A stretch of 64,000 nt of DNA, taken from the NCBI GenBank assembly GCA_946965045.2, contig OX337228.1, positions 4,960,001 through 5,024,000 of the forward strand, read 5' to 3'. The notes under the pieces are model-generated. The model made no database searches. It saw only the letters and a list, made by a program, of their open reading frames with translations, and was not told the DNA's origin. This document shows, one piece after another, positions 1 through 64,000 of the stretch. The stretch comes from Epithemia pelagica (taxonomy: Eukaryota > Protista > Bacillariophyta). How positions within the stretch are numbered: the first letter of the stretch is position 1; each line of letters opens with the position of its first letter. The position numbers and the translations under genes are program-made.

Positions 1-748
1 CATTGTCCAGACTTGCACCTCAAGCTTGTTCAAGAGTATGGGTTCCGGCCCATTAAAACAGAGTGGCGCACGGCGTTGACCATTTGGCCTCAGTCTCTAC
101 GCCAGTCAGGCAGTGATACTGAGAACATAGCCACTACAGTTGGTCTGCTGGTTTCACTCTCTCTGTATCTTGGCATTGGGGGTGTAGACTGGGTTGCTAC
201 AGTTGGAGCCATTGTTCAATCTGACAGCGCACTTGATGTTTGTGTTACTTCCATCCTTTATCTCGTTCGCCATGTATTACTGTTTGTGGGAATCAGCAAG
301 TTTCTTCTCGACTGGGAACCACAAGACCGGAAGTGAAGTATGTAGTGTTTGCTGTATAGGGTTCCAATCGTCGTAGGACATCAGCCAAATTAATATGAGT
401 AGATTCATTTATAGAGAGGAGCACATTGATCTGAATAACCAATCCATCGCACCAGAGGCACAAAGAGGGTTCTAGAATAAATGATTCAAGGAAACGCCAG
501 AGTGAATCTATCTACGCACAGCACGTCTTAACCAGGTCGTTCAGGATGCCATGACGATGTGCAATGGACAATGGCTCTTGACATGGAATGTCGATTTCGA
601 ACCACAGAATCATCCAACACAAGCATCCAGAAAACAGAATTTCCATTCTGAGCTTGACAGCAGAACTATGCCGTCTCTCATAATCTCCGGTAAAGAGTAG
701 GACTTGCCCTTGATACGAAAGTCAGCGAACGACAGGAGCGTCGAACTA

Positions 749-1752
749 CTATCGCAGCAAGCCATCCAAGAGCGCCCAGATCACAAGTCCAATACTAAAA
801 TAGCAAAGGATATTGACACTGATAACAAACGTCTTGAACGCAAACATGTTATTCCTTCCAATCGCTGTTCCAGTCCACGGACATGTATGATCGAAGTCTT
901 GGATAAGGACACCACACTCTCGACAGTACAAAGCCCCGGGTGGTCGAAAACTTCCAACTTGTTCATTCCAGAACCACCCTCCTTCCCCTGCTTCTTCGTC
1001 TACCACACGTTCCATCAGCCCAGGATCTCTGCAGGAAACGCAGCAAAGACTCATCATTACAAAACCGATTGTGCCTCCATAAACGAAAAGCATCCAGTCA
1101 GGCTAAAAGAATTAAACCAACTAGAAAGTGAGTCTTTCCCGAATACGCCGTCAGAAAAGTGGCGAAACACTTACCAAATCAAACTTGTCCGAATCATAAA
1201 TAAGAAACCATGCAATAAGAAATGATACTCCCAGTATTAGAGGAACTATTGGACCGATTTAGAAAACGAAATGTACTGACAATGATCACAACAAAACGAG
1301 AATTCTTATAAAAATTTCAGTTTGGACGTACCTGTTACCAGCGCGCAAAATGGCCAGCATGGGCCTGCAATTAGAATAGGAGTACCGTCTGGGTACGAGC
1401 ATATTGCAAACATGTGTCCTATCCTCCTCGCGAAACAACACAGAAATGTGTTGATGTCTGTGGGAACTTTGCCTTCGGCAACTTCCCTTTCCCAAGCAGT
1501 CGAGACTGCATATCTATAGTCAAAAAGAAACCGGCTGAGAGAAATGTATGTAGTCAGCAAAACATAAAAGGAGGAGGATACATACTGCTTCTTCTTTCGA
1601 CGTCTTGAAACGGAGCTGGTTGTCGAGGACTGTCTATGGGAGGGAATAGTGCGGCTTGACGGCAGCGAATGAGCCGCTTGAACTTCTATTTCTTCTGCAG
1701 CTGCTCTATCTCCGGCTACTTCTAAGATGCTTGGGTTCGTTGGACGTTCCAT
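749..1752 (-). CDS. DHHC-family protein S-acyltransferase, DHTC variant (4 exons)
   Basis: Exons 1586-1752, 1332-1513, 1175-1245 and 749-1102 join in frame across GT-AG introns. The Cys-rich region reads FRPPGALYCRECGVLIQDFDHTCPWTGTAIGRNN and is flanked by hydrophobic segments. Confidence 0.85.
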
Positions 1753-2962
1753 TGTCGCTTGTCCTTACACCAATGCATTGGACATGTGCTGCTTCCATTC
1801 ATCAATATTTTAGAAATGTTAGTCTCTTGGTATGCCATATGCCATCGCGTGGCGGGTCCTCAGCCGCGCGCGCCGTGACCCGCTATCTGTGCTATCTCTC
1901 CAACACCCAATAGCAATTGACCTATAGGAGTAGGAGTTGTAGGTTGAAAGTTGAAATGTACTTCTCTCTAGAGAGAGAGCTTAGTCGGACATACGATTGG
2001 AATCTATTCTACTCTATGACGTTATAAGTTACGGGGAGTACATGGTTGGTTTCAATGAAGAAACGAAGCTGCTTCTTCGTGGCCATTGAGGGGAGCCACG
2101 GAGTAGGATCTACTCTCTAGTAGAGGAGTAGCTAGCGGCGAGCAGTAACTTTACGCAGTACGCCACTCTAGCCACCAATCGTTAGCGCAGTCCAGTCGTA
2201 CTAATAGAAATGGGATTACCGATTGAGGCAACCAAGATACAAGAACCATGATCAGCGACGCCGAAATTTTAGGAGGCAATTCGTAACTTACAGACCCATT
2301 AGGAAAGAGAGAAGATCAATATTCATAGCTTTCTTTAACGCACTATGGCTGTGGATTCTCGGTAGATGCTTCATCTCATTGACAATGAGGCGAAATATGG
2401 TTTCCTAAGGTAGACTAAACAGGTTTGGAGCATGGTCAATGATCTCGCAGTTTGCAATTTGGCATCGGTTCAACATGTTACCGAGCTCCACGGGCTTTTT
2501 CATCAAAGGGATTACGAATAAGGGCTTAGGAGTCAGGAGTTAGGAGCTAATAAACCTTCTTTACCCGGTTCCTGTGGTCTGTGTCTTCGTCTCGTATCTC
2601 GCCTATCTCATAGGAGTAGATCAAGGAAGGAGTAGCTCATTTTTTGTTTTTTCTCGTACCGAGCACAGAGCCTCGAGGGGTTCGCGTGGAACGCAAAAGG
2701 GTGCACATTTTCCACGAACTTCATGTGAAGTTTGGCGACTTGATGATTGGCTCTGTAGCCAAAACTGTACACGTCGATCATAGAGAAAAATGCGAACCGT
2801 CAAAAATTGATCTATCTCAAATCTCCAGCGTGTCCTAAGTCCTACAATAAAGTTGCTCGATTTTGGCTGTACTCTCGTCACTTTTTGGTCGCTTGGGATC
2901 ATCCAATTGTTTTTAGAGGTCAAATCACTCTCTGCAACCACAGGAAGAAGCAGACCAAGAAG

Positions 2963-4316
2963 ATGAAGTTTTGCAAGAACCTTCAACGAATAGTCGAGAT
3001 CTCAGACCCAGCGTATAGTGCTTTCTTCGTAAACTACCGCATGCTCAGTAAGTCGAAAGTTGTTTTGGTCCATGGATGGTTATTACCACCATGGTGAATG
3101 CAGATTCGAATGACGGCGGATGTGAGGGAAATGAGTGAATTGTCCGTGCGGTGCTAGAGACTGTCGCAACGGCATTATTTATTTAACCCTACTCCCTCTG
3201 TAACTATTGCCCTTTGGCGTCGCTCGGTATTCACGTTCGGGGTTGCATTCTTTGTTGGTGGAAACTCTCAACTTCGAGAATCTATCGTCATCACCATGGT
3301 CGAATTATTGTCTCACATGGCTCTTTTCCATTCGATTAGAAAAGTTGATAAAGGAGCTCCCGTCACTTGTTCCTTCAGATGATGCTGTAGGCAAGTCGAT
3401 ATCCGACTCCTCACAACCACCAGAAAATCGATCAGATTCTCCTCAGTCGATTGAATCCAATTCTGTGGAACGGCATGACAAGACAGCGTTTTCGAGCAAA
3501 CCTCATCGTCTGGTGGTAGAGGAGTGCCCTCAGGTTGAAACAATGGAACAAAGAAAAGAGGAATTGGGAAAGAGTCCCGGTGAGATTGCTTTCTTCAAAT
3601 TGTTACACTCTGAATTCCGAAAGGCATCATATTTTTTTGAAAAGGCACAACAGGAGTTCGAGATCCGAGAGGAAAGAGTTCGCGAGGGTTTCGAGATTAT
3701 GAAGCAGCCAAACTCAATAATGGTGAATGAAAAGTGGTCGATGATGGCCAAAAGCATTTATCGTTTATACCGGGATCTGTTGTTACTCGAAACCTACGCA
3801 ATCATGGCGTACTGTTCTTTTTCAAAAATTTTGAAGAAACACGACAAAGTAACGGGTCATAGCACGCGCAGCGCCTTCATGACCAACGTCGTGAACAAAG
3901 CCAATTTCACTCACTATCCAAAGGTGTTGGCCATGATTGGTCGTTGTGAAAAGCTTTATGATGAGGTGTCGGAGCGGCTACTCCAGGAAGGGAAAGAGGG
4001 ATTGTACGAAGACGAACGCCTCTTCATCAATATGATCAATCGCTTGAACGACCAAGTCCTGGAAAGTCCAGATGGAGAAGGAGCTGCATGCCAGAATCGG
4101 AAAGAGAATATTCGGCCGACTTCAATGCCCTTGTCTGTCCAACAACAACCCGTGAGTCAAGCTGTCTCTACGCTAAGAAGCATTGTGGAGGAAAATGAGG
4201 CACGTGCACATGCGGCTCAAGTGTCGGAGGGATGTGTAGATGCCGATCGGCGGAAACGAGGAGCGGGGGAATCGACAGAAACGGAAGTAAAGCGTACCAA
4301 GCCCTCGTTACTGTGA
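2963..4316 (+). CDS. SPX: Standalone SPX-domain protein (phosphate/inositol pyrophosphate sensing)
   Basis: Exon 2963-3047 (MKFCKNLQRIVEISDP...NYRML), a 292-nt intron at 3048-3339, then exon 3340-4316. Splicing rebuilds NYRMLKKLIKEL. The SPX lysine cluster FSKILKKHDK is present and no second domain was recognised. Confidence 0.9.
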
Positions 4317-4760
4317 TCTTCTCAGTGGTGAACTGCATCATCATATATCTCTGTTGTTGTTTTCTTGATTGTTGATCATTGGATGTGACATTGCATAGCT
4401 CAATAGATTTTTCAGGATGCTTAACAAGAAGTAGCATTGATTCAAGTGACAAATTAACTGTGGTGAGGTGTATCGTTTAGTGCGCTGGGAAATTGACTAC
4501 TCAAAATCACTCCCTCCTTGCAATTGGTTTCCAAGGCTATACCAAGTTTATTATGAGATGAAACTTATGAAACGATTATTGTTTTGCTATGAGAAACTGA
4601 GCCATACATCTTTAAACGAATTGAAGATCATCGTTCTTTACCTGTCGTCTGTCATGTCAGGATCACGCGGGAGATCTCATGGATTCACTTCATGCTTCTC
4701 CGCGGTGGAAACAAATAATGAGTTGGAGAGAAAAGGTTTGAACATTTTCCAGAAGTTGCT

Positions 4761-7700
4761 CTACGCGTTCTGGATGGTCTCCATTTTCTTCTTGTTCCGT
4801 GCATTGGTGAATCTCTCACGAACAATGCTCCATTCGTCCTGCCCTCCATGTAACCCGATGTCGTCTTCGGGTTGTAAAAGCATTGCCTTCCAACATCTTT
4901 CTTGTTGATAGAAGAGTTTTCGCAATTCTGGACTTTCAGCCTCGTTTTCGACGACACCCGTGCCACTTGACTTTCCTCCAACAGCAAGTGAAGATGTTCG
5001 AATATGAGGTAAGGAACGGTTGTCATCTTGCTCAATTCCTGAAGCAAGATCACAAAATATCGAAAGACGACGAGAATGGACGTGTTGACCGGGTGAAGTG
5101 GGTGTCTGTTTAGTGATATCTCGAAGAACGGACATCTGAGAATGATTTACATCAAGGAGGTATGTGTGAGAATATTTGAGATGCAGGACGAGTTAGTCGC
5201 AATGTTATCCTCTCACCTCTTCGTTGAACGGTCCTAACGAGCCCTGGTCAACAAACCCCTTCCATATTCGTGGTAACTGAGAGCCGACCTCTTCAAAGTC
5301 GACCTCGTCATCGTCGATACTTTCGTTTATGACTGACTCTTCAGGTTCGGTGGGTTGAGCCGGGAGACGATATTTGCCGTGAACCGGTGGAACAGGCGAC
5401 TTGTTGGTAACATTTTCTCGTCCAGCATTAATAGGCCAAGACCAGGACAACCAGTGTCTGCGCAGGTTTTCGAAACGTTTCTGTAGCACCTTTTTCGCAT
5501 CCTCTATTTCTTGCAAAGCATTATAGCGTTGTGAAATGTTTGGGATTAGTTCTCTCGTCATGTATGCAATCCGATGTTCCAATATACTGGTGGCCAATTC
5601 ATATGCATCTCCATCATGCGGTCGTATCATCACAAAGTTCTCAATGTAATTAAATGCGGACGATGGATTTGCACTATGCGAGAAACTGTTGCTGTGCGTC
5701 TCTGTAGATGGTGAAGGACTTGTCAGAGTGCTTTTGGAAAGGACAGGTGAGTCTTTTCGGTTGATACTACGCTTCCATCGGAAACGCTTGGCTTGAGTAG
5801 TAGACCATTCAGAAATGTTTTGCGATCCAATATTGAACCATATACTCACAGGACGCGAGACTTGAGGGTCGGAATCGGGTCCAAATGCCAGTTCATGAAC
5901 CACAACATGGTTTGGGTTCTTGTTGTCATACTCCTTGAGAGAGATTTCCTTCACGTCGTAGCCACAGTTGTAGCACTCCTTGGACGATGCCGCAGCAGAG
6001 GAAGAATAAAGGACGGTTTTTGAGTCTATGGAATCGCGACTTGTAATAATAGTCGATTGGATCAGAAAGGCTCGCTTTTGAAGGACCATACACAACTCGT
6101 CATGAATCACATGCTTGGGACGATACTTGTACTGCCAGTCAGGATTGGTACCTCGCATCATCAATGCAATCTTGAGTTTACAGAGCTGATGGATCGTTTT
6201 GCGACTACGACCCGGAGATGTCTCCACCGTCCAGGACGAAAAGCCAGGGCCGCCTTTCTGCGACACCATGGACGGTGGCATGCCGGACGATCGTGCGGAC
6301 GAAGAGAGACGTTCCATGTTGCAAACTTTACGATACAAGTCGCTCCAAGTATCATCCTTTAAAGAGAACTGGTCACCAAAGGGAGTGCCGTGATGGACTT
6401 CACTATGGTTCTTCTGGTACAAACCATCTACATTAATGTCAGTGGCTATCGTGTTTCCTTGTGTCTCGGTGTGTGTAAGCCATGAGGGGAACGACCCTTC
6501 AACACGCGGATCATGAATGGAAACACATCGCTTCCCGAATGGACTACAAAGAAGACACCAAGCACGAAAAGGTTAGTAACGGCCGGGTAGGGAGATGCAT
6601 TTCGAACCGACTGTCTGTACTGAGATCTGTTCTTACCAAGATCCGGTTGCGATCCATGTAAAACAAGGACGCGTCCGGAAAGACTCAACATCGATCAATC
6701 CTGCGTGATGTAGATCGACAAGTTTTGTCATTTGCAGCTCCTCTTCACCGTGAGCATAGGTGCAATCGGCACCATAGGGACAGGGTCTTCCATTGGCATA
6801 GTGAAAGCACATTTCCGTCTTGATGCGGGTTTTCCGTACAATATCATCTTCTTCCAAAGAGCCAGAGCCTGAAATGAACTGGCATGTGTTGATAGAGCTA
6901 CCACCGCTAATGAGGTTGATTCGACTACTAGCATGGCTACGACTCTTGTGACTGGAAGCGCTTGAACCGCCGAACGGCGACTTGCGGCCTGAGTTGGAAC
7001 CAATGGAGTTTGGTGTTCGAGGACGAGGAGATTCTCCTCGCCCATGATGGCTTCGCTTGACCAAGCCGATTGGAGAAGGGGAAGCCCGGCGACGATAAGA
7101 TGGGTTCCGAGGTAGATAATAGAGAGGCGGGGCGGAAACGGAGCCGGTCATGGAGGCAGGATTTATGCGGGTTGTGCTCGCCGTCTCGACTGTATCACTG
7201 CCAACGGGAGTCTCGCTCAAGGACGTCTCGGTTGCCACAGTCCATGATGAGGTAGTGAGCTGTTCGTATGGAGATGCAGTTGGAGTCCTGGTGGGTTTCT
7301 CCGATCCTCTCTTGCTGCTGTTGATCGTGTTCAAAGCGCCATAGTGATATTGTTCTTGATAGGCGAGAGCGGCTGAAGAAGGAGGGATAGGAACAAAGCC
7401 ACAAGGGCTTGGTGAGGTGCTCTGGGAGAAGGGGGTGGTTCGAGGAGAGGCAGGAAGAGGCGAAAACGACGAAGTCGAGTGACTCGCCATTGTCATGGGG
7501 CTTGCACTGCTTAGTTCCTGTGATGGAAGCATTGGCGAGGAACCATCGACTGGAATGGCAACTCGAATGTTGACATAGCGGACTCCAGCGGTTCCAGATC
7601 CTGTTGTTGCAGCAGTCCCGTTGCTGGTCCCGTCGGTGGTTGGACGCCGCGGTATAGGTGAAATGGAAGATGTCGACACCAGTTCCGTAGCGGCATTGGC

Positions 7701-7898
7701 ATAGTACTCCATCTCTCGTTCATCGTCAAAGTCGTTGTCCTCTTCGACAGTCATGCTTTTCAATACGCTCGAGACGAAAGGACGGGCATTGATGGACAAG
7801 GCGGACGAAAAAGCCGAAGAGGAGGACACACCCTGAGAATGCTTCTTCGATGGACCGTTCCCTCGAGCGGTGGGTTTCAAGACACTCGAAGGGATCAT
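4761..7898 (-). CDS. Tandem CCCH zinc-finger RNA-binding protein (TIS11/tristetraprolin-like, 3 exons)
   Basis: Exons 6637-7898, 5217-6543 and 4761-5135. Two C-x8-C-x5-C-x3-H fingers (KTEMCFHYANGRPCPYGADCTYAH; RTRPCFTWIATGSCPFGKRCVSIH), the second completed by splicing. Long Ser/Pro-rich N-terminus. Confidence 0.85.
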
Positions 7899-8506
7899 CG
7901 TACTAACGATGGATATTGATCAACGTTTATCTTCGTTCCATCACCTGTTGGTGTGTCTTTCGGGTCCTACCAAGGGCGGATTTGTGAACAGTGATGGGAT
8001 GGTGATCTTGGATCATTTCTCTTTCGCGCGCCAGCCAGGGTCATATTTGGATGCTTGTAGACCACATACAACATACAACATGCATGAGAAGAAGGAGTCG
8101 GAGGTACAGTGGCGTTTGAACGGGAAAGGACTACCCAAGGTCTTATCTCGGGTGCCGTCTTGCCGCCTCCTTCCCCACACACAGTCGCGGCAGGGGCTAT
8201 GACTCTCTGCGACTACCTGCAAACCAACATCTGGAACAGAATAATTCTCTCTCTAAAAGTGATAAAAAGTAATTCTCCTTTCGATCATTCAACCAATGAG
8301 CACTTCAGTATGAGACAGGAGAATTGCTGTGCGAAACTGACAAGACGGTCTTCCTCGGACATTCAGAGGCGCTTGGGAAGCTCAACCGATGGGAAAGGAT
8401 CAACTATACTTTTCTTCGATAGCGTTTCCACGGACTTCTCCACCATGTTAACAAGCGTACAACATAGCTTGCCATAGAAATTCATTGGAACTGATTCATT
8501 ACTGAT

Positions 8507-9046
8507 TCATTGGGATATACTGTCCAGACCGTTCAGATAGGCCACAACATGTTTCAGATTGACGAATTCTTCATCTTCTTCGTCCCTGTCCTCTTCTTCA
8601 ATGGCCTCACTAAGTTCTTCTTGTTTACACTGCAACGCTGTCTTTTCTTCTTCGTTTTTAATGTTGACGTTAATACCGTGATGAACCAGGAATTCGGCCG
8701 CTTCTTTCGTGGAGGAATAATGCAACGCCGAATCTCCTTCGTTGTCCACAGCGTTAATCATTACGGACGCAGTTCCATTCTTGTTGGCCTGATCCCAAAG
8801 CCATTGTAAAATTTGAATTTGGCTGTACGATGCGGCGGCTTGCAATAATGTGTAGCCATTCTCATCCGCCGCGGTCTCTTGCAGATTCAGTCGACTGAGC
8901 GACGTTTGCAACAAGGTCAAGTTACCGTCCGATACTGCGACCCAAGGAGTCGAAGAGTCTATCGACAGCTCGGGTTGCTGTTGCTGCTGTTCTTGAGCGG
9001 TTGCCGGGAGAAGTCCTAGACCGAACGATGACGAAACCATTGTCAT
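8507..9046 (-). CDS. Small ankyrin-repeat protein with acidic C-terminus
   Basis: Ankyrin motifs ENGYTLLQAAASY and DNEGDSALHY...GINVNIKNEEEKTALQ. Start taken at ATG 9046 (9040 also possible). Confidence 0.8.
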   Translation of the reverse strand: MTMVSSSFGLGLLPATAQEQQQQQPELSIDSSTPWVAVSDGNLTLLQTSLSRLNLQETAADENGYTLLQAAASYSQIQILQWLWDQANKNGTASVMINAVDNEGDSALHYSSTKEAAEFLVHHGINVNIKNEEEKTALQCKQEELSEAIEEEDRDEEDEEFVNLKHVVAYLNGLDSISQ

Positions 9047-9177
9047 ACAAGGGAAGATCAAAAAAATTGGTGGATGCAATAAATGGGGTCCAGCGAATCA
9101 TTTCTGACGACGGACGGACGGTTTTCGCAACTGATTGTGAGGGTCGTATTTCATAATCCACGAGTCCAAAATGAACC

Positions 9178-10260
9178 ATGGCAAGCTCAGAACACGGCCA
9201 AGGCCAAGACGGTAATCAGATATTGGAGGAAACGTTCTCTTCTATTGAGCGAGGAAATGAGTTGGAAAAGAAGGAGGAATATTGGAAGGCCACGGACGCC
9301 TTCATCAAAGCACATGGATTGTTGAGACAACTCTCCTCTTGCAAGGACGTCGACACGGCAGAGAGCCCGGATCCGACAGCCGACAATACACAAAAAGTTA
9401 TTCAGCTGTACAAACAACAAGCTACGGATTATTTCAACAAATCAAGACAAACACTTATCAAAGCGTTGCTTCAAGAAAGTGACACAGGGAAAATGAAACC
9501 GTCAAACGATGATGGTAACGATAGCGTGGATACTATGAATGGAATATCAGAGGAAACGTCGCATTTACGCTTAGTTTTGTTCGCTACGCTCTTTGCTCGG
9601 GAAGAAGACCTATTGAACCTAAAAGAAAAGGACAAACCAGGAACAACATCAGAACCTGTCGCGGAACAACAGACGTCTCTTGAGGAACGTTTGCTGGCAC
9701 TAAACAAGTCTTTGCCATCAGGATTCAAAACTTCAGACGAAAGAATGCGTGACATCAATCAAGGACTAAATCGACTGGGTCTATCTCTCTTTTCATCATC
9801 CAGCAACAACATCCATTCCCCTTTAGATCAACCAATGAAATCGGAAACAGAACAAGTTGATGATATAATTGCGCAAGCAAAGGATGAAGTGGAAATGTCA
9901 CGACATCATCCGCTTTCTAGCACAGTCAACAGTACGTTCCTGGGTAACATTGATCAAACTTCACCATCCGCCGATGATGTTTTCTTGGACGATTCCGGAG
10001 ACTCCGATCTGCTTGACGATGGAGATATAGATGACGACGAAAATGTGGGGTTTTCTAAAGAAGACATCGATCCGATCCGGAATTTGGTTAACGAAGCACA
10101 ATCATCTTTGGCACAACTGAATAGTTTACTGGACGCTGGTGCTGATGATGAAGATGATGATATTTTGTTTGATCAAAAGACAGCACGGAAATCCCTGATA
10201 GATGCCCGTCTTGCTCTCCAGCACGCCACACAGAAGTGGAGGGATGCACTTGGGGTATAA
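9178..10260 (+). CDS. Hypothetical protein, possibly with an MIT-like N-terminal helical bundle
   Basis: Uninterrupted 360-aa ORF from ATG. The helical N-terminus has a pattern like MIT domains (IERGNELEKKEEYWKATDAFIKAH...VIQLYKQQATDYF) and the C-terminus is acidic. Confidence 0.7.
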   Translation: MASSEHGQGQDGNQILEETFSSIERGNELEKKEEYWKATDAFIKAHGLLRQLSSCKDVDTAESPDPTADNTQKVIQLYKQQATDYFNKSRQTLIKALLQESDTGKMKPSNDDGNDSVDTMNGISEETSHLRLVLFATLFAREEDLLNLKEKDKPGTTSEPVAEQQTSLEERLLALNKSLPSGFKTSDERMRDINQGLNRLGLSLFSSSSNNIHSPLDQPMKSETEQVDDIIAQAKDEVEMSRHHPLSSTVNSTFLGNIDQTSPSADDVFLDDSGDSDLLDDGDIDDDENVGFSKEDIDPIRNLVNEAQSSLAQLNSLLDAGADDEDDDILFDQKTARKSLIDARLALQHATQKWRDALGV

Positions 10261-10398
10261 ACAGGAACACGTGGGTGATAGATGGCTATATTCAACACTC
10301 ACCGAGACAGAAGGAGTTCGACATCTCCTGCTAAAAAACCTTGAACGTTCTTAGATAATTTGACAAACTCTGATATCTAAGCGGTTGACCGTTTACAT

Positions 10399-11514
10399 TT
10401 ACTCTACGCGTCGCCGTTTGGTCTCTCTATCGTCCACAGACGATTGTGTTGGACTTTCGATCGCAGCATCGACAGTTTTAAGAAGATTGATCTGTTCTTT
10501 TACTTTTTTGAAAGCCTCATGATCCACACCTTTTTTGTCGACAATTAATTCTATGATCTGTAGACAAATAGAGGATAGCGAGTTCACGTCAGGGAAGCCC
10601 AACACTTCAACCCACTCCTTGTCTCCTGATGGAGTAACCTTTGCAAAATTTCCAGCCAAAAAAACAGTTGCCACCGCTATGTCCTTAGGTCGGAATTGAA
10701 GGCATAGCGATGTTTGCATGGAATCATTCTTCACATGTAGGGAACAAGGTCGAATGAGAAAAGAGGAGAGGACTCTTCGCAAATTGGCAAAATCCCAGAC
10801 TTACCGCAAAATTCATTGCAAACTGGACCATTTCATTCTGGCATAGTTAAATTCACGACTTTCAAGTAAGATGTACGAGTACAAACTACCTAGTCCATCA
10901 ATTCAAGAGCACCTTACCATAAGCTTCGAAGCTGATTGAGAAGAATTCGTAGATTGTGTCTGTTCATTGTACTCGATTTTTCGGGTTTGCACCAGTTTCT
11001 TGATCAAATCCACCAGAAATTTGTATGGATGATCAATAGAGAGCTCAAACCCGATGGTATGTAATATCACTCGTTCCAGTAACAAGATGCGTTCTTTCAA
11101 TTTCATGAATTCCTCAGACTTTGGATCAAGGCTGGTAGAGGAAGGCATTTCGCCAATCCCTGATATCCTGCCTGCCTGTATTCCTCTTGATTTCAGTTTG
11201 TAACATTCATCGATCACAGAGTTCAGCTTTCTGGGAGATTCTTCCGTCTTTGCCGCCAGCACTATAGCAGCCACTGCAACTTCAAAGCGATCATGATCAC
11301 TGAACGAATGTTTCGCATAGAATCGATGAAAAAATACTTCCGCCGTCGATACAGCAACTCGGGGAAGCTTCAGAATTCGACCGGCTTCCTCGATGAATCG
11401 GCAAGTTTTCCGACGTTTCATTGACTCCTCTTCTACAGTCATGCCGTCTTTTAGAGAAGGGAGCTGAGATATATCGAAATGCTTTGCTTCCGAGGCGGCC
11501 ATTGTTCCGGACAT
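10399..11514 (-). CDS. Cyclin K/T-like transcriptional cyclin (3 exons)
   Basis: Exons 10918-11514, 10805-10837 (33 nt) and 10399-10728. Cyclin box VSTAEVFFHRFY...LAAKTEESPRKL, LLERVILHTIGFELSIDHPYKFL; the spliced second box reads VQFAMNFANDSMQTSLCLQF. Confidence 0.9.
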
Positions 11515-11920
11515 GTTCTGTTTTTACGTTCTTCTGTCTTTGTTTTGAGTCACCACTTTTGGATCCAGGACACCGTACTGCGGTTCATCAATCGATGTTG
11601 ATGGTGGACATGTTGCACTTCGTCCCGTCTGTTGCCACAAGTACCGTGCCACGTGCATGTGACCCAAGTCTAAAATGATGTACGTTCCAGCGGGTGTGAT
11701 ATCTAGTCGCATGTGTGCTGAGACCTGAGAGGGTTTAATTGTTACAACCTACCGATAGGAAGTGGTTTGGGTTTGCAGTAACTTGGTCGTGATCCTGCAG
11801 TGACACCTCGCTCTTCCCTCTATTTTATGTTTTACGTTGCTGCTGTAACCTGTAACTCAAAGACCATAGCGGAAGGATTGCAGAAAGTGTCGTTGTATTC
11901 AAATCATTGTGTAAAAGAAA

Positions 11921-13123
11921 ATGCCTGGGTCGTAAGTGAAAGCTTGTTGTGGCGGTGTTTGGCCAGGACCTTCGTTACAACATCATGTGGTTTTGGTGCG
12001 CAGATTCTCCATCCTCCCTTGGTGGGGATAGAGTCGTGTTTAGACCACAGATGAATGCCATTATGATTCGTGTTGTCCCCACCAACACCAACGGGATCTG
12101 TGTCTCCTCGTGTCTCCTGCACAAAACAAGATTCGTTCTTTGGCAGGATCTTCGCAACTCAACTTCTGAAGAACGACACCTAAAAATCAATCTTCTCACT
12201 TCTCAACGACTCGTCGCATTTTCAGCGATAACAACTTGTTATTGGTTGCAACCACAGCTGCTATTGTAGGAGGAACAACTGTTTATTTACTTTTTCAGAA
12301 CAACATGTTGGGAAGCTCATCTCGCCCTAAAGGCTCGTCAGTTGAAGTGAAGGAAGGAGAGCGGAAGTACTTGATTGGAGGGAACTGGAAGTGCAATGGG
12401 ACGCTGGCTGAAAACGAAAATCGCATAAAGACGTTCAACGAGGCTGGTCCCATTCCTTCCAACTGCGAAGTGGTTGTATGTGCTCCATTCATCCATCTCC
12501 CGCAGCTTTTGACCTCTCTTCGCGATGACATGCAAGTCGGCGCACAAAACTGTGGCAACAACACTGCCAAAGGGGCTTTTACAGGCGAAGTTGGCGCGTT
12601 CCAAGTCAAGGACATCGGCTGCACATGGGTTATCATTGGTCACTCCGAACGCCGTGAAGGGTTCGGAATGGCGGGTGAACCCAGTGACCTTTGCGCCGCG
12701 AAATGTAAGGTTGCCGTGGACACTGGTTTGAATGTTATGTTTGCCATTGGGGAGAAGAAAGAGGAACGCGAAAGTGGAAAGACCATGGATGTTTGTGCCA
12801 GTCAGTTGGAACCTCTTGCCAAAGCCTTGGTCGAGACGGATTGGGCCAAGGTCGCCATCGCTTATGAACCCGTCTGGGCTATCGGAACTGGACTCACCGC
12901 TACTCCTGAAATGGCGCAAGAAACCCATGCAGACATTCGTAAGTGGATCGCAACGAATGTATCTGCCGACGTTGCCAAGTCCGTGCGCATACAATACGGT
13001 GGGTCTATGAAAGGGAAGAACGCCAAGGACCTTCTTTCGCAGCCAGACATTGATGGTGGACTCATCGGAGGAGCTTCGCTTACGGAAGACTTCTTCAATG
13101 TGATCAACGGTGTTCCTAAATAG
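11921..13123 (+). CDS. TPI: Triosephosphate isomerase with N-terminal hydrophobic extension
   Basis: Catalytic motifs GGNWK, IIGHSERR, AYEPVWAIGTG, YGGS and GGLIGGASL. An upstream 11-nt exon ATGCCTGGGTC|gtaagt (11921-11931) splices to ttttcag|C (12226) in frame. Confidence 0.93.
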
Positions 13124-13435
13124 ATGCTATCGGCAGCTTTCTTTTCATGTTCACCATATTAATGAAAATTCTATAAAAGAATCATTGTCAACAGCATTCG
13201 CAAATCTGTAATGAAGCATCTCTATGACTACAATAGAATGCCAAGGAGGTCCACGTGTGTCACCATATCCATTCTCCTGAGCCAACAGGTGGGCAGTGAT
13301 GTATTCTGTTTCCTGGAAACAGAGCAAAGCGCAAGCCTCTAATAAACTATAGAAGGTCACAGAAGCAATCAAGATTCCGGTTAGCAAGCAACCTTTGACA
13401 CCTGCCCTTCTCCATCTTAGCGTCGAAACAGCGAC

Positions 13436-15413
13436 TTAGACTTCAGGTTTCTCAGGACCTTTTGAAACTTGTCCTTGTTCGGATCTTAATGACTTTAGAT
13501 AACGATCTAGACTTTCGCGCTCAACTCGTCTCAGTTCCGCCTCGAGATTGTCGTCAATGGCCAGGCGATCTACAGTCCATGCAACCAAGACGTTGAGAAT
13601 AAATTATGTGTTGATCAAATCATTCTGCAATTTCACTTACCCGCATCAACGCTCATTGGCTCAAGCTCTATGTACTCCGCGCCTGGATACCTTGTGCGAA
13701 TCAACGCTTCCACGGTTCGTACTTCTCTTTCCACTGCTCGCATCACATCTTCCGCGTACAATGCCAATAAGATTTTTAACTCGGAGTCCATCGTGTCCTT
13801 TATTTTCAAGAACTGGAAAATTTACGAGTGCTGTTGAGTCGAATGGAATGAGCAACAAACATTCCCTTCACCACATACCTCATTCTGATAGTCCCTTACT
13901 GTCATGAGCTCCGCTGCAATGGAAGTTCCATCGAAGTCAACTTCCGCTTTATACGAGAAAGTTTCTGGACCAGTCCACTGGCTCTGGACTGAACCAATGC
14001 TATCGATGCTCCTTCTGTTCAAAAGTAAAGAGGCAATATCGTCCGTGATCTCTTTGTCCACACCTTGTCCAAGAAGAAACCGATAATTCATAGAAGCCAA
14101 TGCAAAACCCATCCCACATAACAACGATGATATTGCCACACCAGCAATCCCATCGAAGACTGCATTGCCACTGTAATGTGTAGCCACAATACCACCCAAC
14201 GCCATCACCACTCCTAGGCATGCAGCACCATCCTCGAGCAAAATCGCCAAAGTTGCAGGGTCCCTGATCCTAAGCAAATGCTTCCAAAACGTTCTGCTTT
14301 TAGGCTTGGTTTTGTAAAGTTCTCCAAGAGTCTTTGACAAGACATAACCATCCACAGCTAGACTAAAGATCAGAACACCCCAAACTTCCAAGGTGATCTC
14401 ATGGAGTTTCGGATCCATGATATCACCAATGGCATGAGTCATCGATACGCCGGCTCCAAGGAAGAATGTTCCGAGAGCTGAAACCAATGCCCAAAAGTAG
14501 ACTGACTGTTTGGTAACGGCAATGTCCACACAACGTGAGATCAAAGCAACGCCTGGCCAGATGTTTCATTTCCGACACTCACCTTGCCATATCCGTATGG
14601 ATGTGCCCTGTCTGCGGAGTTTCTCGAATCACGTAAACCAAGCAATAGAAGTCCTTGATTCCCACAATCCACAACAGAGTGTATAAATTCGGATAACATT
14701 CCACTACTACCCGACGATATCCACGCCACAAGCTTGGCTCCGCAAATGAACACATTCCCCATGAGTGCAAGATGAACTGTTTGGGCAGTTTTCAGTCTTG
14801 CCTTTTCTTTTTTCTGAAGCAGTGTCCTCGCGTACCGTGCCTTCGCATCTCGTCCAACAACCGCAGGAAACGTTCGAGGAGGTGAGAAAGGCTTCTGATT
14901 TATTTCCACAGAGGATCTCATTTCTCCAGTCAAATATTTTTCGAAATCGGCGTCCATGGGCTTGCTTAGGGAAAGTTTCTCTAATGTCATTTTCCTTGCT
15001 GCTGGTTTTCCTCGAACATGGCCGTTTTCCTTGTTGATACCTGAACCTGTGCCATTCGACTCATCTTTGGAAGTTGAAATACCGCGGCGGTCATTCATCA
15101 TAAAGCTTGCAAATCCGTAATCTATACAATCAAGCAATGGAGCCAATTTTGATTGAAAGTGCGTTCGTTCATAAGTTCGGTATTTCCAATAACCGTAACC
15201 TCTAAATGTAAGAGGACGGCAAATAGACAATGGTCGATTGCTCCGGTAACCTGAGCTCGATCGAAAGATCAACCGTGGGAAATTAGCGGTGATCCTTCTG
15301 CTCCCACGAAAACAATCAAATATTGAAGTCAATGAGCTATTTCGAGGACATCCAAGAGCAAACGACTGCAACATCGTGGTTGTCTTGAAAATAGGCACTG
15401 CGAATCTAGACAT
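13436..15413 (-). CDS. Cation diffusion facilitator, ZnT9/SLC30A9-like, with probable mitochondrial presequence (4 exons)
   Basis: Exons 14583-15413, 13879-14505, 13641-13812 and 13436-13569. Motifs EFIHSVVDCGNQ, HPYGYGKSVYFW, LLEDGAA, YKAEVDFDG and YIELEP. The N-terminus is Arg/Ser-rich and acid-poor. Confidence 0.88.
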
Positions 15414-15794
15414 CAGGGTGTTGTAAGCGAAGCTTTGAGAGCCGTGGACCAGACAGCCTTTCACAAATTCTGTTTAGGAAACTTCCTGAGATCTTGGCGC
15501 TGGTTCACATGGGCAATCGTTCCGAAACAGAGGGAGCATATCGTACCATTCTCTATGTCGTTAACAAACGACACGGCGGAAAAACTGACTTGAGAGTCCA
15601 GGTATGGTACGCGACCGGATTTCTTATTTACGCGACCAAGTGGTGGTCTTGCATCGACGGCCTGACGACTCCAAAATCCACAACCAACCAATCAACATTA
15701 TTTCATTTTCTCACCACACGAGTAGACTACAATTTTGTCACCATTTCATCCAGGAAAAGGAGATCGGCACTTGTCGAACATAACCTGCATTGTG

Positions 15795-17342
15795 ATGGCG
15801 AAGACCAGTCATCTTAGCGCAATAGATGCTTTAGCGAAGAATCCGGAGTCCCAGGTCGATAAAGATCTGGTTGCCAAGGCTATCAATGCACTTCTGAAAT
15901 ATCATAAAAAGCATGTGTCCGACCATAAGAAGAGCCAGCTATTTGGTGAAAACACCTTGGTGCAAGTCCACTTTAATCTTGAGGTAGCTCCAGTCAAGCA
16001 GAACCCAAAGCCACTACGTCTAGTGATTCCGTATGAGATATACCATGTGACAGACGAAGGCGAAGGAGAAAACCTCGAAGAACCGGAAGTTTGCCTTATC
16101 GTTAAAGATGATGCCAAACCCTGGATACAAGAAATGATCGCGAAGTTTCCCGAGCACATGGGTCACGTGAAGAAGGTCCTTACTTTAGACTCGTTGCGAA
16201 ACAAACATAAAGAATACAAGCAACGCAGAGAGCTCATGCAGCGATATTCAATGTTCATGGCCGATGATCGAATTGTTCCAATGTTGATGAAGGCCCTTGG
16301 CAAAAAATTTTGGGATGCAAATAAGCACCCTATTCCAATCAGGATCACGCGAATGGAAAGCCTACCGCATATGATTCGAACCGCTCTGAGATCAACCTAC
16401 ATGACGCTCAATTCTGGCACTTCTTTAACGGTCAAGGCTGGCTACACTGGTATGGCGACGCATAAATTGGTCGACAACAGCCTTGCCATCGCTGGTCAGG
16501 CGGCGGAAAAGATTCCAAGAGGCTGGGCAAACATTCGCTCGATTGGAATCAGAACTGTTAATTCTGCATTACTCCCTGTTTACAGAAAGACACCGGAACA
16601 ACTGGATGAAATCGCTCGATTGGGGGGTCTCAATGAAGTCTACGTCGACGAAGCTCAAGAAACCACGAACGAAGAGGTAGAACCAGCGACTGAGAGAAAG
16701 GAGGTTAGATCCAAAAGTCTTTTGGTAAAAGCTTTAAAACTTCAGAGAAAATCCGAGACCCGTTCCTCTAAAGGAGATGACAACAAAGACACAAGGAAAT
16801 CAACAAAGAAAGACGGAGATGATGCACCAGGCCAACTCGACATTTCTGGTACAGATAAACAAGAAGATGGTGGCATTCCATCTAAACCTGGCGAGATAAA
16901 AGGCTCTAGCAAGTCAAAGAAAAAGAGAAAGACAACGTCAACGATAGATGCTGATGGCACGAAAAAGTCGACTAAGCTGACGTCCAATGGCGAGACCAGA
17001 GATGAGGACCTTGATTCAGGTAGTCGGAAATCCAAAATGGCCAAGGTAACGGGGGAAAATAGTGACCGAAACCCGCGAAAGGAACTCTCCGTCATTGAGA
17101 AAAAGGAAAAAATTGTACTCTCCAATGACAAGAAGGAAAGGAAGGAATATATAGCGTCCAAATCGTTTTCCAAGTCAAAAGAAGGCTATGTTTACAAACT
17201 GGGAGACATGGGATTGGGGTACTATTTGGACGTCAAACCAATGGTTGATAGAGCCGCAATCGATGCAATAGTGCGTGCGCAACCGAAGGGAAACGGAAAG
17301 CGTCGATCTGCATCCAACGGCAAACGAAGAAAGAGAAGGTAA
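15795..17342 (+). CDS. RSL1D1: Ribosomal L1 domain-containing nucleolar protein (RSL1D1/Cic1/Utp30 family)
   Basis: Motifs VAKAINALLKY, PEVCLIVKD, KVLTLDSLRNKHKEYKQRRELMQRYSMFMADDRI, LGKKF...KHPIPI and WANIRSIGIRT..SALLPVY. Lys/Ser-rich tail with NLS-like ends. Confidence 0.88.
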   Translation: MAKTSHLSAIDALAKNPESQVDKDLVAKAINALLKYHKKHVSDHKKSQLFGENTLVQVHFNLEVAPVKQNPKPLRLVIPYEIYHVTDEGEGENLEEPEVCLIVKDDAKPWIQEMIAKFPEHMGHVKKVLTLDSLRNKHKEYKQRRELMQRYSMFMADDRIVPMLMKALGKKFWDANKHPIPIRITRMESLPHMIRTALRSTYMTLNSGTSLTVKAGYTGMATHKLVDNSLAIAGQAAEKIPRGWANIRSIGIRTVNSALLPVYRKTPEQLDEIARLGGLNEVYVDEAQETTNEEVEPATERKEVRSKSLLVKALKLQRKSETRSSKGDDNKDTRKSTKKDGDDAPGQLDISGTDKQEDGGIPSKPGEIKGSSKSKKKRKTTSTIDADGTKKSTKLTSNGETRDEDLDSGSRKSKMAKVTGENSDRNPRKELSVIEKKEKIVLSNDKKERKEYIASKSFSKSKEGYVYKLGDMGLGYYLDVKPMVDRAAIDAIVRAQPKGNGKRRSASNGKRRKRR

Positions 17343-17766
17343 CTTATGCAGTAATGTTCTGAGCAATGGATAGCATTGTCTCCGCTTTAGTCGTTGGAAA
17401 ATTAGTCCTTGCTCGAACACTCGAACAAGAGCCTTGTGGGGGCTTTTTTCGAGATACAGACATGTCTGGGTAGAAAAACTCTAATACGTCGTAATTATGT
17501 AGGATAAGTGGTACAGAGGTATAATTCTATTTGGTGTGATGCTCGTTTTTCTATCCGAAATCCGAAGGAAGCCCCTATCTCTAAGTGCTCGCATCTCGCA
17601 TGATCTAAAGGACAGCTGTCGTCCCATCGCAGTGTGGAACTGCGGTTGGAAGGCAACTAGGATTCTCTCCCCAGCGGGCGTCCCCAGTCCCAAGTTTTGT
17701 GGTCATCGTCATTTCCGGCTTCCGGCGGATGAGGTGCACATAATCTATAATTCTAATACTGAACAA

Positions 17767-18675
17767 ATGGATTTGGGAGCATGGGGCAATCGTTTGAGAG
17801 AAGCCACTGAAGCTCTGCCGTTCAAAGGTCTGGATGAAATGGCTGCCGAAGATGACTACGTCCACAGCGATGGTCTGAACGTTACACGCCAAGAGGAGAG
17901 AAATGAGAATGAAAAGGGAATGGAGTCCAGCTTATGGCATAAACAGAGCTGTTCTGCCGACAATGGCGAACCACACAGACCGCTGCATACTATGGCCAGT
18001 ATGACAGAATCAAGCGCTGTGTCTCTTTCGGAAAGCATTGCCGACGAAGGCGCCGGCGTTGGACAGAAACGTGACAGTCGAGGACGAGGTTTCAGTGGGT
18101 TGGGTGTTTTAGAAATGGAAAGTTCGGAACATGTTGACGAAGAATCCGAGTATCGGGAAGGCTCCCGTTCGAAACACCGATTCATGGAGGATCTGGATAG
18201 TCGACTGGCTAGAAAAAACCCTCCCACAAAATCCACAGTGACAGCTACTCTGTCGTCTAGCAATGGTAAAGACGCCAACTCATCTAATCACAGGTCAGGG
18301 ATCTGGATCTTTGGCATGAAGAATATGGGCAGACGCGAGACTACACCGCAACCTCACATTGAAGACGCTCAAGATGACGGGGATAGTCTACCGCCGTTGT
18401 CGCGACAGCGAATGTTCCCAAAGAATCAAAGCAAGTCTGAATCTCAGACGTACGAAGTTGTTGCGTCTTCAGGTATGCTCGATGCGGACGATCTCCTGGC
18501 GTTGGAGCAGATAAGGCACTTAAATGAAAGCCAGAATTCTGAGACCACCGTGGTGCAAATCAAGGAAATAATCCAAGGTCATCCACGTGAGTGCTTCATT
18601 GCCTTCACTCTTTGCTTGAGCACTGGTGTATACTTTTACCTTCGTAGTGTCTCAAACGAAGATGATGTGAACTAG
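17767..18675 (+). CDS. Hypothetical low-complexity protein with C-terminal transmembrane segment (tail-anchored candidate)
   Basis: Long ORF with probable ATG at 17767. Acidic/Ser-rich body ending in CFIAFTLCLSTGVYFYL plus 10 residues. Confidence 0.65.
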   Translation: MDLGAWGNRLREATEALPFKGLDEMAAEDDYVHSDGLNVTRQEERNENEKGMESSLWHKQSCSADNGEPHRPLHTMASMTESSAVSLSESIADEGAGVGQKRDSRGRGFSGLGVLEMESSEHVDEESEYREGSRSKHRFMEDLDSRLARKNPPTKSTVTATLSSSNGKDANSSNHRSGIWIFGMKNMGRRETTPQPHIEDAQDDGDSLPPLSRQRMFPKNQSKSESQTYEVVASSGMLDADDLLALEQIRHLNESQNSETTVVQIKEIIQGHPRECFIAFTLCLSTGVYFYLRSVSNEDDVN

Positions 18676-19554
18676 CCACACTCGTATCGGCATCACTCGT
18701 ATATCCCAAATCCCAATATCCCATCGCCCAACTCTGCTCTAGGAGCTAGGAGTAGCTTGTAGGATTTGGAGAGGGTAGGGAGAACTCTTATTGTATTTCT
18801 TATCGATGCCGAATCGCACTTTGCGTATGTGGCCTGACGTGGAGTCCCAGACTTGCACTTTGCGCAAAAAAGAAAAAGAAAAAAGAAAGAATAACCGCAA
18901 GAAGCAAAGGACAAAATCCAAATTCAATTAACAATTAACAGCCGTGATTGTTATTGCGACTTAGACAATCTCTAGCGATCTGTAAACTTGAAAATAACAG
19001 TATTATAGGCAATTAAGTGTACGATTCGTATATGCTATCTTCTATGATGAGTGAACAGTGAACAGCTAGAGTTTAGAAGTCGGAATGCAATCAGCAATGA
19101 GACAGACAGACAGACAGTGCGGCAGATGACCATGTGGCATGTCCGCCCTGCGTCATTGATGTCATCTCTTGTTTCTCATGGTTTCCCAGTACTCAGACAT
19201 GATGACGTGCATGGTTGAAGGACACGAGTACAGAAATGAGAAATCGAACTTCAAACAGCTCTCACTCTATGATCTGATAGTAGAGCGCATTCGCAAACGC
19301 TTATACGATTTTGTGAGGATGGAATCCTCATGCCGTTCTTGTCACAAAATTCAACTTACGCACTCCATCATGACTGACTCTTTGTTTTTGATTCCAGCAG
19401 ATGGTCCTGCAGACAATATAACCAGGAACAGCAAAAATCTGCATATTAGAGGCAAACAACTGCAAAGACATCTCCGACTCACAAAAATCCATAGAGGAGA
19501 ACCAAGAAACATTGAATCAACCAGAATAACAACTTCTGAAGAACCAGAGATAGC

Positions 19555-20741
19555 ATGGTATCGGCGCTAACAGGCCGCCTTTTTTCAAGTGGCGAGTACA
19601 GCTGTGCTGGAAATGATGGAGGAGCAGCATTGAAGAGGAAAAGCGAAGCAGTTGATGTAAGCAGTACGAGTAGGAGCAGTGGCTATGCGGCCGACGTGGA
19701 TCAAGTCGGGAAAGCCCTTCCTCCTTTCTATGTCAATCTTCAAGCAAAGCCGGAAGAGACCAAGTCGATGGTAAACGACGGGAAATTGAACACTGAAATC
19801 AGAGCAGATGGTAGAATCACAGCCGTATCTTCAAAACGACAAAAGATTGTTGAGAAGGACTACCTTGCCCAGAATGCGTTAGCGGAAATCGCTCGTGGCG
19901 GCCTTGCCGTTCCAAAGATGCAGCTTAAATGCCCACGATTGCTCCCACCTCTATGCGGTATCGACATGAGCCGTGTAACACTCATCAAAAGCTCAGAATA
20001 TCCTTTACAGTTCTCTGATCAAAAGACCGCGAACCCAGAAAAGGAAATTTGCGTCCAGTCAATCGTAAGCCTCGCTGAAGCATGCCGCGATTTTTATCAA
20101 ATTCCATGCGATCACAAATCATCAGAACGTTCGGACGACCAAAGTAGTACAAGTTCGGTTACAGACAGCGGCGAGACAGACGCTGGATCGGGAAACAGTG
20201 ATGATGACGATGAAGTTACACGGGGCAAAAAGTCGGCGTTCATGACAATGTGCGACGCACTTTCGTTATGCAAGCAACCTCGGTAAGCTTTCTTTTTCGA
20301 TGTGTAGCTACTCGACCGTAAGACTTGTTGGATGACTCATCTTGATGTTTCTTGTTGCGCACCAGGATTGTTGTCCTGTCCACTTATCCCTTCTCAATAG
20401 TCCATGCAAATGCGGCATACCTCCAAACTACTGGTCTGTCTTCTATGCGGCTTCTTGGTCAACCGTTGCAAGACTTTGTAATTGAAAAGCGCTGGGTTAC
20501 GGCTCTTAACAATGGCAGTGACAGTGCGTTCGACGTCAAACAGATGAACCGTCAAGTTGTCAAAATGCGTACTGGATCGCAGAAAGGGCCACCCTTGCAA
20601 TGCCTCATCATGGCATCTCCCATTGGTATGGCACATGACCGCGTTACTCACTTTGCGCTTGGACTTGAGCCTGTTAACTTGAAAGCCCAGACCCCTGATC
20701 TAGAGGAGCCCTTTACACCGGCCATGACGATTTCCGGTTAA
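19555..20741 (+). CDS. Protein with C-terminal PAS-like domain (2 exons)
   Basis: Exons 19555-20282 and 20366-20741. Splicing gives CKQPRIVVLSTYPFSIVHANAAYLQTTGLSSMRLLGQPL, a PAS N-terminal pattern. The 5' end is uncertain. Confidence 0.6.
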
Positions 20742-21220
20742 ACTTGTGTAAAGGTTGGAAAAAGGCTAAAGTCGATGCTGTGCATATTTCATGAAGTATG
20801 GCGCCGCTCCTCAACATACAAGATGGTGCTGTAATCGGTCTTGGTACTTCAATGACGAAATGACACATACTTGTACATACAACTTTTCGAGGTACTTTGA
20901 CCGTGTATTTGATGAACATATTATTATAAACTCGTACCTGTAAAGCATATTCGGGATACGTGCGATAAACGACAAATTACACATACTACACAACTGGCTT
21001 TCTTCACTGTTGTTCCAGGCTTGAAAACCTCTACACCTTCGTACAACAACGACAAGACCAAAGGTATCCTAGCCCTTATGAACAAACAAGAAAGCCCTGC
21101 GGCATACTAGAAAGTCATTTCATAAGCAGGGACCGCTAGATTTCGCATATATACACTACAAAAATGCGAAATGTCGGTACATTTGTAGATACATTTGCTT
21201 GTCCATATCTCCCAGACGCA

Positions 21221-22246
21221 TCAACCATCAAGAAGCTGTCCCACACCGGGGACAACGATTCTTGCAATGTCTCGGAGGCGTCGAAGGGCTTGTTTTCCGT
21301 CTTCGTCACCGTCAATGGCTGCTTTGTAGTACCAAATGCATGCTTCTTCGTCCGACTGGGGTACTCCACGTGCCTCTTCATATGCTTCACCGACAGAGTA
21401 TTTAGCGGTGGCGTGTCCAAGACAAGCCGCACGCATGTACCAGTCCAATGCCTTTTCATCCGATTGTTCAACCCCACATCCGAGTTCATAGCACAGTGCC
21501 AGTTCATGCATAGCTTCCACGTGTCCGGCATCAGCCGCCTTCGAAAACCATTCAAAGGCAGCAATCACATCGATCGCGGTTTCAAATTGACCGTGTTCGT
21601 ATATTTGCGCCAACTCGAAGGCCGCATTGTTGTCTTGTCCTTGCTCGTGAGAGGCTTTCAACCATGCCACACCCTTTTCGCTATCTTGTGCAACACCCGT
21701 CCCTCTCAGAAAGCAATCTGCGATTTCACGCATAGCGGGAGCAAACGGCTGGACGGGGGAATCTTCATCGTCGGGAAAATGCTGGTTTTCCACGGGGAGT
21801 CTCGTCTCGTCGTCGAAGGCAACGTTTGTGAGGCGAAGCAAATAGTGCATTGCGAGATTTGGGTTTGCTTGCAGGCCGGATGTCCCTCTCAAAAGTGCCT
21901 GCGCAAGACTCCAAGACGCCGATTGACTCTGACCTGCCGAATCTGCCAGTAGATTCTTCCATGAGCGCTGTACGCAAGCCAACTTTGCCAAGTCGCCCCA
22001 ATCGGCATATTCGACCAAACAGAGTTGAACAATCTCAGCAGGAAGCAAGTGGTTGAATGCATTGTCAGTGCCAGAAGAACAAGCGGCATGCACGACTTCA
22101 TCGGCATTGTTGTCGCAGCTCTCAGCCTGTTCTACTTTTCGCAAGCATTGCTGCTCGCCAAAATAGAGCGGAGGTAAGCTAGGATGGCAAGTCTCGGTAG
22201 ATGTTGTCATGGCTGCTTGGGTGGTGGTGTTTGTTGTTGCCGTCAT
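21221..22246 (-). CDS. F-box-like plus SEL1-repeat protein
   Basis: F-box-like LLPAEIVQLCLVEYADWGDLAKLACVQRSWKNL, followed by SEL1 repeats (AFEWFSKAADAGHVEAMHELALCYELGCGVEQSDEKALDWYMRAACLGHATAKYSVGEAYEEARGVPQSDEEACIWYYKAA). Confidence 0.85.
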   Translation of the reverse strand: MTATTNTTTQAAMTTSTETCHPSLPPLYFGEQQCLRKVEQAESCDNNADEVVHAACSSGTDNAFNHLLPAEIVQLCLVEYADWGDLAKLACVQRSWKNLLADSAGQSQSASWSLAQALLRGTSGLQANPNLAMHYLLRLTNVAFDDETRLPVENQHFPDDEDSPVQPFAPAMREIADCFLRGTGVAQDSEKGVAWLKASHEQGQDNNAAFELAQIYEHGQFETAIDVIAAFEWFSKAADAGHVEAMHELALCYELGCGVEQSDEKALDWYMRAACLGHATAKYSVGEAYEEARGVPQSDEEACIWYYKAAIDGDEDGKQALRRLRDIARIVVPGVGQLLDG

Positions 22247-24728
22247 GATCGAAAGTGTTTTCGATAATGAACAGTGAAATTTTATGAACTGTGAGATGGA
22301 ATTGTTTTTGGGACGAATGGAAAAACAAAACTGTTCATCGGGTGAATGACTGGCTGCTGCTTGGGCTTGCTTCCGCACACGTTTCGTGCTTGAGTTTTGA
22401 TTGGTGGATGCGAGCTTGTTACGGTGTGCGGTTGCGGTTTTACGTTGTTTCGTCACTACTAAAAAACACAACTTGAGTCATTGGATATTGGACATTGCGC
22501 GAGATGCGAGATGCTTACCTCATTTCTTCGCCCTACGTAGTACCAACGCGCCACGATCGACGGGAGGCCCACAACGTATTCCTGTTTCACTATGAAGAAA
22601 ATAGTACGAGATTCGAATCTCTCTGTCGTGGCGATGCCCGCGAGTGACACTTTTGCGCAGTTCGTGATACGTGATCGGGTAACTTTTTTCTGATATCGCG
22701 CGCTTATCGCTCTTGCTCCGGGTGTGCCTACCTCTATCTACCCTCTACCGTATCAATTCAATCCCGTCCTTCCGCACTCAATCATTCTTGTAGAAAGAGC
22801 CCACTTTTTCAAGATTCAACAAAGCTGCCAATAATGTTGACTAAATTGTAAATTGTAAATGGAGGCATATTCTCCACCTGTGTGAATTGCAAAGGTCAAT
22901 GTGGAACACCATTCAATGAATCAAAATCCCTGCGATTGCGGGGGTACCTCCCGTCTGTTGTCTACACGGCTATGACCAAATTTTCGTAAAAAAGCTGAAA
23001 ACTATCTTCGTCAAATTTCTTATGATTTTGCAAAATATATAACGTCCAAGCCAACCGTAATAACTGGATTTGACGTATTGTAGACGTAGACGTATTGTAG
23101 CCGCTTGCGCTGGCGCACCTCCGTACATGGGAAATGGGAACTTTGAGCGAAGAAATCCACAAGCCAGATTTATACTCTGTTGTCTATACTGCTTCAGCAG
23201 CGAGTACTCTTCATGGAGTACTCAAGCTTCAATCGCTCACCCCAACCATGAAAAACACACCCATCACCCATGCTGCAATGCACCTACCAATGAAAGCTGC
23301 TGGGACTTTGTCTATGGCTAAGATAAAAGCATAGTCCACATGCTCCTAATATCTATCTACTCTTCTAGCTAGTTTAGGCTTCCTGCGCTTATCCATCGCA
23401 GGATGAAGCTGTCATTCGTTTGACTTCATCGTCCAAACCGTCTTCGCTTCTTCATTGCAGTGGTTGATTGTCATGTTGTCATCCTTCCATTGATGCAAGC
23501 CGCCTTGACATGTGATCTTGGTGAATTGTTTTGACCATAAAGTTGTCATTGTGGTCTTTCGTTACGCTGGATGGTTTGTTTTTGGTTTTTGGTGTGCCCA
23601 TGGTTTTCTTTTGTGGTGTTGCTCGAAAAGTGAGACGATTCAGGCCAGGAATACAAGGCGTGACCGGCGTGACAGGCGCGCCGATTTCGAACGATCAGAG
23701 GCATGCTTGCGCTTTGACACGGCTGGCGCTTTGGGAAAAAATACGAGACGATTTTTTCCTTTCGGATGACGGACGAACAAAGGTACCCCCGCAATCACTG
23801 CCTAAGTTGGTGCCTGACTTGGTCATGCGGTGGAACATCAATATTCAATATTGCTGTCCATGGTGATTCAGCAGTAGGAAAGGGAAGGGATCAATGATGA
23901 GGCACTTGGTCTAAGGTGGAGGGGGTGTTTGTATTTCAGCTTTGACATATAACGGTAAAGCTTGCAGATATTCCTAGCTAGTAGGAGTAAGTGCCAATGG
24001 TCTATGATCTGTCGATGTCTATTCTGCTCCTATTGTAGGAGTAGGATTACTTAGACACATAGCAAGGAGTGACAAAGCAAGAAGTTTAGGGATGGGGTTC
24101 AGTCTGCGTGCCGTACGTGATCTTCTGCCAGCTTGCGCCATCGGTGCGACTGAAGCAACCGGAAGCGTTGATATCACATGTCTGTCCTAATGATGTCGCA
24201 AATGATCTGGTTGGATGATGGTATCTCGCTCTGAAGAAGACAATTCTGCTTCCTACTTCCTGCTCCTACCACCTACTGCCAGAGAATAATAATTAACAAA
24301 CTCAATGACGTGTCGTTCGATGCTCAGCTCCTCCGAGTGACTCACTCGCATAATATCAGTCGCTGACAGATTTCTCTCAAAATGCCTTAGAATAAAGCGA
24401 CGAAGCAAAGTGGGATGAGTGAGATGAGGCCAACACAGACAAAAGAACAGATGACTACCTGTATTTGTGCCGTGGTCGACACGAGATGAGAGATAAACTG
24501 GAAGAGAGTTCCCTTCATTCTAATCCCATTGACGAGAAACACGTTTCGTTACACTGAAGTTGACAACTCTGTCTGTGTTTGTAGAATCGAGTCTTTGGAT
24601 GGCGTTGTCGGACCTTCCGAGGGTGGAAAGGAGCAGTAGGAGTCGTTTATATAGGGACTTGAAACCTTTGTTTTACGGCGGTAAATAAGTGGTGAGCGAA
24701 GGGGCGCTGGCTGGTTGTCACCCCAAGG

Positions 24729-26251
24729 ATGACTACCAATGCAAAAGACACATCAGGGGAACTCAGCCGGCCAGCACCAATATCAGCGACATCTTCAGTT
24801 GACAATCTCCAGGTTGCTACCAAATCGTCTATTGATGGAGTGGAGCAAACAAACGAAGGCAGATCTCGTGAAGGAGTAGCTGCGGAGTCAATAATGGTTC
24901 AATACGCCGATTCGAAGTCAAATCAACGCAATGAAGCCACCGTGAATGGTCCACTGGCTACAACAAGCCGCAGTAGTATCATATCACCTTCCGGTGGCCC
25001 ACTTGGAGGACCAGCGGGGAGCAATACCACCGCGCGAACGCATGGCATTCCGGCATTGCTCCTTCCTCCTCAGCATCAAACAAATGCAACACAACCTCAG
25101 ACAATCACTAGTTCAGGTCCTCTGGTGTTGACGGGGTTAGTGGCAGGATCACAGGCACCAGAATTTCTCTATCAGCTCACAAAAATGCTCACAGACGATA
25201 ACAGGGACACAATTGAATGGTGCAATGGTAGGTTTGGTATCGTGTTATTCTTGAAAGGAAGCGGAAGCATCTAATTCACGGCTTCTTCGTAACAGGCAAA
25301 ATTGAAGTTCACAGTCCTCAAAGGCTCGAATCGGATGTTCTGCACAAGTACTTTCGGCATTCAAAATTCGCTAGTTTCCAGCGTCAACTCAACTACTTCG
25401 GTTTTCGGAAACAAGCGGGGAAAGGGAAAATGGCGCCATGTTCGTACGTCAATGAGGATCTTCCTTCCAATGATCTTACTTGTCTTCTCAACATCAAGGT
25501 AAGTAAACCAGAATGTAAAACGGCCATTCTTGAAACCCTTCCTTACGCAAGCGTTTATCAGAGAAAAACGAGCGTCTCAACTGCAGCCAAAGAAAAGGAG
25601 AAACAGTCAAAGAAGAAAGAGCTTAAGATGACTCTGCAGAGCCACGAGCAGACAGCATCCAGTGTCAATCCGGTCTTAGCAGGGATTCTTCATCGCTCAT
25701 CAATGGCATCTACAGCCGAAGCAAAACTGTACTCATCGGAAACAACAACAAATGAATCACAGTCTGAGGCCACAAAATCTCATCACGCAGTAGCACAAGC
25801 AGCTGTGGGCCGGGGCATTCGCCATGGGGTAGGTCGCAGTCAAGTCCAGGTGAGCACTCGCTCTGGCCTGCTCTCGCAAACTGTACCGGTTGACGTGCCG
25901 TCTTCGGAACCGGAGGTAAAGCCTGCTGCAACCGTTGCAAATCCCCTGTCCCAACTAGCAACAAATTTTCAAAATTCGCTGAATGACCTGGTATCTGTTG
26001 ATGCTGTTCCGCAGGAACCAGCAGTGTCCACTACAACGATAAGCGACCAAGCTCTCTTTCCCGGTGGATTTCTAAGAAGAGACGATTCGTTGGTTGATCT
26101 CGCAATGATCCCTGTCGTTGAGAACAGCGAAGTGCCAGGTGAACTTCTTCAAGTTGGCACGAACAAAGAAGAAGCAACTGAAGATGTTGGACTTTGTTTC
26201 ATCGATTTCCCCAACCCAGATATCTTTCCCCTTGGACCAAAGCCCACCTAG
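24729..26251 (+). CDS. HSF: Heat shock transcription factor (diatom type, 3 exons)
   Basis: Exons 24729-25227, 25296-25498 and 25562-26251. DNA-binding domain [11 protein letters not shown]...IEWCNGKIEVH...[24 protein letters not shown]. Confidence 0.92.
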
Positions 26252-26396
26252 AACTTCAGTGTAGGTCACTTGTTCCCTCCAGAATCGCGACACGGGAGAG
26301 TGCGGATACCGCACTTTGTTGCTGTTCAGGCGAGGGAATCTTCAAAAATTCATCTGCATGCGGGTAGAAAGGGGAATGATCGTTTCTACCAGCCTC

Positions 26397-27656
26397 TTAG
26401 GTATCGGGAATGAGAACCGTTTGCGTCCAGTCAATATCGACGGACATAACGGAGTCGCATTCACTAGAATGAATGGCCTCTGGTAGATCGTCCGTGCATT
26501 CAGATGACACCACGCAAGATAGTTGCAGCTTGCAAACTCCATATCCGATAGGAACGACCATATGATAGCATGTATCATTATTTTCACTTGAATTCAGAGG
26601 TCTCCAGGTTATCCTCAACTGTTTCTCTCCGATAAAGTAGTCAGTTTTCGATCGTACACGATTTGAGAGGGCGATCAAATCAACATCAGTATCCACTGGC
26701 TTGATTTCAAGGAACACCAGCATCAGACACTCATTATTATTTTGTCGGTCTGCGGTGGTCGCAGACCGAAAGTCATGCCGTGATCGCTCCACAAGTTCAC
26801 CCAATTTCTCTTTGAGCTCGTCTGACCGCACATTGTGAATAGAGGATGCATGATCTTCGGTAGACGAATGTTCATGCCAGATGACGGTTATTACGGAAGC
26901 AAAAGCTGAAGGGCTGTCTCCATCCAATAGTTCTCTCGTAACGAGAACGAAAGCAAATGGCCTCATCGTTCCACTAACTGGCAACATTTCCCACACATGA
27001 AGTACGGGATCCCAAGCTTTCGACAGAAATTTATTCAAAATAATTTGCAATGTGTGTTCTTCGGCAAGTGTAACGATCAACATGAAGCCGCCCTGTGGGA
27101 CAAGAAGGCGGTGGGCTTCTCCAAAGAGTGCGGTGGATTGAAGTTTGTTTTCTTCAACCGCCTCTTTGGCAAATATAGCATCAACAAAACCCTTGTCGAT
27201 CCAGCAGTGAAAGGATGATCTGTCAAACTGCATGGGAGGTTTCAGAATATCTTCCAAGACGTACGAAACTTTAATTGGACTATCATCATGATTTCGTACG
27301 CTGTTGGACTTGTCATGAATCTGCCGCATCTCCGCAATGGCCGTCTCGGAAACATCGACCACCACCTGCTCATAATCTTCAAATTCTTCCCTCAGTACCA
27401 GAGGTAAGAGTGATGTTCCTGATCCGGGGTGTATCATGCGCATGCTCTCGTGACGAGACGTGGACCACGTCTTTTTCTGACTGTTCAAATGGTATGAAAT
27501 GACGCGAACAACCTCTTCAGGATTGCTGTACCATTCGAATGACTTGTGTCCATGCTGCACACAGACTAATTTGAACCAAGAATCCCAATACTCGGCATCT
27601 TGTCTTCCTGAAGGATCACCTAGACGACGAAGTTGTTCTTCAATGTTGAAGCTCAT
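26397..27656 (-). CDS. METTL13 N-terminal-like class I methyltransferase fused to an eEF1B C-terminal-like domain
   Basis: Single ORF. Methyltransferase motifs EYWDSWF, SFEWY, IHPGSGTS, VVDVSETAI, IDKGFVDAIF and VTLAEEH; eEF1B-like motifs LEIKPVDTDVDL..L...VRS, VVPIGYGVCKLQLSCVV and SVDID. Confidence 0.85.
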   Translation of the reverse strand: MSFNIEEQLRRLGDPSGRQDAEYWDSWFKLVCVQHGHKSFEWYSNPEEVVRVISYHLNSQKKTWSTSRHESMRMIHPGSGTSLLPLVLREEFEDYEQVVVDVSETAIAEMRQIHDKSNSVRNHDDSPIKVSYVLEDILKPPMQFDRSSFHCWIDKGFVDAIFAKEAVEENKLQSTALFGEAHRLLVPQGGFMLIVTLAEEHTLQIILNKFLSKAWDPVLHVWEMLPVSGTMRPFAFVLVTRELLDGDSPSAFASVITVIWHEHSSTEDHASSIHNVRSDELKEKLGELVERSRHDFRSATTADRQNNNECLMLVFLEIKPVDTDVDLIALSNRVRSKTDYFIGEKQLRITWRPLNSSENNDTCYHMVVPIGYGVCKLQLSCVVSSECTDDLPEAIHSSECDSVMSVDIDWTQTVLIPDT

Positions 27657-27966
27657 GTTGCAAGTAGACTGCACTGCGTGGATTGTGAGAGATTCTTGTG
27701 GGCATCTCGTTCATGTCTGGTATGGTTGTGTGGTCGCGTGGCCTCCCACAAACTCTCGCAAGTCACGTGACGTACAGACCGCAGCCCTAGCTAGCAAAAA
27801 GTACCAAGGTAGTCCTAACTACTCCTATACACCAGTAGACTTGAGGAGAATAGGAGTACTCCTAACTAATAACTCGTCGTCATAAAAGTGGTGACATCTA
27901 TTCGTACTGTCGTCATAATTTAATTTCATCATATTCATTTTCGATCATTGATGTAGGGTCGAGTTG

Positions 27967-29031
27967 CTAAACAATCGACTCACCGTCAACAGTTCCGGAA
28001 GCGGTTTCCGAGGAAACCGCTCTTTCCAAATCAAAATTACAGAGTGGGCACTTGACATGATTTCGCGTCCACGCTTGGATACACTCTTGGTGAAAGACGT
28101 GGCCGCATGGCAATTGAGTCAAAGCCTCAGACTCTTCATATTCTGACAAGCAAATGGAGCAATGGTTATCCATTTCCGTGTTCCCCTTTGTTGGTACAGC
28201 ACCGTAATCTCCCTTCTTGTCGACCACGAGGACGCCGCTTGTGGTCGAGGCTTTCCATTGGAATTGTTTCCATTGGGCTTGGGCCTCATCACTTACACCG
28301 GGCGACTGCAATTCTTCCGCTCCGTCTGGTCGACCATATCCACCTTCCATCATGTGTCGTTGGGATTCCATAATTGCCAGCGCCAATTGGGCTTGGAACG
28401 ATAACCGGGCGAATTCGTTGCGATCAACCTCTGTGGTATTGTTGTTATTCTGTAGGTAAGCTTCAATCCTTCGATCCAACTCTTCTTCACGTTCGCGGTT
28501 GAATCGGATCCAACGTGCGGTCCAAGAGGTACCCAATAAACAAAGAAGTAACAGAGTGGGGTCTCTCTTTTGCAAGCACTCAATCCACAGTCGAAAGAGG
28601 ACAAAGACAGCAAGCAGTACACACGCGGAAGAACGTCGACGCGACAATTCTCGTTGTTCTTCTAACTCCGCCAGCGTCATGGTGTTGCCCCGAGTTTCCG
28701 GTCCATGGATTGTGAATTCATCTGCAGTCACCGATTCTCGCTCATCACCAACCTGTTCACCATCGCCGGTGTCATCTTGTGCTTCTTGTTCATCCGAAAC
28801 ATTCGGACGGGTGGCTTCACTGTTGTTTCCAGCGGATGCCTCCGAGGAACGTTGTTGCTCATGTACAGCATCCGATATACCGGACTCCAAATCTTGCTCA
28901 CCAGAGCTACGAGCTGTCTCTTCATTCGATGCTACGCCGTCCTCCTCTTGAGCTTGCACACGTTCACTTCCATAACGAGCACGCTGCCGGTCAATGGCAA
29001 ACACATTGTTCAGAGCGGAACTGAGCGACAT
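27967..29031 (-). CDS. Membrane-anchored RING-H2 E3 ubiquitin ligase
   Basis: C-terminal CSICLSEY...LPCGHVFHQECIQAW...CPLC, with two hydrophobic segments (ACVLLAVFVLFRLWI; LLLLCLLGTSW). Confidence 0.9.
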   Translation of the reverse strand: MSLSSALNNVFAIDRQRARYGSERVQAQEEDGVASNEETARSSGEQDLESGISDAVHEQQRSSEASAGNNSEATRPNVSDEQEAQDDTGDGEQVGDERESVTADEFTIHGPETRGNTMTLAELEEQRELSRRRSSACVLLAVFVLFRLWIECLQKRDPTLLLLCLLGTSWTARWIRFNREREEELDRRIEAYLQNNNNTTEVDRNEFARLSFQAQLALAIMESQRHMMEGGYGRPDGAEELQSPGVSDEAQAQWKQFQWKASTTSGVLVVDKKGDYGAVPTKGNTEMDNHCSICLSEYEESEALTQLPCGHVFHQECIQAWTRNHVKCPLCNFDLERAVSSETASGTVDGESIV

Positions 29032-29832
29032 GCTTTTTCAAGTACGTTCCAATTCTTGGTTCCAAATTCTTTAAAAAGTGGCAAAAATCACTTTCAATTT
29101 AATAACGTTCAATTGACAAGAATTTTTCGCACGATAAGGAGCAAGGTCTTTGGGCAAACAGCACAGTCGAACGTCTTTCTTCACAGGCTGCAGCAAAGCG
29201 CAAAGGATGAAGATTGAAATGTGAAATGGTACAACCACCACCAGGGATCAATTGATTTTAGGAGAGTTTGGTCACGGATGAAAAAGGTATTTGTCGGTAG
29301 GTGTAGACGACTTTTCAGCCGTGTCGTCTTTTTGTTTTATGTTTCGGTGACCACGAGTTCTGTTCTCGAGTCTGCTCTAGTGTTTTCGCTGTTGTGCCCG
29401 AGAGAAGAGAAGATGGGGCGAGAAACATTCTTTCGACGACCGGGAATCGGGCGAGAGCGCCCGCAGGCGTGGACTTGCCAAAAAAACTTGCGGGATAAGG
29501 GTTTTGAATTTTGAATTTCAAACTTCAAAATTTCGGACGTCGGGGATCAACGGATCAAACAGAAGAAACAAGATTCAGTTTTAGGTTTTAGCGTCATTTT
29601 GTGCATCCAAAAAAGTGTGATCGAACGGCCGAACGACCACAACCGAAACCGAGGTCTCTCTCAGGGTAATAAAGCACTTTCTCTTTGGACTTTTGTTGCG
29701 CAAGACCTGGAAAGTAGTTCGTCGACTGGTCCCGACAAAGTTTTGCTTGGCTGTGAGAAGGGATTCCGTGATCACAAGTACATCTCGTCATTTCTCTTGG
29801 TGTTCATTTCGACAAGATTGGAGGCAGTCACC

Positions 29833-31825
29833 ATGTCGGAACCATCATGGGCTAAGGATAATGGCAGAGCATCGATCTCGAGGGATGCATCCAAGAAGAT
29901 TGCAGGGACGGGACAAGGCAGCGATGCCGTAATGGATGAAGTGGCGGATCGAACGGCTGTGATTTCCAATCGACTTAAAACTATCTACAAGAAGAGCGTC
30001 GAGACGGTTGAAAAACGATACCGATATGATTACTTTTATGAATCTCCCTACCTCACAGATGTGGAGTTTGATGGTAAGCTCCAATTCATGTTCCTCAGTC
30101 TCTTGTTGATCACATGACTGTGTTCTCATTTTTTGTCGAATAACCTTTTGGATAGCCAAACCAATGGTCTTGTTGGTGGGACAGTACAGTGTTGGTAAAA
30201 CATCTTTCATTCGGTACGACATCTGGTACTATTTTCTTTGTACCCACATTCTTTGCATAAAGGTCAATCTCACATCGACGGCTTATTCATTTTGACTACA
30301 GTTATGTCCTGGGCCGTGATTTTCCAGGTCAACGCATTGGTCCCGAACCTACGACAGATCGGTTCACGGTGCTTTTGAATGGTCCCGAAGAACGCACCAT
30401 TCCTGGAAATGCCTTATCGGTTCATCCGGATTTACCGTTCCGAGGGTTGGAGAGATTCGGTGTCAGTTTCTTGTCGAGACTGGAGGGTTCTCAGTTGCCA
30501 AGTAGCGTTTTGCGGTCGGTAACGTTGATCGATACTCCAGGTATCTTGTCAGGGGAGAAACAAAGAACGAATCGCGGATATGATTTTACCAAAGTTGTGT
30601 CTTGGTTTGCTGAAAAGGCTGATTTGATCATTTTGTTGTTTGATGCCCACAAACTTGACATTAGCGACGAGCTCAAAGGCGCCATTGACGTGCTCAAGGG
30701 GCATGAGGACAAGATCCGATGCATCTTGAATAAGGCGGATCAGATTGATCGACAGCAACTGATGCGTGTGTATGGTGCCCTTTTGTGGTCTCTCGGAAAG
30801 ACCATGACTTCCCCCGAAGTTGCGCGAGTGTACGTAGGGAGTTTCTGGAGTGAGTCACTTGTAAACTTGGACAATGCCGACTTGTTCGAGATGGAGGAAA
30901 AGGATTTGATGAAGGATTTGGCAATTCTTCCACGCCAATCAGCGGTCCGGAAAATTAATGAGCTTGTCAAGCGTTTGCGAAAAGTTAAAACATTGGCCTA
31001 CATTATCGGATATCTCAAGTCACAAATGCCTGCCGTAATGGGAAAAGAAAAGAAGCAGAAGAAGCTCATTGCAGACTTGCCTAACGTATTCCGTACCATC
31101 ATGAAAAAATATGATTTGTCTCCAGGTGACTTCCCTGACATCACCCAGTTCTCAGCAAAATTGAGTGAATCACGATTCTCTGAGTTCAATACGTTGAAAG
31201 ACAGTCAGATCGCGGAACTCGACAAAGTACTCAATGAAGACATTCCCGCTCTGATGGAACTTCTGCCCAGTGAAAAAGACACACCTGAATCACTCAAAGC
31301 AAAATACTCAGATCCTTCAAGACAAGAAGTGGCAATCCCCGTTGGCACTGCCAAGTTTGGCAAAAAGGACGCTTATGATGCCAATCCATTTGGATTTGGA
31401 GAAGATGAAGACAACTACTGGTAAGTGGTATTCATCGTCCGTTATGTTGATCCATGCTGTCTTAGACAAACCTAACGGGATTTACGTTCCTTATTTTTGG
31501 AAAAAGGGCACTGCAAGAGTCTGCTGAGCGTTTGAGAGGGGCATTCGAGGAACTTGGGCCCCAGGGAGGTTTCTTGTCCACTGAAACAGCGAGAGATGTT
31601 TTGGTAAAGACAGGATTGGACAGGGATCAGCTCCGACAAATCTGGAACTTGAGTGACATTGATCGCGATGGTTTGTTTGATCATGATGAATATGTAGTGG
31701 CGATGTTCTTGTGTGACGCGGTAGTACAAAAGGGTCGTCCGATTCCGACCGAGTTACCACAGTCGGTCGTTCCTCCAAAAAAAAGAGAACTCATCAAAGC
31801 TCGCAAAGCTGGGACGCATTTCTAA
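29833..31825 (+). CDS. EHD: EH domain-containing dynamin-like ATPase (EHD/RME-1, 4 exons)
   Basis: Exons 29833-30073, 30156-30213, 30302-31420 and 31507-31825. P-loop GQYSVGKTS, GPEPTTDRF, IDTPG and LNKAD; C-terminal EH domain (LRQIWNLSDIDRDG). Confidence 0.95.
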
Positions 31826-32080
31826 GTGAGTTATCTATCGGATAGTCCCTTCAGCGGTTTATGTAGATGTTTATGTAGATGAAAGCCCATCCACTCCTAA
31901 ATAGATCATTTCTCACGGGCAAAACGTAGTCCCAGCTGCACCCTACTAAGGGTAGGAGTAAGGAGTAATACTGAGAAATAGCTAGCCCACCTAGCGCTTT
32001 TTCAGAGGCGAACAAAAGGCGAACGACTCATTATTTTTCTTAGATATATCGCTAAATATAGGTAGACAGAAGAATGGACC

Positions 32081-35000
32081 ATGGCTCCTTCAGGACCGAA
32101 TGCAACTGATAATGCTTCGGTCGCCGGGCCTGGTTCCCTGCTGGCCCCAAATGATAAATGGATTCCAGTTACGTGGATGCCTCACACAAACCTCTCCCAG
32201 ACGTCTCACGTCAGTGTTAAAATTCGTTCGGTCCAAGTGACGAGAAAACGTAGTTACGGATTTTCAAGCATCAATCGTGGTGAAAGTCAAAACCCTGCAG
32301 ATTTAAACGACGATGAGGGCGAAGAAGAAGATGAATGGAGAGTCAGGGTGACGTTGTGTCATGGGGGAGGCAACGTGCTTGAAAATATGTGCTCTCATTT
32401 GTCGTTAAGCAGTCAAACTCCTGCAGCTTCTGTTGAACCGCGGTCGTATTTCAGCTCGACGAACCTTGAATCGACATTTCATATCATCCCTCGAGTTTCG
32501 GGATCGACACACGAGTGCCACTGGGAGAATGTTGTCCATCTTGCGATGAGATGGAGAGATGTGCCTAGAGACTCTTATTTCTTGTTCGAAGTGCTTGATT
32601 GGGATAACTCTGTGGTATGTGGATCGTGCAAAATAACAAGGAATAGGCTCCTTTCTGCGCCTCACACTTCCGTGCTCCAAATAACAGATCTATCGAGCTT
32701 TTCTTCCACTGTTTTCCAGGTATGGAAGGCTTCAGACAGGATTACGACGGGTTGAGCTTACAGCAGCCCCGCTTGATCCGTGCCGCAACTATGGCCTCTA
32801 TCCACTTGTGCGGCGGAGCGAACGAAAGGACGAAGATAACTTGTTCGCAGAGAAAGATCCTGTATGGAAGGCATCCTTTATTCTCAATCAGATTTCTCGA
32901 TTCGATGAGAAGAATCGAAACTACGGAGTGTTTGGCGCGATACCGTCTGTACCGTGGCTAGACAGTTGGGAAAGGGAAAGCTGTCAAAAAGTTATCGCGA
33001 ACATGGAAGCAGAGGACCAAAACTGGAGAGACCGAGACAACAATCGTCTAGGATGGCTTATCGTTGAACTGCCACATAGCTTGTTCGATATCCCGATTAT
33101 GCACGAGGAAACATTCTACAACACACCCACAGAAGGGGCATGTGGGGCAATTTCTCCCCTCGAGATGGCCGTGTACAGAAAACGGAGAGCCGCGACCTTG
33201 AATGGGCATGGATCTCCTAGCTTCGACGTTCTGGATTTGGCGGCATTTTTAGATTATGAGAACGAAAACGACAATCCTGTGGAAGACAAGTATCGAACCT
33301 TGGCACACGATCTTCTCCGTGGATTGGTTGACCCGGCGCTTAAGCCAGATCGAGAACAACGTACGAAATTGGACGCCATCATTGATTCTCCATCGCATCA
33401 CCCCAGTAGAGAAGAGAAAGATTTGCTATGGCGTTTCAGGTTCAGTCTGGTTGACAACCGACGCGCCCTGACAAAGTTTTTGCTTGCAGTTGATTGGACG
33501 GTTGACAGTGAAGTGGTCCAAGCCGTCGAGCTTCTGGAGCAGTGGCGCAAGAGGAGTCCCATAGAAGTGACAGATGCTCTGAAACTTTTGGGAAAGCATG
33601 TGGCCTTCCAAACAAATCTTGTCAGGTCGTACGCGATTGACACTTTAGCAGCTGCTCCTGATAGTGAGCTACGGCTGTACCTTCTTCAACTCGTCCAGGC
33701 ACTCAAATATGAAACAACAGACGACCCAATGGATAGTCAACCTGGCACTCCCGAGAACAGAGAACAGACACAAGCAAATGAGCGCAACGAACGTCTTTCA
33801 TCTCTGGCCAACTTTCTTATCCATCGGGCAGCTGGTAATCTTGACTTGGCCAATTTCCTTTACTGGTACTTGAAAGTTGAAAAGCAAAGCCCGACACATG
33901 GCGCAAGATACCGCAGAGTCTTTGCGGCATTAGAAGAACGCTTGTCTGCTACAGAGTTTGTCCTCCCAGGAGTCTTCAACGTGGCAACACAAGATGATAT
34001 TCTTAATTCGTCTTCACGACCTTTCCGAACGATTGTCGACTCCGTATCCAAAATTGGGTCGTCGTTTCGACACACCGACAATCCTTCTTCGACGTCTATG
34101 GATGGAGAATCTGGTAGGAAAGCTGGTCGTAAGCGAACAGTGTGGGATGTTTTGGTCGCCCAGGTAAGATGTGTGACTTGTATTTCTTATACGACCGATT
34201 TCAAATTGATTCTAACCTATTCTCCATCTTTGACGTAGGATAAGTTCATTTCGGGTGTGATGGAAATTCAGCAGCGATGTCGTGACGTAAGAGGAAAGAG
34301 AGATGCCAAGGAAGCCCAACTGCAGTCGACACTTGCGGAGGAGGGATTTGATCGAAGCTCGCAGAGACATGCGTTTCCCCTTCCTTCAGCCCCGAATATT
34401 CTAGTGAACGGTTTAAGGCCAGATTCAGCAAAAATGTTCAAGTCAGCCCTATATCCTGCACTTGTTGAATTCCACGTCGAAGCTACCGTTCCTTCGGCAT
34501 CACAAGATGTATCTCATCCACAGGGCACGATGTCGGGATACAAAGTAATCGTTAAGACAGGAGACGATCTTCGCCAGGACCAGTTGATCATCATGATGAT
34601 ACAACTCATGGATGGGCTGTTGAAGCGAGCTGCACTTGACCTTTGTCTTACCCCATATGCAGTGATTGCAATGTCCCCGTCTTCTGGGTTGGTCGAATTT
34701 GTTGATGGCTCATTACCGATATCCCAAATCTTAACCAACCATGCTGGATCGATCATGCAGTTTTTTCAGAGCACATCGCCCGAAAAGGGAGCCAAGTATG
34801 ACGTACGGCCGGAAACCATGGCCACGTATGTTCGTAGTTGTGCGGGGTACTGTGTCATTACTTATATATTGGGTATTGGAGACCGTCATCTGGATAACTT
34901 ACTGCTTCGTTCTTCGGGTCATTTCTTCCATATTGACTTTGGATTTTGCTTTGGCAGGGATCCGAAGCCTCTTCCACCGGCGTTCCGCTTAACGAGGGAG

Positions 35001-35398
35001 GTAAGTTTTGAATTTCATGGTATGCACCTGTGTTGCTTGTGTTCTTCTTTCTCTTACTTGGAGTTTGTTAGATGGTGGACGGTATGGGAGGGATCGATAG
35101 CGCCGAATACCGTCAATTCTGCTCTTTAGCATGCCAGGCGTTCAACGCGATTAGGAAGAGCGCTGGATTGGTGCTGAACTTGTTGAATCTCATGGGCGAT
35201 GCTGGCATTGATGATCTTTCGAACAACCCATCGGCGAATGTGGACGGAGTTATATCCAAGGTCGAAGAGAGATTCCGCCTTGATTTGAATGACGAACAAG
35301 CAGAACGATACTTCAGGGGACTTATTGACGATTGTCTCGCCGCCATCGCTCCGAGAGTCATGGACGTCTTTCACTCGTTCTCGGTGGCCCGCAGATAG
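32081..35398 (+). CDS. VPS34: Class III phosphatidylinositol 3-kinase (4 exons)
   Basis: Exons 32081-32614, 32688-34163, 34239-35000 and 35072-35398. C2 region, helical domain (LLWRFRF, LTKFLLAVDW, LYLLQLVQALKYE) and kinase motifs KTGDDLRQDQL, GIGDRHLDN and HIDFGFCFGRDPKP. Confidence 0.95.
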
Positions 35399-35704
35399 CT
35401 TGGTTTATCTTTCTCATCTCACGTCTGAACTGTCGAAGTATCGGTTATCGGTTCTACAACATTATACATGTAGTTTACTGCAATCCCCGTTTATTCATCG
35501 GTAAGACCAACTTTTTGCAGTACAATTTAGTATGCAGATCCGAAATCCGACGTATGTAATCGTCTAACAAATCTACGAATAGAAAACGTCATCCATCTCT
35601 ATGTTGTGTTCATGTGGCGGGGTGGCGTTGTCCAATGATTCCTCTTCCGAAGCAATCCAATCTCTGAATGTCATTATCCAAAAGCTCTGAAATCTGAGAG
35701 GCCA

Positions 35705-37039
35705 TCACAGATCTTCGAGGAAAACAATTTCCAGACCTTGGTTCATGTACCAGGCCCTCCAGCACTCACGAAGAGGATCATAAAAGACCTTCGGCTGCGT
35801 CAGTGACGAAACATGAGCAAATCGACGAAGTGCCTTGGCTTGGTACATTTGTTGTTCCTTGTCAAACGCTGTTTGCGCAGCTAATAGAGTGGACGGCTTC
35901 AATGAGCATGTCATTGCCCGTTCTTCAGGCGGCGGCATGTTCACTGGTCTGGGCATGAATGTATCAGATAAAGGCTCCTCAAGCTTGGTAAAGGATGTGG
36001 GGAAGATTCCAACTCCCCCCTCACCAATCCGCGATTGATCCACGGCTACGCACATGGTTCTCGCTAATCTTCGTGCTCCTTTGGAGTGGCCAATGCGATG
36101 AAAGAATTCAGTCGCATCCTGTCCGGCATGCACCATGACGTTTTCCGGTGATCCTGGATGAGACAATAAAAAGAGGGACATGTCGTATATATGACCAGCA
36201 ATTCCAACCAAACAATCATCAAACGTATTGCATCCGGCCAAGACATAATCCATATAGCACAGTCCAAATCGAAAATATACAAACTTGGAGAACTGCGGAG
36301 GTTCAAAAGGCGCCGACTTGTCAGTCAAACTTCGGGAAGCAGCTTTCTTTCCTACTGTCCATCTTTGAAGAATCCATTCATAATCCCGACGCCAGAGACT
36401 TTTCCAAAGTAAGTTTGATGATTCCCCGCTTTCGACCCATTTTTGACATGATTTGCTGGCGCAGCTAAACGTTACAACGTCTATCGGTTTCAAAAAAGAC
36501 ATGACGTGAATCCAAGCGTCTGCGGGAAGCCCTAACATGTCATCAGCATCGTCCGAAATTCCATTCGTTAGAGACAAGTGCGGTTTGATGGATCTAGGCG
36601 AGGGAATATGAAGTGGTCTCCGAAGAAGCAAAGAGGCAACTGGTTCGCCACAATAAAAGTTTCCTGCCAATTCGAGCAGATCTCCCGTAGAAACATTTTG
36701 TTTGATACGTTGCAAGGGCGATGTACTTCTTGAATCAATTTCTACTCCTTCGAAACCAGAAACAATCCGAAAGAATTTGGCAATGTGGAGAACAAGCGAA
36801 AACAGGGGAGATCCTGAAAAGAAAAGCCCGGCCCTATTTAGCATTTCTTCTGCTTCCCTCTCATTCCATCGGACCGAAAGCCTTCTCTCCATATCTTGCT
36901 CTGCATACACATGATTACAGCTGATTTGTCGACGAAAGATGGTTATTGCGCTAAGAGTGGCTACCAGGAGGATCTGAGGGCCGTAAACGCTGCCGTAGAG
37001 GTAAACTAACTCGCTCATGTCGTCCGAAACGTCAATCAT
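35705..37039 (-). CDS. F-box plus cytochrome b5-like domain protein with N-terminal hydrophobic segment
   Basis: F-box LGLPADAWIHVMSFLKPIDVVTFSCASKSC...LWKSLW; b5 domain LVGIAGHIYDMSLFLLSHPGSPE...AGQDATEFFHRIGHSKGARRL. Confidence 0.85.
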   Translation of the reverse strand: MIDVSDDMSELVYLYGSVYGPQILLVATLSAITIFRRQISCNHVYAEQDMERRLSVRWNEREAEEMLNRAGLFFSGSPLFSLVLHIAKFFRIVSGFEGVEIDSRSTSPLQRIKQNVSTGDLLELAGNFYCGEPVASLLLRRPLHIPSPRSIKPHLSLTNGISDDADDMLGLPADAWIHVMSFLKPIDVVTFSCASKSCQKWVESGESSNLLWKSLWRRDYEWILQRWTVGKKAASRSLTDKSAPFEPPQFSKFVYFRFGLCYMDYVLAGCNTFDDCLVGIAGHIYDMSLFLLSHPGSPENVMVHAGQDATEFFHRIGHSKGARRLARTMCVAVDQSRIGEGGVGIFPTSFTKLEEPLSDTFMPRPVNMPPPEERAMTCSLKPSTLLAAQTAFDKEQQMYQAKALRRFAHVSSLTQPKVFYDPLRECWRAWYMNQGLEIVFLEDL

Positions 37040-37599
37040 GGTGATCTAAATGATTGCTGCCAGAAAGCAAGGTTTCAGGAATTCAGAGCTTACTTGAGGA
37101 GACGTCGACTTGTTCCACCGTCAGATGGCAGCATCTGCATCTGGGCTTTGAGTCAGAGTTTATGCGACCGAAGGACCTGCACCCGCCTCCGTCTTCTAAC
37201 TCCTACGAGGAACTCTCTAGAGCTAGTTGAGAATGGTAAACATGGAAAGAGCCATGGTCCTACTCCTAGAAAGGAACCAATGCTCTGTGGTCAAACTAGT
37301 CATAATAATATTTATCGGTGCAACTTTGCCAAAGCAGATCTGTTTGCCAAAGCAGACAGCAGGCCCTAAGCCCGAAAAGGCAAGGTATTGTAGGACTGCG
37401 ATGCTGATAATTACGACATAGCTTTACATCAGTTTCTGCGTCCCATATGCGACTAAAAGGTACTGTGTAAATTCTAAAACTTCAAACTCCTATGGATTAA
37501 TGACCCCATCCAATATTGATCAAAAGAGAAAAATCATTCCATCATTTCGCGACAGTGACCGGATACTTTCCATTGACGACCAGCCACGACATAGTGAAC

Positions 37600-38910
37600 A
37601 TGATGAAAGACGATCCAGAAGAGGGTACATCGACGGCGGAACTTACACCTCTGAAAGTTTCAGGTGTTGGTATGGTGGATGATGATACCGAAATTAAGGA
37701 CAATTCGGCAGCGAGTGAAATGATTATTCCATCGGGTGACAATGAAGGCGCCACGAAAAAGAGAGCGTCTCGGAAGTCTCGACCAGGGACCATTCAAGTC
37801 AAGTCGGCGACTCCGACAAAGATGGGACGCAAGAGGTCTTCAGAAAGTGCCACCGCTGTTTTCATCAAATACACCGCCTTGTTTCTTTTGGTTGCGCAAA
37901 TGGTAGGACTTGTCCTTCTCATGCGGTACAGTCGCACAATTCACGATCCCGACCAGCCATTGTACTTGGCTTCAACAGCCGTCTTTGTGATGGAAGTAAT
38001 GAAATTGATCATTTGCATTTTGGTAATCACAGTTCAATCCAACGGTGCTATCTTTCGAGAGTTGCATGAACATGTGATCCAGTCCCCTTTGGAAATTGTC
38101 AAACTTACTGTCCCCTCCTTACTTTATACCATTCAAAACAATCTGCTTTATTTGGCCTTGACGAATCTAGATGCAGCAACATACCAAGTGTGCTATCAAC
38201 TAAAGATCTTAACAACAGCTTTGTTTTCAGCTCTGTTGTTACAACGCAAATTCTCTGGTCAGAAATGGGCATCGCTCGTGATACTTACGGTTGGTGTTGC
38301 CATTGTCCAAATTTCGGGCTCTGGTGACCAACATACTCATTCCGATACGAGCAGCGACGCCACTGATTCACAGCAACAACATAATCGCATCATTGGTCTT
38401 GTGGCAGTGTTGTGTGCTGCATGTACGTCAGGTTTCTCGGGAGTTTACTTTGAAAAGATCCTCAAAGGAAGTCGCACTTCCCTCTGGGTTCGTAATGTGC
38501 AAATGGGATTGCCGAGTATTTTGATTGCCTACGTCACGGTGTATTTCAAAGATGGGGTGGCGGTACAAACACAAGGGTTCTTGGGGGGCTACACATCCAT
38601 TGTGTGGACGGTCGTGACAGTACAAGCGGTTGGTGGTTTGATTGTGGCGACAGTCGTGAAGTACGCCGACAATGTGTTGAAAGTCTTTGCCACTTCTTTC
38701 AGCATTGTTGTGTCGTGTATCATATCGGCCTTCTTATTTGAATTTCATCCAACATGGATGTTCCTCTGTGGTGCCAGCCTCGTTGTCACCGCCACCGTTA
38801 TGTACAGCAGTCCAGATGGCCTTGGACGAACAGTGCGCAAAACAAGAAAGAAAACGAGTGCTGCAATTCTTCCGACTAGCCAGAAAAGTAAATCAAAGTC
38901 AATAAAGTAG
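37600..38910 (+). CDS. SLC35A-type nucleotide-sugar transporter (UDP-Gal/CMP-Sia/UDP-GlcNAc family)
   Basis: Motifs STAVFVMEVMKL, VPSLLYTIQNNL, LDAATYQVCYQLKILTTALFS, SGFSGVYFEKILK, SLWVRNVQ and VVKYADNVLK. Probable ATG at 37600. Confidence 0.93.
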   Translation: MMKDDPEEGTSTAELTPLKVSGVGMVDDDTEIKDNSAASEMIIPSGDNEGATKKRASRKSRPGTIQVKSATPTKMGRKRSSESATAVFIKYTALFLLVAQMVGLVLLMRYSRTIHDPDQPLYLASTAVFVMEVMKLIICILVITVQSNGAIFRELHEHVIQSPLEIVKLTVPSLLYTIQNNLLYLALTNLDAATYQVCYQLKILTTALFSALLLQRKFSGQKWASLVILTVGVAIVQISGSGDQHTHSDTSSDATDSQQQHNRIIGLVAVLCAACTSGFSGVYFEKILKGSRTSLWVRNVQMGLPSILIAYVTVYFKDGVAVQTQGFLGGYTSIVWTVVTVQAVGGLIVATVVKYADNVLKVFATSFSIVVSCIISAFLFEFHPTWMFLCGASLVVTATVMYSSPDGLGRTVRKTRKKTSAAILPTSQKSKSKSIK

Positions 38911-39746
38911 GAGTAGAATTCGGTTTCATGGACCTTGAAAAGCAAGATACCTTCTCTCCTACGGTCGGTTTTGTGGTTATGGTTTATGGTACTAGACTCC
39001 ACTAGCTAAGGATGCCATCGTACTAACAGACCTTACCCTACCTAGCTAGAGGGTACTCCTACGTTTCTTGACATAACAAAAATGTCTGCGATTTTCTGGG
39101 TCATCGATAGAGACTAATGTAGATTAAAATTCTAGGCGTAGACTTCTACTCCTAGCTAGGAGTACCTCCCTAAATCCGTCGCCCCGGCCGCGGTAGACGA
39201 TTCCGCTGCGACTGCGAGTATGCCTCGTAGATTCGATAGTCTATTGACATTAGAAGTTAGGAGTACTTATATATACCTCTCTAGGTAGGTAGCACATCCG
39301 CTAGCTTACCTCCCCATAACCTATTGGCCAACCTCAATTCTCTACTCTCTACTACCTAGGGACACAGCGCACGATCAGGTATGTGTCAGTTGTCCAGAAA
39401 GCGGGCTGGCGCGCGCCCGCGCGCAAGAAGAAAATTCGTCGGATGCAACACGGGGTATCGTGGAAAACCATGGCGCTTCAGAGGTCGGTCCGAAACCCTA
39501 AACATGTACCTTTTTCCATTCGAAACCTTACAATCGTCCCTATGACCATGGTTTGACTGGTTGTTACCTTTCGAATGGAAAAAGGTACATGTTCTGATCT
39601 TCATTTTCTACTTGACATTGTGTACAAGGTGTGGTGCGTTGCGTGGGATGGTTGGGTGGAGTGTCGCGTCCCGTCCCGTCCCATCCCATCGTATCGATCG
39701 AAACACAGAAGTAATAAAATTATGCATACGCTATAGTGTTGTATTT

Positions 39747-40306
39747 CTAGCCATTAGACCAGTCGTCGTGATTGTTCAGCTCCTGCTGCTGCGTTTCCGC
39801 AAAGTCGGCTGGGACGACTCCAATAGGGCAAGCCAGTCTCTTCGTCGTCGTCGTCGGGCACAAAGTCACGGGCCTGGTAGACAAAGGGCGACGAGGTCGA
39901 TTCAAAGACACGGATATCAAAGCTGACACATTGCTGACACGCCGGTCACTGGTGAGGTACCTTCCAAAGACTGACGCATTGATGGGCAATTTGTGATCCG
40001 CGTTGTGGCTCTCGTTCGTCTCCTTGGTCTTGTTACTCTCGTTGCCCTTGTTCGTCGTGTCGCTTTCGTTGCCCTTTGTTGCTCTCATTGGTTGTGTTAC
40101 CTCTCGTTGGTCGTGTTGCCCTTGTTGCTCTCGTTGGTAGTGTTGCTCTCGTTGGTCTCGTTGCTCTTGCTCGTATTGGTGATTGCTGGAAGATTGAGAG
40201 GTTGTTTGGTTGCCTTGCTTTTCACCTCAGCCAGCCCTTCCCCAGCATGCAACTTGTTGCCTCGGATGCAAGTACTGCGACGGCAATTGTTGATGTACGT
40301 CGACAT
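39747..40306 (-). pseudogene. Frameshifted ORF with Thr-Asn-Glu-Ser-Asn repeats (pseudogene or assembly error)
   Basis: CA-rich leader (aaacacaaaaccaacaaccaaac) directly before ATG 40306. Removing two single-base homopolymer extensions (near 40100 and 40076) restores a 185-aa ORF ending at TAG 39747. Confidence 0.5.
40000..40175 (-). repeat. Imperfect tandem repeat of ACCAACGAGAGCAAC-like units
   Basis: Repeated AAC GAG AGC / ACC AAC / AAG GGC AAC blocks. These also produce the Leu/Val-rich antisense ORFs on the plus strand. Confidence 0.8.
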
Positions 40307-40756
40307 GTTTGGTTGTTGGTTTTGTGTTTGCGCTTAGCACATCGGTGCTTTGTCATCACTGGAGAGAGAGAGCGGGTGCTGCGAGTCCTTCCAACAAGCG
40401 GGGTCGACGATCGTGTACCACATCTTGTTGGTCCATGGCAAGCAAGGTAGGATCATTGGGTCGTCGAGTATCCAGAAGAGGAAAGGGGCACGGAGGTACG
40501 GCATTGATTGTGATGGAGTGTCCCCTCCCGGTCACGTGGGTTGTTGTTACGAGTACTCTCGTAGTTGAATTTCTCTCTTTACTGACTAATTGTCAGTAAA
40601 CTGAGAATGTAAGCGTAACACTCTAATTAAGCCCCACCACATACCTGATCGTGCGCTGTGTCTAGGGAGAGCTCAATTCCAAACTCCAATATCCCATTGG
40701 GCCTATCCGAATTCTACGCGTACTTGTAAAAGTCTTGACACAGTATTTTTTATGAC

Positions 40757-40776
40757 GTACTCCTAGCTAGGAGTAC
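40757..40776. repeat. Perfect 20-bp palindrome GTACTCCTAGCTAGGAGTAC (TAGGAGTA motif family)
   Basis: Read directly. The same 18-bp core occurs at 39147-39164, and the reverse arrangement TAGGAGTACTCCTA at 27851-27864. Confidence 0.9.
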
Positions 40777-41599
40777 AATAGCAGGAGTCCTCTAGGTAGG
40801 TAGGTATGAACCCTCAACCTCGGGTGTTGATCTTCCAGCATGCACTTCCGGCAAGAAATAATTGCTGGCACTTTGAATTTGAACTCTCTAGCTAGTGCCG
40901 GCATCGAAAACTCGATCCAAGAATCGAAAGAAATCATTCTTTCTCGCTAGGTTTTGGAGCATCGCCAAGAACGGGTCGCGGACTGATTGTACCAGCGGAC
41001 GAACATTTGCGCCCAAGTCATGACAACACGTGTCAGATGTCATGCGATTCTGCGTTCGCCAACGCAGAAGAGGAAATCCGAATTCTGTTTGATTTCTGAC
41101 TTGTCAGTGATGGAGACGTAGTTGCTCGGTACTTGATCGCACATGACCGAATGACCAAGCAGTGGTCGTATTCGTTTGTTGCATTCGTTTAGTTCCTTTC
41201 ACACCTTCTCCAACATTCTCTTCTCCCTTCCGAACATAGAGAGAGGACTCGCCGCACCTGTCGTTTGTCTTCTCTCTTCTTCGAAGGTTCCCTTCTGTTG
41301 GTACGACGTCCTGTGCATCGACATAAAGGTGAGTGATGGTAATCACATGTCAAGCTGAAGTCGATGGCGCTGCAATTGATCGCAGGTCAGGGCACCCCGA
41401 CGAATTGAAGCATTGGTGCGGAGGAGAAAGACGGCTGTTTCTCGTTGTCGTTCATGTAGTGGTAGATGCATCTTGTTTCATGACAGTGGAGATGGGCATA
41501 GGATCATACTTCACTGGCAACCTCCTCTGTCGCATCTGGAAACACATTGATTGATCTCATATTATTCATTGCTTCTGGGCTTTTCTTCGACCAGCCACA

Positions 41600-43342
41600 A
41601 TGGAGAATTCATCAAACGCTGACATCATGATGGGAGGCGGAAATAAAGACGATAACAACAACGATGATGGGTTGGATGTTCAAGAAGAACTTGATCGAAA
41701 TGGGCAGCATCACCCGATTGCTGAATTTCTTTATCAGCTTACGAAGATGTTAACAGATGACAATTCGGAAATCATTGAATGGACCGACGGGAGGATTAAA
41801 GTCCACTTTCCAGAGCGCCTCGAGGCTGAAGTTCTGCATAAATATTTCAGGCACTCCAAGTTTGCATCGTTCCAGCGCCAATTGAATTATTTTGGATTCC
41901 GCAAAATTGCTGGCAAAGGCAAAATGTCTCCGTGCTCTTACGTAAACGATGCTGCGACTTCTGATATTCGAAGTTTATTGCTCATCAAACGTAAAACAAA
42001 CGGATCGGCCGCTCGGAAAGCTGCCATGCAGCAACGAGCGGCCGCCATAGCCAACTCCTCGCTCAATCCTTTGCTGCAGTTTCCAGGAGCTGCCGCTGTC
42101 TTGGCCAACAACCCCGCAGCCCTGGCAACGTTGGCAAACCCTCATGCACTCTCGGGAGCCATGGCATTACTTTCTGACAATGCACTCCGAGCTGGACTAT
42201 TGGCACAAGCAAATCCCATGACTGCGAGCACCCCAGGTGCTTCCCCTCAACTAAGTCTGCTACTTCAACAGCAACAGCAGCTTCAACAGCAACAACAACC
42301 ATCACCGGCCGCTCCCCAACCACCAAGTGCTCAAAGTCTCTTGTCCAATTGGAAAACAGAACAAGACAGTGCTTCTGCATTAGGCGGAGTTGCATCGCAA
42401 CCACAACCAAGCCCTGCTACGAGTGCTCCTGGTTCCAACGGACTCTTGCACGTGGACCACACCCAAATTGCTCAGCAGACACAGCAGCTCCAGCAATTAC
42501 AGCAGCAACTCCAACAACTCCAGCAACAACAGCGAAGCCAGCAAAAGGCGCCGGCACCACCGACGGCCGACAAGCAGCCATCCTCTCCACTTGATGTGAC
42601 TTCAGCTACCAATAATTTTTCACAGCCTCAGCCTCAAAAAGAACCCTCAAGCGATGCTGCCGCCAAACCACCTGCGTCTACTCAGTTTGAGCAACTCCTT
42701 GCGGCTCGGTTGGCTGCCGCTAACCCAAGTGCACCAGTCAGTGGTCTTGGTAACCTGGGCGCTGCTTCGGCTGCATTAAAATTGCAGCTTCCTTCAAGCT
42801 CAATAGAAAACCCTGCATCCGCGGCCCTTCAGCAGCAGTTTAGTAGCATGCCCGCCACTGCTGCAATGGATGCTGATTCGGCAACGGCCCCGGCGTCCAA
42901 CAACTTGTTTGAATCGGCGCTCAACCTGAAGAGCCTTTTGCAGGAGCATCAGGCCTCGAACAATCCCTCTACGAGCAATGAGGGTGCTAGCGCTCAAGGA
43001 ACCACAAGAGGATCCTTGATGAATCGCTTACCATCTTCAGGGACCATTTTTCCAAGTGCGGCGTCCTTTGGAAATCTTTTGAACAGCTCAAACCGTCTCT
43101 CATCACTTTTGTCGCTGAGTAGTTTTGGTGGTGGCGGTCCCGGGGTTGGTGGTACTGGTGCAGCAGGTGGGCCTGCTGCTCCAGCTGCAGTAGCGAGTCG
43201 AGCACCATCTCTGGCCGACTTGGCGGCTCTGATTCAACCAAATAATCCTACACAGCTGAATGCGGCCGCATTGGCCGCGCTTCAACAGCACGCCAATTCA
43301 GCAAGCGCTGCTGCCAACCAGTTTCGAACGGAGAACAGCTAA
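41600..43342 (+). CDS. HSF: Heat shock transcription factor (diatom type, Gln/Ala-rich, apparently intronless)
   Basis: DNA-binding domain [29 protein letters not shown]...[36 protein letters not shown], followed by polyQ tracts. Confidence 0.92.
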
Positions 43343-43610
43343 TGGATGATGATATTCTTTTGCACCTACATGAACATAATGAAACATGAACCTGAGGTAT
43401 AATTTTTTATTGCTTCTTTGATCAGCGATGACTTACATAGTGTGGTTGCACATGATGATAGCTCTTTCTATAACAGTAACTCTTGTAACCTTTGACTTTG
43501 TTCAAATTCGGCTTTTAGCTTGGTACTCCTAAGTCAGCCATGACTTGATGGGAGTATGTATACATAGCATCGTCAGTTAATGCAAGATGGGCGATAGTCC
43601 AAATAATGCT

Positions 43611-45264
43611 TCATTCCCCTTTTTCAAATAGCGCACTGTAGACCACTGGAGCGAACGTTTTCATGACAACTACAGTGAAGCATACGTGTACTAATCTTGC
43701 CTCAATACCACGCAAATAGGTCCGCTTCAGTCCTTTCCAGCCCTTATTCTCCAGCTCTTGCCAGAACAAGTTGCCTGGAGAAACTTTCTCCCCAGCTTTC
43801 TTGGCGTCTTGAATTTTCGATACAAGGACATCCAATGGAAGGGTGATTAAAGTAGAGAAAACTCCTCCAAGAAAAGACGCATAGCTCCTCTGAAGGAAAC
43901 TCAAGCTTTGCCCTTCACTCAAAAAGTTCAAGAACAATGATTCAAATAAGTCTGCAAACAGGAATCTCGACGACCAGTCTAGGACACGCTTAGTGGCAAA
44001 CACGCTTGAACCTTTCATGAGGCTGCTCGCACCCTCATTCTTCACTATATCATAGCCAATCATCGCACTTAAATAAATTGTTCGAAAAACACTCATATGC
44101 TCGCGAAAGATGGGGTCAGTCATCACGCGAGTTTTAAGAAGCAATGTGGGGGATAACACGTAACCCTGAAAACCACCAGCTATTCCTCCTGCAAGGCACA
44201 TCGCCAGCTGTATTGGGATTATCTCTTTGTCGGCCATCGGAACCAACGCACGTGAAGCCAATGTATGTGCCTGGAAAATCATTAGTAAGTCGCTGGTAAA
44301 ACACTGTCAATCGCCAGTACTTGTCCGTCCCATCATTACTTACCAATCCAAACACTGAGCCCTTGAATACAGCCTGTATGAATCCCCAAGGAATAAAGCC
44401 ATCCCATAGGCCACCAATTCCCTTCTCACTGGTGATAGATTTGATTGAGTCGAGATACGAATAATGCTCTTCATCGTGGGTTTGCATATCGATCTTAAGA
44501 AATTCTAATACGTGACCAATCATCCATTCAAAAGCGAGAGTCACCAAAGCGGACACAATGAGTCTCTTTGAGACTTCTGTTCCTAGGCCTCCCTGAGACC
44601 CACCTCGTATGGCCAAACACAACTTGCAGTTTTTCGACTCTCGGTTGACATCGCGTGTAGATTGCAGCTCGGAGGTCCTCATAGCAAAGGGCGTCGCCAA
44701 CCTAACGTTGTCATTGTCTTTACCGTTTACATTTTTTGGATATCTTTTTTCATGATAGGCGATATCCAAATGCAGCCTGGTTCCGTCTCGTTTGTTGGAT
44801 CTCAAGGAGTCATTTGAGAGCATACTGCAGAGTCCGTCGGTATCATTATCTTCCTCCTCATAATCGTCTTCTTCGAAATCCTCACCATGCCTTAAATTGT
44901 CCCGGTAAGAAGCTTCAAATGATTCGAGAGGATCGGAGTCAATGAGTGATCGAGAGAAGTCGACATCGGATTTGAAGAAATGGCCGTGGAGAAAATTTCT
45001 CGGCAATGCCATGTAGGATATTCTATCAACATCGTCGAGTTCACCACTGCCTGGCATAGTTCTGTTATCTCTTTGTCCCACTGTGCTGCATGTCGACGGA
45101 TGCCTAGAGACAGGACAAATGGCATGACCAATCTTGGCTGAATCTGATATGGAGACAAAGAATGAGCATTTGTCGGACCTCATCGACAACCCGCTATGTA
45201 CGGAGCATGTCAACAAAAGTAAGTTGAAGATGGTGGAACGGCATGTTGGTGATAGGGGCGCCAT
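43611..45264 (-). CDS. Divergent mitochondrial carrier family (SLC25, Yhm2-like) protein with long N-terminal extension (2 exons)
   Basis: Exons 44344-45264 and 43611-44270. Three carrier-like repeats (GHVLEFLKIDMQT; SPTLLLKTRVMT; LPLDVLVSKIQ) with EKGIGGLWDGFIPWG, EGASSLMKG and YLRGIEARL. Confidence 0.75.
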
Positions 45265-45467
45265 GATTGTTCTTTTATCCATGCTCGTTGGCATCTACGA
45301 TCTCCATGGGTCGTCCTTAGAGAAAAATGTGAGGCTAATGAAGGGGGCAATTTTATCAAAGAAAAGTTGATGGGTCGTCGGACGGACGGACGTCGGTATG
45401 AACTCCTAGCTAGAGAGCTCTAGCTCTAATGTAAAATAATGTACGCCAAGCTTGTAAGAGTAGATGG

Positions 45468-46277
45468 CTATCTCTCTACGGATACTCCGTTCATCCTATC
45501 CGTATTCGGTGTCTCCGTCTCAATGAAGGGTTCATGAACTACGAAATCATTGCATTCGGCAAAATTCAGCGTGACGCCTTTGTTTTTGGCAAAGTTGCGC
45601 AACCATTCGGGGGCCTTGCCATGTCGTCGATAGTCGTCGTATAGTTCTTCGTCCTTTGCAATATCTCGTAACGCCACCAAGTTGATGCCTTTGTCGGTTG
45701 CTCGGTAAACAGTGTTTGGTTTCAAGTTATGATTCAGCCCGTTTCCAGGAATCCACATGCCAAAGAATCGATCTTCATCATCGCCTTGAGTCTGTGGTAG
45801 TGAGTAACCGAATCGATCAGTGTGTTTATTGAATCCCCATAGATAATCTTTGACGTATGAAAGTCGCGCATCAAAGTTATCCTCTCGGGATGGAGTTTGG
45901 CAAAATGATTCGATGTCGTCCACTGATTGGAACTCCATCAGATTAACACCCACCAGACCAACACGGAGAACAGTGTCCTTGGCAATATCCTCCACGGCAA
46001 AGAGTCCCACTCCAAACTCAGTTTCTCTCCAATCAACATCCACTTCCCATCCTTTCTCGGCGTTCTTCCATTGGCTCTGTAGCCCTATTCTATCGTTCCA
46101 GTCGACAGTATCCGAATGGATCGTATTGACCAGTGTTCTCTGTTCTTCTTGGTGACGTGGAGCACATGGAAATGGAGAAGTTCTGAATTTGCCCATTCTT
46201 CTTGTGAGCATAGTACCAACAGCTCTGGTTGGACCTGTTACCAGAGGCCTCAACAAACTTAACAGAGTTGATCTCAT
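45468..46277 (-). CDS. SET-domain protein with probable mitochondrial presequence
   Basis: SET motifs GVGLFAVEDIAKD, GNGLNHNLKPN and LVALRDIAKDEELYDDY. Arg-rich, acid-free N-terminus MRSTLLSLLRPLVTGPTRAVGTMLTRRMGKFR. Confidence 0.85.
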   Translation of the reverse strand: MRSTLLSLLRPLVTGPTRAVGTMLTRRMGKFRTSPFPCAPRHQEEQRTLVNTIHSDTVDWNDRIGLQSQWKNAEKGWEVDVDWRETEFGVGLFAVEDIAKDTVLRVGLVGVNLMEFQSVDDIESFCQTPSREDNFDARLSYVKDYLWGFNKHTDRFGYSLPQTQGDDEDRFFGMWIPGNGLNHNLKPNTVYRATDKGINLVALRDIAKDEELYDDYRRHGKAPEWLRNFAKNKGVTLNFAECNDFVVHEPFIETETPNTDRMNGVSVER

Positions 46278-46562
46278 TTTCGTTTGGATGGAGAAGAGGG
46301 GGAGGATGCCTTGACTTGTAGAGTGAAAAGTTTAGTAGAGTATCGGGATCTAACTATCTAGAGCTAGTAGGATCTAACTAGTAGGAGTAGAATATTCTAA
46401 GTATCTATTCGAAGATCCATATCTGTTGTTGCGAGAGTCATTACTCCTAGTTCATACTTTCATGAAGGCGTCGTGAATCCTCAATCCTCTCGACAGACAT
46501 CTTTATTCATTTTTATCTCGCTGTTTGAATCTCGTTGTTTGAATTAAAATCAACGCTTTGCT

Positions 46563-47654
46563 ATGTCGCAGCAACCGTGCCTTCCAGTAGGACTTCGGAG
46601 AAAGCGTCCAAATGAGGGATCTGAATCACACAGGCCAAACTGGACGAATGTTGCTTCAATGGACGCTATGGAATACATGCAGCGTGTTGTTTCCGAAGCG
46701 AGCGCCTTGCCTGATATGTTTATAGCAGGATCTAGTGACGATGAAGATCCAAGGGAGAAAGAAGATAAGACAACTAAGGTTGACGACAGCACAAATTCAA
46801 TGCAGTCATTGTCATCGCCAGCAGCAATCAAACAGCCCGATCATAGCAACAAGAAAACGAAGAAAGGCTCCTCACCGTCTCCGTTTCTAGGTGGATCCGC
46901 GGCAGCACTCGAGTATCTCGTGTCAGGAGACACGGATATGGTACCTCCACCAAGTGATCATCATGTTCCCGTCGCAGGAAAGACATGGGCAGAACGAACC
47001 TTGGATGCTTTTTCACGCCTAAGACTCTACGTGGAACAAGTTAAGGAAGCAAGTGGCGGTGTCGTCGAGAAAACCATAGCTGTGCCACCGATGAAAGACC
47101 GAGCAGGATGGCATGAGTTTTGCGTTGGTAAGCAAGACTCCGAGGGAAATGCCGGGGACTACTTTCAAGATGATTCCGACAATACTAATATGAGAGATAC
47201 CGAGGAGTCTGATGTTATTGGCATGACGGATAACGATGTCCCGCTATGGAGGCAGGGATTGCCACCTGAAACTGGTTTTCATCTGCCAACAACCAGTTTG
47301 TTATTGCAGATGGATCAAGTCATGGTCCGTCGGGTCTTGTCGCATTTGACTTATTTTGTTTGCGAAGGATGGGCTTTGACACCAGCGCGGTCAGCTTGGT
47401 TGTATGCATTAGCGACTCGCATGGATCGTCCTGTCCATCGCGACGACGCTGTTGAGATCTACAAGTTAGTGAAGCGCTTGACTGCGATGCGAGCCGAGTT
47501 GAAGCCGCCATTGATAGCACAGGAAAACGAAGACTCTTTGTCCAAGACAACAGATACGTTGCTCGGTCGCATCAATACTCTTATTCTCATTTTTGCTGTT
47601 TATTTTGAGCAAGGTGGAGGTTATGAATCGGTAATGCAACCCGTAGCCAAATGA
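46563..47654 (+). CDS. GEMIN2: Gemin2 (SMN-interacting protein 1/Brr1 family)
   Basis: Motifs DAMEYMQRVVSEA..LPD, LLLQMDQVMVRRVL, SAWLYALATRMDRPVHRD and ILIFAVYFEQ. Confidence 0.82.
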   Translation: MSQQPCLPVGLRRKRPNEGSESHRPNWTNVASMDAMEYMQRVVSEASALPDMFIAGSSDDEDPREKEDKTTKVDDSTNSMQSLSSPAAIKQPDHSNKKTKKGSSPSPFLGGSAAALEYLVSGDTDMVPPPSDHHVPVAGKTWAERTLDAFSRLRLYVEQVKEASGGVVEKTIAVPPMKDRAGWHEFCVGKQDSEGNAGDYFQDDSDNTNMRDTEESDVIGMTDNDVPLWRQGLPPETGFHLPTTSLLLQMDQVMVRRVLSHLTYFVCEGWALTPARSAWLYALATRMDRPVHRDDAVEIYKLVKRLTAMRAELKPPLIAQENEDSLSKTTDTLLGRINTLILIFAVYFEQGGGYESVMQPVAK

Positions 47655-47689
47655 GAACCCAACTCTCCAGAAAGATAAGCTGTGCCATA

Positions 47690-48882
47690 TCATACAGACT
47701 TGTCCTTGCTGTTTGATGGAGGAATAATAATATTATCTGCCGAAGGGATGTCCCAAGGTCCTCTCAAATGCACCTTGTGTGATTGTAGGTAGTATTTCCA
47801 ACAAGGCAAGACCACCAACAAGATGGCTATTATGACGCCAAAAGAATGAAGCAGTTGCTTTGCATCATCGTAACATTCACACAAAATCGCTGTAGATAAC
47901 GATAGCAAAAAGGTGACAATGGCGAGAATGGCTGGATCCAAGAAGAAGTCAGAAATCACCAGGGGACGTTGTCAACATTTCACGGCATCATGTTTTGTCG
48001 TCGAAACTTACGACTTGTGGTGGCAGGATACGCCTTGGCCAATTCGTGGCGTGTGAGAGGGTAAAAGGCAAATGAAATGACTGCGATCAAGCAAAGCACG
48101 TAGCCCGTCAGGTTGTCGTTTAGTCGGCTGATTAACAAGACGGTCGCGAAGAAAGCCGCATTTAGGGATATTGTGCCTCCTTCGAAGGTGGGACGTGAGT
48201 AAAATCCACCAGATCCTGAGGACCAGTTGTCCTGCATGGCTTGATCGTTTTCTTTTTGTCTATGTTGGGATGTTGTCATATCTTCTCCATTCGCGTAGGC
48301 ATAGTCACAGAGCAGCAGATGTAGAATCATTCCATAAAGGGCCAAGGTTTGGACAGCATCATCCGCGTAGGATGCGGTCAAGGATTGCAACAAGGAGGAC
48401 AAGACGCGAAGCAAGATTCCTATCAGACAAGCATCCGTCAAGCGGTGACGTGCTTTACTGGTAAGGGAAGGTCGTTTTCGTTCAGTGGCAGAAGTGTAGT
48501 TGAACACAACTACCATGAGCAAGGCTACCATCATGACGAAAGAGGAGAGTTCGTTCTTCTGCTTCTGATGTAGTCGTCTCTGGTACGAAACATATTCATC
48601 TTGTCGCTGATTCACGAGTAAGATATGATACCTCAGTAGAAAATTCAAAGTCAGAGCTACTTCCTGGACGACCACCAGATTTTGAGAAACGTAGAAGAGC
48701 AAAGACATGGGATAAGGGCAGGTCTGTGCATATTTTGACCAAAGACCATTGTAATCAACAAAGTCTCGGCCTCCCTCTGTACTGTCATTGTCGCTTTGGT
48801 TGTGTTCAATCGAAACTTTGGGATTCCATAAGCAACCACGTTGCGAATGGGGTTCAACGGTCCCGGTACCCGGTAGTGCCAT
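47690..48882 (-). CDS. PIGC: GPI-GlcNAc transferase subunit C (PIG-C/Gpi2)-like (2 exons)
   Basis: Exons 48012-48882 and 47690-47931. Motifs LSSLLQSLTASYADDAV, HLLLCDY, ISLNAAFFATVLLISRL, FAFYP and LRGPWD. Confidence 0.82.
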
Positions 48883-49143
48883 CTTGAACTGTGAATGCCA
48901 TGGTCATGGGCGCTCTACGGTTTAGATTTCGCTAGTAGTTAGTATTAATACTTCCCGGTGTCGAGTCCTTTCAAGGAGGGACCGCCCGGCGCGGAGGGTA
49001 GAATGACGAGGAGGGCAATGGTCGAGGAGGGCGCACGCCCGACAAGACAATTGCCCGTCGAGTCATTCTCCCGACAAGCCGGGCGCGCCCGACGCGAGAG
49101 GACGGCCAGACACAGGGAAGTAGTAAACTTACTCCCTATCAAG

Positions 49144-49312
49144 CTGTGTAGGTAGTGAGAAATTCCTGGAAGCCATGTCACAATGTGTCACACCAGTGTC
49201 ACACAAGTGTCACACACGAGAGGGAAACCGCGCGACTCGCACGAAACTACTTCCCGGTGGTACAAAAAATTCTTACTGTAGTATAAAAATGTGAGACGAA
49301 CTACCTACACAG
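49144..49312. repeat. 169-bp segment bounded by a perfect 13-bp inverted repeat, containing an 11-bp tandem array
   Basis: ctgtgtaggtagt (49144-49156) and actacctacacag (49300-49312); inside is gtcacaat-gtgtcacacca-gtgtcacacaa-gtgtcacacac. No target-site duplication seen. Confidence 0.55.
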
Positions 49313-49342
49313 TCTGGTATGGAGTTAGTCATAGAGTACCTA

Positions 49343-50184
49343 GTGTCTATTCTACCCCGGTCCTCATATGAGGACAAATCCTCATATGAGGCCACTTTTC
49401 AACGTAGCATGTCAAATCATTCATGTACTCCTAAGTGGTTTTTAAGTTCAGATTCGTAATCTCCATACTTGAAAACGTACCCCGTGGTATTCTCATGGTT
49501 TAATTGTGATGAGTAGTGACAATACAGTATCAAAAACAGAATTCATCCATGTTGGAGCGATGGTGATTTTCTAAACTGAGTGTTTGGAGGGGATAAAACA
49601 GAAGACAATCAACCTGATGAGTGTTATTATCCCTAGTGATGATGACCAGTTGTCCTTTGCCTGATTGAGGCATCAGATTGAGAGAATTCAGCCAAAACAA
49701 GCCTCCATCACCACAGAGGAAAATTCTGAGACCGTAACAGCATTCGACACCAATACAGGGTCAAATGCGGCGTCTGAGCCTCCTGCACCCCAACAGTTCA
49801 TGTACAGAAAGCACAGACACCTTCAGGGAACCAGGAAAGTGCAGTGGGAGACTCAAATCCGCCAATGTATGTGAAGACAGTTGATTTCCCTCGACAAAAT
49901 GGTTGGATTTGCCCTACATAAACTGGATGGATGCATTTTCCAACACACGTAGTGTCTTGCCACATAAACATAGAACATAATGGTTGATTGTGGTCTATTA
50001 CTTTTCTATTTTAGTAGTTCATTTTTTTGGTAGAACGGCAGATTCCCATGGTTGGGTTACATTTTTTGTCGATAGCTTCGTACAAAAGCTACTGTGGTCT
50101 ACGTAGATATGATTTTAGTAGGATTGTCCTCATATGAGGACAAGCGCTGTCCTCATATGAGGACAAACCGGGGTAGAATAGACA
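49343..50184. mobile_element. Non-autonomous DNA transposon (MITE-like) with TIRs and TA (or CTAG) target-site duplication
   Basis: Left end TA|gtgtctattctaccccgg and right end ccgggtagaatagacac|TA. Each end carries two copies of the palindrome (gt)cctcatatgagg(ac). No intact transposase ORF inside. Confidence 0.8.
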
Positions 50185-50192
50185 CTAGAAGC

Positions 50193-50864
50193 AACCTGAC
50201 TAATTTGGCAGCCTGACTAAATTTGGTGGGCGGAATTCTGGGGTCACCGCGATGCCACCGTAGAAAACTTTGACAATTTATAACGTAACTTCTACTTAAC
50301 CAATTTTGGAATTTGAAGTGTCATTCAAAAGCCCAGAACGAGATCTGTCGATTGGGCACTTCAAAATGTGTTTTTGGCGCCAAATGGATGAAGGAAAGTT
50401 TAAATTGGTAGTCTAACCTAGCTACCTGCCCACACACAATCTCGATCAGATTTGGTGCAGTCTAGCAAGAAACGACAGTGACAAAGTCAGCATCCATCAA
50501 GGTAGCATGAATGCATAGTGTGTACCCAACAACTTCATTGTTGTCAACATGCTACCTTCAGCTCCAACAGTATCATATTCATCCCACAGACCTGATGATA
50601 CACGCAGGAACCACTGTTGACATTCTCGCTGTGTCTTGTCCAGAAGGACTGGCATCTCGACTCCAAGGGAACCAGCAGTATGAACAAGAAGAACTTGATC
50701 CTGTCTATTGAAAAAGCCATGAAGGACATGAAAGACAATGAATAGGGGAGAAATCCGATTAATTAGTGTTATAGTGAGAAGTTACGTGTCAATTCACGTG
50801 ATAGCCCGTATAAAACATTTTGGTCCAAATTAATACGGGCTATCGCGGTGCCAAATTGTCAGGT
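50193..50864. mobile_element. Degenerate TIR element abutting the MITE
   Basis: acctgactaatttggca (50193-50209) versus tgccaaattgtcaggt (50849-50864). A second inverted match links ttgaca...acgtaacttct (about 50269-50292) with agaagttacgtgtcaa (50777-50792). No target-site duplication found. Confidence 0.45.
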
Positions 50865-51484
50865 AGACCAGATATTTGCCAGAATCCAGAAATCCAGAAA
50901 ATCCTGAATAACTCGACCGGGTGTTGATCTTTTTCAAAACAAAGATTATCAGCAGATAGAGCTCGTCGAGCTCTGTCGATTCCGCTGCTTAAAATTGAAA
51001 AAAGGCAACATGGTCGTGACTCAGAATTTCTGGCGTGACTCGTGCGCCAAACCGTCAGGTTGCTTCTAGGAGTAGTCGGTATCAAATTCCCAATCAATTT
51101 ATTTTTAAAATTTGAATTCGACGGTGTCAAGAAGCATCGTTGCTTCCGAGCGTACAACGGGGCCACGTCACAAATTCTGAGCGTACACGTATGGAATAGG
51201 AAATAAAGATCTATTTATCATGAAAGGAACGACCGCTTCAGATTGTCCACTATATGGTCGAAGCACTTCCTAGAGCTCGCAGGGGCGGCTACGAGGTCGG
51301 ATTTATATTATGAGGAATCCAAACGAGAGCATTGTTGCTTGTTGCCCCTCCCTCTGGACATACAACCCGTAAGTGAACCGCTGGGGGGTGATTGAAGGCA
51401 CATGATGATTGTGTGTGAAATGGGGACCCTTCCCTCGTTTATTTTTGTTCTCTATGGCTCTTCGTTTAACTTCTGAATGAGAAC

Positions 51485-52856
51485 ATGCTGCTATGTTCTT
51501 CCTCCTCGTTGGAAGATAAGAAATGTAACTTGTGTTGCAACGGCAGGGTCCCTAAACTTACTTCAAGCCTGCGCTCCTCCAGCACACATCGTTCGTTTCA
51601 GAGTGCATCCAGTACTTCTAGCTTAGAGGACCTTGACAGGGAGGGCGACAGTTGTTGCGGCGATAAGAATAGCGACAGCGATTCCGTCAGCCATGATGGA
51701 CGTGCTACGAATCGAAGGAAATATAACACAACAACAAATGCGATGAGTTCCCGGAACTGTCTACGAAGCATATCTGTCGACTTATGGATACAATATGCAT
51801 GGATTCTACATTTTGTAGCCGGCGCCGCGGTTCTCACATGTTCGTTATGGACGAACAAACGAAGCAGGTAAGGCAGAGTTCTGTAACCAATTTCTTTTTC
51901 TTCTTCACGAAACAATGGCTTAAATCTTTCTTCGGATTCTCGTATACAGGAAGTATGTGATGGTGGATCCACTTCACAGCAGCAACGCTAGTGGCTTAAT
52001 GGAATTGAGTCAATGCCAGAAAGTATTTGTCGATGTGATGGCCGTCTCTCCAGACCAATCAGGAGCCGTGGTATGCTGTTCATGGGATGAAACAAAAGAT
52101 CCTTGGAGTTCGGATGCCCTCTTTGGAATATGCCCGCATGTCTCGCCAGGTGGTATGAATGCTGGGCAGTTGCCTTTCTTGGGCCGTTTGACGAAGTTCC
52201 CAGATGCCTTGGTCATCCCATTATTTCCTCTCTTGATTCGCATTGGCTTTCGTACATATCAATCTGTGGTCGAAAACGGATACCTGGTTCTTGACACAAC
52301 GTTTGGTGTCCACTCATTTCGGCGCCTTGTGTTTTACTTTTTCTTGATGCAGTTCCGAGGATGGATACTCTACGTAGCCCTGAATCGAATTGAAGACAAC
52401 TTTTTCGAGGGGAAACCCATCAACGAAACCAAAGGGCACAATAACAAAGACGAAACAACTTGCTGGTATAGTGACTGGTTGCAAGAAACTCAACCATATT
52501 GCCATGGTCGACGATTTGATTTTTCCGATCATGTGGTGCTCTATTTTGCTCAGTTACTGCCCATTGCACTCTTGGAATATTTGCACTCACTCAACCAACC
52601 CTACTGGCCTTACCATGTGTATCGACGCTACTCCGTACCTTTGCTTTTAACTGTGGGTATATTATATCTCTACTTTATCACATTTGTCGGATTGTTCAAG
52701 ACTGCTGCCTACTTCCACACACCAAGAGAATGTCTGGCTGGGTTTGCAGTAAGCCTATTTGCCCAATTGCCTCTCTGCTTTCTGCAATGCTGCAATCGGT
52801 TCGAATCTCTTCGGAAACTTCGAGAGTTCTTTTTTGGAAGAAAGACCAAGACCTAA
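51485..52856 (+). CDS. Multi-pass membrane protein resembling the FIT/Scs3 (lipid phosphatase-fold) family (2 exons)
   Basis: Exons 51485-51867 and 51950-52856. RFDFSDHVVLY and KTAAYFHTPRECLAG resemble the two His-containing FIT motifs (G.D.SGH; T..YFHT..EK..G). Confidence 0.55.
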
Positions 52857-53132
52857 ACATGATTCTCGTCGGAAAAGTGCGGCTACAGTCACAGTTATGG
52901 GATCATCGTCGTTCGGCACAACACAGATGAAACACTTAAAGTTGAAATCAACAAATGAGGATGAGGCTGCTTCGTGTGGACCATATGCCAAAGGCCTCAA
53001 TTTGCTGAAAGAGTTTCAGTCTGGGCTTGTTTCTGGCATTTGTAGACTGCCCACGCCGCTCCTATCACAGAACACTCAGCGCTCGCCGAAGCCTCGGGAA
53101 TTAGGAAGTTCAGCTTTTCTTGACTTGAAAAG

Positions 53133-54758
53133 TCAGATGGTAGCTGAACTCCGTCCCTCTGATTCTACAGACGATTGATTTTGATCAATACCTTCGGCTA
53201 GCATTCTCTCATAAGAACCATGGCTTTGCGTCTTGCGTATATTTTGCCACTCCTCGACCACTGCGGAGCGAGACATGCCATCGCCCGCTCCTCCTCGCTC
53301 ACGTTTGTACATGGCTTGTTCGTAGCTTTCCTCTCTTGACCGCAGAAGAACCTCTTCGGACAAATGTTCAGTTGCACATTTAAGGATCAGTTTGGAGATT
53401 GGCGGTTGCACCTCGAGGCTCGAACCTTTCTTGGCTAATAGTGCGACTTCGTTCAGAGCGATCCGATACTGTTTGGAATTCTTCTCTCCGGCAAACAACG
53501 GCGTAATGGCTTTTACGAGGAAACGTCGAATCTTTGATGGGTCGTTTCTCGCCTCTTCATCATCGGCATGTTTGCCGTAAGCCTCTAACACTTCTAATCG
53601 GTTCTTGAACAACGGAGTGGTATCCTTGTCTCCGTCTTTACCATAGAGCAAACGATCAGCCATCGCAAAGCTCCACGGGTTTGCGGCGAAAGCGCGCCCC
53701 ACCATAACTCCTTTTAAGCCTGGGCATAGATCTAATTGTTCTTTCACCTGTGTCAGATCTTCAATTCCTCCATTCAAACTGAAGGTGAAATCCGGGTAGT
53801 CCTTCACTAGTTGCTGGATAAAATGGTACTTGAGGGGAGGAATCTTTCGATTATCGGCAGGTGAGAAGTTGCGCGACAGAACGGCAATTCTTGCATGAAC
53901 AGTAAAGTCAGTTACCACACCAGTCGAAGCTACAGTTTCTACAAACTGGCAGAGTCTCGAGTATTCTTCCTTCTCATCGATTTTGGAGTACGAATCCTTG
54001 TAAAAGGTTTCCTGTGTGTCCGTTCCAATACGACATTTGACAGTTATTGGAATTTGTCCCTGGCATCCAGCATCCATTGCCTTTACTACCTCTGCAACGA
54101 GTTTTGGATTGTCCATGAGGGCTGCACCAAAACAGCCCTTACCAGCCACTTTCGGGCTTGGACACCCAGCGTTTAGATTTATTGCTGTGTAATCACAAAA
54201 ACCGCGGTCCGTCATTTCCATGACAGTTTTAGTGGCTGCATGGAGTTGTTCTGGGTCAGAGCCTCCTAGTTGCAATACGGATGCTCCTTCAACAGGAGGC
54301 ACTCGGATTCCACTTTGACCGAGGAATCGATTCAAGTAGGAACCATCATAGTTCTGGGATGACTCGATTTCAGTTGCATCAGGATGTCTTTCTTGGTAGG
54401 ATTTGATGGAGCCAGCACGTTCATAGACCAATGTATTAGCAGCAACCATTTCTGTATATAAGAGAGTTTGCGACGACAGCAGACGTATCAAATACCGAAA
54501 GTGGCGGTCAGTATACTCCATCATCGGAGCAAGCGAAAGAGTAGAAGCTTTCGTCAGTTGGTCGTTCTTCCGCCGTCGTCTCCGCTTTCGCTCGTCGGAA
54601 TCATCAATATTATAAGTCGATGTTGGCACATATTCACTGTCCCAAAGAGAGCGGAAGGTGGACAACCGACAGTGCTTGTGATACAGCCCTGTCTGTGACG
54701 CAAAATGAATAACCTTTGTCATGGCGAAAAGATATACGGAAAGAAGCCAAAGTGTCAT
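53133..54758 (-). CDS. dusA: tRNA-dihydrouridine synthase, DusA type
   Basis: Motifs LSLAPMMEYTDRHFRY, LLYTEMV, LQLGGSDP, INLNAGCPSPKV, TVKCRIG, TVHARIA, DNRKIPPLKY, LNGGI and GVMVGRA. Probable ATG at 54758. Confidence 0.92.
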   Translation of the reverse strand: MTLWLLSVYLFAMTKVIHFASQTGLYHKHCRLSTFRSLWDSEYVPTSTYNIDDSDERKRRRRRKNDQLTKASTLSLAPMMEYTDRHFRYLIRLLSSQTLLYTEMVAANTLVYERAGSIKSYQERHPDATEIESSQNYDGSYLNRFLGQSGIRVPPVEGASVLQLGGSDPEQLHAATKTVMEMTDRGFCDYTAINLNAGCPSPKVAGKGCFGAALMDNPKLVAEVVKAMDAGCQGQIPITVKCRIGTDTQETFYKDSYSKIDEKEEYSRLCQFVETVASTGVVTDFTVHARIAVLSRNFSPADNRKIPPLKYHFIQQLVKDYPDFTFSLNGGIEDLTQVKEQLDLCPGLKGVMVGRAFAANPWSFAMADRLLYGKDGDKDTTPLFKNRLEVLEAYGKHADDEEARNDPSKIRRFLVKAITPLFAGEKNSKQYRIALNEVALLAKKGSSLEVQPPISKLILKCATEHLSEEVLLRSREESYEQAMYKRERGGAGDGMSRSAVVEEWQNIRKTQSHGSYERMLAEGIDQNQSSVESEGRSSATI

Positions 54759-55267
54759 TAGCCGGTCTTCAACCCTCAAGGGCAATCGGGAACAGATCTC
54801 TATTTTAACAAAGCGATGGAGGTTCAGATTTCTGTCTACTCCTATTAGGTTATGGGTGGCTAGACCACGTTGGGTGGGGGTGGGGTGATTGCAGTTTTGG
54901 GGCGCCCTCCTCACTTTTATTTGGTGGGGTCACACCCCGTCCAAGCAAAGATCAAGACCAAAAGTTGCCCGCATCCCCCATCATGGTCTGGATTCTGGAT
55001 TCTGGATCTTGTTTTACTTTTCCCAAACATTTTGTTTCAACGCAACCAAAAATTGATTGTTGGCTAAATGGAATTTGAACAAGCGGAACAAAGGGACTTG
55101 ATATCAATGCTGTGGTTGTGACAAAGTATGAAAAATGAACAAACGGACGGTGCTTTCACGATTGAAGTTTTCAAGGACGACCTCAAGCCAGAGAGAATGG
55201 GTCATAACTTCTCGACCCCAACTGTCGTTGGAGTTTGAGCATAGTAGCATCTGAGAGTGAAAAGGAA

Positions 55268-57721
55268 ATGATGGTGCCCAGGTATGGATCATTGATGATC
55301 CTCGTCGCTGTTGGTCATTTAGGACCAGTTCTCGGCTATGCCGCCTTAAATGCTCGCCATGGAGCAGGAAACCAAGCTCTTCGTATTCTCAATAACCACG
55401 AAGTGGCAACTGAAGAGGCGCTATACAGCACTTTCGGTGCACATCATAATGCCCCATTTGAGGAAGCTGCAGTATACGACGAACTGGAAAACGACCATTT
55501 TGATCACGACTCGTCGCCTCATCACTCCGGAATCCGGGGATACGTCAAACACATCAATAGTGAAGGATACATTGCTTCATCAACATCACCCGATAGCGAG
55601 TCAGAAAAGGGTCCGGGCAAAGGCGAATCGAAGCAATCGCCGGAGATGTCGGCTGAAAATATCGAGAACGTCTCTCAAGAAACGATCACTCAATCAGTGG
55701 AGATCGGCGTTCCAACAGTATCACCGGCTGTACATAGCAATGCTGTATCTGCGGCTCCTACAGTCCGCCAGGGCGAATCGGCAGGAGCCCAACCTTTCGC
55801 GACAATGGGTTCCAACAACGGCGGTGAGGGACCAAGTAGCAATGAGATAGAAGATCTTCCTCTCCCAGGTAGGTTAAACCACTGCAAGTACTCGACGAAC
55901 GAACCAGGAATGCTTACCATGATTGCCCTTTCCATATGTTTCGTAAAAGATCCGGTAAAACTCCCTCTCATTGCGTTTCAATACTACACCACTGCGACGT
56001 GGAACTTACCAGATCGAGACGAGATAGAACTTCATGAAGTGACTCAAACACTGTTTAAGGCAATACTCAAACAAGAATTCGGAGACAGTATTGAGGTCGA
56101 TATCATATCGTATGGCAAGCTTGCCCCTCGAGTATTCAATTTCGTTGTAGTTGCCTATTTCAACAACTCCGATGACATTCCGCCTCTCGGAGAAATGGAG
56201 AACAAATTTGCTTCTCTTCTTCATGACGGAGAGCCATTTAACACAAGATATTTGGAAATGCTTAAACACATGGACTCTACAATCTTTGAAACGTCATTCT
56301 CAGTCCGGTTTATCAATAATCAACATGACTTGGACAAAGCTATCCAAGGAGAAATACTGGAGGACCCAGACGAAGACGATGATGGTCATGACCATCATCG
56401 TTTATTCATTCTACTTCTGGTCGTTGCCGCTCTGGTTCTCCTTCTAGTCTTCTTTTCGATTTACTGGTATTGCCGAAATCGTCGATCTCGAACTGCTCCC
56501 TATCTTGAAGACTTCGACAGCAGAGATTTTGAAACATCCAAAGACAAAACCAGTAAGAAAGAGTCCTCGTATAGCACTGCCAATTTCTCGAAGGACGGTA
56601 TTGGAAAACGAACTCGTCTCGCTTCAATTTCACTCGAAGCCCATAACTCGGATGGAACATTGAGTACAACGAATAACCACGACTTGGAGGAGGTTCCGTT
56701 GTTTGATGAGAAGCCCCACGAAACTCCAACGCTCAACAGTGGAAAGAAAAAACAACGCCAAGTGGTTTCCAGCGGCAAACCACCCAGACATCCTTCCAGC
56801 GCCAAGAACGTAGTTTCAACTTTCGAGACCGAGCTTTTCAAAAATCAGCAAAGCTCTGGCTATGGACCTCAAATCCCACAAAGGATGACACGCTCTACAA
56901 CTTCTCACGATCAGTCCAGAACCGACGACTTCAGTAGTTCTAGTTCTCTGTCCGAGTCACGGGCAAGTCTGTTTGATTCTGACTCAAATGTCCCATTGTC
57001 ATCGTCGCGTTCTAGTCTTCATGATTCAGACTCCGCTGTAACACCAAGTCACCCGTTCACAACCAGCGGCAATGAGTCCGTGGGAGCCAATCAAGTAATA
57101 TCTCCAACATCGGCCCAAATTCAGGACATAGCTGATGAAATGGATGACGAAGATTTTGATTCTCTTCCTAGCGTGAAGGAACGTATGGCCATGTTGAAAG
57201 CCAACCTCAGTCAGAGCACTGGTGATGAGCAAAGTAACTCAGGCGTCAGTGCAAGATCAAGATTGCATCTTCCCAAGGTGGTGGACGTTCAAGAAAAAAT
57301 ACAAGGAAAGAGACGTGAGTGTTCACAAGCACCTGCCGTAGACGCCGGAGCTGAAGCTGTTGAGAAGCCCTCTCCACCTCCAAAGATTGAGTTCTCCAAC
57401 ACAGAACCAATTGAGCACCAAAATATAGCAGCTCCGAATCGCCATACTGCCCCCGACCCTGGTGCTAAGGCGGAAGACCCTTGGAATTCTCGTGGGAGAT
57501 CTGAAATCCAAGAGAAACCCTATGAAGTACCATTGCCAGAGAGTGGTTCAGAAAGCAAAGATTTGAATGCCCATCCGCAATATCCACTGAGGACTTCCAG
57601 ACCGGGATCACCAGCAATGGGATTCGCCGCGTCCGCACCTGCACCGGAAGCTGAGCCTTCCACAATGCCTGAATGGATGCGAAAATTTCATGAAATGGGA
57701 TTAGCGAAAGCTGATAGCTAG
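55268..57721 (+). CDS. Type I membrane protein: signal peptide, His/Asp-rich and Pro/Thr/Ser-rich ectodomain, SEA-like domain, TM, long disordered tail
   Basis: Signal-like MMVPRYGSLMILVAVGHLGPVLG and TM LFILLLVVAALVLLLVFFSIYWYC followed by RNRRSR. A probable in-frame 81-nt intron lies at 55869-55949. Confidence 0.75.
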   Translation: MMVPRYGSLMILVAVGHLGPVLGYAALNARHGAGNQALRILNNHEVATEEALYSTFGAHHNAPFEEAAVYDELENDHFDHDSSPHHSGIRGYVKHINSEGYIASSTSPDSESEKGPGKGESKQSPEMSAENIENVSQETITQSVEIGVPTVSPAVHSNAVSAAPTVRQGESAGAQPFATMGSNNGGEGPSSNEIEDLPLPGRLNHCKYSTNEPGMLTMIALSICFVKDPVKLPLIAFQYYTTATWNLPDRDEIELHEVTQTLFKAILKQEFGDSIEVDIISYGKLAPRVFNFVVVAYFNNSDDIPPLGEMENKFASLLHDGEPFNTRYLEMLKHMDSTIFETSFSVRFINNQHDLDKAIQGEILEDPDEDDDGHDHHRLFILLLVVAALVLLLVFFSIYWYCRNRRSRTAPYLEDFDSRDFETSKDKTSKKESSYSTANFSKDGIGKRTRLASISLEAHNSDGTLSTTNNHDLEEVPLFDEKPHETPTLNSGKKKQRQVVSSGKPPRHPSSAKNVVSTFETELFKNQQSSGYGPQIPQRMTRSTTSHDQSRTDDFSSSSSLSESRASLFDSDSNVPLSSSRSSLHDSDSAVTPSHPFTTSGNESVGANQVISPTSAQIQDIADEMDDEDFDSLPSVKERMAMLKANLSQSTGDEQSNSGVSARSRLHLPKVVDVQEKIQGKRRECSQAPAVDAGAEAVEKPSPPPKIEFSNTEPIEHQNIAAPNRHTAPDPGAKAEDPWNSRGRSEIQEKPYEVPLPESGSESKDLNAHPQYPLRTSRPGSPAMGFAASAPAPEAEPSTMPEWMRKFHEMGLAKADS

Positions 57722-57949
57722 GAAGTGGGCTAGGTCGTCGAGCTTCCAGCTGCATCCGAAGAACCTGTCTTCGACAATGCCAGAATAGATGCGACGTTTC
57801 CTGAAATGGGGAGTTGCGAGACCTTATTATTATACTCGATGTTAAAACCCTACATGTACATCGCCGAAGAAGTATGTGGTTACTGACACACGGATGTCAC
57901 AGAATCAAAGTTAGTAAGAGAAAATGTTTAGACATAGTTTTACGTTCCA

Positions 57950-58909
57950 CTAGTCCTCTCCAATCATCTTAGCAGACTCCCCGAACAAGAGAGTGTCTGG
58001 TTCAAGAGGCATGCACAGCATCATCATGAGACTGGTGAAAAAGACAATAAACAAACCAACTGCGGTCCACAAGACGACATTGAAATACTGGATCTGAAAC
58101 ATGCTCTTGTACGGAGTGACCCATTCTCCGTAGGAATTGTAGTAACCATAACCATAGTATCCAGCAAACATCTGAGCGAAGGGATTCTCGTCCTCAGCCC
58201 CATTGTTGCCTCCGTCTTGGTTGTCGTAGTAACTTTTCTTTTGTAGGAAATAATATTTTCCTTGTTGGCCTTGTTCTTGTTGTTGCTGTTGATCCTCCAG
58301 TCGGCGCCGAGTAGCTGAAGACTCTTCTTCGACTACCAGATACACGACAACAGTCTTGCCTTCATCTTTCAACTTCTTGTCCATCTCACGAACCATCGAT
58401 CCAACATCTTTATCCACACTATCCGCTGCTGTAGAGTCTCCCACAGTCATCTTGACTCCAGTGAGAGATGATCTCTCAGCGGCCTTTTCTACGGATTCCG
58501 GCAGCGCCCCGGTCACTTCTTCCCCGGTCTTGGCTTTCGATACGAGCGTATCGCAGTGAGAGCCGCTAGTCTCCATTTGACCAACAACATAGCTGTTTTC
58601 GTTCTCAAAGAGATCCGCAATGGAAGGCATCAGTTCCATGTTAACTGCGTTTCCCGACAAACCGACTATCACCCCGGCATCAGCCTTCTTAAAAAGATCG
58701 GGTACAACCGGCATACCAGCATGTTGGTTCGTGCGGACACCATGCATGGACTTGAGGAAGGAACTCACCCCCTCAACCGATGCAGCTCTTGATTTCGAAG
58801 ATATCCGGCGAACGGAGCCACCTACCCCTAATTCAATCACAGCGATCCTGGTGGAAGCGTCAACCACACTTGTAAGGGTGAGAAGGAGAGAGAGAGCAAC
58901 CTTCATCAT
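57950..58909 (-). CDS. ATP6AP2/(pro)renin-receptor-like V-ATPase accessory protein
   Basis: Signal peptide, a basic site TRRRLE, and a C-terminal segment QYFNVVLWTAVGL...MMMLCMPLEPDTLLF resembling the ATP6AP2 TM plus short tail. Confidence 0.6.
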   Translation of the reverse strand: MMKVALSLLLTLTSVVDASTRIAVIELGVGGSVRRISSKSRAASVEGVSSFLKSMHGVRTNQHAGMPVVPDLFKKADAGVIVGLSGNAVNMELMPSIADLFENENSYVVGQMETSGSHCDTLVSKAKTGEEVTGALPESVEKAAERSSLTGVKMTVGDSTAADSVDKDVGSMVREMDKKLKDEGKTVVVYLVVEEESSATRRRLEDQQQQQEQGQQGKYYFLQKKSYYDNQDGGNNGAEDENPFAQMFAGYYGYGYYNSYGEWVTPYKSMFQIQYFNVVLWTAVGLFIVFFTSLMMMLCMPLEPDTLLFGESAKMIGED

Positions 58910-60539
58910 GGTGAACTAATATCGATTACGGATATGTGCAACGCTCTTCTCAAGAAAAAAATTGTACTGCACGCCTGCACTGCCGTGCACTACAGACTAC
59001 AGATCCAATCAGTCTCCTTCTCCTTCCTCCCCGGCATTGGCGAACGCATGTCATTTCAGGCGCGCGTTTTACAATTAGACTCACAGTGGGAGCAACTGAT
59101 TCAATAATAGTACAGACGATGGATTTCGCGTTTGCGTTCTTGAGTTTTGGGGGCTCGCTGGACAGACCCAAAATCATAAATCATCATCAGAAATAATCAC
59201 CCAATCGTACATTATTTGTGCCTCTACTCCTAGAGGGATTTTAGGAGTGTTTGCAATAGTGTTCCTCTAGCTAGTAGGAGTCCATGTACATTGCCGAATG
59301 CCACTCTCAGAAGTCCAATCCGTAGAATGCGGTTCATGTTCATTCCATAACTCGTTGGCTTCTCGTCCCCTCTAGAGTAGTTTGTTGCCCAGATTCAAAA
59401 TTTGGGCTCTCGAGATTCCTTTGTCTCGCTATCAACATAGGTACGTTTATCAGCCCGATACAAGTGCTATTTCCCTCTTTTCGCACCATGACAGGTCCGA
59501 TGATCGATGTTATATGTACCCCTATTCAGTGTCACTCAAGAGTAAATTTGAAATAAAACACTCTTCTATAGCACACCAACCCCTGCATGGCAGCATCTAC
59601 CTAAAATGCAAAAGAATCCTTTCGTACTTGATTGTCCTCGTGATGCCACGAGAACAGCTTTCATTGGCTACGCCTCGATCGTCCCTCCATTTTTCTTCAC
59701 AAACCACCTTACCAAGGACCGTTTGGCTCTCGCCGGTTTCCCCTCGTTTAAAGTTCAATCCGTTTAGGCATTAGAATCGGTTTCAAACCAACTTCTGCGG
59801 AGGCACCTCTTGTCGTTGTCGTACTGTACAACGATCCTGCTCTCGGAACACGATTTGGCTCGGGCCTTTTCATATCCTGTTGTTAAAGTGACAGAAACGC
59901 CCGGGTGAGTGGGAGGTACTTGCAAGAAAAAAGGTCAATCGAACACAACGACGACTTCATCATTCATCATACCTTTCTCTCTGGGGAACCGTGCGGGCTC
60001 TCCAGCATCATTTCGTCAAGGGCAGACAACCGACCTGCGATATCGTGACTATAGTCTGCTTGATCCATTGTTCTTGATTGAAGTTTCAAGGAGGTGGATT
60101 CAATCCATACACGAAGAAGAAGATAATAATACGACTGCGTTGAACGAATTCTGTTGCGGCTGTGAAGGTAGAGAATCTCAAGGAGCTGGCGATGTGGTCT
60201 CTGGTTGTGTTGACGAGGCGAGATTGGAGATTCATGCGAGCCAGCCTGCAGATATGAAGAAGCAAGGCATAAATAAGGGCATTGTCCATCTATGATTTCT
60301 TTCCGTATGAGACACGGACGACGACACCCTTCTTGTGACTGTGACCATTCCCAGTTCCCAGACTAGAGGGCCTACTATTAAAAGGTTACTAGGAGTAGGA
60401 GTATGTACTCCTATGTACTTCCGATGAGCTACTCCTACTACTCCTAATACTCCTCTAGAAGCATGGAGGCATCATCATCATATTACCATCTCTGGAAATC
60501 AATAAACTTGCATAATATACTCTCTTCTATCTTTGATTT

Positions 60540-63500
60540 TTAAAATTTCTGCAACGTCATGGTGCTCATGAATTGCTGGTAGAGCCGTCCTGAAGAGAAC
60601 ATCGACGAGATGGCAGCGAATGTCTCGTCGATGTTTTCCATTGTCAACTCGACAAAGAAAGATCCCTTCGAGACACTGCACATTGTTTTACACTCCTCGA
60701 TGTGCTCTGGTTCCACATCAACCCCCAAGATGATCAAGTGAACATTGCTCTCATTTTCCCTGTTCATGCGTGCTATCTGCCACTTAATTGACTGGTATGG
60801 GCCGGAATCCCAAGAATATCCATCAGTAAAAAGTAGGACATAAGTATCAACCTCTTGGGACACCGACGAATCCAGAACAACCTGCATCGCGAAGGGCAGA
60901 GCGGAGCATACCCTTTCGCTGGTAGATTTCGTTGCAAGATCCAAAACGTTCTTTTGTTTGTCTTTGAACTCTCCTTTCGGACACAACTCAAGGGTCTGGT
61001 CGCCTTTAACAGTGTAGGCTACGACGGCGACACAGTCCTCATCTGTCACGTGGTTCTCAAAAAGGTTCAAACATTTTGAGTTGATCAGAGGGAACACTCC
61101 ATCACTTTCCAAACGCTCGTTCAATTCAAGTGCGAATATCACACACTTCCCTAAAACCAACGTTGGGCCTCGACACGTTCTTGACATTCTCCTCAATGTA
61201 GAACTCACAGAGGAGAGAGTCTGTGATGACCAACCATGCCCATCGTCGCTTTGTGTGAAATTCAAAAGTGCCGTCGAGGCGAGCCCAAAAGGCCCTTCCA
61301 ACAAGAATTCATCCTCTGTGAACATTCTCATCGCAAGTCGGGCAGCCTCGGATCGGTTCCCCTTGCAGCCATTAAGTCTAATGGCAGCTCCTTCAAGCTC
61401 CTGGAGTCGACCAACTCTACTTACACAGTCAAAGAGAGGCGCTGATACTTCGTGCCACGCAGCAAACAAAAGCTCATCAGCTTCGTCCACCAGTCTAGCC
61501 GGATCCCATATGCTAGCAACGCCTGTGTCACCGAAATGAGCACAAAGACCGTGAATTCTTCGAAGCATTCTGCTGAAGCATTCATCGGAGAACTGAAGCA
61601 ACAACTTGTTCTCTATGAAATATTCCTTGACATCATAGTCCAAGTCTCGTGCCCTCTTGATGTCCTCCAGGCCCCTTTCTCTTGCATTTGCTGGAGCGTC
61701 TGACTCTCTTGCAAAGAAAAGGAGGAAGAGCCCACGATTGAACAACCGGTCGGCTAGCTCACGTGCGAAAGCAGATTTCGCCGAGAAACTATCTGCCTTG
61801 TCAAACTCAGTTTGGCTTATCGAGACTGCCTCGTCAAAAAGCCGAGTAGCAAAGTCGCCATATCCATGAGTGAGGGACCCGTCCGTTTGTGTCCCTAGTT
61901 CAAGGATTCGCGCTAGTACTATATTTCCCAGGTTGTTGCATGCTATTCCTATAGCTTTCCGGTCGTTGATCTTCCGGAACAATTGGATCGCATCACTGAC
62001 TATCTGGCTTGCCCAGACTAGATTTCCTGAGTAAAAGGCCGCGTTTGCAATCCTCACAATCTTGTAGAGCTTCGAAAACGAGTTATAGACTTGATGGGTT
62101 TCACGAGAGCCGCCCCGAAGTGGCGGTATGTCTCGTTTTCCCTCAATGGAGTTGATGTTCCGAACGGCTCTTAGAAGCGTAATCATTGGTCGGGTTACAT
62201 GAATTGTCACCTACACCATAAAAGGAAGAAAACTTAGAGATGCCAAAGTTTCCAAACCCAATATATGGAGTCATCCTTACCTTGCACACAACAAACAAGA
62301 AAACAATCGAAAGAACAAGAATTATGACTGCGTCAATAATGGCTAACCGATCAAGGTCACCATACATCGTTTCTTCGACCTCTTCGAATGACCGCCGAAT
62401 ATCTCGGGCGAAGTTGACGATTGCTACCGAATACATGGTTTCTGTTCTTGTCGTGACTCCCATGTCGAGACGACTTGGGTCTAATGATGCGAGTATAGTT
62501 TGGTTAACAGCAGCATATGCAGCCACCAATTCCTCCTCTTCTCCGTCCTTCGTTTGTCTGGTGAATGTTGCCAAGCCATGTTGGCCTGCCTTCATCGACG
62601 CTAGGACGCCCTTCTCAAATCCATCCTTGTCCTGGGGACGATTGCCGTGATTCTCGAATAACTCATCCGTGATTTTCGAAGAATTCCATGTCTTTGATTT
62701 ATTCGTTCCCACAACAACATCGCCTTCGTATATATCAATGCCAGGTGTTACAAGAAACGATATGGGAAAACTCAGAGAATGGAATGCTTCTTCAAGCAGT
62801 TTGTGTGGATAGTCTAAGAGCATCACTCCCACAAAATCACCATCAATGGGGTTAACAACAGGAGTTGCGATGCTCAACCCCACTGGACCTGACGGGCCAA
62901 ACAAGTATGGTGCTGTCATGTGTAACGTGCTTGATTTTCGTGTTGTACTATACCAATCACGGCAACGTGGGTCGAACCCGTATTTTCCTTCGGGACAAAG
63001 CTCCGGTGCGATCAAAAATGCTTTATTTCCTTCGTCGGAAACAAAGAAAGAAGTGGTTGAATGAACATGGGAGCAACCAGTGAACCCACTAAACATTCCA
63101 TCTGCTTCAAATCCAATGAAACTTCCAAGTATTTGCCTCTCATATCCAGCGGCATTGCGGTAATTAAAAAGAGGAAACTCAACGACAGCCAGAGCGGATG
63201 AAACCCGAAGTCGGTCGTAAGTTGTCTCGAACCCTGCGGCGTTTGCACCCTTTTCCGCCCCAGGTAGTTCAGATGCATTATAATTCCAGATCGTTTCTTC
63301 AGGTGAGGCAGGGAAACTGGTGACATTTAGACGACCCCCTGTGAGGGGATCCATATCTAGTTCCAACACTGAGTAGAATCTCGCTTGCCTACGGCGTGAT
63401 TCGTGTCGGTCAAACTCTTCGGTGCAAGACCTGATGGGCTCAAAGGTATCGTCCCAATCACATGGACATTGATACGCGTCAGATAACAAAAGGTCACACT

Positions 63501-64000
63501 TGTAAATATCGGACGATTTGCATTCGTCTGATGCAGTCTGGAGTTCAGTGAACGAATCGGCTCTAGGAACTGCACCAAAATGGAGCCAGGAAGCCATGCG
63601 CGCGATCCAGTACAGATCGCGCCCCGGAGAAGCTAGAATCATACCGACCAATGTTGCCTTCGACATCACAATCGATTCATAGGCTTGCATCTCAAGGTCA
63701 TACGAAACCTGGTTTAAATCGTCAACCCACGCTGGAACGGTATCGATCATTGCTTGAGTGACGATAGCTGTAATGATAGTATTTGTCACCAAGAGTGGAA
63801 TGACAATAAGCAACACAATCCAGCAAAACAGGCGAGAGCGATAGACTTCCCTCCCGCCTTCGAGATCTTTAGGTCCTTCTTCGGGTAAACTAGCAACAAC
63901 TGGCCCTACATGTTTCTTTGGAGGTGCAGGAAACACTGTGTTTGAGAATGCCTTCAAAGCCTTCTGTTCATTAACTGTGGTAGAAACAGGTTGATCAGGC
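60540..64000 (-). CDS. Receptor-like membrane protein TM-dCache-TM-HAMP-TPR-vWA (5' end beyond the window)
   Basis: The frame is open from the window edge to a donor at 62280; intron 62211-62280; last exon 60540-62210. dCache FDPRCRDWY...TAPY...SIATPVV...GDFVGVMLLD, HAMP VTRPMITLLRAVRNI...RETHQVYNSF, TPR IACNNLGN, vWA ...LLFTDG...LIILGV. Confidence 0.85.

Follow-up and report, generated by a model that had tools for sequence, protein, structure and literature searches.

What would a protein do that joins a putative eEF1A methyltransferase to a domain of the eEF1B exchange-factor type? The question is raised by a gene of the diatom Epithemia pelagica that lies within the window analysed here, a 64,000-nucleotide stretch of contig OX337228.1. 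eEF1A is among the most heavily methylated of eukaryotic proteins, and both the way its methyltransferases find their substrate and the role of the marks they leave are poorly understood. In animals, the dimethyltransferase acting on eEF1A Lys55 is MT13-N, the N-terminal domain of METTL13 (eEF1A-KNMT). A first-pass annotation of the window, made from the sequence alone, proposed that the gene encodes an MT13-N-like domain followed by an eEF1B-type domain, and that the latter serves either to dock the substrate or to couple nucleotide exchange to methylation; it regarded the architecture as uncharacterised, and our literature searches (for the fusion itself, for the Phaeodactylum accessions and for EF1_GNE) agree, having found no published description of the fusion. 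The answer we favour, with moderate confidence, is that the protein is a lysine methyltransferase directed at eEF1A, or possibly at EFL, in which a probably exchange-impaired eEF1B-type domain acts as the substrate dock.

Gene structure and expression

The fusion is encoded by a single intron-less ORF on the minus strand (Table 1), which begins with an ATG at 27656 and ends with a stop codon at 26397-26399; counted from an upstream GTG, the ORF spans 26397..27674 (-). In the family alignment its N-terminus is in register with the starts of its homologues. The claim that the ORF is uninterrupted holds on translation, with a frame free of stops and no splice signal required, and all of the motifs quoted earlier are found in the translated product, both those of the N-terminal half (YWDSWF, FEWY, GSGTS, DVS, DKGFVDA, TLAEEH) and those of the last 110 residues (LEIKPVD, VPIGYGVCKLQ, CVV, SVD). 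Judged by sequence comparison, the motif set of the two halves far exceeds what chance would supply. The strand had not been given in the first-pass annotation.

Table 1. Features of the methyltransferase-EF1_GNE fusion gene; positions refer to the window and residues to the encoded protein.
Feature	Positions	Strand	Basis
Complete intron-less CDS, 419 aa plus stop	26397..27656	-	translation; homologue alignment; RNA-like contig
N-terminal extension, residues 1-45, with LGDPSGRQD, YWDSWF and FEWY	27522..27656	-	conservation; KMT4 counterpart
METTL13-N-like seven-beta-strand lysine methyltransferase domain (predicted), residues 20-245	26922..27599	-	hhalign; Foldseek; Atlas folds
Motif I HPGSGTS (H76-S82), glycine-rich AdoMet-binding loop	27411..27431	-	translation; conservation
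Motif Post II DKGFVDA (D154-A160), signature of the eEF1A-KMT4-like family	27177..27197	-	translation; conservation
Connector, residues 246-310: variable segment, beta hairpin 255-277, long helix 278-306 into C-domain	26727..26921	-	AF2
EF1_GNE domain, eEF1B alpha/beta/delta type, residues 311-416	26409..26726	-	Pfam PF00736; profile; fold
Y372, equivalent of yeast eEF1B alpha F163	26541..26543	-	alignment of PIGYG with PIGFG
Divergent C-terminal tail, residues 407-419, no Lys/Arg	26400..26438	-	translation

The gene is expressed, as seen in an RNA-like public contig (an assembled contig, not raw reads) that spans 25560-27553 unbroken, with no joint within the ORF. This contig includes a spliced GT..AG intron in the adjoining gene and continues through residues ~35-419 of the fusion without interruption, so that both domains lie unspliced within one RNA-like sequence. 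None of the public Epithemia pelagica runs is recorded as RNA, and the transcript support consists of assembled contigs.

The N-terminal module

Pfam detects Methyltransf_31 in the ORF (E 1.4e-7, 31.7 bits against a cut-off of 27), and more sensitive comparison of the family alignment with an alignment of METTL13 proteins by hhalign matches residues 20-245 to METTL13 13-219 with a probability of 99.9, an E-value of 4.3e-33 and 30% identity. A profile of the fusion family scores an annotated insect METTL13 orthologue at 95.5 bits as against 32.8 bits (E 4.1e-7) for human eEF1A-KMT4 (2PXX), and METTL13 clusters are the top Atlas fold matches of the module. In the PDB, the best match by fold to the AF2 model of the fusion (pLDDT 87.9) is 2pxx, eEF1A-KMT4 (Foldseek E 6.7e-10, TM 0.71). 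By fold and motifs the module thus belongs to the eEF1A-KMT4-like family (KMT4, KMT2, CS-KMT, METTL13-N), with a predicted methyltransferase activity, and within that family the profile comparisons place it closest to METTL13-N, as had been proposed from its motifs. We rejected orthology to eEF1A-KMT4, for which the same fusion-family profile gives a far weaker match than for METTL13-N.

The residues on which such an activity would depend are strongly conserved. Of the four human enzymes in the KMT4-like family, three methylate eEF1A (PMC5737405; review). Their Post II consensus, [D/E]-K-G-T-x-D, lies right after strand 4, is required for eEF1A-KMT4 catalysis and contains three charged residues that mutagenesis found to be essential (PMC5737405). 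Post II takes the form D-K-G-[F/L]-x-D-A in 138/138 fusions (D154-K155-G156-F-V-D159 in the Epithemia protein), with those charged residues invariant throughout and the consensus T at the fourth position replaced by F or L; in KMT4, a T-to-A mutant at this position has reduced activity (PMC5737405). An H-x-G-x-G-x-S form of motif I is likewise found in 138/138 fusions, with H76, G78, G80 and S82 invariant in the family alignment, where D101, the acidic Post I residue, is near-invariant. The N-terminal extension, whose KMT4 counterpart forms part of the substrate tunnel (PMC5737405), contains ten residues that are invariant in an alignment of the family (G13, D14, P15, G17, W24, W27, F28, E41, W42, Y43), and GDPSG or GDPAG is present in 109/138 fusions.

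The connector and the C-terminal module

Between the two domains AF2 predicts the secondary structure listed in Table 1 with a pLDDT of mostly 70-97, and in the family alignment H261 and R293 are conserved. One of the Atlas METTL13 matches extends over residues 41-305 of the query, and the connector may thus still be METTL13-like. The model joins the two domains at high confidence through a continuous helix, a linker geometry taken from AF2 alone (pTM 0.72, no inter-domain error estimates).

The assignment of the C-terminal domain to EF1_GNE is borne out by Pfam, profile and fold alike. PF00736 matches the ORF with an E-value of 3e-9 (37.3 bits, cut-off 20.8), and the fusion-family profile matches yeast and human eEF1B with E-values of 1.6e-16 to 6e-16. 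The domain is modelled with a pLDDT of 92.7, and VIA alignment superimposes it on eEF1B delta from the human eEF1 complex (Z 12.5) and on eEF1B alpha as bound to eEF1A in the yeast structure (Z 12.1, rmsd 1.8 Å, 88/90 residues). The sequence and model thus agree that it has an eEF1B-type exchange-domain fold. A similarity search with residues 300-419 alone recovered, among 17 candidates, only the query itself. The eEF1B gamma-binding N-terminal region and central acidic region were not found, and upstream of the GNE domain Pfam detects methyltransferase families only.

Two features of this domain bear on its function. In yeast eEF1B alpha, F163 fits into a hydrophobic pocket of eEF1A domain 2 (PMC10844748), and the equivalent position is aromatic in all 132 fusions in which the motif was found, divided evenly between F and Y (66 each). 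The Gln-Lys finger with which eEF1B alpha promotes exchange, and whose lysine (yeast K205) reaches into the nucleotide and Mg2+ site to speed up the reaction, is on the other hand replaced by residues 407-419. Of the 137 fusions with a readable tail, 106 have T at the position equivalent to K205 in the sequence register, 13 have S, and not one has K or R; K or R does not exceed 12% at any tail position. The structural register, in which residue 416 is the last matched and corresponds to yeast 206, likewise has no lysine at the K205 position (VIA). Both the Pfam and the HMMER alignments to eEF1B end ahead of the tail, the latter at VQSxD, and every fusion carries in its place a distinct and conserved D-[VI]-D-W-x-x-T-x-P. 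Without a K205 equivalent, the protein was rejected as a canonical exchange factor, and the C-domain is, as far as its residues allow a judgement, probably exchange-impaired.

Comparison with characterized systems

METTL13 shares with the fusion an N-terminal YW..FF..FEWY extension, the Post II motif D-K-G-x-x-D-A, an SLA(E/Q)xH segment and extra strands after the core. It differs in motif I (G-C-G-N-S, versus H-P-G-S-G-T-S in the fusion), in the fourth Post II position (T, versus F or L) and, most obviously, in its C-terminal half, where METTL13 has MT13-C, a spermidine-synthase-like N-terminal methyltransferase, and the fusion has EF1_GNE. Pfam finds no Spermine_synth match in the fusion ORF, whereas matches of METTL13 architecture do have one. 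We therefore rejected METTL13 proper, the MT13-C domain being absent and the fusions forming a separate clade. eEF1A-KMT4 (the methyltransferase domain of ECE2, acting on eEF1A Lys36) is the best solved structure for comparison and has Post II and the tunnel-forming extension in common with the fusion, but is a single-domain enzyme and more distant than METTL13-N.

The GNE domains of eEF1B alpha/beta/delta (1F60, 5O8W, 9A9S) have the same fold as the C-domain (Z 12.1-12.5, rmsd 1.8-2.2 Å, 33-36% identity) and share its core motifs, (I/V)KP.D, W, PIG(F/Y)G..KL and VQS.D, as well as the F163-type aromatic. They differ in bearing the Gln-Lys finger with K205 where the fusion has its longer conserved tail (D-W-x-x-T-x-P), in lacking an extra loop of ~15-20 residues that precedes the PIGYG strand of the fusion, and in their N-terminal and acidic regions, in place of which the fusion has a methyltransferase.

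A functional precedent for a methyltransferase docked at the eEF1B site is offered by Efm4/eEF1A-KMT2 (METTL10), which belongs to the same KMT4-like family. This Lys316/318 enzyme inserts a Phe into the eEF1A domain-2 pocket that is used by F163, and competes with eEF1B alpha (PMC10844748). Efm4 docks by a short beta hairpin and that one Phe, whereas the diatom protein would use a whole eEF1B-type domain; and while the Efm4 target lysine adjoins the pocket, an enzyme docked through GNE would more likely reach a lysine of domain 1. A survey also remarks on an eEF1B-kinase fusion in Thecamonas trahens, which, going by that description, likewise combines an eEF1B-type domain with a protein-modifying enzyme, in that case a kinase.

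Distribution and phylogeny

Among the proteins fetched, no fewer than 138 relatives of full length (>=330 aa) have the fusion architecture, including those of Phaeodactylum, Epithemia, Synedra (from a transcriptome), the bolidophyte Triparma and the ichthyosporean Ichthyophonus. Both halves are conserved across 72 full-length homologues of 28-50% identity. The degree of conservation is the same in each, the mean column identities being 35% and 36%. In a tree of the N-domain, a single branch separates all 29 fusions from all 43 proteins of METTL13 architecture (UFBoot 100, SH-aLRT 98); because this tree is unrooted, the fusions could be a derived clade as well as a sister paralogue. A search with an alignment of the distant fusions returned mostly low-complexity matches and one odd extra protein. 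One distant fusion lies on a gene-dense marine contig of 66-71% GC that recurs in a TARA metagenome.

Functional interpretation

Of the two functions suggested for the eEF1B-type domain by the first-pass annotation, substrate docking is favoured over exchange coupled to methylation, since the exchange lysine is absent from 137/137 readable tails and the pocket aromatic is always kept. In the model we prefer, the eEF1B-like module would bind EF-1alpha, or possibly the paralogous EFL, at a site spanning domains 1 and 2, but only if neither aminoacyl-tRNA nor the genuine exchange factor occupies it; the docked state would keep the fused methyltransferase beside an accessible lysine in the GTPase domain, and this lysine could then be methylated. 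The eEF1B alpha interface does not include eEF1A Lys55, so the enzyme could methylate a domain-1 lysine while docked. That the protein binds EF-1alpha or EFL, which lysine it would modify, and that it has no exchange activity are inferences. Two points count against the docking model. In most diatoms translation relies on EFL and not on EF-1alpha, so the true partner in Epithemia pelagica could be either factor. In Post II, F or L replaces T, and the KMT4 mutant at that position has reduced activity.

The loss of the exchange lysine is no proof of lost exchange, as yeast eEF1B alpha K205A is partly functional (published as only 13-fold slower and still supporting growth functions) and the K205/Mg2+ mechanism is disputed, one structural study crediting exchange to a wedging apart of the switch regions and not to displacement of Mg2+ by K205. 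The C-domain, whose whole EF1_GNE core is conserved with a Z of 12 to eEF1B alpha, could on these grounds be a working, perhaps weaker, exchange factor for EF-1alpha whose activity is coupled to methylation. Such a bifunctional factor could conceivably be the principal eEF1B-type protein of diatoms in which no canonical eEF1B alpha is detectable; a survey detected none in Thalassiosira pseudonana. We nevertheless consider this improbable, because every fusion has D-[VI]-D-W-x-x-T-x-P in place of the Gln-Lys tail by which eEF1B alpha gains access to the nucleotide site, and because Phaeodactylum, which has the fusion, uses only EF-1alpha and would be expected to have a normal exchange factor. 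Alternatively, the domain may have been re-tuned to a new partner, with dock and methyl mark both aimed not at EF-1alpha but at EFL or a different GTPase resembling eEF1A (eRF3 or Hbs1, for example). EFL is the main elongation factor of most diatoms according to published work, the tail and the LGDPSGRQD extension are specific to the family and set it apart from eEF1B and METTL13 alike, and the N-domains form a clade apart from canonical METTL13. This too seems unlikely to us: eEF1B alpha has as a rule been lost where EFL is used, a pattern that has been read as EFL not using the domain, the F163-type plug is retained, and the fusion also occurs in lineages for which EF-1alpha is reported, namely Phaeodactylum (EF-1alpha only) and the bolidophytes (EF-1alpha in Bolidomonas, the fusion in Triparma).

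A more speculative proposal, to which we assign slightly less weight, is that in EFL diatoms without a detectable canonical eEF1B alpha the fusion would be the sole surviving eEF1B-type protein, serving as a nucleotide-state reader or a residual exchange factor for a divergent EF-1alpha (or EFL) and methylating only its tRNA-free, GDP-bound or empty form. If this were true, the G-protein cycle would be tied directly to methylation, which might account for the persistence of divergent EF-1alpha in EFL lineages and for the 'decaying eEF1B alpha' of the surveys, a label that proteins of Pythium and Guillardia have received. Decay of that kind, reported by a survey for some EFL lineages, together with the off-consensus Post II position and the missing exchange lysine, would also suit a relic in which one module is inert, for instance a scaffold formed by a pseudo-methyltransferase or a remnant of eEF1B in decay. 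That reading is very unlikely: in at least 138 proteins from distant lineages the two halves are conserved to the same degree, with no variation in the AdoMet-binding residues or the charged residues of Post II and with the core motifs of the GNE domain retained, and the conservation of the new tail indicates selection and not decay. Hardly credible at all is an artefact of annotation or assembly, in which two adjoining genes are read as one. The RNA-like support in Epithemia pelagica comes, admittedly, from an assembled contig; but the frame is open with no splice signal required, AF2 draws a continuous inter-domain helix at high confidence, and the same fusion recurs in many independent genomes and in the transcriptome-derived Synedra protein, and on these grounds we rejected it.

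Implications

In the docking model, a domain that once served nucleotide exchange has apparently been turned into an adaptor for a substrate. The natural joining of an MT13-N-type enzyme to an eEF1A-binding domain would be independent evidence that this methyltransferase clade acts on eEF1A-like factors well beyond animals and plants. MT13-N is less well characterised than MT13-C, chiefly owing to the poor solubility of the recombinant domain (review), and the fusion, which would dock itself and may be better behaved, could be of use in structural studies of how the substrate is recognised. Its occurrence in lineages of EF-1alpha/EFL replacement (diatoms, and ichthyosporeans as a group) makes it a protein with which methylation, the loss of eEF1B alpha and the retention of divergent EF-1alpha could be probed. 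Phaeodactylum is a model diatom, and its orthologue is a natural candidate for knockout. That orthologue is XP_002179735.1.

Fusion gene and its two domains

The first-pass annotation had read the locus as one uninterrupted ORF joining a METTL13-N-type methyltransferase to an eEF1B-type domain, and translation of the minus strand returns a single reading frame of 419 aa, counted from the first ATG at 27656 to the stop codon at 26397-26399, in which all of the motifs it quoted are present. The coordinates of the last 49 residues were verified by direct translation, and the base composition of the ORF is not unusual relative to the surrounding region. A Pfam/HMMER check of both domains, proposed with that annotation and run here, places each above its cut-off: Methyltransf_31 (E 1.4e-7, 31.7 bits, cut-off 27) and EF1_GNE (PF00736; E 3e-9, 37.3 bits, cut-off 20.8). 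Taken singly, the sequence of the ORF also matches PDB chains of eEF1B from yeast and from human (E ~1e-4). Searching 5.8 billion proteins recovered 72 full-length homologues (28-50% identity, 82-100% coverage), PF00736 being present in 72/72; an alignment of 27 of these shows conservation spanning both halves, with nearly equal mean column identity in the N-domain (35%) and the C-domain (36%). The two domains occupy residues 20-245 and 311-416.

Positions of the fusion ORF, its methyltransferase motifs and the neighbouring genes
Feature	Position	Strand	Remark
Convergent neighbour gene	24729-26251	+	intron 25497-25559 (63 nt, GT..AG)
Fusion ORF	26397-27674	minus	from upstream GTG; ORF list and translation
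Motif Post II	27177-27197	minus	confirmed by direct translation
Motif I	27411-27431	minus	confirmed by direct translation
Upstream neighbour gene	27967-29031	minus	354 aa; C-terminal RING-H2 finger (zf-RING_2, E 1.8e-15)

N-terminal methyltransferase module

The solved structure that best matches the N-domain family profile is 2PXX (E 4.1e-7), human eEF1A-KMT4 (PMC5737405), and the same entry ranks first in a Foldseek search with the full-length AF2 model (pLDDT 87.9, pTM 0.72). Run exhaustively against 1.84 billion representative proteins with HMMER, the N-domain profile yielded two tiers: the fusion family itself, with 58 matches below 1e-30, and a second tier in which shorter fusions (330-440 aa, hereafter distant fusions) stand beside proteins of 650-950 aa matched by their N-terminus only. 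The latter bear a C-terminal Spermine_synth domain in Pfam, which is the METTL13 architecture, and they include a protein of the insect Ischnura elegans that bears the annotation 'eEF1A lysine and N-terminal methyltransferase homolog'. Profile-profile comparison with 15 METTL13-architecture proteins aligned residues 20-245 with METTL13 13-219 (probability 99.9, E 4.3e-33, 30% identity); with one profile for both, METTL13 reaches 95.5 bits versus 32.8 for KMT4, so the METTL13-N assignment is right, and more precise than 'KMT4-like'. Fold searches in the Atlas and language-model features concur, and one Atlas row indicates that the METTL13-like part may extend via the hairpin and long helix of the connector as far as residue ~305.

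At Post II the family is marked by the signature [D/E]-K-G-T-x-D, with charged residues that are essential in KMT4 (PMC5737405). The fusion ORF reads D-K-G-F-V-D-A at this motif; D, K, G and D are kept in 138/138 fusions, F or L occupies the T position, and motif I is as invariant as Post II across fusions.

C-terminal eEF1B-type module

The C-domain family profile matches yeast eEF1B alpha (1F60, 2B7B), human eEF1B beta (1B64) and eEF1B delta (2N51) with E-values of 1.6e-16 to 6e-16, across almost the entire domain. Modelled alone (AF2, pLDDT 92.7), the C-domain superposes on eEF1B delta of the human eEF1 complex (Z 12.5, rmsd 2.2 Å, 36% identity) and on eEF1A-bound yeast eEF1B alpha (Z 12.1, rmsd 1.8 Å, 88/90 residues), with the next unrelated folds well under both (Z ≤8.7), and yeast eEF1B alpha is also the C-domain match in the Foldseek search with the full-length model. 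Pfam, profile and fold matches agree in making this part an eEF1B-type exchange domain, as proposed at first reading.

The plug residue is retained: Y372 is the counterpart of yeast F163, the aromatic of PIG(F/Y)G, and the position is F or Y in 132/132 fusions with the motif located. In yeast, F163 binds in a hydrophobic pocket on domain 2 of eEF1A, and its mutation raises the Kd 6.5-fold (PMC10844748). The end of the domain differs from eEF1B; HMMER and Pfam alignments both stop at VQSxD. The counterpart of yeast K205, the exchange lysine, is T413 in sequence register, and falls near L415 in the structural alignment, which reaches residue 416 (yeast 206). Lys and Arg are absent throughout tail residues 407-419. 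Of 137 fusions aligned in sequence register, 106 carry T at the K205 position and 13 carry S; K or R is never found there, and the two together amount to ≤12% at every tail position. A conserved new tail, D-[VI]-D-W-x-x-T-x-P-[VI], stands in place of the canonical eEF1B end. The K205A substitution in eEF1B alpha slows exchange 13-fold (PMC9292714).

Distribution and origin

Fusion members occur in Phaeodactylum tricornutum (XP_002179735.1 / B7FYG4, annotated 'predicted protein'), Epithemia clementina, Synedra (an MMETSP transcriptome protein), Triparma laevis (a bolidophyte, the sister group of diatoms) and, in the distant tier and as a truncated model, the ichthyosporean Ichthyophonus hoferi, an animal relative. 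In the distant fusions the N-terminus is METTL13-like and Pfam scores EF1_GNE more strongly (up to 69.5 bits); the K205-position lysine is absent in them too. One, P0242 (of the P0164 cluster), lies at 6001-7317 of L001, a gene-dense 355-kb contig of 66-71% GC; this gene and its neighbours recur on a TARA Oceans metagenome scaffold, which places the fusion in a marine picoeukaryote outside diatoms. An ENA metagenome protein, P0249 (448 aa), pairs EF1_GNE with PhyH (PF05721, phytanoyl-CoA dioxygenase-type). Its GNE part shares 72% identity with the one in P0136, a distant fusion; P0249 is either a further fusion of an enzyme to GNE or a gene model merged in error.

For the methyltransferase domain, a maximum-likelihood tree was built from 72 rows: 29 fusions and 43 METTL13-architecture proteins (≥600 aa, with ≥185 matched profile positions; fragments and unclear architectures excluded). 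One branch parts all 29 fusions from all 43 METTL13 proteins (UFBoot 100, SH-aLRT 98, 100% of 200 bootstrap trees), a split that is compatible with a single origin of the fusion. The tree is unrooted, without an outgroup, and its direction is not readable; the fusion clade is either an old METTL13 paralogue or a derived METTL13 branch.

Proposed function and alternatives

The fusion unites an intact catalytic module of the MT13-N type (the N-terminal METTL13 domain) with an eEF1B-type module that has the plug and lacks the exchange finger, through a connector that is helical and rigid-looking in the AF2 model. MT13-N dimethylates eEF1A Lys55, and of the four human enzymes in its family, three act on eEF1A. 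Exchange requires parting switch I from switch II, where Tyr56 and Trp58, adjoining Lys55, lie on helix A'; the eEF1B alpha interface does not bury Lys55. The pocket of the eEF1B alpha plug is common to the aminoacyl-tRNA 3' end and the Efm4/KMT2 recognition hairpin, and Efm4 and eEF1B alpha compete (PMC10844748). The module features and this established knowledge together suggest that the C-domain serves for docking, most of its exchange activity probably being lost, that it would select tRNA-free EF-1alpha, and that it would bring the catalytic domain to a GTPase-domain lysine, a reading in which we place moderate confidence.

A C-domain that is still an active exchange factor, coupled to methylation, gains some room from the merely partial defect of K205A and from the contested status of the K205/Mg2+ model itself, and we regard it as improbable. 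Most diatoms use EFL, which would suit a dock re-tuned to EFL or another eEF1A-like GTPase, but the fusion is found in Phaeodactylum, which has EF-1alpha only, and in the bolidophyte Triparma, EF-1alpha being known from the bolidophyte Bolidomonas. This occurrence speaks for EF-1alpha as, at the least, the ancestral partner, and such re-tuning seems unlikely. Constraint is equal on both modules; that the protein is an inert relic strikes us as very unlikely, and that the fusion is an artefact as scarcely credible.

Relation to known systems

The N-domain resembles that of METTL13, but the fusion lacks the second methyltransferase domain, MT13-C, and forms its own clade, which rules out a METTL13 orthologue. 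Likewise the EF1_GNE fold is shared with eEF1B, but the absence of a K205 equivalent and of the N-terminal eEF1B regions rules out a canonical exchange factor. The protein shows the testable features of the eEF1A-KMT4-like methyltransferase family and bears a true EF1_GNE fold; automatic database labels on its relatives read 'EF-1beta', 'predicted protein' or similar. Full-text literature searches for the architecture found no paper describing it, in keeping with its initial listing as uncharacterised. The nearest remarks concern an eEF1B-kinase fusion in Thecamonas and 'decaying' eEF1B alpha, which a survey describes for Pythium ultimum and Guillardia theta, finding no eEF1B alpha in Thalassiosira (PMC3938643); divergent GNE domains of the fusion type could account for calls of this kind. 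The fusion is relevant to the fields of eEF1A methylation and EF-1alpha/EFL evolution, and overturns nothing established.

Expression and neighbouring genes

Four public sequencing runs come from the same organism and study, none recorded as RNA. Two resemble genome assemblies in their long, evenly covered contigs and may be the source of the window sequence. Run X4 is transcriptome-like: one contig lacks the intron of the convergent neighbour and continues unbroken over 25560-27553, covering residues ~35-419 of the fusion ORF and both domains, while coverage is zero in intergenic 27559-27939 and the neighbouring genes have ~10x the depth of the fusion gene. These observations support expression of an intron-less fusion gene with a 3' end overlapping that of the convergent gene; the two stops are only 145 nt apart and one X4 contig spans both genes, so the overlap is probable. 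The single transcript that had been anticipated is favoured by this unbroken contig and, independently, by the transcriptome-derived Synedra homologue; an assembled contig is not proof of it.

Pfam returned no match for the two ORF pieces of the convergent neighbour. The upstream RING-H2 neighbour, at ~10x the X4 depth of the fusion gene, has a hydrophobic middle segment. Single-base differences between the window and contigs of the four runs occur at 26609, 26840 and 27621 inside the fusion ORF and at 25624, 25775, 26248 and 26264 outside it; they vary between runs, with no insertions or deletions, and look like allelic or strain variation.

Follow-up and report, generated by a model that had tools for sequence, protein, structure and literature searches.

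F-box proteins take their specificity from the domain that lies behind the F-box, and the locus described here raises the question of what a cytochrome b5 domain, normally a haem protein, would be doing in that position. In a 64,000-nucleotide stretch of contig OX337228.1 of the diatom Epithemia pelagica (referred to below as the window, all positions being those of its forward strand), an uninterrupted open reading frame (ORF) of 444 codons with an ATG start had been noticed in a sequence-only reading as an F-box fused to a b5 domain, and proposed to encode an SCF adaptor gated by haem, iron or redox state. Judged by domain scores, motifs and folds, the encoded protein is both an F-box protein and a member of the cytochrome b5 family, and its sequence can be aligned over the full length to at least 34 relatives. 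The coordinates of the gene, its parts and its neighbours are collected in Table 1.

The gene, its transcript and its neighbours

Four public sequencing runs were aligned to positions 34000-39500 of the window as an RNA check on the gene, the sequence-only reading having supposed that the two domains lie on one transcript. The run designated X5 is cDNA-like, as a 4,992-nt contig from it omits the two GT..AG introns of the neighbouring phosphoinositide (PI) 3-kinase gene and then continues without a joint from 35070 to 37266, a stretch that includes the entire ORF and a further 227 nt upstream of the ATG. Because this contig splices the introns of the neighbour and crosses the ORF unbroken, the F-box/b5 gene can be said to be transcribed and intron-less, and the F-box and the b5 domain are on the same continuously assembled RNA rather than on separate transcripts; as contigs, the X5 data carry neither strand nor level. 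The PI3-kinase gene is convergent with the F-box/b5 gene, with about 300 bp between the two stop codons, and since one contig bridges both genes, their 3' ends or untranslated regions must abut or overlap. On the other side, X5 depth falls to 0 at 37312-37495 and coverage returns over the divergent nucleotide-sugar-transporter gene, which is probably intron-less too, as a jointless RNA contig runs from 37559 to 38941. The two short upstream ORFs in the leader make translational control of the F-box/b5 gene possible. A 169-nt contig from the marine metatranscriptome run X1 is identical to the b5-coding part of the gene (window 36076-36244), and therefore this organism or a very close relative was present at sea and expressing the gene.

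The sequence of the ORF is identical in three of the runs except for one missense site: position 35955 of the window is A (Met362), and the three runs and the copy of the gene in an ENA assembly have G (Thr362), in a variable loop of the protein. Besides the site at 35955, indels in the flanks set the ENA contig (ERZ21939226 ctg1354l) apart from the window, and from these differences the two would seem to be separate haplotypes, or separate assemblies, of the same species. The database twin with Thr362 (P0001) is the first row of the alignments and models used here.

Table 1. Features of the F-box/b5 gene and its surroundings in the window (aa, amino acids; res, residues of the encoded protein)
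Feature	Position	Strand	Evidence or remark
Two GT..AG introns of Vps34-type PI3-kinase gene	34162-34236, 34999-35069	(+)	RNA-derived contig
Complete single-exon coding sequence, 444 codons and stop	35705..37039; stop 35705-35707	(-)	ORF list; RNA-derived contig, run X5
Family-specific C-terminal extension, res 335-444	35708..36037	(-)	Alignments; models
Cytochrome b5 domain, res 262-334	36038..36256	(-)	Pfam, Foldseek, VIA
Axial ligand codon H318 (GHS, res 317-319)	36086-36088	(-)	Translation
Axial ligand codon H294 (HPGS, res 294-297)	36158-36160	(-)	Translation
Helical linker, res 218-261, near-invariant R218-D219-Y220, W222, W227	36257..36388	(-)	Alignments; model
F-box, res 169-217, helices 173-181, 185-192 and 196-203, then start of LWKSLW helix	36389..36535	(-)	Pfam; structure
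Low-confidence linker, motif AG-x-[FY][FYC][SC]G at res 70-76 and 125-131	36647..36832	(-)	Alignment A1
Juxtamembrane motif RRQISCNHVY, res 36-45; family consensus RRE-M/I-SCNHCY	36905..36934	(-)	Alignment A1
Hydrophobic segment, res 17-35, putative signal-anchor or transmembrane helix	36935..36991	(-)	Kyte-Doolittle; model
5' leader, as far as RNA contig reaches	37040..37266	(-)	X5 contig end at 37266
Upstream ORF, 16 aa, out of frame with main ATG	37090-37140	(-)	Translated; inside RNA-covered leader
Upstream ORF, 10 aa, out of frame with main ATG	37223-37255	(-)	Translated; inside RNA-covered leader
Nucleotide-sugar transporter gene (PF04142)	37516-38910	(+)	Divergent, about 476 bp from F-box/b5 ATG

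Relatives and their distribution

A word search returned 34 full-length relatives with identities of 32-63%. Among the first-round relatives that were aligned, the Cyt-b5 domain is found in 32/32 and the F-box in 31/32, and because the two are shared in this way a chance motif is excluded. When 1.84 billion representative sequences were searched exhaustively with the family profile, 260 clusters had E<=1e-30, a threshold that is out of reach for a lone b5 domain, and the family can be put at about 250 clusters at 50% identity. In nearly all of the best 150 of the 260 clusters the match extends from the F-box as far as the C-terminal end of the profile. Repeating the word search with a broader alignment (A3) yielded nothing further among the matches listed, which were b5 proteins. 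Some automatic JGI annotations already list both domains.

The named members come from Epithemia clementina, Fistulifera solaris (GAX25997.1) and Conticribra weissflogii (KAL7468537.1), that is, from both raphid pennate and centric diatoms, and Phaeodactylum and Thalassiosira pseudonana are not among the names recovered for family members. The phylogenetic distribution, which the sequence-only reading had proposed as a check on the fusion, can be mapped in part: conservation across pennate and centric diatoms holds, but a restriction to diatoms does not follow, as most members are metagenome or transcriptome contigs that bear no species label. In a quick tree, a large clade of about 93 representatives contains the gene described here and has HPGS at the first haem-ligand motif, with RRE-x-SCNHCY in about 73 of them; there are further HPGS clades, among which Conticribra is found, and a clade of 27 members, with support of 1.0, in which the motif reads HPGL. 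Members of this HPGL subfamily (P0151, P0159, P0163, P0165 and others) have an N-terminus that begins MIRL, a conserved SNTRP motif behind the b5 domain and a C-terminus that is shorter and ends soon after YYDP..W..W, and they may be paralogues with a different target.

The F-box and its helical linker

The F-box, whose text is LGLPADAWIHVMSFL..., was a motif call in the sequence-only reading and proves to be a true one: Pfam F-box (PF00646) scores 27.4 bits at residues 169-204 against a cut-off of 20.5, with the match to residues 170-217 by the Pfam F-box-like model lying under that model's own cut-off, and the same domain is matched in nearly all of the first-round relatives, as noted above. 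When the family profile of F-box and linker was compared with the proteins of the PDB, the best match was FBXO4 (3l2o, E 7e-7), and seven F-box proteins solved with Skp1 were matched in all (FBXO4, FBXO3, cyclin F, FBW7, AnkB, FBXL5 and Cdc4). The FBXO4 alignment extends past the F-box and through the LW..RD..W..W residues of the linker. In an hmmalign alignment of 177 relatives, from which the conservation counts given here are taken, the Leu-Pro pair of the F-box is kept in most (L171 in 140/177, P172 in 137/177), I177 and L183 are also conserved, and the linker is more uniform still (W212 in 169/177, R218 in 170/177, D219 in 169/177). The linker helices (residues 206-225, 228-237 and 252-267) are modelled with pLDDT above 88. 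From these features of the sequence we think it fairly likely that the protein works through Skp1 in an SCF complex.

The cytochrome b5 domain

Both axial-ligand histidines that the sequence-only reading had picked out, in HPGS and GHS, are present as H294 and H318 within a complete b5 domain, to which Pfam Cyt-b5 (PF00173) gives 47.7 bits at residues 271-332 against a cut-off of 23.7. This part of the protein is 38% identical to the b5 of the rat outer mitochondrial membrane (OM b5), without gaps and over the entire b5 core (E 8.5e-10), and Foldseek superimposes it on the same protein (1awp/1eue) with a probability of 1.00 and an rmsd of 1.6 A over 65 residues; b5 matches in the VIA structural search have Z scores of 5.6-6.0. 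H294 is kept in 176/177 relatives and H318 in all 170 that are aligned at that site, and the residues of the haem pocket are hardly more variable (F290 in 174/177, F313 in 171/177, A322 in 168/177). C276 and C330 are conserved as well. Haem binding is strongly implied because the ligands and pocket residues are near-invariant, and the domain very probably does bind haem. Taken with the conservation of the F-box, the alignments suggest that purifying selection has acted on the F-box and on haem binding alike.

The surface of the domain departs from that of classical b5 proteins in a consistent way. Across an identical set of 62 residues, this protein has a net charge of -1 and the family an average of -1.2, as compared to -7 in rat OM b5, and the acidic ring at the haem edge of classical b5 is replaced, position 303 being V, 321 being G and 324 being R or K. 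Exposed basic residues are conserved instead (R/K307 in 85%, R323 in 88% and R/K324 in 70% of relatives), which suggests, as far as an alignment can, that the b5 face is a family-specific partner surface and not the classical face for docking of reductases, P450s or cytochrome c.

The C-terminal extension and the structure models

The part that follows the b5 domain consists of a Pro-rich loop, a helix (residues 386-406) and a three-stranded sheet that carries the motif YDP-x4-W-x2-WY, including D421, W427 and W430. D421 is kept in 161 relatives and W430 in 162/162 of those aligned there. This extension has no Pfam match even at E up to 10 and no structural match, and it is modelled with pLDDT of 80-97 in both of the AlphaFold2 (AF2) models that were made. 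A Pfam search of the whole protein at E up to 10 found nothing besides the F-box and b5.

Confidence in the full-length AF2 model is high only from residue 165 on, and moderate for the N-terminal helix. Residues 165-444 modelled alone (from 42 sequences) gave a mean pLDDT of 91.9 and a pTM of 0.90, with three helices each for the F-box and the linker, followed in turn by the b5 sandwich, the loop, the helix and the sheet. According to this model the F-box, linker, b5 domain and C-terminal extension would form one rigid module, so that a separate domain is present C-terminal to the F-box, made up of b5 and the extension and predicted to be fixed to the F-box through the linker. When the same model was compared with 48,161 PDB chains, only 25 reached Z>=2: 14 are haem domains of the b5 type (highest Z 6.0, over model residues 57-181), nine are F-box rows, mostly Skp1-bound structures (Z 2.2-3.8, over model residues 1-99; Fbs2, Cdc4, FBXO31, FBXO3, beta-TrCP1 twice, FBXW8, SLY1 and Fbw7), and the list is completed by an Elongin complex and a Legionella protein that is uncharacterised. 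Low Z scores are to be expected for a motif of about 45 residues such as the F-box, and the selectivity of the list matters more. Fold searches with the whole protein (Foldseek against the PDB, VIA and the ESM Atlas) found only b5 domains and meaningless matches to the long N-terminal helix, and a feature search of the ESM Atlas gave a single weak row (0.87) to a b5 "fragment" family.

The N-terminal segment and the putative tether

The hydrophobic segment near the N-terminus, already noted in the sequence-only reading, bears closer inspection, its 19-residue Kyte-Doolittle mean being a borderline 1.57; the corresponding segment is hydrophobic in the relatives too, with values of 1.6-2.5 in most and an average of 1.74 (n=102). 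It forms a long helix in the full-length AF2 model (pLDDT 65-70), and as a predicted anchor it probably holds the protein on a membrane. The flank on its N-side has a net charge of -4 and RR follows directly after it, an arrangement by which most of the protein would lie on the cytosolic side, the side of Skp1; the flanking-charge rule, applied to 15-residue flanks, favours the cytosolic orientation in just 60 of 102 relatives. The juxtamembrane motif that begins with this RR is present in 102 relatives, and in alignment A1 conservation is 90% or higher at R36, S40, N42 and Y45.

Targeting by a signal peptide or plastid presequence was considered for this segment and rejected. The hydrophobic stretch, of about 19-25 residues, has an acidic N-flank and is conserved in sequence together with RRE.SCNHCY, and an F-box delivered to the ER lumen or the plastid would presumably be without Skp1.

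Residues 41-164 are mostly modelled with pLDDT below 50 in the full-length protein, which fits a flexible tether. Within this part the motif AG-x-[FY][FYC][SC]G occurs twice (36812-36832 and 36647-36667 on the reverse strand), each time after LL-D/E; there are two copies in the closest relatives and three in some, and the motif could serve in docking or lipidation.

Comparison with known systems

Several described proteins share parts of this architecture. The animal protein FBXL5 resembles it in joining an F-box to a domain with an iron-containing cofactor, so that the output of the ligase can follow metal status, and the F-box of FBXL5 is itself among the PDB matches of the family F-box profile (6vcd, E 0.005). 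In FBXL5, however, a di-iron hemerythrin four-helix bundle lies N-terminal to the F-box and leucine-rich repeats (LRRs) recognise the substrate, whereas the diatom protein carries its cofactor domain, of the bis-His haem b5 fold, C-terminally and in the position of the substrate receptor. Where FBXL5 has its hemerythrin, the 164 N-terminal residues of the diatom protein comprise the hydrophobic helix and the low-confidence linker, and Pfam matches to hemerythrin (even at E up to 10) and to LRRs are absent. FBXL5 is a functional analogy and not a relative, as there is no homology outside the F-box.

FBXO4, the best match in sequence among solved structures, has the same succession of F-box, helical linker and globular recognition domain. 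The recognition domain of FBXO4 has a GTPase-like fold, and the protein differs from the one described here in lacking haem, a membrane anchor and the C-terminal YDP..W..W clamp. With CYB5A and CYB5B the b5 domain shares its fold, the HPGx and GHS ligand motifs and the pocket residues, and membrane tethering (predicted here) would be a further likeness; these proteins differ in their C-terminal tail anchor, their length of about 130 aa, their acidic haem edge, their role as free electron carriers and their lack of an F-box.

In full-text literature searches for the F-box in combination with b5, and for the F-box, Skp1 and cullins of diatoms, an F-box/b5 fusion did not come up in any paper. The sole published pairing of a ubiquitin ligase with b5 that we found is HERC2, a HECT-type ligase polypeptide with a b5-like domain (PMC9001736, PMC3673628). 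HERC2 is set apart as a giant animal HECT enzyme in which the b5-like domain is one among many modules and which is without an F-box. A haem-binding b5 domain in the recognition position of an F-box protein is, to our knowledge, not among the described classes.

What the fusion might do

The mechanism that we infer leads from membrane anchoring and orientation, by way of assembly with Skp1 and Cul1 and the binding of haem, to possible gating. The N-terminal hydrophobic helix would hold the receptor on a membrane, and after a flexible tether of about 130 residues the F-box would dock on Skp1. The Trp-rich linker and the C-terminal extension would clamp the b5 domain where other F-box proteins carry WD40, LRR or Kelch domains, the b5 domain would bind haem b through H294 and H318, and its haem-loaded face would be a recognition or sensor surface. 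As far as this point the balance of probability is slightly in favour of the proposal, namely an SCF substrate receptor, held on a membrane, in which a haem-b5 module serves for recognition or sensing. In apo-b5 the half of the fold that binds haem is lost, and on these grounds the supply of haem, and possibly its Fe(II)/Fe(III) state, would decide whether a target is engaged or whether the receptor is stable, so that haem, iron or redox status would be coupled to proteolysis at that membrane.

That such gating by haem or redox state is the point of the fusion, as the sequence-only reading had it, is a tentative idea, plausible but somewhat doubtful. The fuller proposal, of a haem- or redox-sensing ubiquitin ligase receptor of the diatoms' own, with at least three subfamilies, tethered to a membrane and switching the degradation of targets, must be put a shade more cautiously still. 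Haem-regulatory Cys-Pro motifs were not seen when the protein translation was inspected by eye. The E-box CACGTG, a possible iron-responsive element of diatoms, is absent from the 476-bp region upstream of the gene, which counts only weakly against gating, and over the whole window it occurs at 16 sites against 14.25 expected. The haem of bis-His b5 proteins is six-coordinate, is usually tightly bound and takes up no gases, and a simple sensor of free haem or gas is therefore not what one would expect unless the affinity has been tuned.

The tightness of haem binding in b5 folds, which is established knowledge, also lies behind the alternative that we would place first, that of an SCF receptor in which haem is structural only and the b5 domain is a constitutive binding module that senses nothing. 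The anatomy would be the same as for a sensor, with b5 exactly in the position of a substrate-binding domain, and the conserved exposed residues round the haem edge fit a fixed interface. Conservation of the ligands does not separate a sensor from a structural module, because the structure needs the ligands too. Enzymes on which b5 docks at the same membrane, such as reductases, desaturases and P450-type oxygenases, could be the targets of such a module, but the acidic docking ring is largely gone and the classical b5 partners are thus not obvious candidates. We regard this alternative as rather unlikely in itself, if quite conceivable.

A membrane-bound carrier of electrons to a diatom-specific partner, and not a ligase subunit, would be suggested by the complete b5 core, its 38% identity to OM b5 and a membrane tether like that of classical b5. 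The F-box would then recruit Skp1 independently of a cullin or be a helical scaffold, and F-box proteins outside SCF complexes do exist, yeast Rcy1 and the RAVE complex being cases of cullin-independent Skp1. Yet no reductase or oxidase domain is fused to the protein or adjacent to it, the neighbouring genes being those for the Vps34-type PI3-kinase and the nucleotide-sugar transporter; the acidic surface for docking in electron transfer has been lost; and the Leu-Pro and hydrophobic positions of the F-box are strongly conserved, which a mere scaffold would not need. The electron carrier is accordingly an improbable reading. An artefact of annotation or assembly, in which two genes were merged or a pseudogene or chance motif was mistaken for a gene, is hardly to be credited, given a single stop-free ORF, RNA-derived sequence that is unbroken across it and the same architecture from end to end in more than 150 representative proteins drawn from numerous assemblies and transcriptomes.

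Implications for diatom biology

Among algae, diatoms are those in which iron most often limits growth, and we know of no described machinery by which they sense iron and haem. In this setting the F-box/b5 fusion is a candidate for coupling protein degradation to haem, iron or redox state. Should the ligase be gated by its haem domain, a metal or redox input into the SCF system would have evolved independently in this lineage, as a counterpart in function, built from unrelated parts, of FBXL5 in animals and BRUTUS in plants, and it would provide a first handle on iron and haem sensing in diatoms. Without gating, the family would still offer a new recognition module and an uncharacterised fold in its C-terminal clamp. 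In either case there is now a concrete gene for knock-out in model diatoms, one that is of interest for the iron, haem and redox biology of these algae.

Follow-up and report, generated by a model that had tools for sequence, protein, structure and literature searches.

The reading frame that runs off the end of this 64,000-nt window of diatom DNA raises the question of what a sensor of bacterial type is doing in front of a TPR-VWA output in a eukaryote: what does the protein consist of, what would it bind, and how would it pass a signal on? An earlier note, made from the letters alone, had described a membrane helix, an ectodomain with three short motifs, a second membrane helix, helical repeats and a vWA domain, and this order and all three motifs are found in the minus-strand translation. 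Every part assigned within the window is thus present, but the note had seen only half of the gene. The start codon lies about 2.1 kb past the window end, and the flanking locus sequence adds 675 residues upstream of position 64000, where the reading frame leaves the window. Retrieval of this sequence, which the note had proposed, completed the gene with a second TM-dCache-TM-HAMP unit and without an enzymatic domain, which makes the protein a double sensor with its two units in tandem. Three exons on the minus strand encode a protein of 1,804 aa that has four membrane helices and is arranged in the order TM1, dCache A, TM2, HAMP A, linker, TM3, dCache B, TM4, HAMP-like hairpin, TPR-like solenoid and VWA. 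Three features frame the part inside the window:

60540-60542, minus strand: stop codon.
62211..62280, minus strand: intron 2, 70 nt, GT-AG (GTAAGG...GTGTAG), placed by sequence, by the frame that exon joining restores and by homologues.
63820..64000, minus strand: final 60 residues of the cytosolic stretch that links HAMP A to TM3, from the translation, the family alignment and flanking locus sequence.

The intron links two long open reading frames, and full-length homologues align without a gap across the junction. Both splice junctions of the gene were confirmed by comparison with full-length relatives of 1,760-1,803 aa; because the junctions are gap-free against these uninterrupted proteins, we rejected the reading of the two frames as separate genes or a pseudogene. 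Marine metatranscriptome contigs match positions 60540-61004 at 99-100% identity, although they are short, cover the last exon only and could reflect DNA carry-over. None of the contigs matching the gene crosses the intron, and the evidence for splicing therefore comes from homologues and not from reads. No Rfam family matched within the window. The linker before TM3 holds two motifs that are conserved in the family alignment, V-x-P-A-P-x-K-x-x-x-G and R-S-x-L-F-x-W.

In order to place the domains relative to the membrane we examined hydropathy, charge bias, cysteines and sequons. The two helices inside the window are:

63763..63819, minus strand: TM3, residues 736-754, Kyte-Doolittle peak 2.6, with a basic flank before the helix and an acidic one after it.
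62284..62340, minus strand: TM4, residues 1229-1247, hydropathy peak 3.18, with six acidic residues before and three basic residues after it.

The charge bias at the helices fits a cytosolic side for the HAMP, TPR and VWA parts. All 12 of the family-conserved cysteines and 12 of the 15 N-glycosylation sequons fall within the two ectodomains. Together, these signals place the TPR and vWA domains in the cytosol, as had been predicted for the vWA.

The second ectodomain (B) lies entirely inside the window and contains a large insertion:

62341..63762, minus strand: ectodomain B, residues 755-1228, dCache_1-type, with a long stalk helix and distal and proximal modules (AlphaFold, VIA, Foldseek and family profile).
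63133..63579, minus strand: insertion of about 150 residues (ectodomain residues 62-210) with five invariant cysteines, placed after the stalk helix and ahead of the first distal-module strands (model and structural alignment).

The AlphaFold (AF2) model of ectodomain B has a pLDDT of 92.6 and a pTM of 0.89 and displays the layout of a dCache domain: an N-terminal stalk helix, two stacked PAS-like alpha/beta modules and a C-terminal helix that leads into the membrane. VIA aligned it with PctD, Mlp24, Mlp37, PctA, PctB and CtaA at Z 17-18.6 over 231-267 residues, which is nearly the whole of each target (232 of 237 residues of Mlp24, rmsd 3.5; 236 of 239 of PctA, rmsd 3.6), and Foldseek returned a match at E 2e-8. 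Searched against PDB sequences, the family profile reaches the amino-acid-binding receptors Mlp24, Mlp37 and PctA at E values from 6e-9 (Mlp24/Mlp37) to 4e-5, and the residues of the motif align in register. Bacterial dCache_1 domains do not have the insertion, as the alignments spread targets of 230-260 residues over model residues 12-462. Ectodomain B has eight cysteines, all of which recur in 19 of 19 full-length relatives. The dCache_1 assignment of the earlier note is thus upheld by profile and by fold, but not by Pfam dCache_1 (PF02743), which scores 18.2 and 21.6 bits on this protein, below its gathering threshold of 45, and 36.7 on the best relative. On the individual exons Pfam and NCBIfam gave sub-threshold dCache_1 and MCP-like_PDC_1 and a marginal VWA, and full-length relatives did no better. 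Going by the family profile and the modelled fold, ectodomain B is a genuine double-Cache domain of the kind found in amino-acid receptors.

A motif for amino-acid binding in such domains, dCache_1AA, has been defined, and the presence of all five positions together is a published predictor of amino-acid binding (PMC8915833). In the numbering of PctA, Y121, R126 and W128 contact the carboxylate of the ligand, and Y144 and D173 contact its amino group (PMC8915833); R126 also distinguishes amino-acid receptors from amine receptors, which lose it (PMC10104139). The corresponding segments of ectodomain B are:

62950..62976, minus strand: F-D-P-R-C-R-D-W-Y, the N-terminal half of the motif, with the equivalents of Y121 (Phe here), R126, W128 and Y129, aligned to W-D-P-R-V-R-P-W-Y of Mlp24.
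62905..62916, minus strand: T-A-P-Y, whose Tyr is the Y144 equivalent, aligned to T-A-P-Y of Mlp24.
62812..62829, minus strand: G-V-M-L-L-D, whose Asp is the D173 equivalent, aligned to G-S-I-F-Y-D of Mlp24.

The in-register alignment to Mlp24 confirms that R, W, Y and D of the motif are present and that the first Tyr is replaced by Phe. The equivalents of R126 and D173 are protein residues 1022 and 1071. Among 78 relatives, R126 is kept in 70, W128 in 75 and Y129 in 73, the Y144 equivalent is Tyr in 66 and the D173 equivalent is Asp in 71. The Y121 position is Tyr in 62 relatives, Phe in 13 and Leu in three, and the residue aligned with it in Mlp24 is Trp. Ligand-contact positions are among the best conserved of the ectodomain across these 78 proteins. 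On the strength of the motif, the sensor would be expected to recognize ligands of the amino-acid class.

Ectodomain A appears to be a looser version of the same unit. Its profile matches Mlp37 in the PDB at E 9e-9 and the ectodomain B profile at 94% hhalign probability, and it matches CACHD1 weakly (E 0.026). In this protein, ectodomain A has His for Y144 and Phe for Y129.

Bacterial receptors of this kind continue from the second membrane helix into a HAMP domain, and a comparable segment follows TM4:

62031..62210, minus strand: HAMP-like helix-connector-helix directly after TM4, with AF2 helices at 2-20 and 36-60 and a loop at 21-35 (pLDDT 57-86), also supported by conservation.

The hairpin has the layout of a HAMP domain, as it occupies about 50 residues after the membrane helix with a Pro in its first helix and a Glu at the start of the second, within G-G-S-R-E, and it carries an N-S-F-x-K-L pattern; the Pro and the second-helix Glu are invariant or nearly so in the family. 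Pfam HAMP (PF00672) matches neither juxtamembrane region of this protein. It is found in the first region of five of 22 relatives (best E 1.5e-4), and the second region yields only HAMP_2, in two of 17 relatives (E 0.059). Against PDB sequences both juxtamembrane profiles gave chance matches only, for example colicin immunity and HIV matrix proteins, and against each other the two regions reached an hhalign probability of 8.5%, which is not significant. The HAMP proposed next to TM4 therefore stands by position, pattern and predicted hairpin but lacks a significant profile match, and we identify the juxtamembrane regions as HAMP only weakly.

No other part of the protein is as well conserved as the cytosolic exon that follows, which has 76 homologues at 30-67% identity and an AF2 model with a pLDDT of 85.5. 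It comprises the following elements:

61182..62021, minus strand: TPR-like alpha-solenoid, about 14 helices in exon-3 residues 64-343, many of whose polar residues are invariant (model, Foldseek and VIA).
60567..61163, minus strand: cytosolic VWA, exon-3 residues 350-548 (Pfam VWA, PF00092, 24.5 bits against a cutoff of 23.8; VIA).
61113..61130, minus strand: L-E-L-N-E-R after strand beta-1, in place of the MIDAS D-x-S-x-S (family alignment; consensus E-L-S/N-E-x).
60813..60830, minus strand: F-T-D-G-Y-S with the retained MIDAS Asp, invariant or nearly so in the family alignment.
60543..60557, minus strand: extreme C-terminus T-L-Q-K-F-COOH, [TS]-M-E-x-F-COOH in the family alignment.

Structural matches of the AF2 model agree with the TPR-like and vWA folds read from the letters. 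The TPR region forms a right-handed helix-turn-helix solenoid, which Foldseek matches to the TPR of LGN/Pins (TM by target 0.48) and VIA to the TPR of KLC1 (Z 16.7 over 238 residues) and to sNASP (Z 16.4), with the caveat that, for helical repeats, a VIA Z of about 13-16 has less specificity. Pfam found no TPR in this protein and TPR_12 in only four of 51 relatives (best E 1.7e-4). The VWA domain is matched by VIA to ITIH1 (Z 18.8, rmsd 2.6, 177 residues), Rpn10 (17.7), vWF A1 (16.9) and TFIIH p44 (about 16.5), and to integrin I domains with Z within 16-18. The family alignment also substantiates the degenerate first MIDAS motif next to a preserved T-D-G; a candidate MIDAS Thr in A-T-K-S-T is mostly kept across the family, but with E-L-N-E-R for D-x-S-x-S the metal site is incomplete. 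One subfamily has no VWA at all, and the domain is therefore not essential for the core output of the family. The C-terminal tail pattern is present in these VWA-less members as well, and in the model the last six residues have a pLDDT of 84, compared to 66 for the preceding block. Pfam and NCBIfam searches of all exons and of five full-length relatives detected neither an enzymatic domain nor an MCPsignal domain, so the absence of a kinase, cyclase or methyl-accepting domain, noted for the part in the window, extends to the upstream part.

We also examined how widely the family is distributed. The ectodomain profile retrieved 644 cluster representatives, and every named member is a diatom, both centric and pennate. 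Given these and the 76 homologues of the C-terminal exon, the observed features are not due to chance. Annotated members are labelled as unknown proteins, which is explained by the fact that standard Pfam thresholds miss all domains except the marginal VWA. Pattern scans with the cytosolic and ectodomain profiles, a method that reaches fairly close relatives only, found no prokaryotic relatives in 185,579 bacterial and archaeal species genomes. A protein word-index search with the cytosolic profile, aimed at Cache-TPR-VWA proteins of Thorarchaeota, returned family members only, and a feature search of the ESM Atlas yielded no more than a generic VWA lead (0.75). We found no description of the architecture in the literature, the supplementary list of eukaryotic dCache_1AA proteins in PMC8915833 lying outside the comparison.

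Among known systems, the bacterial dCache_1AA receptors (PctA/PctB/PctC, Mlp24, Mlp37, Tlp3 and CtaA) share the ectodomain fold with nearly full coverage (Z 16-18), the TM-dCache-TM-HAMP order and motif residues in register with the diatom protein. The diatom protein differs from them in carrying the unit twice per chain, in the Cys-rich distal-module insertion of 150 residues and the eight conserved cysteines, in a TPR-VWA scaffold that replaces the MCP, kinase, cyclase or phosphatase output, and in its eukaryotic host and spliced gene. Animal alpha2delta and CACHD1 proteins are likewise eukaryotic and combine a dCache_1 domain bearing the amino-acid motif with a VWA, and CACHD1 also has no enzymatic output. 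However, in all eukaryotic dCache_1 proteins found in PMC8915833 the VWA is extracellular and inserted inside the Cache domain, whereas in the diatom protein the Cache domains are contiguous, HAMP-like and TPR-like parts are present, and the VWA is C-terminal and cytosolic, following TM4, the hairpin and the TPR region. Eukaryotic histidine kinases of the Sln1/AHK1 type (PMC6944256) similarly have a contiguous Cache-type ectodomain between two membrane helices, but their output consists of a histidine kinase with a receiver, they are not reported to carry an amino-acid motif, and they have neither a tandem sensor nor a TPR-VWA part. The only match that spans the whole cytosolic exon is an ESM Atlas cluster labelled 'Cache/DUF2753/TPR/VWA' from Candidatus Thorarchaeota (953 aa, 52 members; 396 residues aligned, TM 0.54 by query). 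Its Pfam domains Cache, TPR and VWA are the same trio as in one half of the diatom protein, whereas it is archaeal, half as long and presumably has a single sensor unit; compared by fold match and Pfam labels, it is a lead only. The best fold matches to the cytosolic domains, LGN/Pins and KLC1 for the TPR and Rpn10 and TFIIH p44 for the VWA, are all non-catalytic proteins that bind partners; their sequence identity to the diatom protein is 10-16%, and none is attached to a transmembrane sensor.

The protein is probably a four-pass receptor of the plasma membrane or an endomembrane, in which two tandem bacterial-type TM-dCache-TM-HAMP units are followed by a TPR-like solenoid, a VWA and a C-terminal tail. 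Its motif makes it a candidate receptor for dissolved amino acids, and its role may be one in chemosensing. Signalling across the membrane could then proceed as follows. An amino acid, or an analogue with an alpha-carboxylate and an amino group, would bind the membrane-distal pocket of ectodomain B, and a ligand may likewise bind to the looser pocket of ectodomain A. Binding would shift the last ectodomain helix and TM4, as in bacterial dCache receptors, and the juxtamembrane helix-loop-helix, acting in the manner of a HAMP domain, would relay the shift into the TPR solenoid, which begins three residues later. This would alter the choice of cytosolic partner at the TPR groove and the VWA face, and the output would be partner recruitment or release and not catalysis. 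A more specific version, which we consider doubtful, is that the chain acts as a single-chain pseudo-dimer: four membrane helices and two HAMP-like hairpins would build the four-helix bundles of bacterial receptors, two different Cache pockets would feed one output, and the [TS]-M-E-x-F-COOH tail would dock in, or leave, the TPR groove, either in cis or between neighboring receptors. If true, this would be a receptor signalling logic that has been described neither in eukaryotes nor in bacteria, and a dedicated diatom receptor family for dissolved amino acids or related cues.

In animals, alpha2delta and CACHD1 proteins partner calcium channels in a ligand-sensitive way. The diatom protein could, by analogy, be an auxiliary or regulatory subunit of a channel or transporter, in which the Cache domains tune trafficking or gating and the TPR-VWA part tethers the complex. 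Matches of the model to alpha2delta-1 (3jbr_F, Z 16.4; 8if3/8if4 for the VWA), the CACHD1 match of the ectodomain A profile, the lack of an enzymatic output and the fact that Rpn10 and TFIIH p44 are stable complex subunits would all fit such a role. We nevertheless consider it rather unlikely: the VWA lies across the membrane from the Cache domains instead of inside them, unlike in every alpha2delta/CACHD1 protein of PMC8915833, a TM-HAMP-like part after each Cache domain is a hallmark of transmembrane signalling proteins, and the best matches are bacterial receptors and not alpha2delta.

Even for a receptor, the ligand could be something other than a free amino acid, such as a biogenic amine, taurine, a GABA-like compound, a peptide or diketopiperazine cue or a bacterial metabolite, with the motif partly retained as a clamp for carboxylate and amine. 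In structure, the amine receptor PctD matches best (Z 18.6, with amino-acid receptors within 1 Z unit), Mlp37 binds taurine too (5avf), the Y121 position is Phe in ectodomain B, the Cys-rich insertion beside the distal module could reshape access to the pocket, and the motif of ectodomain A has diverged. This is improbable in our view, as most relatives keep the carboxylate-contacting arginine that amine receptors have lost, and all five motif positions are retained together in the family. Less probable still is a structural or adhesive membrane protein whose Cache domains are non-signalling relics, a scaffold, for example, in the organization of the cell surface or frustule. The weak Pfam scores of every domain, the degenerate MIDAS and the missing enzymatic output are compatible with it, but a relic would not retain its pocket residues among the best conserved positions in 78 relatives, and conservation is also strong in the juxtamembrane segments and the cytosolic exon. 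We retain the reading of a tandem dCache receptor with a candidate amino-acid pocket.

Diatoms account for a large share of marine primary production and react to organic nitrogen, to metabolites of bacteria and to pheromones. To our knowledge, no diatom surface receptor for such cues is known, and we found none in the literature searched. In terms of evolution, contiguous Cache-TM-HAMP units of bacterial style would have persisted here in a eukaryote with a TPR-VWA output on the opposite side of the membrane, which departs from the rule drawn in PMC8915833. The residues with which bacterial and human Cache proteins bind amino acids are retained in the diatom family, whose members are thus concrete and testable receptor candidates.

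The gene runs on the minus strand, and its two long open reading frames in the window are joined by an intron; removing the intron in silico restores the frame:

62143-63957, minus strand: first long open reading frame
62211-62280, minus strand: intron of 70 nt, beginning with GTAAGG and ending with GTGTAG, which joins the two long open reading frames
60540-62210, minus strand: second long open reading frame

The upstream open reading frame lacks a start codon within the window and stays open up to the window edge at 64000. We completed the gene, as the earlier note had proposed, by reading its upstream part from the source locus L001 on a 1.64-Mb ENA contig (window coordinate = 75002 - L001 coordinate), which was reached via P0001, the database copy of the window open reading frame. 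The L001 sequence places the start codon, an ATG, 2.1 kb past the window end and reveals a second GT..AG intron of 74 nt beyond the window; the spliced product is a protein of 1,804 amino acids. Eighteen full-length relatives (1,612-2,000 amino acids) align to it over nearly the whole length with 26-36% identity; neither splice junction is gapped in these alignments, and several of the relatives come from uninterrupted reading frames. Marine metatranscriptome contigs match positions 60540-61004 at 99-100% identity, the intron lying outside their span, and one of them, from an oligo-dT library, extends beyond the stop codon. The surroundings of the gene include, upstream, a giant gene on the opposite strand about 3.7 kb past the window end (L001 1-7329, more than 3,856 amino acids, with matches to DUF3638 and DUF3645). 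Downstream, an open reading frame at 57950-58909 on the minus strand encodes 319 amino acids with a signal-like N-terminal peptide, a Gln-rich and a Tyr/Gly-rich stretch and, at its C-terminal end, a hydrophobic helix.

An exhaustive profile search returned 644 cluster representatives at E <= 1e-3, including 291 at E <= 1e-30. The named members are exclusively diatoms, both pennate and centric: Seminavis robusta (CAB9499287.1, annotated as "expressed unknown protein"), Nitzschia sp., Odontella aurita, Amphora coffeaeformis, Proboscia alata and a Bacillariaceae MAG. Pattern scans of 185,579 prokaryotic genomes, which reach fairly close relatives, found none.

The spliced protein contains four hydrophobic helices (TM1-TM4) and two long loops:

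Residues 27-45, 519-537, 736-754 and 1229-1247: hydrophobic helices
Residues 46-518 (ectodomain A) and 755-1228 (ectodomain B): long loops between helices

Three observations predict that both loops are extracytosolic and that the juxtamembrane segments, the linker and the last 557 residues face the cytosol. All 12 family-conserved cysteines fall within the loops, whereas the 16 cysteines of the cytosolic parts are all unconserved; 12 of the 15 N-glycosylation sequons lie in the loops; and the charge bias at TM3 and TM4 fits HAMP-like, TPR and VWA parts on the cytosolic side. The cytosolic placement of the VWA domain proposed in the earlier note agrees with these distributions. The linker between the first juxtamembrane segment and TM3 (L001 10589-11182, to window 63820-64000) is mainly of low complexity, yet several short stretches of it are sharply conserved as motifs (G-F-S-G-x-G-A-S, E-I-x-N-x-x-T-W-x-S-D-F-Q-Q-L-Y, V-P-A-P-x-K-x-N-x-G and R-S-x-L-F-W-W), which look like docking or modification sites.

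Both ectodomains score below the Pfam cutoffs in this protein (dCache_1, 18-22 bits against 45; MCP-like_PDC_1, 15-17 bits against 27). A profile of ectodomain B built from 14 relatives and searched against solved structures nevertheless matches bacterial ligand-binding domains, namely those of Mlp24 and Mlp37 from Vibrio (E 6e-9) and that of PctA from Pseudomonas (E 4e-5), with F-D-P-R-C-R-D-W-Y, T-A-P-Y and G-x-x-x-x-D in register with the corresponding bacterial residues. The AlphaFold2 model of ectodomain B, from 78 relatives, has a pLDDT of 92.6 and a pTM of 0.89; its top Foldseek matches are bacterial and archaeal dCache_1 sensor domains only. VIA-align gives Z values of 17-18.6 at nearly whole target coverage (Mlp24, 232/237 residues, rmsd 3.5; PctA, 236/239, rmsd 3.6; PctD, 267/316, rmsd 3.6). 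Family profile and fold thus bear out the dCache assignment, and the extra length of ectodomain B is an insertion of about 150 residues past the stalk helix, with five invariant cysteines. Ectodomain A, which lies beyond the window, is a diverged copy of the domain: its profile matches Mlp37 at E 9e-9, and hhalign aligns the A and B profiles with a probability of 94% over 261 columns.

In the bacterial amino-acid-binding motif, Y121, R126 and W128 touch the ligand carboxylate and Y144 and D173 the amino group (Gumerov et al., PMC8915833). The equivalents in ectodomain B are F, R, W, Y and D, just as had been read from the sequence.

Motif positions in ectodomain B and their conservation in the family
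PctA Y121: here F; Y in 62/78, F in 13/78
PctA R126: here R (protein residue 1022); 70/78
PctA W128: here W; 75/78
PctA Y129 (structural): here Y; 73/78
PctA Y144: here Y; 66/78
PctA D173: here D (protein residue 1071); 71/78

R126 is the position missing from amine receptors (PMC10104139), and its conservation here therefore points to putative ligands with a carboxylate. A sensor for a ligand other than an amino acid, in whose favour the Phe at the first position counts, seems unlikely: R126 is conserved in most relatives, and the motif positions are kept together in the family. The motif of ectodomain A is looser (Y, R, W, F, H, D in this protein; Y, R, W, Y and D kept in only 12-14 of 19 family sequences). 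A scaffold with relic sensor domains is a reading that we regard as very improbable given the counts for ectodomain B.

The juxtamembrane segments after TM2 and TM4 both show the HAMP layout with its hallmark Pro and Glu, and to this extent the HAMP reading stood; Pfam and PDB profiles, however, gave no match in this protein. Of 22 relatives, 5 have a Pfam HAMP match in the first region, with a best E of 1.5e-4; for the second, the only match is to HAMP_2, in 2 of 17 relatives (E 0.059). PDB profile searches with these regions returned no HAMP match, and comparison of the two regions with each other was negative. They are best termed HAMP-like, with thin statistical support.

Conservation is highest in the C-terminal exon (76 homologues, 30-67% identity), whose model (pLDDT 85.5) consists of three pieces:

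Exon residues 1-60: helix-loop-helix, directly adjoining TM4
Exon residues 64-343: solenoid of about 14 helices
Exon residues 350-548: VWA fold

The solenoid resembles the TPR domains of LGN/Pins (TM-score by target 0.48) and KLC1 (Z 16.7, 238 residues aligned), and also sNASP; the VWA fold resembles ITIH1 (Z 18.8, rmsd 2.6) and Rpn10, TFIIH p44, vWF A1 and integrin I domains (Z 16-18). These predicted folds uphold the TPR-like repeats and VWA domain recognized earlier. The MIDAS is degenerate, as noted before (E-L-N-E-R for D-x-S-x-S, the Asp of T-D-G being retained). Pfam VWA is barely above its cutoff (24.5 against 23.8 bits), and among 51 relatives Pfam finds VWA in only 8 and TPR_12 in only 4. 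Neither the exons nor five full-length relatives yielded a match to a catalytic family (kinase, cyclase, phosphatase, MCP or other), so that the lack of an enzymatic output noted before extends to the upstream part. In an ESM Atlas cluster from Candidatus Thorarchaeota (Asgard archaea), 953-amino-acid proteins combine Cache, TPR and VWA domains; the cytosolic exon resembles them in shape over its full length (TM-score 0.54, 396 residues aligned), which makes the cluster a lead to a possible structural relative of the diatom cytosolic part.

The last five residues (60543-60557) follow a family-wide pattern, [TS]-M-E-x-F-COOH, also present at the C-termini of the database proteins P0161, P0157, P0129, P0142, P0147, P0165 and P0172. 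In a subfamily including the Seminavis protein (P0161, P0157, P0129, P0204, P0165, P0147, P0142, P0172), the two Cache units, the two HAMP-like regions and the TPR solenoid are all present but the VWA domain is missing, which makes this domain an optional module of the family. Members of the subfamily end in the same pattern, joined by a low-complexity linker of 40-85 residues. That the tail is family-wide and kept even without the VWA domain suggests that this C-terminal peptide has a function, perhaps as a TPR-groove ligand or a sorting signal. Three observations hint at the former: the retention just described, a higher model confidence in the last six residues than in the block before them, and a KLC1-peptide structural match that covers model residues 49-552.

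A literature search found no paper describing this architecture. Bacterial dCache_1AA receptors resemble the sensor half of the diatom protein, and alpha2delta and CACHD1 resemble it in domain set. By analogy with the latter it could serve a channel or transporter as an auxiliary subunit, and the ectodomain A profile does match human CACHD1 weakly (E 0.026); in alpha2delta and CACHD1, however, the VWA domain sits inside the Cache domain (PMC8915833), a defining feature that the diatom protein lacks, and we consider such a role improbable. The folds, the topology and the motif conservation are established in this analysis. As to ligand, signalling and partner, we infer that the protein is probably a transmembrane receptor with amino acids or close analogues as ligands, whose output would be partner binding by the TPR-VWA scaffold. 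Since each chain carries four transmembrane helices and two HAMP-like hairpins, a single chain may mimic a receptor dimer.
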